A DNA stretch of 13,527 bases. Source: a virus (Duplodnaviria > Heunggongvirae > Uroviricota > Caudoviricetes). The notes under the pieces are model-generated. The model ran no database searches and was not told where the DNA came from. It worked only from the letters and a program-made list of their open reading frames with translations. Position numbers and translations under genes: made by a program. This document shows positions 1 to 13,527 of this stretch, one piece after another. Positions within the stretch are counted from its first letter, which is position 1. Each line of letters starts with the position of its first letter. Where the stretch lies: the IMG/VR virus record IMGVR_UViG_3300000553_000021, positions 1-13,527 of that record; one strand, given 5' to 3'.

Positions 1-132
1 CAAAAGTATATTGATGTGGATAAGATATTTGAAGCAGAATTAGAAAACAAAATGGATGATTTCTATAAAGCATTAGGTTGGGAAAAATCATCATTCAGTT
101 CAAAGAAATTAGAGGAATTTTTCTCCTTTTAA
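1..132 (+). CDS. C-terminal end (partial) of phage family-B DNA polymerase (gp43-like)
   Basis: Frame 1 reads QKYIDVDKIFEAELENKMDDFYKALGWEKSSFSSKKLEEFFSF*. This matches the typical T4-like polymerase tail (YID..K.F......LGW.....LE.FF) ending in a hydrophobic clamp-binding peptide. It lies directly upstream of a clamp-like gene. Catalytic motifs are outside the window. Confidence 0.72.
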   Translation, partial: QKYIDVDKIFEAELENKMDDFYKALGWEKSSFSSKKLEEFFSF

Positions 133-164
133 TTTGGTAGATTGAAAATAAAATCGTATATTAG
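133..164 (+). promoter_or_regulatory. Bacteroidota-type primary-sigma promoter (-33 TTTG / -7 TAnnTTTG-like)
   Basis: TTTG at 133-136, 20-nt spacer, TATATTAG at 157-164 (one mismatch to TAnnTTTG), followed by an A-rich SD-less leader to ATG 189. Confidence 0.6.
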
Positions 165-188
165 ACATATAAATAAAACATAAACAAA

Positions 189-908
189 ATGAACAAAACA
201 AGAATTACCCGTTTTATCAGCAAATACAATTTAGCTGGATTGGTTGAATCAGTAGCTTGGACTACCGATGGACAAAAATTGAATACTCGTTTTATCGCAG
301 ATGATAAGACAGTATTAGGTGAAATCACTTTAGATAACTTTAACTTTGAACAAGCTGAGTTAGGTATCTATACAACTTCTAACTTAAATAAAATGTTATC
401 AGTATTAGGTGATGATGTTGATTTAGAAGTTCAAAAGGTAGAGGACAAATCTATCGCATTAGGTTTAGGTACAGATGGTATTAAGGCAGCATATCAGTTA
501 GCTGATTTAAGTGTTATTCCAAATGTTCCTGAATTAAAATCATTACCACCATTTGATGTGGAGATTGATTTAGATGGTAAGTTTATTGACAAATTCATCA
601 AAGCTAAGAACGCATTGAGTGATGTTGATACATTCACTGTCTTAACTGAAAAAGGTAATTTGAATATCGTTATGGGTTACTCAAATGTAAACTCAAACAG
701 AATTACATTCAAAGCAGCAGAAAACTATGGTACGGATGTAAAACCTATTTCATTCTCTGCAAAGTATTTGAAAGAGATTTTAACAGCTAACAAAGAAGCA
801 ACATCTGCAAAATTATTAGTATCTACAAAAGGATTAGCTCACATTCAATTCATCATTGATGATTTCGTTTGTCGCTATTACCTAGTGGAAGTGCAACTTT
901 CCGCTTAA
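189..908 (+). CDS. DNA polymerase sliding clamp (gp45/PCNA-like)
   Basis: 239 aa, the size of a two-domain trimeric clamp, with an alternating beta/alpha pattern and a C-terminal YYLV strand. Sits between the polymerase (with clamp-binding tail) and two clamp-loader subunits. The call relies heavily on context. Confidence 0.75.
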   Translation: MNKTRITRFISKYNLAGLVESVAWTTDGQKLNTRFIADDKTVLGEITLDNFNFEQAELGIYTTSNLNKMLSVLGDDVDLEVQKVEDKSIALGLGTDGIKAAYQLADLSVIPNVPELKSLPPFDVEIDLDGKFIDKFIKAKNALSDVDTFTVLTEKGNLNIVMGYSNVNSNRITFKAAENYGTDVKPISFSAKYLKEILTANKEATSAKLLVSTKGLAHIQFIIDDFVCRYYLVEVQLSA

Positions 909-932
909 TATTTTTATTTAGTAGAAGTGTAA
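876..932 (+). repeat. Imperfect in-frame direct duplication of the clamp C-terminal codons (period 36 nt)
   Basis: 876-896 TAT TAC CTA GTG GAA GTG CAA (YYLVEVQ) vs 912-932 TTT TAT TTA GTA GAA GTG TAA (FYLVEV*). 16/21 nt identical; three of the five differences are synonymous. Confidence 0.7.
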
Positions 933-947
933 CAAAATATTATTTTC

Positions 948-960
948 TTATATTTATATA
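948..960 (+). promoter_or_regulatory. Putative phage late-promoter motif TTATATTTATATA (core TATTTATA 951-958) upstream of the HNH gene
   Basis: Near-identical 13-mer TTATACTTATATA at 6950-6962 and core TATTTATA at 12715-12722, each in an intergenic gap just before a start codon. Confidence 0.5.
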
Positions 961-969
961 AAAGAATAT

Positions 970-1572
970 ATGAATTACATAAAAATATACAATCAACTAA
1001 TTGAAAATGCACAATGTAGAAATAAACCAACTTGTTATCTTGAGAAACATCATATAATTCCAAAAAGTGAAGGAGGTTCAAACAGCAATACCAATTTGGT
1101 TTATTTAACTGCAAAAGAACATTTTATAGCACATAAATTATTATATGTTATAGAACCAACAAATTACAATAGGATGATGTCATTTTTAATGATGAGTAAT
1201 CGTTTCAACACAAAATGGGGAAACACATATGAGGAAGCAAGAATATCATTTTCTGAAAATCATCATTATAAAAGTGAAAAAATTAGAATGATTATGGCAA
1301 AACCTAAAACCGAAGAGCATAAACAAAAAATATCAGCAGCACATAAAGGTAAACAAAAAACTAAAGAACATATTGAAAATATGAAAGCAAGTTTACCAGA
1401 TAGGCATGGTGAAAATAATGCAAATTATGGAAAAGGTGAACCTGTTATAATAGATGGTGTTGATTATCCAAATGTAGCTCACGCTTATAAAAAATTAGGA
1501 ATATTAAAATCAACAGCATATTATTTCTTAAAAAGTGATAAACATCCAAATTGGAAATATAAAAATAAATAA
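970..1572 (+). CDS. Free-standing HNH homing endonuclease (T4 Mob-like) with NUMOD3 repeats
   Basis: N-terminus MNYIKIYNQLI...EKHHIIPKSEGGSNSNTNLVYLTAKEHFIAHKLL is the Mob-type HNH signature. Two NUMOD3-like motifs (KTEEHKQKISAAHKG, KTKEHIENMKAS). C-terminal IIDGVDYPNVAHAYKKLGI HTH-like DNA-binding domain. Confidence 0.9.
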   Translation: MNYIKIYNQLIENAQCRNKPTCYLEKHHIIPKSEGGSNSNTNLVYLTAKEHFIAHKLLYVIEPTNYNRMMSFLMMSNRFNTKWGNTYEEARISFSENHHYKSEKIRMIMAKPKTEEHKQKISAAHKGKQKTKEHIENMKASLPDRHGENNANYGKGEPVIIDGVDYPNVAHAYKKLGILKSTAYYFLKSDKHPNWKYKNK

Positions 1573-1576
1573 AAAG

Positions 1577-1717
1577 ATGAATAATCAATTACAACAATGG
1601 CATTCAGCAGTGCATGAATCTGCCTATTTAATATCTATCGGTAAAATAGATGAAGCACAAAAACTTTTAGCTAAACTGGATTATGAATTACATGACGCAG
1701 TTAATCAATCAGCATAA
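1577..1717 (+). CDS. Small hypothetical protein (46 aa, helical)
   Basis: ATG 1577 lies 4 nt after the HNH stop and is preferred over 1535, which is inside the HNH gene. The stop overlaps the next start (TAATG). MNNQLQQWHSAVHESAYLISIGKIDEAQKLLAKLDYELHDAVNQSA. Confidence 0.6.
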   Translation: MNNQLQQWHSAVHESAYLISIGKIDEAQKLLAKLDYELHDAVNQSA

Positions 1718-3282
1718 TGAATTATACAAAGAAATATTTTTACGAAAGAAGTGATTGGTTTTATGATCCGGAAATGAATCTCAAGTACGAACAAGTGCTT
1801 GAGATGTCATTCCCTGACTTCGAAAAGTGGGTAGCCAACTTTAAGAAAACTGCATTGAAACAATGGGATGAGACTGGTGCTCCTCCTAAGATTGGTGTTA
1901 ATGAAGCAGAAATCATTGAGAATTTTTCTAAACTACAAGGTTATAAGATAACTAAGTTTGAGGAAAAAGATGATGATGGAAATGAAGTAATATTCAATTT
2001 CAATAAGTTTGCAACTCCAGTAAATCAATTCTTTCCTGCTATGTACAAAACTGCTATCGGTGGTAGTACATATGATAAACCAAAACCATCTATCTACGAA
2101 ATATTTGCATCGGATGACTATTTAGAGTTATTCACAAAGCAAATGAGAAGATTGACAAGACAAGATGGTATGTATCGTTTCTCTAAAACTCTACATAAAG
2201 ATAATCCAGAGTTCCATAATTCACACTTAACAACTGGTAAGGAGTGGATTGAGAAATGGCAAAGTGGTGATAAAGAAGATGGATTGGGATTTGCATTATC
2301 ACAAGCAGATAGTAGAATACCAAGTTTACCAATTTCAGCAGATGAAGTAAGAGAATTATACAAAAGTGGTGTGTTAGAATATAAACATATTGCATCCCTA
2401 AAAACAGCAGATTGGGGTGAGAATATAGATAACTTAGTTGATTTACCCAAACAACCAATTCAAATCAGGGTGTACCCATTGGGTCAGAGAATTTTTCCTG
2501 AAGCAACAGCCGCATTTCGAATTGGTATGGGTTCTCAACCAGCCGTAAACTTCCCACCATTAACTGCAAAGTATCTCTATGAAAGATTTACTCAACACAT
2601 TAAAGGACAGGATAAAATCAATATCTATGACCCTTCAAGTGGGTGGGGTGGTAGAATATTAGGAGCGTTAAGTGTTGGTGATAGAAACATTCACTACATT
2701 GGAAATGACCCTAATACTGAAAACCAAATACCTGAAATAGGAAAGACTCGTTATGAATACTTAGCTGAGTTCTTTAATACACAAGTACCGGGTGTTGCAA
2801 ATCCATTTTGGGGACATCAGAATACATATGAAATCTTTACAACTGGTTCAGAAATAATAGCAGATGATCCTAGATTTCAAAAGTATAAAGGACAATTAGA
2901 TTTTGTATTTACTTCTCCACCATACTTTGATAGAGAAAGATATTCAGATGATGATACACAATCATTTAAAAAATTCAATTCATATGAAAGTTGGAGAGAT
3001 GGTTTCTTAAAGCCAACCCTAACAACTGCATTTGAATATCTTAAAAATGATAGATACATTTGCTGGAACATCGCAGATATCAAAGTGGGTAAAGATAAAT
3101 GGTTTACATTAGAACAAGATAGTATTGATGTACTTACAAGTTTAGGTATGGAATACAAAGGTAAACTTAGAATGACAATGAGCCCGATGACAGGTGTAGA
3201 TTTAAGTGGTGTAAAGAACTCTATGAAATTAGAAGGAACATCATATAAATACGAACCAATTTTTATATTTTATAAACCATAA
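1717..3282 (+). CDS. Amino-type (N4-cytosine/N6-adenine) DNA methyltransferase with long N-terminal region
   Basis: SAM-binding motif I IYDPSSGWGGRILGA followed about 90 aa later by catalytic motif IV FVFTSPPYFDRERY. About 300 aa precede motif I. Confidence 0.85.
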   Translation: MNYTKKYFYERSDWFYDPEMNLKYEQVLEMSFPDFEKWVANFKKTALKQWDETGAPPKIGVNEAEIIENFSKLQGYKITKFEEKDDDGNEVIFNFNKFATPVNQFFPAMYKTAIGGSTYDKPKPSIYEIFASDDYLELFTKQMRRLTRQDGMYRFSKTLHKDNPEFHNSHLTTGKEWIEKWQSGDKEDGLGFALSQADSRIPSLPISADEVRELYKSGVLEYKHIASLKTADWGENIDNLVDLPKQPIQIRVYPLGQRIFPEATAAFRIGMGSQPAVNFPPLTAKYLYERFTQHIKGQDKINIYDPSSGWGGRILGALSVGDRNIHYIGNDPNTENQIPEIGKTRYEYLAEFFNTQVPGVANPFWGHQNTYEIFTTGSEIIADDPRFQKYKGQLDFVFTSPPYFDRERYSDDDTQSFKKFNSYESWRDGFLKPTLTTAFEYLKNDRYICWNIADIKVGKDKWFTLEQDSIDVLTSLGMEYKGKLRMTMSPMTGVDLSGVKNSMKLEGTSYKYEPIFIFYKP

Positions 3283-3284
3283 TA

Positions 3285-3713
3285 ATGAAAGTACGAATTA
3301 AAAAATTAAGTGAAAATGCAGTAATACCAACCTATGCAAAAGATGGAGATGCCGGTATGGATTTGGTAGCAACATCAATTAAGTTTGATGGTACTCAAGT
3401 TACATACGGAACAGGATTAGCAATGGAAATACCAGAAGGATTTGTAGGATTAGTGTTTCCTCGTTCATCTATACGCAAAACCGATTTATCATTGAGTAAT
3501 TCAGTAGGTGTGATTGATAGTGGTTATAGAGGTGAAATACAAGCAACTTTTAATCAAAAATCTTTATCTAAAGATGGCCAAATTTTATATGGAGTTGGTG
3601 ATAGAATTATGCAAATTATAATTATCCCATACCCACCAATTGAGTTTGAAGAAGTAGAAGAATTAAATAACACCGAAAGAGGCGAAGGTGGTTTCGGTTC
3701 AACTGGAAAATAA
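3285..3713 (+). CDS. dut: Trimeric dUTPase
   Basis: Conserved dUTPase motifs: AGMDL, FPRSS, GVIDSGYRGEI, MQIII, RGEGGFGSTG. Confidence 0.97.
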   Translation: MKVRIKKLSENAVIPTYAKDGDAGMDLVATSIKFDGTQVTYGTGLAMEIPEGFVGLVFPRSSIRKTDLSLSNSVGVIDSGYRGEIQATFNQKSLSKDGQILYGVGDRIMQIIIIPYPPIEFEEVEELNNTERGEGGFGSTGK

Positions 3714-3714
3714 T

Positions 3715-4920
3715 ATGAAAATATATTTACACGGACCATTAGATAGTCCTACTAATAGGGCTTTGTTTTACAATACAAAATATTGGAATGATTTTTCTAA
3801 AATTATCATATTAGAACCATCACATGAAATAGGTGATGAACTACGTGAAAAATTAAAAGAACATCAAACTGACTTTTTGAATAAGAATGGGTTTGTGTTA
3901 GATAAAGAATTTGATGCAATATATGAGGAGGGTATTCACATAGTACCCTCCAATATACATGGATTACAGGATAGAATAGCAGAATATGGTAGTAATAGTA
4001 AATATTATATCTTTGATACTGCTAATTTAGAGCCACTTAATATATTTGATAGTATTAAAAGAATTAAGGATAATTCAAATTGTATATTCTTTACATCACT
4101 TTGGTATGAGTTTGCAAATAAAAAATTTGATTTTGGATTTCTATTAAGAAAATTTATTTCAAATAGAATTGTATTTCAACATTATCATTGTAACGATATT
4201 TTTAAGAAAACTCCAAAACAATATCGAATGGATTTGAGTATTAGAAATTTTCCTCAAAAAGATGAAAGAATTGAATTATTAAACTCACTTAGAAATCACG
4301 CTAAAGAAAACATTTATTTAAGGGTAAATGATTATTATGTAAATAGAATGCGAGAGTTAAGAGAGTTTGCAACATTACATAATAATACAGATAAACTTAC
4401 ACAATACAAACATGAATTTTTTATTTTAGATAAGATTGATTTAAATGTAGTTAAGACGAGTGATTTAGTAGCAGGAATACAAGACCATATTGGAACACTT
4501 AAGTTATATGAAGTAACTCTATCATCGGATATTCAAATAATGTTTGAATCAAATCAAAACACATTATATAGAACTGACCCAATCGGTTATTGTAATATCA
4601 CAGAAAAAACAATAGATAATCTTTTAATAGAAAAACCATTTATAATTTGTAGTAAAGTAGCATATGTTTTTTTAAAAGAAATGGGGTTTGAAACATATGA
4701 GGATGAATTGGGTATAGATTATAATGATGTATTTGATAATTTTGATTTGACAGTTAGAAAATTAAAACAAAATATAATTCGTATATCGGAATTACCAGAG
4801 GATGAATATCAAACAATGTTATCTAAATTGATGGAAAAATCCACAATAAATAGAGCAAAATGTTTGGAATATATAGAAAATAATACTATCTTAGAGGATA
4901 TAATAAACAATAAAATATAA
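3715..4920 (+). CDS. Uncharacterised protein, possibly GT-B-fold glycosyltransferase-like (401 aa)
   Basis: ATG 3715 follows the dut stop and is preferred over 3688. C-terminal half has DIQIMFES...NITEKT..LLIEKPFII...FLKEMGFETY, resembling the ITEK/KPF/GF.T nucleotide-sugar-binding region of GT10/YkvP-like GT-B proteins. The ORF is certain; the function is tentative. Confidence 0.45.
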   Translation: MKIYLHGPLDSPTNRALFYNTKYWNDFSKIIILEPSHEIGDELREKLKEHQTDFLNKNGFVLDKEFDAIYEEGIHIVPSNIHGLQDRIAEYGSNSKYYIFDTANLEPLNIFDSIKRIKDNSNCIFFTSLWYEFANKKFDFGFLLRKFISNRIVFQHYHCNDIFKKTPKQYRMDLSIRNFPQKDERIELLNSLRNHAKENIYLRVNDYYVNRMRELREFATLHNNTDKLTQYKHEFFILDKIDLNVVKTSDLVAGIQDHIGTLKLYEVTLSSDIQIMFESNQNTLYRTDPIGYCNITEKTIDNLLIEKPFIICSKVAYVFLKEMGFETYEDELGIDYNDVFDNFDLTVRKLKQNIIRISELPEDEYQTMLSKLMEKSTINRAKCLEYIENNTILEDIINNKI

Positions 4921-4923
4921 ATT

Positions 4924-5874
4924 ATGAGTTTCTTTGAACAAGACAAATCAGTAAAACAAGAAAACACATTGTGGGTAGAAAAATATAGACCACAAACTTT
5001 AAACGATTATATAGGAAATGAACTTCTTAAAGAAAAAGTTCAATCTTATTTAGATAATAATGATGTTCCACATTTACTTCTTTATGGTAAAGCAGGTACA
5101 GGTAAAACAACATTGGCAAAAATCATAGCAAACACAATTGAATGTGATTATATGGTAATAAATGCATCAGATGAAAACAATGTTGAGACAGTACGAAATA
5201 AAGTAAAGAATTTTGCAAGTGGTGCAGGTTTCAAAGGATTCAAAATCATTATATTAGATGAGTTTGATTATATGACACCAAACGCACAGGCAATCCTTCG
5301 TAACTTAATGGAAACATTCAGTAGACACACTAGATTCATTCTAACTTGTAACTATCATGAAAAAATTATCGAACCAATTTTAAGTAGATGTCAAACTTTT
5401 GCAGTAAATCCACCATCTAAAAAAGAAGTGGCAGTTCATGTAACTGATATCTTAACTAAAGAGAGTATTAAGTATGATATTAAAGATGTAGCAGATATTA
5501 TTAGTAGTTTTTATCCAGATATTAGAAGGATTATGAATACCTGCCAATTACAATCATCTAAAGGTGAATTAAAGGTAGATAGACAAACTATATTGCAAGC
5601 CGATTTCAAAAATAAAATTGTAGATATTTTGGCAAGTGGTGAGGAAAAACGAAATGCATATGGACAAATTAGACAATTGGTGGGGGATAATAAAGTAAAT
5701 GATTTTGCAGAACTTTATTCAGCATTATACGAAAGATTAGATGATTATGCAAATGGAAATACAGCAAATGTAATCTTAGAATTATCACAAGGACAATTTA
5801 GAGATGCATTGGTTATAGATAAAGAAATATGTTTTATGGCAACAATTATAGCAATTATTAACATTATAAAATAA
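4924..5874 (+). CDS. Clamp loader AAA+ ATPase subunit (RFC small subunit / T4 gp44-like)
   Basis: LWVEKYRP box, Walker A GKAGTGKT, INASDE, Walker B IILDEFD, SRC arginine-finger motif, DIRR. Confidence 0.93.
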   Translation: MSFFEQDKSVKQENTLWVEKYRPQTLNDYIGNELLKEKVQSYLDNNDVPHLLLYGKAGTGKTTLAKIIANTIECDYMVINASDENNVETVRNKVKNFASGAGFKGFKIIILDEFDYMTPNAQAILRNLMETFSRHTRFILTCNYHEKIIEPILSRCQTFAVNPPSKKEVAVHVTDILTKESIKYDIKDVADIISSFYPDIRRIMNTCQLQSSKGELKVDRQTILQADFKNKIVDILASGEEKRNAYGQIRQLVGDNKVNDFAELYSALYERLDDYANGNTANVILELSQGQFRDALVIDKEICFMATIIAIINIIK

Positions 5875-5879
5875 AGAAT

Positions 5880-6188
5880 ATGAGTAAAGAGTTTCAATTA
5901 GCAAAACCAATTGGAGATAGATTATTATTAGAGATCGAAGTTACTGAAAAAACAATTGGTGGTATTATTATCCCAGATTCAGTAAAAACAGGTGATAACA
6001 AAATTGCAAAAGTAGTAGCAACGGGTGACGGGGTTTATACACAGGGTGGTGTTAAAGTTCCTATGACAGTAAAGGTAGGTGATAAAGTATTATTACCAAC
6101 AAGTGAAATGGCAGTACAAAAGATTAAGTTAGGAGATAAGGACTACTTTATGTGTAGAGAAATGGACTTATTATTAGTAATTAGATAA
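5880..6188 (+). CDS. groES: Co-chaperonin GroES/Cpn10
   Basis: KPIGDRLLL, mobile loop TIGGIIIPD, AKVVATGDG, VPMTVKVGDKVL, C-terminal REMDLLLVI; 102 aa. Confidence 0.92.
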   Translation: MSKEFQLAKPIGDRLLLEIEVTEKTIGGIIIPDSVKTGDNKIAKVVATGDGVYTQGGVKVPMTVKVGDKVLLPTSEMAVQKIKLGDKDYFMCREMDLLLVIR

Positions 6189-6198
6189 AACATATATT

Positions 6199-6456
6199 AT
6201 GCAACCAATGGATTTAAGCAAGTTAGGGCAATCACAACAAGCACCAGCAGATTTAAGTAAAACAACCGCAATTGAATGTAAATGTGGAGGACAATTTTTC
6301 TCACCTGGATTACATTTTAGAAAAGAAAGTGCATTAGCAAGTGCAAGTGGAAAAGAACAAGTTATTCCAGTAGAAATTTATTTATGTATTGATTGTGGTG
6401 AAGTATTAGAAGATTTATTACCAAAAGAATTAAGACCAGATAATGGCGAAAATTAA
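6199..6456 (+). CDS. Small zinc-ribbon protein
   Basis: 85 aa with CKC and CIDC cysteine pairs about 35 aa apart. Overlaps the next gene by 14 nt. Confidence 0.7.
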   Translation: MQPMDLSKLGQSQQAPADLSKTTAIECKCGGQFFSPGLHFRKESALASASGKEQVIPVEIYLCIDCGEVLEDLLPKELRPDNGEN

Positions 6457-6931
6457 AAAAGAAACAAACGAAGTTACAGCAAAGAGATTGGGTTTATTTG
6501 ACCATATCTCAGCTGTAACCGAATATCAAGATCCAAATTATTGGAAAAATATTTCTGATGATGATAAAAAAACCTTTGGTAATTTTATTATTCAAAGATA
6601 TCTATCTATGAATCCTGATTGGATAGAATGGATAGCAGATGTTCAACCATATATTCAATCTCTACCTAATGAATATTTTTATCGTTTTTTTATTGATATG
6701 ATTCCACCTAAAAAATATTATTTAAAATATATTAAAGGTAAGAAAGCAAATGATTATGAAGATTGGATAGTTGATTTAATTGTTAAAGAATATAAATGTT
6801 CAACAAAAGAAGCAAATGATTATTTGGAAATTTTATATTCAACTAAAAATGGTAGAGAACAAATTCTTAATATTTGCAACAAATATGGTATCGAAAAGAA
6901 ATTGATAACATCCTTAAAATTAAAAATCTGA
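6443..6931 (+). CDS. Clamp loader A subunit (T4 gp62-like)
   Basis: LFDHISAV...FIIQRYLSM...YFYRFFIDMIPPKKYYLKYIK...LIVKEYKCSTKEANDYLEIL follows the gp62 family pattern. 162 aa, near the gp44-like ATPase. Confidence 0.8.
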   Translation: MAKIKKETNEVTAKRLGLFDHISAVTEYQDPNYWKNISDDDKKTFGNFIIQRYLSMNPDWIEWIADVQPYIQSLPNEYFYRFFIDMIPPKKYYLKYIKGKKANDYEDWIVDLIVKEYKCSTKEANDYLEILYSTKNGREQILNICNKYGIEKKLITSLKLKI

Positions 6932-6938
6932 TAATAAT

Positions 6939-6983
6939 CATATGTTCCTTTATACTTATATAGGTAAAAGGAGTTAACATATG
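6939..6983 (+). promoter_or_regulatory. RBS/AUG-sequestering hairpin with putative late promoter (TACTTATA 6953-6960) in its loop
   Basis: CATATGTT (6939-6946) is the exact reverse complement of AACATATG (6976-6983, includes the ATG). CCTTT (6947-6951) pairs with AAAGG (6967-6971, SD-like AAAGGAG 6967-6973). Confidence 0.62.
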
Positions 6984-7625
6984 AAAGCAAAGTTATTAAA
7001 AATTGATTGGAAGCACTATTTTGAAATAGGTATCCTTAGTTTATTTGGTGCATGGGTTATATTTGCACTATGTTTTTCATTATATGCAGTTGGTTTGCAT
7101 TTTTTTGGTGGGGAAGGCCAAGAACAATCATTAGCAAATCAATTTAGCTGGAAATTTGATGGAACATTCAAAAATAGTCCAGGTAACATTTGGTATAATG
7201 CAGATGAACAAATTTGGGTAGAAAGTGTAACTAACGAAGTTAAAATAGGTAAGTTAGCTGGTAATAGAAAATTAGAATTTGGTGTTAAGAATATTTTAGA
7301 AGAATATTTACAAGATAAGGGATATAATTTATCTCCAAATGCACCAAACAAATTATCAGTTCAAATCATCTTTTTAGATGTTTTAAATACAAAGAAAAAT
7401 ATTTCCGTTTTCCATAGTGGTGAAGAGGAAGTTGTTATCCGTTTGAGAGGTGTATTAAAATCTCAAGGTAAAAAGGATAAGGTAGTTATAGTAGAAGAGT
7501 CCTCATCTGAAATTTCAATGAGCACATTGATAGTTGACGAAGGTGGTAGTTTCAATCAAACAAGTTTAAGTAATGCACTTAAAAAAGGTTGTGACAAGCT
7601 AATCACAAAACTATCGGAGAAATAA
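6981..7625 (+). CDS. Membrane-anchored protein with possible CsgG/HfaB-like (TolB-N-type alpha/beta) domain
   Basis: N-terminal TM helix (IGILSLFGAWVIFALCFSLYAVGLHFF). Then strand-helix (FGVKNILEEYLQDKGY), two hairpin-like segments (VLNTKKNISVFHSGEEEVVIRLRG; IVEESSSEISMSTLIV) and a final helix (SLSNALKKGCDKLI), in the same order as CsgG-family proteins. Fold call by pattern only. Confidence 0.45.
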   Translation: MKAKLLKIDWKHYFEIGILSLFGAWVIFALCFSLYAVGLHFFGGEGQEQSLANQFSWKFDGTFKNSPGNIWYNADEQIWVESVTNEVKIGKLAGNRKLEFGVKNILEEYLQDKGYNLSPNAPNKLSVQIIFLDVLNTKKNISVFHSGEEEVVIRLRGVLKSQGKKDKVVIVEESSSEISMSTLIVDEGGSFNQTSLSNALKKGCDKLITKLSEK

Positions 7626-9296
7626 ATGAAAAAATTATTAGGATTGGTATGGGTATTTTTATTAATATCTCTATCATCTTTTAGTCAATTAGTAATTAAC
7701 CAATCTTACTCACCATCAACTAATTTGAAAGTTGGTGATACCATTACGGTAACTTATAATGTGAGTGGAGCATCCAGAGCAAGATATGTGTGGTTAAGAT
7801 ATCAATACAATTCAGCAGCAATGAGTATGGTATCTAACAGCACTACATTTGGACAAGGTAACTCTACTCAAACATATTTTTATGAGTGGACAAATTATAT
7901 ATTCAATCCAAACGCAAATTCAGCAACAACTGATTTGTATGGACAATATGGACATACACCTTGGAATTATGTATCAACAACTGGAAACAATGTTGGACAA
8001 TTGACAGTTCAAAGAACGGATAAAGCAATTACAGGAACATTAGCAACTCAAAAATTTGTATTAAAAGATATCGCTTCTTATTCAAATGTTCACAAATTGG
8101 ATTTAGCATATGCGTTGGATAGTGCAACTGGAGCAAACATATCAAGTGTAACAACAACACAATCTACACTTTCATTAGGAACTGTCACAGGAGCAACATC
8201 GGCATTTACTATTAAAGTATTATATCCATCAACATATACAAATATTAATCAACACAATGTTCAATTGATGCATGTTAAAGCAGATGGTAGTATTGATTGG
8301 ACTCAACAACCAATTAAAGTAGGTTCATTGGATGCAAGTGGTATGGTAACATTCACATCTGGTATTAAAGTGGGTGATAGTGTTGGTGTATTTATTACTC
8401 CAGCTTATCAAAAAACATTTATGGATAATATTGTGACTGTTGCAGATGCATATAAAGCATTCTTAGGCATTTCACAAACCGATATTACCGGTGCACAAAC
8501 ATATTGGACATATCCTAAATTGGAAAAAATGATTGGTATGGTTGGTAAAGGTGATACTGCATTTACTGAAAAAGACCCTTATTATTTATTTGCATATGTA
8601 ATGGGGCAAGATATGAGTTCAGTAGCAAATATCCCGACATCAACTGCAACAAATATAGCATGGCATAGTGGATTATTAAATCAAAGTTGGTTAGATGGCA
8701 CACCTACTTATAGAATTTATGTAACTTCACCAAATCAAACAGTCAACGCAGTATATGCATGGGGTGGTGATATGGCATTTAATGAATCTCCATCACCGGC
8801 ACAAATTAATGTAAGTATTAATAATGGTGTTTATACAAATTCTGATAAAGTAATACCAACAACTTCTGCTACAATTAAATCATTCTCAATTAAATCTAAT
8901 GCAACATTGGCATATGACCCAGCACCATTAGATACGGCAAACTTAAACATCAATTCATCAATTGTAAATGGTAAGGTAATTTTAACTGCTAATTTAACAA
9001 AACAAAACTTAGCAGGTTTACAAGTTATTATGAATTATGATTCTACTAAATTAAGTTTGGATAATGTAACATTTGATGCAGGAAGCACAATAACAAACTT
9101 TTCAACTCACAATAACGGAAGATTAACATTTGGTTCAATTGACCAGATTAAAACTGCTAGAATTAAAACAGGAACTCCGTATACATTGACATTTACTCCA
9201 AAAGTTCCTTTATCAAATACGGCAGGTTTATTCTTCTTTGTATTGGCTGATGCAGTTGATGCAAGTGGTAATAAAATTAACCTGAATATTGAGTAA
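7626..9296 (+). CDS. Secreted protein: cohesin-like / beta-sandwich / degenerate dockerin-like / cohesin-like
   Basis: Sec signal MKKLLGLVWVFLLISLSSFS|Q. N-terminal LKVGDTITVTYNV...WLRYQYNSAAM cohesin-like start. Central VTVADAYKAF and AWGGD motifs. C-terminal AGLQVIMNYDSTKLSL...LTFGS...YTLTF...DAVDASG cohesin-like domain. Ser/Thr/Asn-rich. Confidence 0.65.
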   Translation: MKKLLGLVWVFLLISLSSFSQLVINQSYSPSTNLKVGDTITVTYNVSGASRARYVWLRYQYNSAAMSMVSNSTTFGQGNSTQTYFYEWTNYIFNPNANSATTDLYGQYGHTPWNYVSTTGNNVGQLTVQRTDKAITGTLATQKFVLKDIASYSNVHKLDLAYALDSATGANISSVTTTQSTLSLGTVTGATSAFTIKVLYPSTYTNINQHNVQLMHVKADGSIDWTQQPIKVGSLDASGMVTFTSGIKVGDSVGVFITPAYQKTFMDNIVTVADAYKAFLGISQTDITGAQTYWTYPKLEKMIGMVGKGDTAFTEKDPYYLFAYVMGQDMSSVANIPTSTATNIAWHSGLLNQSWLDGTPTYRIYVTSPNQTVNAVYAWGGDMAFNESPSPAQINVSINNGVYTNSDKVIPTTSATIKSFSIKSNATLAYDPAPLDTANLNINSSIVNGKVILTANLTKQNLAGLQVIMNYDSTKLSLDNVTFDAGSTITNFSTHNNGRLTFGSIDQIKTARIKTGTPYTLTFTPKVPLSNTAGLFFFVLADAVDASGNKINLNIE

Positions 9297-11188
9297 TGAA
9301 GAAACTACTTCTTATATTATTTTTATTAATTAGTTCAATAATAACCTACTCTCAAGGAGTGGGTTATTTGAATTATACGGTCTATAATATTATTAGTAAT
9401 GGAGCAGGCCAATATGCTAATAATGCAAATGATTTTGTTAATATGTTTGATGTTACAAAGGGTGCAACGATTTATGCAAGTGGAACATCAACAGCAGCAA
9501 AAACATTATATTTCAATGGTAGTTGGCAACCTTCTGGACTTCCCAATGGGGCCAATTATACTGGTATTAAAATAACTGGATATTTTGTCCCAAAAGAAAC
9601 GGGAACATACATATTTGGTATTGATGGAGATGATGGTGTAGATTTTTCTTTGAATGGAAATGTTGTAACATCTTATTATGGACCACATGGATTTGGTGGT
9701 TATAGATATGGTTCGGTAAATTTAGTCGCAGGTCAATCTTATACCTTTATGGCAAGATTTGAAAACTGGGGTGGTGGATGGGGTATGTATTTAGTTTGGA
9801 AAAGACCTTCACAAACAACATACACAACTCAAGGAGATGAAGTATATTCAACTCCACCTGCATCACCAACTAAAAAGGGATTGGTTGATTTTAATTTCAA
9901 TACAAATATAGATGCAACTAAATTTTCAGTAGGAAATACATTGAGTTCAACAGGTACGGTTGATATTACAAATCAATTAGATAGTAATAAAATTGTAAAT
10001 GGATATAAAGCAGGAATTACCGCCGGACAAACCGAATGGAGTTATGTGAATATATCTAATGGAACAACAACTCTTTATATAGATTTAAGAGAATTTGGCA
10101 ACACAACACCATCGACAGTTAATAGTGTTTCAATATTGGATGTATATAATGGACCGGTAACATATCAAAGTAGTGATATCTATTGGGCACATTATACTAT
10201 TCCATCAACATTAACAAAAGTAACCGATGGTAGTTCAACATATAATTCAAATATAAGAAATGCCGGATATAATAATTATGCATTCTCTTGTAATGTAGGA
10301 TTTACAGCAAATCAAATATACAAACCACAGACAATATCAGTATCAACCACAAACAATTTAACAACATTGTATAATAGTATTGTGACTGTATCGGATGTTT
10401 ATCAAGCATTCCAAGAATATTCAAATCAAGGTTTATTCGGTAATCAAACTGGAACATCTTTTACATATGGTATTCAATATCAAAACGCAGACATAGATGG
10501 AAATGGTGTTTTTGATGAAAATGATTGTTTCTTATTATTACAAAATTTGACAGGTGCAAAACCATTGGTAGATACATTCAATCTAAACAAAACATTAAGA
10601 ATTATACCACAATCAACATACGATATGATTGGTAAATCAAATTGGAATACTTTTACAAATCCATTAGGTAGTTCATATACATTTGATATAAACACAGGTA
10701 AATCAACTGATACTATAAATTTAGCAGTAGCTTGGAAAGGTGATGTAAACTTATCACATTCAACAACACCTATATCGAATAGTTATACAACAATGGCATT
10801 AAAATCAACGAGTATTACCAATCAAATCAATGCATCTATCTTAACTGAAATGGTGGGTGATAGTATTTACGCATATATTACCATAGATCCATTGACACAA
10901 TCTTTAGTTGGTACACAATTCCAATTAAACTATGATAATTCTTTGTTAAAGTTTAATGGAGTAAAGTTCACTACAAAAGGTTCACCTACTAATTACGCAA
11001 CTGATAAGGGTACTTATATTAGTGTAGGTTCATTACTTACAAATGGTGGTACTTTGGATAATACAACACAATACACACTATCATTTTTAGCTAATACAAA
11101 GTTGGATAATATATTGGGGTTAATATCAATAGGTGCAACGGATGCAGTTAATCAAAATGGAACACAATTAAAAGTGGTGGTAAACTAA
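9296..11188 (+). CDS. Secreted PA14 (GLEYA-like) lectin-domain protein with dockerin-like EF-hand and C-terminal cohesin-like domain
   Basis: Sec signal MKKLLLILFLLISSIITYS|Q. PA14 pattern ITGYFVPKETGTYIFGIDGDDGVDFSLNG...GSVNLVAGQSY...FENWGGG...LVWKRP. Dockerin-type ADIDGNGVFDENDCFLLL (about 10487-10540). AWKGDVN. C-terminal VGTQFQLNYDNSLLKF...DAVNQNG cohesin-like domain. Confidence 0.75.
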   Translation: MKKLLLILFLLISSIITYSQGVGYLNYTVYNIISNGAGQYANNANDFVNMFDVTKGATIYASGTSTAAKTLYFNGSWQPSGLPNGANYTGIKITGYFVPKETGTYIFGIDGDDGVDFSLNGNVVTSYYGPHGFGGYRYGSVNLVAGQSYTFMARFENWGGGWGMYLVWKRPSQTTYTTQGDEVYSTPPASPTKKGLVDFNFNTNIDATKFSVGNTLSSTGTVDITNQLDSNKIVNGYKAGITAGQTEWSYVNISNGTTTLYIDLREFGNTTPSTVNSVSILDVYNGPVTYQSSDIYWAHYTIPSTLTKVTDGSSTYNSNIRNAGYNNYAFSCNVGFTANQIYKPQTISVSTTNNLTTLYNSIVTVSDVYQAFQEYSNQGLFGNQTGTSFTYGIQYQNADIDGNGVFDENDCFLLLQNLTGAKPLVDTFNLNKTLRIIPQSTYDMIGKSNWNTFTNPLGSSYTFDINTGKSTDTINLAVAWKGDVNLSHSTTPISNSYTTMALKSTSITNQINASILTEMVGDSIYAYITIDPLTQSLVGTQFQLNYDNSLLKFNGVKFTTKGSPTNYATDKGTYISVGSLLTNGGTLDNTTQYTLSFLANTKLDNILGLISIGATDAVNQNGTQLKVVVN

Positions 11189-11538
11189 TGAAATGGATTA
11201 AAATTATAATAGCTTGTTGTATCATTTTTATAATATCTTGTCAAAAAGTATTAGTAGCACCGGTACAAGTAAAAACTAATAATGTATTTGATAATGCACA
11301 AAATAGTATTACAAATGGACAGGAAATACAATTCAATTTAACTAAAGATGGGGTGTATACATTAAGTTTGACCGATACAATTACCAACCAAGTTGTGACA
11401 AGAGAAAGATTTAATGGACAAATTGGAATAAATAAAAAGAAAATATACACTAAAGGGATAGAAAGTAAATATTTATATCTGTTATTGGAAGATGTTACAA
11501 AAAATAAAATAAGTAAAACAACAATAATAATAAATTAA
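11188..11538 (+). CDS. Lipoprotein consisting of a T9SS-CTD/FlgD-Ig-like domain
   Basis: Lipoprotein signal ending IIS-C18. Body IQFNLTKDGVYTLSLTDTITNQVV...GIN...IYTKGIESKYLYLLL...KTTIIIN follows the type A CTD pattern (I.F.L...G...L...D..G.VV...G.....L..G.Y.....K.II.). Confidence 0.6.
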   Translation: MKWIKIIIACCIIFIISCQKVLVAPVQVKTNNVFDNAQNSITNGQEIQFNLTKDGVYTLSLTDTITNQVVTRERFNGQIGINKKKIYTKGIESKYLYLLLEDVTKNKISKTTIIIN

Positions 11539-11539
11539 A

Positions 11540-11920
11540 ATGAGAAGAATAGATAAAATATTAGGATTAGGATTTTTAGTATCTTTAATCGCATTGAGTT
11601 GTAGAAAATCAATCGATTCAGTAGTATCTAATCCTGCACAAAATCCATTAACAATTACATCTTCGGTAGGTGTAGCATTACAAACAACATTTGTAACAAC
11701 CGATGTTAAGATGAATGTTAAAAGTGATGCAGCACAGACTGTGACTGTAAAAATATTAGATATTGCAAATAGAGTAGTTTCTAAATCAACTTCTGATGTA
11801 GTAAGTGGAGATAACATATTGACGGTTTATGCAGCAGCATTACCAACAGCAGCTTATAGATTAGCAGTATATGATAGTAAAGGTAATTTATTGGCAATAA
11901 CAGATTTTAACAAAATATAA
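11540..11920 (+). CDS. Lipoprotein consisting of a T9SS-CTD (Por secretion tail)-like domain
   Basis: Lipoprotein signal ending ALS-C21. VKMNVKSDAAQTVTVKILDIANRVV...SGDNILTVYAAALPTAAYRLAV...TDFNKI closely follows the type A CTD consensus (V...I.D..GR.V; L..G.Y...; terminal K). Paralogous to the preceding gene. Confidence 0.68.
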   Translation: MRRIDKILGLGFLVSLIALSCRKSIDSVVSNPAQNPLTITSSVGVALQTTFVTTDVKMNVKSDAAQTVTVKILDIANRVVSKSTSDVVSGDNILTVYAAALPTAAYRLAVYDSKGNLLAITDFNKI

Positions 11921-11926
11921 CAATTT

Positions 11927-12292
11927 ATGGCAAAGGCAAAAAAAGAGCAAACACCAGAAGAGGTGATGGCTAAAAATGAAAAACACAATGATGGTACAAT
12001 GAGCGGTTTGAAAAAAACTATTATTGGTACAGTCGGTACATTGGTAACAGCAGGTGGTGCATTTTTAATGACATACTTACAAAAACCAAAAGAAGGGGAT
12101 GCTAAACAAGCTCAACCTCAAAGTATTAATATCAATATTCCAGCACAACAACAAGCAGCTGGTGGTAAGACGGTTATTATTAAAGAAAAAGGACCGGCTG
12201 ACAAAGATGTAAAAAAAGCAGAAAAATCAGAACAACCAAAACCTAAAAAGAAAGAGGGTGATGAGTTCAAAGAAAAACCTGCTCAATGGTAA
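11927..12292 (+). CDS. Single-pass membrane protein with low-complexity Lys/Glu/Pro/Gln tail
   Basis: One TM segment TIIGTVGTLVTAGGAFLMTYL. Short beta-like motifs SININIP and KTVIIKE. Charged, disordered C-terminus ending in Trp. Confidence 0.75.
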   Translation: MAKAKKEQTPEEVMAKNEKHNDGTMSGLKKTIIGTVGTLVTAGGAFLMTYLQKPKEGDAKQAQPQSININIPAQQQAAGGKTVIIKEKGPADKDVKKAEKSEQPKPKKKEGDEFKEKPAQW

Positions 12293-12387
12293 TATATTAT
12301 CAAATAGGAACGGTAATATTTTTTATAGGAATATTATCATTTCTTATTAGATGGTCTTTAAAAACACAAAACAAAACAAAGGAGTAA
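12286..12387 (+). CDS. Small single-TM protein (33 aa), not in ORF track
   Basis: ATG 12286 overlaps the upstream stop (ATGGTAA). Translates MVIYYQIGTVIFFIGILSFLIRWSLKTQNKTKE*: a 20-aa hydrophobic helix with a basic tail. It fills the otherwise unexplained 99-nt gap. Confidence 0.6.
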   Translation: MVIYYQIGTVIFFIGILSFLIRWSLKTQNKTKE

Positions 12388-12391
12388 CAAG

Positions 12392-12670
12392 ATGACTTTT
12401 AAGCAATGGGTAATTGACCTTTTCAAAGATGAAAGAGGTGCAATTTCAGTAAAACCAGTTATCGCATTTTTTGGTGCATTATTTTTATGTATCACTATGA
12501 TTGCGAATAGCTATTCTGCTAAAGATATCGCTCCATCTGATAAGTTAGTTGATGCTGTAATGGTTATAACTGCAATCGGTATGGGTGCTGATAGTTTAGA
12601 CAAATTCAGTAAGAAGGCGCCTGCAGATGAACCAACAACACCAGCAGCACCAACTGAAGAATTAGGTTAA
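12392..12670 (+). CDS. Two-TM membrane protein, holin-like
   Basis: Two hydrophobic segments (VIAFFGALFLCITMIANSY; LVDAVMVITAIGMGADSL), an N-terminal D..G..S.K motif and an acidic Pro/Ala tail. SD-like AAAGGAG at 12378-12384. No endolysin in the window, so holin function is unproven. Confidence 0.5.
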   Translation: MTFKQWVIDLFKDERGAISVKPVIAFFGALFLCITMIANSYSAKDIAPSDKLVDAVMVITAIGMGADSLDKFSKKAPADEPTTPAAPTEELG

Positions 12671-12687
12671 TAATTAATTAACATTAG

Positions 12688-12715
12688 AAACCCTCACAAT
12701 TAGTGGGGGTTTTTT
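12688..12715 (+). terminator. Rho-independent terminator closing the envelope-protein operon
   Basis: Stem AAACCCTCAC / GTGGGGGTTT (one G-U pair), loop AATTA, T-run 12710-12715. Confidence 0.88.
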
Positions 12716-12722
12716 ATTTATA
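12715..12722 (+). promoter_or_regulatory. Putative late-promoter core TATTTATA overlapping the terminator T-tract
   Basis: Same core as 951-958 and 6953-6960; 3 nt before ATG 12726. Confidence 0.42.
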
Positions 12723-12725
12723 CCT

Positions 12726-13421
12726 ATGAATAACTTATTAACAATAGTAATACCGTGTAAAAACGAAAAGGATAACATATATGAGTGTATTGGATTTATT
12801 GCAAAGCAAGTGGGGTTCGCAGGAACTAGAGTTATTATTGCAGATACTTCCGATGAAGGTGATAGCTTAGATTTTTTATATTATGTTAAACGAGATTTTA
12901 AGTATTGTTTAAATATTGAAATTATCGAAGGTGGATTTCCAGCTAAAGCACGTTTAGAAGGTAGTAAATTAGTAACTACACCTTATATTCTTTTTTTAGA
13001 TGCTGATATAATGTTGCAAAATAGATTTGTATTAGGTGAATGTTTAGCATATAATACAGATTTGGTGACAGTTCCATTTCAAACAGAAGAAGGGTTTAAT
13101 TGGATATTTCGTTTATTTGATATTCAACAAAAAATGAGTAATTGGTTAGGAACACCATTTGCCATAGGTGGATTTCAATTATGGAAAACTGAAGCATATT
13201 GGAAAACCGGTGGGTATGATGAAACACATTTATTTGCAGAAGATTATTGGGTATCACAAAAAGCAGATGTAATGAAACTACATAATACCAAAGGAGTATG
13301 GACATCGGCAAGAAGATTTAAAAATAAAGGATTTTTCTATATGTTTTTAATCAGTATAAAATGCTATATCAATCGAAACAACACAAATTTCTTTAAACAA
13401 CATCACAACTATTGGACATGA
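12726..13421 (+). CDS. Family 2 (GT-A) glycosyltransferase
   Basis: LTIVIPCKNE, VIIAD, LFLDADI (DxD), GGFQLW...GGYDE, AEDY, TSARRF. Confidence 0.92.
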   Translation: MNNLLTIVIPCKNEKDNIYECIGFIAKQVGFAGTRVIIADTSDEGDSLDFLYYVKRDFKYCLNIEIIEGGFPAKARLEGSKLVTTPYILFLDADIMLQNRFVLGECLAYNTDLVTVPFQTEEGFNWIFRLFDIQQKMSNWLGTPFAIGGFQLWKTEAYWKTGGYDETHLFAEDYWVSQKADVMKLHNTKGVWTSARRFKNKGFFYMFLISIKCYINRNNTNFFKQHHNYWT

Positions 13422-13527
13422 AATATCAGGCAGTAATCGTATCGGATTTACATTTAGGAACAAAAGATAGTAAAGCAGAAGAATTTTTAGATTTTATTGA
13501 ACAACATCCAACCGACCTTTTAATCCT
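13418..13527 (+). CDS. Partial calcineurin-like metallophosphoesterase, PlcP/LpxH2-like (N-terminus only)
   Basis: ATGA overlap with the GT2 stop. MKYQAVIVSDLHLGTKDSKAEEFLDFIEQHPTDLLI contains the DxHLG metal-binding motif and the A..(F/L)LDF..H pattern of LpxH2/PlcP proteins. Truncated by the window end. Confidence 0.75.
   Translation, partial: MKYQAVIVSDLHLGTKDSKAEEFLDFIEQHPTDLLI

Follow-up and report, generated by a model that had tools for sequence, protein, structure and literature searches.

Small outer-membrane lipoproteins of mobile elements, such as Llp of phage T5 and TraT of the F plasmid, alter what the cell surface accepts, and two-component spanins pair an outer-membrane lipoprotein with a type II inner-membrane coiled-coil protein, encoded beside the holin and endolysin genes. 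In T4, the genes e, soc and I-TevI have their late promoter within a hairpin, and on longer transcripts this hairpin masks the start site. Pelagimyophages contain curli-like CsgG/CsgF gene clusters (PMC7029224). Here we analysed a 13,527-nucleotide (nt) stretch of DNA (the window) from a contig that is a fragment of an uncultured T4-like jumbo phage from a lake, and found in it a cassette of seven genes, O1 to O7 (Table 1), which are real, phage-borne and linked. Like the pelagimyophage clusters, the cassette is an operon of exported proteins in a T4-like phage of aquatic bacteria, adjoins the replication module and encodes a protein of predicted CsgG-type fold together with two similar-sized proteins of unassigned role (PMC7029224). 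However, the pelagimyophage proteins are true CsgG/CsgF homologues of proteobacterial origin, whereas here only the small periplasmic fold is held in common and the cargo consists of lectin/cohesin/dockerin proteins. We give an even chance to the reading that the cassette is a conserved, probably late phage module by which the envelope of the infected, Flavobacterium-type host receives a glycan-binding assembly.

A related block is present in the cultured Flavobacterium phage immuto_2-6A, where it was detected by profile searches; DNA and protein searches of cultured phages with the window, O1, O2 and O3 returned no matches. In this block, gp16 is a homologue of O6 (HMM E = 4.9e-19), gp19 resembles the O1 domain (E = 2e-9), and gp17 and gp18 correspond to genes farther along our contig, at 14409-15128 (50% identity) and 16010-17497, respectively. 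The block further encodes one protein of C-type lectin type and one with a cohesin, and its products are all exported, as here. Unlike O2 and O3, the immuto_2-6A cohesin protein is separate and has a true T9SS CTD (E = 4.6e-10); the block is compact, has neither O4/O5-type lipoproteins nor O7, and sits in an unrelated backbone (PolA type). The original prediction knew of no characterised phage operon with this combination of parts, and we found no published description of such a module either, but a cultured relative of the block does exist, annotated in its record by domain names only, and no functional study of it was found in the literature. The immuto_2-6A block is also evidence for the host, which we infer to be a Flavobacterium-type bacterium; in a scan of species genomes, the one match was a 3.4-kb contig that had been binned with a Schleiferiaceae MAG, which gives only a hint of the host.

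Layout, conservation and transcription of the cassette

The unit had been described as eight ORFs, of which seven are at the places given, all on the plus strand within 6981-12670, with neighbours that abut or share one base. The eighth, a hydrophobic ORF of 33 codons, is doubtful: in the nearest relatives 33 nt separate O6 from O7, so that it is not kept there. Most relatives (52 loci) have at this position a gene for an approximately 202-aa two-TM protein, of which no remnant was detected in the window. Among 97 related viral loci with at least five of the seven genes, gene order was identical in all 97, and all seven genes were present in 61; the loci were collinear with gaps of 0-30 nt, also where replication genes were absent or downstream, and the order was unchanged in relatives with different flanking genes. 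This linkage is far above chance and bears out the expected co-occurrence in related phages. The O1 family alone comprises 3937 protein clusters from metagenomes. The assignment to a phage, as opposed to a bacterial chromosome island, also held, with gp45, gp44 and gp62 in the window and gp23, tail tube and baseplate hub genes in relatives.

Table 1. Features of the cassette, with positions in the window
Feature	Position	Strand	Description
RNA hairpin	6938-6984	+	pairs O1 Shine-Dalgarno and AUG; -15.6 kcal/mol
O1, 214 aa	6981-7625	+	N-terminal TM helix, then predicted periplasmic alpha/beta domain
O2, 556 aa	7626-9296	+	signal peptide, beta-sandwiches, dockerin-like region, cohesin-like end
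O3, 630 aa	9296-11188	+	signal peptide, PA14 head, dockerin-like module, cohesin-like end
O4, 116 aa	11188-11538	+	lipobox IISC, small beta-sandwich; O5 paralog
O5, 126 aa	11540-11920	+	lipobox ALSC, DUF3244 / T9SS-CTD-like beta-sandwich
O6, 121 aa	11927-12292	+	charged N-terminus, Gly/Thr-rich segment, Lys/Glu/Pro-rich tail ending in Trp
Doubtful hydrophobic ORF, 33 codons	12286-12387	+	ATGGTAA overlap with O6
O7, 92 aa	12392-12670	+	small membrane protein, one strong TM segment (16-42)
Intrinsic-terminator-like hairpin and T run	12686-12714	+	ends cassette; -16.2 kcal/mol, z -3.8

Both predicted boundaries were recovered. The hairpin before O1 has a z score of -4.9, with 0 of 200 shuffles equally good, and the terminator is the sole terminator-like site in 6400-13527. 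The motif TATACTTATA (6951-6960) lies within the hairpin loop, and TATA[CT]TTATA occurs in six copies in the contig, all on the plus strand, five of them 21-33 nt upstream of a called start and the sixth approximately 24 nt upstream of an internal ATG at 14145. No strand or position bias was seen in the contig for the T4 late motif TATAAATA. In relatives, a terminator and the same motif lie upstream of O1, and one relative (G004) has the motif upstream of its tail tube and baseplate hub genes; the strict form is missing directly upstream of gp23 in two relatives. The presence of the motif before both O1 and tail genes suggests late expression, so that the original proposal of late timing is plausible: the cassette is probably transcribed late, on the basis of a motif common to two identified structural genes, and the hairpin loop is a plausible late promoter. 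With its start-hiding hairpin and a motif 21-33 nt before starts, the arrangement is a candidate for hairpin gating of the kind known from the T4 late genes e, soc and I-TevI.

Some loci have extra genes inserted at three junctions, and the cassettes of some relatives include optional outer-membrane barrel genes. Searches of PHROGs, NCBIfam and Pfam yielded no family for the approximately 297-aa and 484-aa barrel-like proteins, the approximately 202-aa membrane protein, a 239-aa protein, O6 or O7; the approximately 297-aa barrel was not recognisable as PorP/SprF. Tolerated insertions, together with the consideration that synteny among related phages alone is no proof of joint function, would agree with a set of exported but unrelated 'moron' genes that stay together only because the related phages have a conserved backbone. 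We regard this as very unlikely, given that gene order persists where the flanks differ, that O1 and O6 homologues and lectin and cohesin proteins recur in the block of an unrelated PolA-type Flavobacterium phage, and that the overlaps between stop and start codons, with a single promoter and a single terminator, are as expected for one unit.

The unit extends beyond the limits originally given, with further related exported genes downstream on the same contig (14409-17497). The contig also encodes a secreted nuclease, homologous to immuto gp12, and an 843-aa exported protein that is a putative TonB-dependent receptor. Sus systems combine surface lipoproteins with glycan binders (PMC5080379), a layout that the cassette resembles, and with this receptor and nuclease on the same contig the products might bind glycans at the surface in the manner of a Sus system and so feed the infected cell, together with the phage's own TonB-dependent transporter. 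Such nutrient capture also seems very unlikely, if marginally less so: the putative transporter is approximately 20 kb off in a separate cassette, the block has no SusD/SusC family match, and late timing is a poor fit with feeding.

Lectin-type proteins and their candidate lipoprotein partners

Export or membrane signals, predicted for every product, were found on all seven solid ones, among which O6 has only a weakly hydrophobic segment. No product matched an enzymatic family, in line with the absence of enzymatic motifs noted originally. O2 comprises two beta-sandwich domains (residues 22-165 and 175-258), followed by a dockerin-like region of degenerate type (264-345) and, at the C-terminus, a cohesin-like domain (435-556; nt 8928-9293), which in its AF2 model (pLDDT 72.6) matched many solved cohesins in Foldseek (E about 1e-6; TM 0.6-0.69 by target). 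O3, a paralog of the C-terminal 300 aa of O2, has a PA14 domain (PF07691; residues 65-177, nt 9488-9826; E = 1.8e-12, 47.7 bits against a cutoff of 24), a dockerin-like module whose DxDxNGxxDxxD loop lies at 399-410 (nt 10490-10525), and a cohesin-like domain at its end (534-629). The dockerin-like module of O3 has one DIDGNGVFDEND loop with paired helices, and that of O2 is degenerate. Both proteins have classical signal peptides cut just before Gln, and O2 orthologs, 51-62% identical over their full length, all keep the signal peptide. Against Cohesin PF00963, the window O2 scored 21.7 bits (cutoff 24.1), 21 of 61 O3 homologs matched at E <= 1e-3, and one of them (L111) exceeded the cutoff (24.9 versus 24.1 bits). 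By both fold and profile, the C-terminal domain of O2 and O3 thus qualifies as a predicted cohesin. Dockerin likeness is weak, with dockerin type I (PF00404) matching 2 of the 61 homologs (best E 3.3e-4). With that proviso, the claim of two cohesin/dockerin-like secreted paralogs, one with PA14, was upheld, and the large proteins are of glycan-binding types. The O3 head, to judge by domain matches in the 61 homologs (Lectin_C in 36, PA14 in 15 and LCCL in 9), differs from relative to relative, with the PA14, C-type lectin and LCCL types replacing one another.

With cohesin–dockerin scaffolds, both cellulosomes and non-cellulosomal pairs, O2 and O3 have in common a predicted C-terminal cohesin fold and, within the same protein, a candidate F-hand-type Ca loop and its paired helix. 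Compared with these scaffolds, the present proteins come without enzymes, have both modules on one chain, are phage-encoded in a Gram-negative host and have a degenerate dockerin. Lectin-type heads are also found in Bacteroidota T9SS cell-surface adhesins, and the hosts have a T9SS. These adhesins end in a type A CTD, whereas in O2 and O3 the cohesin domain comes last; the nearest CTD analogue is provided by O4 and O5, separate lipoproteins with scores under the family cutoffs. Profile searches of O2 and O3 found no T9SS CTD and no recognised outer-membrane export tag, and the proteins may therefore stay periplasmic. No longer or fused forms of O2 were found, which is weak evidence. In searches of AlphaFold DB and of viral structures, the proteins that matched O2 best had a T9SS sorting domain in their annotation.

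Modules of the C-type lectin, PA14 and dockerin kinds work outside the cell and depend on Ca. Together with Sec signals, the want of a recognisable outer-membrane tag and probably late timing, this speaks for the periplasm as a folding room, from which O2 and O3, exported to fold with Ca2+ and disulfides, would be freed at lysis to act outside on debris, neighbour cells, polysaccharide or virions. This course of events would leave unexplained the co-conserved surface-motif lipoproteins, the optional barrel genes and the membrane proteins, and among the other ORFs of one 251-kb relative none has a cohesin or dockerin module and could be the receiver on the virion; we consider it unlikely.

With signals removed, O4 and O5 align to each other in hhalign with a probability of 97% (E = 6e-11). 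The lipobox is kept in all homologs of both. In Bacteroidota, the lipoprotein export signal (LES) after the lipidated Cys is C-X-K-(D/E)2-X (PMC5080379), and K is found at +3 in 68 of 73 members of the O4 family and 63 of 69 of the O5 family, with D/E at +5 in 55 and 51 of them, respectively. At family level O4 and O5 thus fit the surface-export motif, from which the window copies deviate (CQKVLV in O4, where acidic residues are absent, and CRKSID in O5). Both were predicted to be T9SS-CTD-like lipoproteins; the lipoboxes stood, but the likeness to T9SS-CTD/DUF3244 is weak and sub-threshold. DUF3244 matches 40 of 41 O5 members and Por_Secre_tail 26 of 41 at E <= 0.05, all under cutoff; the window O5 scores 16.1 bits against the type A CTD (PF18962; cutoff 27) and E = 0.31 against TIGR04183; and hhalign against 18 true CTDs gave 55% for O5, 25% for O4 and at most 1.3% for three control domains. 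O4 and O5 stand alone, not at the C-terminus of a cargo protein, and no fused longer form of O5 was found, which is weak evidence.

Complex prediction of the C-terminal part of O2 with O4 and O5 gave an ipSAE of 0.41, against 0.00 for the best of three controls. In calibration, the mark was reached by 58 of 80 solved complexes and by 2 of 110 mismatches, but passes of up to 0.60 are wrong more often than not. The runs had at least 57% of their contacts in common, and partner pLDDT was at least 51. This pass lends weak support to an association of these parts. In an extension of this idea that we hold to be quite unlikely, O4 and O5 would act as an in-trans secretion or anchoring tag that grips the cohesin end of the tag-less O2 and O3 and carries or holds them on the surface, in place of the cis T9SS CTD of the immuto type; the modules could then chain the lectins into a coat.

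O1 and the small membrane proteins

O1 has a single strong TM helix (residues 12-44), followed by a predicted domain of LptE/CsgG/PelC/YajG fold (71-214; approximately 140 residues). PF03923 (YajG-like) matches 37 of 45 O1 family members (best E 2.4e-6) and is the only Pfam match of the window copy, at 22.4 bits and under the cutoff of 25; no match to PF03783 (CsgG) was found at E <= 1, and a profile search against solved structures gave chance matches only. Structure comparison of O1 led to several tied folds, in which CsgG (6lqh; VIA-align Z 11.5, rmsd 3.2 over 129 residues) was followed within 1-2 Z by LptE, PelC, PqiC and TraT, all on a low-confidence model (pLDDT 57). O1 has no lipobox, no lipidated Cys and no membrane hairpins, and its soluble domain spans 71-214 only, versus approximately 260 residues in CsgG, where hairpins build the membrane barrel. 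Divergent relatives have a cleavable signal in place of the TM helix, with the TM part as a separate gene after O7; this type I signal ends in NAQ, is cut before K and has no Cys. The label 'CsgG-like' therefore applies only at the level of predicted fold, and O1 is no true CsgG: the models indicate a domain of LptE/CsgG/PelC fold that is anchored in the membrane. TraT has this fold in common with O1 (Z 9.8; O1 model pLDDT 57), but O1 is not a lipoprotein, there is no sequence kinship to Llp, and the module is multi-part and includes lectins.

Were O1 the CsgG channel of a curli-type (type VIII) secretion system, this would account for CsgG as the top structural match and for two similar-sized secreted paralogs that recall CsgA/CsgB, and such a system has a precedent in pelagimyophages (PMC7029224). 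This reading is barely credible in view of the features of O1 listed above and the tie of LptE, PelC and PqiC with CsgG; moreover, CsgF and CsgE were not found, and O2 and O3 consist of several folded domains and not of amyloid repeats.

Of the three small membrane proteins predicted, O7 has one strong TM segment; identity across the clade is 70-86% in its N-terminal half, and it has no significant family match. The Gly/Thr-rich segment of O6 is conserved and its tail is of low complexity. A cassette that is clade-wide, probably late and rich in small membrane proteins, with outer-membrane lipoproteins next to a bitopic protein in the manner of two-component spanins, could be lysis and egress machinery, in which the small proteins and lipoproteins would be holin/antiholin and spanin-like and the large proteins accessory; a candidate lysis enzyme lies within the extended island of relatives. 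Yet the matches of O4 to spanin2_2 (E = 0.04, the only match in the spanin comparison) and of O6 to hol-like phrog_2658 (E = 0.099) are not significant, O6 has no coiled coil, swappable lectin heads would be senseless for lysis, and a separate hol-like gene of the contig (phrog_2658, E = 1.3e-10) overlaps a candidate enzyme gene (26816-27959), this pair being 14 kb off. A lysis role is accordingly improbable.

If the cassette instead loads the host envelope with a glycan-binding assembly, O2 and O3 would become folded in the periplasm, where their cohesin and dockerin-like modules would join them, O4 and O5 would hold them at the outer membrane, and O1, with a predicted fold typical of ring-forming outer-membrane accessory lipoproteins, would serve with O6 and O7 as assembly or anchoring factors. 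The lectins would coat host-type surface sugars, and the coated infected cell and its debris would no longer adsorb phage, giving superinfection exclusion and protecting the progeny; head swapping in O3 would follow the glycan type of the host. Masking of host surface sugars is the likeliest purpose of the cassette, but it is a guess, and one that is more probably wrong than right.

The related block in a cultured Flavobacterium phage makes these proposals testable. If they are true, an abundant group of lake phages re-dresses the host surface late in infection with its own sugar-binding scaffold, a strategy that would be uncharacterised so far in phages. It would bear on how phages avoid losing progeny to debris or superinfection, on the aggregation of infected cells and on surface transport in Bacteroidota without a cis T9SS tag, and the swappable lectin heads would yield a sequence read-out of host surface glycans.

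Phage setting and conserved gene order

The 79.8-kb contig G000 (30% GC) has nearly all its genes on the same strand; the window covers its initial 13.5 kb, and the stretch is contained in freshwater metagenomes from 2012 onwards. The region 5′ of the cassette encodes a T4-type sliding clamp, an HNH homing endonuclease, a methyltransferase-like protein, dUTPase, the clamp loader gp44, GroES and the small clamp-loader subunit gp62; the closest cultured clamp loaders, at approximately 40% identity, belong to T4-like phages of the cyanophage type. IMG/VR relatives of 234 and 251 kb (estimated completeness 70–75%) encode the T4 gp23 capsid protein, tail tube and baseplate hub, which, together with the T4-type replication genes of the window, indicates a jumbo T4-like phage rather than a bacterial chromosome island, in line with the original prediction. 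Within the replication module, the segment carrying the HNH gene, which brings its own TATATTTATA motif at 949, is missing from three 98–99% identical relatives (L005, L006 and L008), where the methyltransferase-like gene starts 3 nt after the clamp gene; it looks like a recent insertion. Further downstream, the dUTPase gene and a 401/410-aa unknown gene are 68% and 55% identical, respectively, to relatives with 98–99% identical flanks, suggesting a swapped segment.

The cassette (6981–12670) is filled by seven ORFs (O1–O7) with no gaps. An eighth ORF of 33 codons, also proposed originally, is doubtful because this position spans just 33 nt in the closest relatives and most relatives carry a gene for a two-TM protein of approximately 202 aa. 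Both predicted boundaries were found: a hairpin pairs the Shine–Dalgarno sequence and AUG of O1 (−15.6 kcal/mol, z −4.9), and the sole terminator-like site in the region sits 3′ of O7. Searches of IMG/VR with O3 and O1 yielded 78 and 55 loci, respectively. Among loci with at least five of the seven genes, the O1–O7 order was kept in 97/97, confirming the expected collinearity in related phages; all seven genes were present in 61 of the 97, and 76 distinct O2 sequences were represented. The order was unchanged where the replication genes are non-adjacent or downstream. Gene junctions measure 0–30 nt, and insertions are tolerated at three points; the three optional cassette proteins of relatives gave no family match, and an ..NFKF-type ending is as in outer-membrane barrels. 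The block in relatives extends into a small TM gene, secreted proteins of approximately 240 and 270 aa and a 435–543-aa barrel protein. The same extension families lie on G000 at 14409–15128 and 16010–17497, so that the cassette is part of a larger envelope island, and genes for a glycosyltransferase (GT2) and a metallophosphoesterase are inserted there between O7 and the downstream exported genes.

Features of the cassette and its surroundings (window and G000 coordinates coincide; L001, locus on G000; other L numbers, loci of relatives; immuto, vB_FspM_immuto_2-6A, a cultured phage of Flavobacterium sp. LMO8)
Location	Feature	Loci	Remarks
909-1716	segment absent from three relatives		HNH gene 970-1572 plus flanks
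3285-4920	putative swapped segment
6938-6984	O1 start-site hairpin
12286-12387	doubtful ORF
L053 11262-12155 (example)	optional insert after O3: ~297-aa secreted barrel-like protein	46	ends ..NFKF
L074 1491-2942 (example)	optional insert after O5: ~484-aa secreted protein		long Ser/Ala/Gly linker, barrel-like end
L073 13504-14112 (example)	optional insert before O7: ~202-aa two-TM membrane protein	52	acidic Cys-bearing tail
G000 14409-17497 (L001 1010-4098)	239-aa secreted protein		50% identity with immuto gp17; C-terminal stretch like O1 family
G000 14409-17497 (L001 1010-4098)	two small lipoprotein-like ORFs
G000 14409-17497 (L001 1010-4098)	495-aa secreted protein, barrel-like end		similar to immuto gp18
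G000 26816-27959 (L001 13417-14560)	hol-like membrane protein (phrog_2658, E 1.3e-10), overlapping start of 276-aa protein		L009 homolog of 276-aa protein: weak Pfam AAT (C45-type hydrolase) match

Domains of the cassette proteins

O1 consists of a TM helix and a domain of approximately 140 residues. Pfam PF03923 (YajG-like) matched 37 of 45 O1-family members below or near cutoff, and the O1 model, a poor one (pLDDT 57), aligned at Z 10–11.5 with CsgG, LptE, PelC and PqiC and at Z 9.8 with TraT. As modelled, the domain has the LptE/CsgG/PelC fold, known from accessory lipoproteins of the outer membrane; several of these lipoproteins assemble into rings. Language-model neighbours of O1 include PF03923/LptE clusters carrying the automatic name CsgG; the family itself comprises 3937 metagenome clusters, none named. 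The earlier 'CsgG-like' assignment thus holds at most for the shared fold but not for CsgG itself, since O1 lacks both a lipobox and membrane hairpins and matched no CsgG profile. A curli cluster has been reported in pelagimyophages (PMC7029224); that the cassette forms a curli-type channel is hardly credible. Divergent O1 orthologs have a cleavable signal and carry the TM part as a separate gene after O7, so the window O1 is a fusion.

The signal peptides of O2, O3 and all their orthologs end directly before Gln, a feature typical for Bacteroidota. The O2 model (pLDDT 72.6) comprises two beta-sandwiches, a helical region of poor model quality and, at the C-terminus, a further sandwich that matched solved cohesins (E about 1e-6, TM 0.6–0.69); the best AlphaFold DB and viral structure matches of O2 carry a T9SS sorting domain annotation, and conservation among orthologs spans its full length. 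O3 shares its last approximately 300 residues with O2 (26% identity, E 3e-11) and has a canonical DxDxNGxxDxxD loop. The window O3 has a PA14 head (E 1.8e-12); among 61 O3 homologs, 36 carry a C-type lectin head, 15 a PA14 head and 9 an LCCL head. Cohesin/dockerin-type modules were found in no other ORF of G000 or of one 251-kb relative, and no description of phage lectin/cohesin/dockerin modules was found in the literature searched.

O4 and O5 are paralogous (hhalign 97%, E 6e-11, signals removed). Their likeness to T9SS CTDs, as first proposed, is weak: hhalign against 18 true CTDs of a Schleiferiaceae MAG gave probabilities of 55% for O5 and 25% for O4 (three control domains at most 1.3%), and the Pfam matches of O5 homologs (DUF3244, 40 of 41; Por_Secre_tail, 26 of 41) were all sub-cutoff. 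Following the lipobox Cys, both families read x-K-x/D-D/E, which at the family level fits the experimentally defined Capnocytophaga surface lipoprotein export signal C-X-K-(D/E)2-X (PMC5080379); the window copies deviate from this signal. The small proteins O6 and O7 matched no family in Pfam, PHROGs or NCBIfam, and O6 is only weakly hydrophobic.

A putative late promoter

The motif TATA[CT]TTATA occurs six times in G000, on the coding strand only (949, 6951, 14121, 24337, 35411 and 37660). Five copies lie 21–33 nt 5′ of called starts, and the sixth lies within the ORF called at 14118, with an internal ATG (14145) about 24 nt further on. The O1 hairpin loop contains one of the copies; a transcript started downstream of it would be without the left arm. 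This arrangement would match the promoter-in-hairpin layout of T4 genes e, soc and I-TevI. The core ATATTTAT is kept 5′ of O1 in divergent relatives, often immediately after a terminator, and one relative has the strict motif in front of its tail tube gene, its baseplate hub gene and one envelope gene. TATA[CT]TTATA is probably a late promoter of this phage clade, and the motif positions, the tail-gene motif and the T4-like hairpin make late expression of the cassette likely.

Host, function and mobility

Signal peptides ending before Gln, the export motif and a Schleiferiaceae-binned contig point to Flavobacteriia as the putative host group. That 3.4-kb contig (59% identical), the sole O2-family match among species-representative genomes, is probably a phage fragment binned together with its host; the MAG encodes at least 18 T9SS type A CTD proteins.

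The cassette encodes a linked, exported, lectin-bearing protein set, and its products may assemble at the outer membrane. When the C-terminal part of O2 was predicted in complex with O4 and O5, ipSAE reached 0.41, a level at which a pass is more often wrong than right; of three controls, including one with O5 replaced, the best gave 0.00. With contact agreement of at least 57% and partner pLDDT of at least 51, the prediction weakly suggests that these proteins associate. Surface or envelope display of lectins ranks first among the readings, and its most likely purpose would be masking of host glycans, a guess more apt to be wrong than right. Release of the lectin/cohesin proteins at lysis is unlikely. 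That the cassette is itself lysis machinery is quite unlikely, weakened by a separate hol-like gene and an adjacent candidate enzyme gene at 26.8–28.0 kb of the contig, a candidate lysis pair outside the cassette; nutrient capture is very unlikely. The related block of immuto sits on a PolA-type backbone unrelated to that of this T4-like phage, indicating that the module moves between phage lineages.

Follow-up and report, generated by a model that had tools for sequence, protein, structure and literature searches.

The window analysed here, the whole stretch of 13,527 nt of the IMG/VR record IMGVR_UViG_3300000553_000021 (Caudoviricetes), derives from a large uncultured phage of Bacteroidota. 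It carries a gene cassette (Table 1) in which two genes for Sec-exported proteins, here called cargo1 and cargo2, are followed by two genes for small lipoproteins (ORF1 and ORF2), with TAATG and TAAAATG junctions connecting ORF1 and ORF2 to the upstream genes. In the loci compared, the first gene of the cassette is of a type that always lies upstream of the cohesin gene, and the gene for the single-pass membrane protein adjoins the lipoprotein genes here and in most loci, with one extra gene between them in L018 and L028. A Pfam scan of the remaining cassette proteins (exported proteins of 239, 495 and 590 aa, an OMP-like protein of 297 aa, and small lipoproteins) gave nothing usable. The cassette is rich in membrane proteins, and an Amidase_2 endolysin gene was seen 4 kb downstream of it in one marine relative. 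Neither the window (megablast) nor the two ORFs (tblastn) had a match in 50,697 GenBank phage records.

Table 1. Features of the cassette (positions in the window; domain residues refer to the encoded protein)
Feature	Position	Strand	Evidence
Cassette gene 1, protein with N-terminal membrane helix and periplasmic domain	6981..7625	+	Lipoprotein_16 E 1.1e-4, under cut-off
Cargo1, 556 aa, Sec-exported, cohesin-like C-terminal domain	7626..9296	+	Cohesin E 2.5e-4, 21.7 bits
Cargo1 cohesin-like domain, residues 430-556, predicted interface	8913..9293	+	Complex prediction
Cargo2, 630 aa, Sec-exported, PA14, dockerin-like calcium loop, cohesin-like C-terminal domain	9296..11188	+	
ORF1, 116-aa lipoprotein (Cys18), one CTD-like beta-sandwich	11188..11538	+	Paralogy, invariant Cys
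ORF2, 126-aa lipoprotein (Cys21), linker residues 22-40, CTD-fold domain residues 41-126	11540..11920	+	
ORF2 seven-strand beta-sandwich domain	11660..11917	+	Model, fold matches
Single-pass membrane protein, Lys-rich tail, conserved C-terminal Trp	11927..12292	+	
Small membrane protein, final gene ahead of terminator-like hairpin at 12686-12714	12392..12670	+	

The N-termini of ORF1 and ORF2 show a basic n-region and a hydrophobic stretch followed by a Cys that is invariant in both families (C18 in the 23 relatives of ORF1 aligned, C21 in the 49 relatives of ORF2), which by sequence marks both as putative lipoproteins. They are also paralogs, as indicated by the alignment of ORF1 with the ORF2 family (hhalign, 98%, E 2e-13). 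The mature part of ORF2, and by paralogy presumably that of ORF1, consists of a linker of 20-30 residues and one seven-stranded sandwich of the fold group that includes the T9SS C-terminal domain (CTD), FlgD-Ig and DUF3244; in ORF2, ~20 residues separate the lipobox Cys from the domain. The architecture given for both ORFs in the original prediction, a lipoprotein signal, a short linker and a single domain, is thus found at the positions of Table 1, and the motifs quoted with it lie in ORF2. A profile search of 1.84 billion protein representatives recovered the family only from phages and always as a stand-alone protein, and its members measure 115-128 aa throughout. Clustered at 90% identity, each of the two paralogs gives over 800 clusters among uncultured jumbo phages. 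In the clade of the window, the Cys is followed by basic residues in 238 of 238 sequences, and in distant family members by acidic ones in 34 of 42.

T9SS CTDs are sorting tags that act in cis and are cleaved. The type A pattern of these tags had been attributed to both lipoproteins; profiles and the structural model bear it out for ORF2, whereas ORF1 had no match to T9SS CTD models in HMM or profile searches and is tied to the pattern only via its paralogy with ORF2. The CTD-like pattern exceeds chance. DUF3244 was matched by all 14 ORF2 relatives (best E 2.3e-5), Por_Secre_tail by 13 of the 14 and FlgD_ig by 11 of the 14, all under the cut-offs, and the best T9SS CTD match among these relatives had an E of 0.0024. 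ORF2 itself scored 16.1 bits against the cut-off of 27 for PF18962, 11 bits against that of 23 for TIGR04183 and 18.5 bits against the gathering cut-off of 25 for DUF3244 (PF11589). The scan with the CTD and FlgD_ig models that had been proposed as a check therefore returned matches to ORF2 and its relatives, but all of them sub-threshold, and neither ORF passed a curated HMM cut-off; a six-frame CTD scan of the record reached 14.3 bits. Conversely, the profile of the ORF2 family found genuine C-terminal T9SS CTDs among the 1.84 billion representatives with E values of 1e-4 to 1e-3, located at the extreme C-termini of the proteins (P0307, P0309, P0320, P0312, P0302 and P0310). The PNP and G-x-Y positions had been described as altered, and they are: PNP is absent, and G-x-Y reads A-A-Y in ORF2 and S-K-Y in ORF1, with G-x-Y itself occurring in distant family members (e.g., P0282 and P0294). 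All sequences of the close clade keep K125 of ORF2, two residues from the end, and across the 49-sequence family this position varies; the Lys of ORF1 is K110, seven residues before the end. Searching PDB sequences with the profile of either family gave nothing meaningful, and in PHROGs only phrog_25696, a family of unknown function, was matched by ORF2 (E 0.017).

We built an AlphaFold2 model of ORF2 on a 49-sequence alignment, which reached a pLDDT of 89 overall and about 98 within the domain and shows strands at residues 44-47, 55-62, 66-73, 79-87, 90-97, 104-111 and 117-125. With its last strand ending at residue 125 of 126, the domain reaches the C-terminus, as it does across the 49 relatives. 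A model built on 14 sequences (pLDDT 64), for which Foldseek gave generic Ig matches only, was superseded. In an exhaustive VIA search of 48,161 PDB representatives, the top match was the CTD of mirolase (8qb1_A; Z 11.1, rmsd 1.8 over 77 residues); the CTDs of PorU (6za2; Z 10.2) and of NucA in the translocon (8glk_D; 9.8) and 5m11 (8.6) were also recovered, together with the DUF3244 structures 4g5a_B (Z 9.2) and 3d33_B (Z 8.7). The seven-stranded sandwich of the model superposes on solved T9SS CTDs. However, macroglobulin MG domains tie with the CTDs (Z 10-10.8), so that the CTD is not set apart by structure alone, and MG, fn3 and other sandwiches lie no more than one Z unit from the CTDs. 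A Foldseek search of the PDB with the same model was led by generic sandwiches, with the T9SS CTD absent from the top 50. In the AFDB, about half of the top 30 clusters are named as T9SS sorting-domain proteins, nearly all of them aligned at or near the C-terminal end, and the sorting-domain matches have an rmsd of 1.2-1.4 over 86 residues. The expected similarity to CTD/FlgD-Ig folds was thus recovered both in a high-confidence model and in the profile links of the family, and membership of the ORF2 domain in the T9SS type A CTD/FlgD-Ig/DUF3244 fold group is supported.

The two upstream proteins have cohesin-like ends and matched neither type A nor type B CTDs, in agreement with the claim that they are CTD-less. 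Cargo1 scored 21.7 bits on Cohesin (PF00963) against a gathering cut-off of 24.1; cargo2 had no match to this model, and precomputed Cohesin matches on relatives are faint. Cargo2 carries a PA14 domain at residues 65-177 (E 1.8e-12), and its residues 357-630 align with residues 264-556 of cargo1 at 25% identity, an alignment that marks its C-terminal 270 aa as paralogous to cargo1. The Atlas clusters nearest to the cargo C-terminus combine Dockerin_1 with Cohesin, without Por_Secre_tail, and Cohesin is present in 13-35% of the members of neighbouring Atlas clusters. Across 185,579 genomes of bacteria and archaea, a scan for relatives of the cargo gave a single match, on a 3.4-kb contig binned into a Schleiferiaceae MAG; because this contig almost certainly belongs to the same phage lineage, the scan yielded no bacterial relative of the cargos with a CTD in cis. 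No passenger domain shares a polypeptide with the CTD fold, ORF2 having only a ~20-residue linker, and no fused form was found among the 1.84 billion representatives. Since neither a fused form nor a cargo relative with a CTD in cis was recovered, and the Atlas neighbours are without Por_Secre_tail, the proposal that the CTD had been split off from the cargos is unsupported.

The 2:2 count of cargo-like proteins and lipoproteins, on which that proposal had drawn, is real and kept in 16 related loci with two cohesin genes and two lipoproteins, and at least three divergent lineages (L018-20, L021-23, L024-25, L028) have a single cohesin gene with a single lipoprotein. In each locus a lipoprotein gene lies directly 3' of a cohesin-like gene, the genes overlapping or closely adjoining, with junctions such as TAATG and ATGA. 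The sole cohesin protein of the 1:1 loci L021 and L024/25 is of the cargo1 type over its full length, and in L021 and L024 the lipoprotein that goes with this type is of the ORF2 type. In L027 an ORF1-type lipoprotein comes after a protein that is of the cargo2 type in its preserved C-terminal part, and type co-variation is mixed in L018.

A complex was predicted for cargo1 and ORF2, one of the four possible cargo-lipoprotein pairs. Residues 264-556 of cargo1 with residues 22-126 of ORF2 gave a median ipSAE of 0.66, against 0.01 for the best of three controls, so that this pair passed the multimer check of lipoprotein against cohesin-like domain that had been suggested. Among solved complexes 58 of 80 attain the mark used, and among mismatched pairs 2 of 110, a calibration that holds only roughly here because our own alignments were supplied. 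The runs have at least 96% of their contacts in common, and the pLDDT of the partner is at least 84. The predicted interface of cargo1 (residues 442-445, 470-475, 498, 529-538 and 554-556) falls within the cohesin-like domain, and the invariant residues Y471, D472, T532, G534 and L535 are part of it. Interface positions of ORF2 are better conserved than the rest of its domain (entropy 1.67 vs. 2.07; Mann-Whitney p 0.02); those of cargo1 show, on average, no such excess in conservation over their domain (p 0.88). Binding of ORF2 to the cohesin-like domain of cargo1 is thus a prediction of the model. A functional tie between ORF1/ORF2 and the two upstream proteins is supported by the fixed adjacency, the tracking copy number, the partial co-variation of types and the success of the complex prediction against its controls.

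We favour, at about an even chance, the reading that the lipoproteins are the cognate partners and lipid tethers of the Sec-exported cohesin-like proteins. The pairing would be ORF2 with cargo1 and ORF1 with the PA14/cohesin-like cargo2, which is probable. The beta-sandwich of the lipoprotein would grip the C-terminal cohesin-like domain of its partner, and because of this binding the acyl chains would then fix the large glycan-binding dockerin/cohesin-type protein to the membrane of the infected cell. A lipid anchor for the cargo had been among the functions originally suggested; the coupling to the upstream genes and the predicted complex speak for it, and the tethering itself we infer from them. 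The membrane concerned is probably the outer membrane. In the freshwater clade, to which the window belongs, basic post-Cys residues make the periplasmic face the probable site of the tether; in the marine relatives these residues are acidic, like the lipoprotein export signal of Bacteroidota, and make the cell surface its probable site. The purpose might be an envelope or surface assembly built by the phage, jointly with the membrane proteins that the rest of the cassette encodes. It counts against the tether that it leaves the fold of a secretion signal unexplained and gives the surface-exposed version no outer-membrane route for its partner.

The two proteins might instead be generic Ig-like lipoproteins with another role in the envelope (lysis or spanin-like, or a receptor mask), their likeness to CTDs being due to shared ancestry and the predicted complex a false positive. 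The small Z distance between CTDs and MG, fn3 and other sandwiches would agree with this, as would a weak spanin2_2 match of ORF1 (E 0.04), the endolysin gene downstream of the marine cassette and the many membrane proteins encoded nearby. However, the spanin model NF037951 reaches only 14 bits against a cut-off of 100, and in ORF1 only, the sequence profiles specifically indicate CTD, FlgD_ig and DUF3244, and T9SS sorting domains dominate the AFDB matches; moreover, mismatched pairs hardly ever reach the complex mark, and the coupling to cohesin genes is invariant, so we regard this explanation as unlikely. Receptor-blocking lipoproteins of phages exist, namely Llp of T5 and Cor of phi80, and with this precedent a tethered CTD without cargo could perhaps act as a decoy that blocks the translocon or PorV and thereby removes gliding adhesins or T9SS-dependent receptors, leading to superinfection exclusion. 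The CTD fold on a short linker to a lipid anchor would suit such a role, and the uniformly basic post-Cys residues of the window's clade fit a periplasm-facing lipoprotein able to meet the translocon from inside. But the acidic residues in most distant members suggest surface exposure, and a decoy would explain neither the coupling to cohesin genes nor the tracking copy number nor the predicted cohesin interface, which makes it very improbable.

It is also conceivable that a lipoprotein-cohesin complex forms in the periplasm and that its CTD fold is recognised by SprA/PorV, so that the CTD-less cargo is exported non-covalently. The type A CTD fold, its C-terminal position and K125 of ORF2 near that terminus would be expected of such an in-trans signal, the cargos have Sec signals and no known route over the outer membrane, and binding of the cargo is predicted by the model. 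CTDs are recognised by their shape and through a plastic hydrophobic pocket, not through conserved motifs, and their near-C-terminal Lys is almost invariant and functionally important (Lauber et al. 2024, PMC10994853). A precedent for phage-encoded T9SS cargo, with the CTD in cis and including a PA14 protein, is the 'Cryophage' (Bellas et al. 2020, PMC7468147). Yet a signal needs no N-terminal lipid anchor, and such an anchor would get in the way of passage; the terminal Lys varies across the wider family, the HMM scores are sub-threshold, and the search of 1.84 billion representatives found no fused ancestor. Furthermore, neither this record nor either of two complete relatives (317 and 274 kb) encodes another protein whose CTD scores above the cut-off, and therefore nothing independent shows the use of a T9SS by the lineage; we consider export of this kind quite unlikely. 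That a secretion-tag fold serves here as a detachable lipidated module, which presents a CTD-less phage protein to the type IX translocon or plugs it, is likewise rather improbable.

Among known systems, the T9SS type A CTD (8QB1 of mirolase; PorU and PorZ; NucA and FspA on SprA-PorV, 8GLK and 8GLJ) is the best structural and profile match of ORF2, with the same C-terminal seven-stranded sandwich of ~80-85 residues and a common strand pattern that includes the G-x-N turn and the aromatic residue of the fifth strand. Unlike in these proteins, the phage domain is the whole mature protein and has no cargo in cis, the signal is that of a lipoprotein and not an ordinary Sec signal, and the motif changes and sub-threshold scores described above set it apart. 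The DUF3244 proteins of Bacteroides (4G5A, BT_1867; 3D33, BVU_0276; 3SD2, BT_3571) are, like ORF2, small stand-alone Ig-like sandwiches of similar size and represent its most consistent Pfam match, with 4g5a 25% identical by Foldseek; the phage family differs in being always coupled to a cohesin-like gene, and ORF2 stays under the gathering score. To our knowledge, DUF3244 has no known function or partner. In the cohesin-dockerin anchoring of cellulosome scaffoldins a cohesin-type module likewise docks a partner and holds a large extracytoplasmic protein at the envelope, and dockerin-like and cohesin-like modules occur in both cellulosome systems and the phage cargos. There, however, the ligand is a dockerin and the anchor an SLH domain or a sortase link, whereas here the predicted ligand is an Ig-like lipoprotein of CTD fold and the anchor a lipid, and the Cohesin assignment is under the Pfam cut-off. 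The 'Cryophage' (PMC7468147) resembles the window as a phage of Bacteroidota with exported proteins, including PA14, that are connected to a CTD fold, but its CTD is fused to the cargo, whereas in the window the cargo is CTD-less and the CTD fold a separate lipoprotein. Entries named 'Secretion system C-terminal sorting domain' are also present in BFVD. T5 Llp and phi80 Cor are likewise small outer-membrane lipoproteins encoded by phages and made during infection, but they act alone on a host receptor, and we found no link in sequence or fold between them and ORF1/ORF2. The literature on DUF3244 and on phage T9SS yielded no description of the arrangement reported here.

The CTD fold thus occurs, conserved across a very large set of uncultured jumbo phages, as a free-standing and lipid-anchored protein whose gene is locked to that of a cohesin-like partner. 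Should the predicted binding be true, this lipoprotein would be a new ligand of cohesin, and the phages would have a new means of holding large glycan-binding proteins at the envelope of infected cells. Should the T9SS be involved, its targeting or inhibition in trans would be opened to experiment, and hitchhiker export or plugging, if true, would be the first use of a T9SS signal in trans and a phage strategy against this system. For the DUF3244 proteins of Bacteroides, which are uncharacterised, the family also offers a lead by way of its partner.

ORF1 and ORF2 are present as the original prediction described them, two small lipoprotein genes that follow two larger genes whose products (cargo1 and cargo2) end in a cohesin-like domain. 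Both N-termini are basic, then hydrophobic, and lead to a lipobox Cys that is invariant (C18 in 23 ORF1 relatives, C21 in 49 ORF2 relatives). An hhalign comparison identifies the two proteins as paralogs (probability 98%, E 2e-13). Over 800 relatives of each remain after clustering at 90%; the 120 listed relatives of each are 105-127 aa long, and the nearest Atlas clusters are viral only, per the Atlas record. In Bacteroidota, acidic residues after the lipobox Cys are a signal for surface export of lipoproteins. At least two Asp/Glu within five residues of this Cys were found in 34 of 42 distant representatives, and two acidic residues after it in none of the 238 sequences of the window's clade, where basic residues follow (C-R-K or C-K-K; C-Q-K in ORF1 itself). 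If the signal applies here, the marine lipoproteins may be surface-exposed and the freshwater ones may face the periplasm. In one database protein (P0306, 115 aa), part of a ribonucleotide reductase is fused to the C-terminal half of a lipoprotein of the ORF2 family. The fusion is probably an artefact of gene calling or assembly, because ribonucleotide reductase genes sit just upstream of the cassette in the related locus L024.

Features of the window and of its continuation past the window end (G000), with positions in related contigs (L numbers)
Feature	Position	Strand	Position in relatives
First window gene	189-908	+	
Homing-type endonuclease	970-1572	+	
HNH/I-TevI-like endonuclease, DNA methylase, dUTPase, clamp-loader AAA+ subunit, Cpn10 co-chaperonin, phage clamp-loader A subunit	970-6931	+	
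Cassette: eight closely packed genes, each with signal peptide, lipobox or membrane helix	6981-12670	+	
First cassette gene, 214 aa	6981-7625	+	
Separate membrane-helix gene, 71-80 aa			L006:9779-9994; L007:1996-2211; L004:3766-3996
Cargo1, 556 aa	7626-9296	+	
Cargo2, 630 aa	9296-11188	+	
Two extra genes			L016:6489-7639
ORF1, 116 aa	11188-11538	+	
ORF2, 126 aa	11540-11920	+	
Terminator-like hairpin, single, 3' of cassette	12686-12714		
Family 2 glycosyltransferase	12726-13421	+	
Calcineurin-like metallophosphatase	G000 13412-14140		
239-aa exported protein	G000 14409-15128		L002:10803-11522; L018:8965-9681
495-590-aa exported protein	G000 16010-17497		L002:12404-13891; L018:9689-11461
Amidase_2 gene			L018:11794-12249

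An AlphaFold2 model of ORF2, built on a 49-sequence alignment, showed seven strands with a pLDDT of 89 (about 98 over residues 31-126). Its exhaustive comparison with 48,161 PDB representatives placed the T9SS sorting domain (CTD) of mirolase on top (8qb1_A; Z 11.1, rmsd 1.8 Å, 77/88 residues), with other CTDs (PorU, Z 10.2; NucA in the SprA-PorV translocon, 9.8; FspA, 8.7; PorZ, 8.6) and DUF3244 structures (9.2 and 8.7) also matched; macroglobulin MG domains scored 10-10.8, less than one Z unit below the top, so that the PDB comparison alone cannot single out the CTD. Foldseek on the PDB ranked generic sandwiches only. More specific than these PDB comparisons was a search of AlphaFold DB clusters, in which about half of the top 30 matches carry a T9SS sorting-domain name; almost all of these align at or close to their C-terminal end, some with an rmsd of 1.2-1.4 Å over 86 residues.

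By curated thresholds the ORF2 domain is not CTD-like: ORF2 remained under every cut-off (bits/cut-off: DUF3244 18.5/25, FlgD_ig 16.7/27, Por_Secre_tail 16.1/27, TIGR04183 11/23), and ORF1 matched none of these four models. The sub-threshold signal is nevertheless consistent across the family: all 14 ORF2 relatives scanned gave sub-cut-off matches to DUF3244 (best E 2.3e-5), 13 to Por_Secre_tail and 11 to FlgD_ig. When 1.84 billion representative proteins were searched with a profile of the ORF2 family, only 83 matched at E <=1e-3. Most are free-standing and about 115-128 aa long, or fragments of such proteins, and a lipobox is present in most full-length ones; between E 1e-4 and 1e-3 stood six bacterial proteins or fragments matched at the C-terminal end, in regions that are genuine Por_Secre_tail per Pfam (E 1e-9 to 1e-16), and one FlgD was also reached. 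The altered consensus was recovered as predicted: PNP is absent and G-x-Y reads A-A-Y in ORF2, G-x-Y being kept in distant family members. K125, two residues from the end and invariant in the close clade, is placed like the near-invariant Lys that Lauber et al. 2024 (PMC10994853) describe in type A CTDs; it is not conserved across the wider ORF2 family (49 sequences). Sequence and model together place the ORF2 domain in the CTD/FlgD-Ig/DUF3244 group, its nearest structural relative being the CTD.

The predicted tie between the lipoproteins and the upstream proteins held for gene order, copy number and complex prediction, and partially for co-variation of types. A gene of 520-870 aa ending in a cohesin-like domain directly precedes a lipoprotein gene in 16/16 IMG/VR relatives and in every distant contig examined, with junctions of TAATG, TAAAATG or overlapping ATGA; TAATG occurs twice between cargo1 and the end of ORF2. 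Where the window's lineage has two cohesin-like genes and two lipoprotein genes, divergent, partly marine lineages (L018-20, L021-23, L024-25, L028) have a single one of each. In L021 and L024 a single large protein resembling cargo1 over its full length goes with an ORF2-like lipoprotein; in L027 what is preserved of the large protein's C-terminal part resembles cargo2, and the lipoprotein resembles ORF1; in L018 the types are mixed. Because the types pair in this way, the order cargo1, cargo2, ORF1, ORF2 has the look of a cargo1-ORF2 unit that encloses a cargo2-ORF1 unit.

Cargo1 (264-556) and mature ORF2 are predicted to bind, with a median ipSAE of 0.66 (best of three controls, 0.01), passing a mark reached by 58/80 solved complexes and 2/110 mismatched pairs, counts that are only rough, our own alignments having been supplied. 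The runs shared at least 96% of contacts, with a partner pLDDT of at least 84. The predicted interface lies on the cohesin-like domain of cargo1 (442-445, 470-475, 498, 529-538, 554-556), including invariant Y471, D472, T532, G534 and L535, and on ORF2 at 78-85 and 93-102; conservation is higher at these ORF2 positions than elsewhere in the domain (p 0.02) and is not enriched at those of cargo1 (p 0.88). We know of no solved complex of a CTD-fold lipoprotein with a cohesin-like domain, so it seems unlikely that the prediction passed by reproducing a known structure.

No support was found for a CTD split off from its cargo. Among the 1.84 billion representatives, no long protein carried an ORF2-family domain at a convincing score; neither cargo matched a type A or type B CTD, and the Atlas clusters closest to the C-terminal part of the cargo carry Dockerin_1 and Cohesin, not Por_Secre_tail. 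Cargo relatives in 185,579 prokaryote genomes were confined to a single contig of 3.4 kb (L026), almost certainly from this phage lineage and binned in a Schleiferiaceae MAG. The architecture given in the original prediction, with the CTD in cis, thus found no confirmation in the profile, Atlas and genome scans. The window's record and two complete relatives contain no protein with a CTD above cut-off, their sole Por_Secre_tail-like signal being the lipoprotein itself, and nothing in their sequences independently indicates T9SS use by the lineage.

The IMG/VR virus record that the window opens spans 79.8 kb; the window takes up its first 13.5 kb and carries every gene on the + strand. Related stretches in IMG/VR sit on contigs that measure 180-333 kb, of which two are rated complete, and the lineage is therefore one of jumbo phages; the style of the signal peptides points to Bacteroidota hosts. 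Contig L026 (JBIPMA010000251.1, 3368 bases; lake sample), with cargo1 and cargo2 homologs (59% and 38% identity), was binned into a Schleiferiaceae (Flavobacteriales) MAG, which is either mis-binning or a host lead. The first window gene, which has no Pfam match, and the methylase gene flank the free-standing homing-type endonuclease, which has HNH, NUMOD3 and I-TevI DNA-binding domains. The first cassette gene is a fusion: its N-terminal membrane helix is a separate gene further downstream in several relatives, and marine ones encode its C-terminal domain as an independent protein of 156-171 aa that starts with a signal peptide. In one sub-lineage cargo2 and the ORF1-type lipoprotein are separated by two additional genes, one for an exported protein of 297 aa whose last residue is F, the other for a lipoprotein of 85 aa. 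The glycosyltransferase (E 2.2e-11) right after the cassette and the metallophosphatase next to it (E 3e-14 for the L002 copy, which is 99% identical) are possible envelope-modifying genes. Two exported proteins further downstream, without Pfam match, are conserved from freshwater to marine relatives; the longer one resembles an outer-membrane barrel end at its C-terminus (final residue F in L018). In marine L018 the endolysin-type Amidase_2 gene lies downstream of the lipoprotein at a distance of about 4 kb, which raises the question of a link between cassette and lysis.

The best-supported reading, to which we give an even chance, is that the lipoproteins serve as membrane tethers, each for its own cognate exported protein. 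That the CTD fold of the lipoprotein instead routes CTD-less cargo to the host T9SS in trans is improbable: the fold and a plastic pocket, not the conserved motifs, are reported to govern CTD recognition (PMC10994853), and phages are already known to encode T9SS cargo whose CTD is in cis (PMC7468147), but the lipid anchor and the lack of other T9SS cargo in the record and two complete relatives count against it. A pure T9SS decoy, which would leave the coupling to cohesin genes unexplained, is less probable still and very unlikely. For a spanin or other lysis role, a 14-bit spanin match and an amidase gene nearby in one relative give only a hint.

The original observation is confirmed, and its interpretation is partly supported. 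In the tether reading, each lipoprotein would hold at the membrane one exported protein that combines a cohesin-like domain with a dockerin-like loop (cargo2 also has a PA14 domain), and these pairs, together with the cassette membrane proteins, would be part of a phage-built envelope assembly. ORF1 and ORF2 are a new phage-specific, stand-alone, lipidated variant of the CTD fold, coupled genetically and by prediction to a cohesin-like partner.
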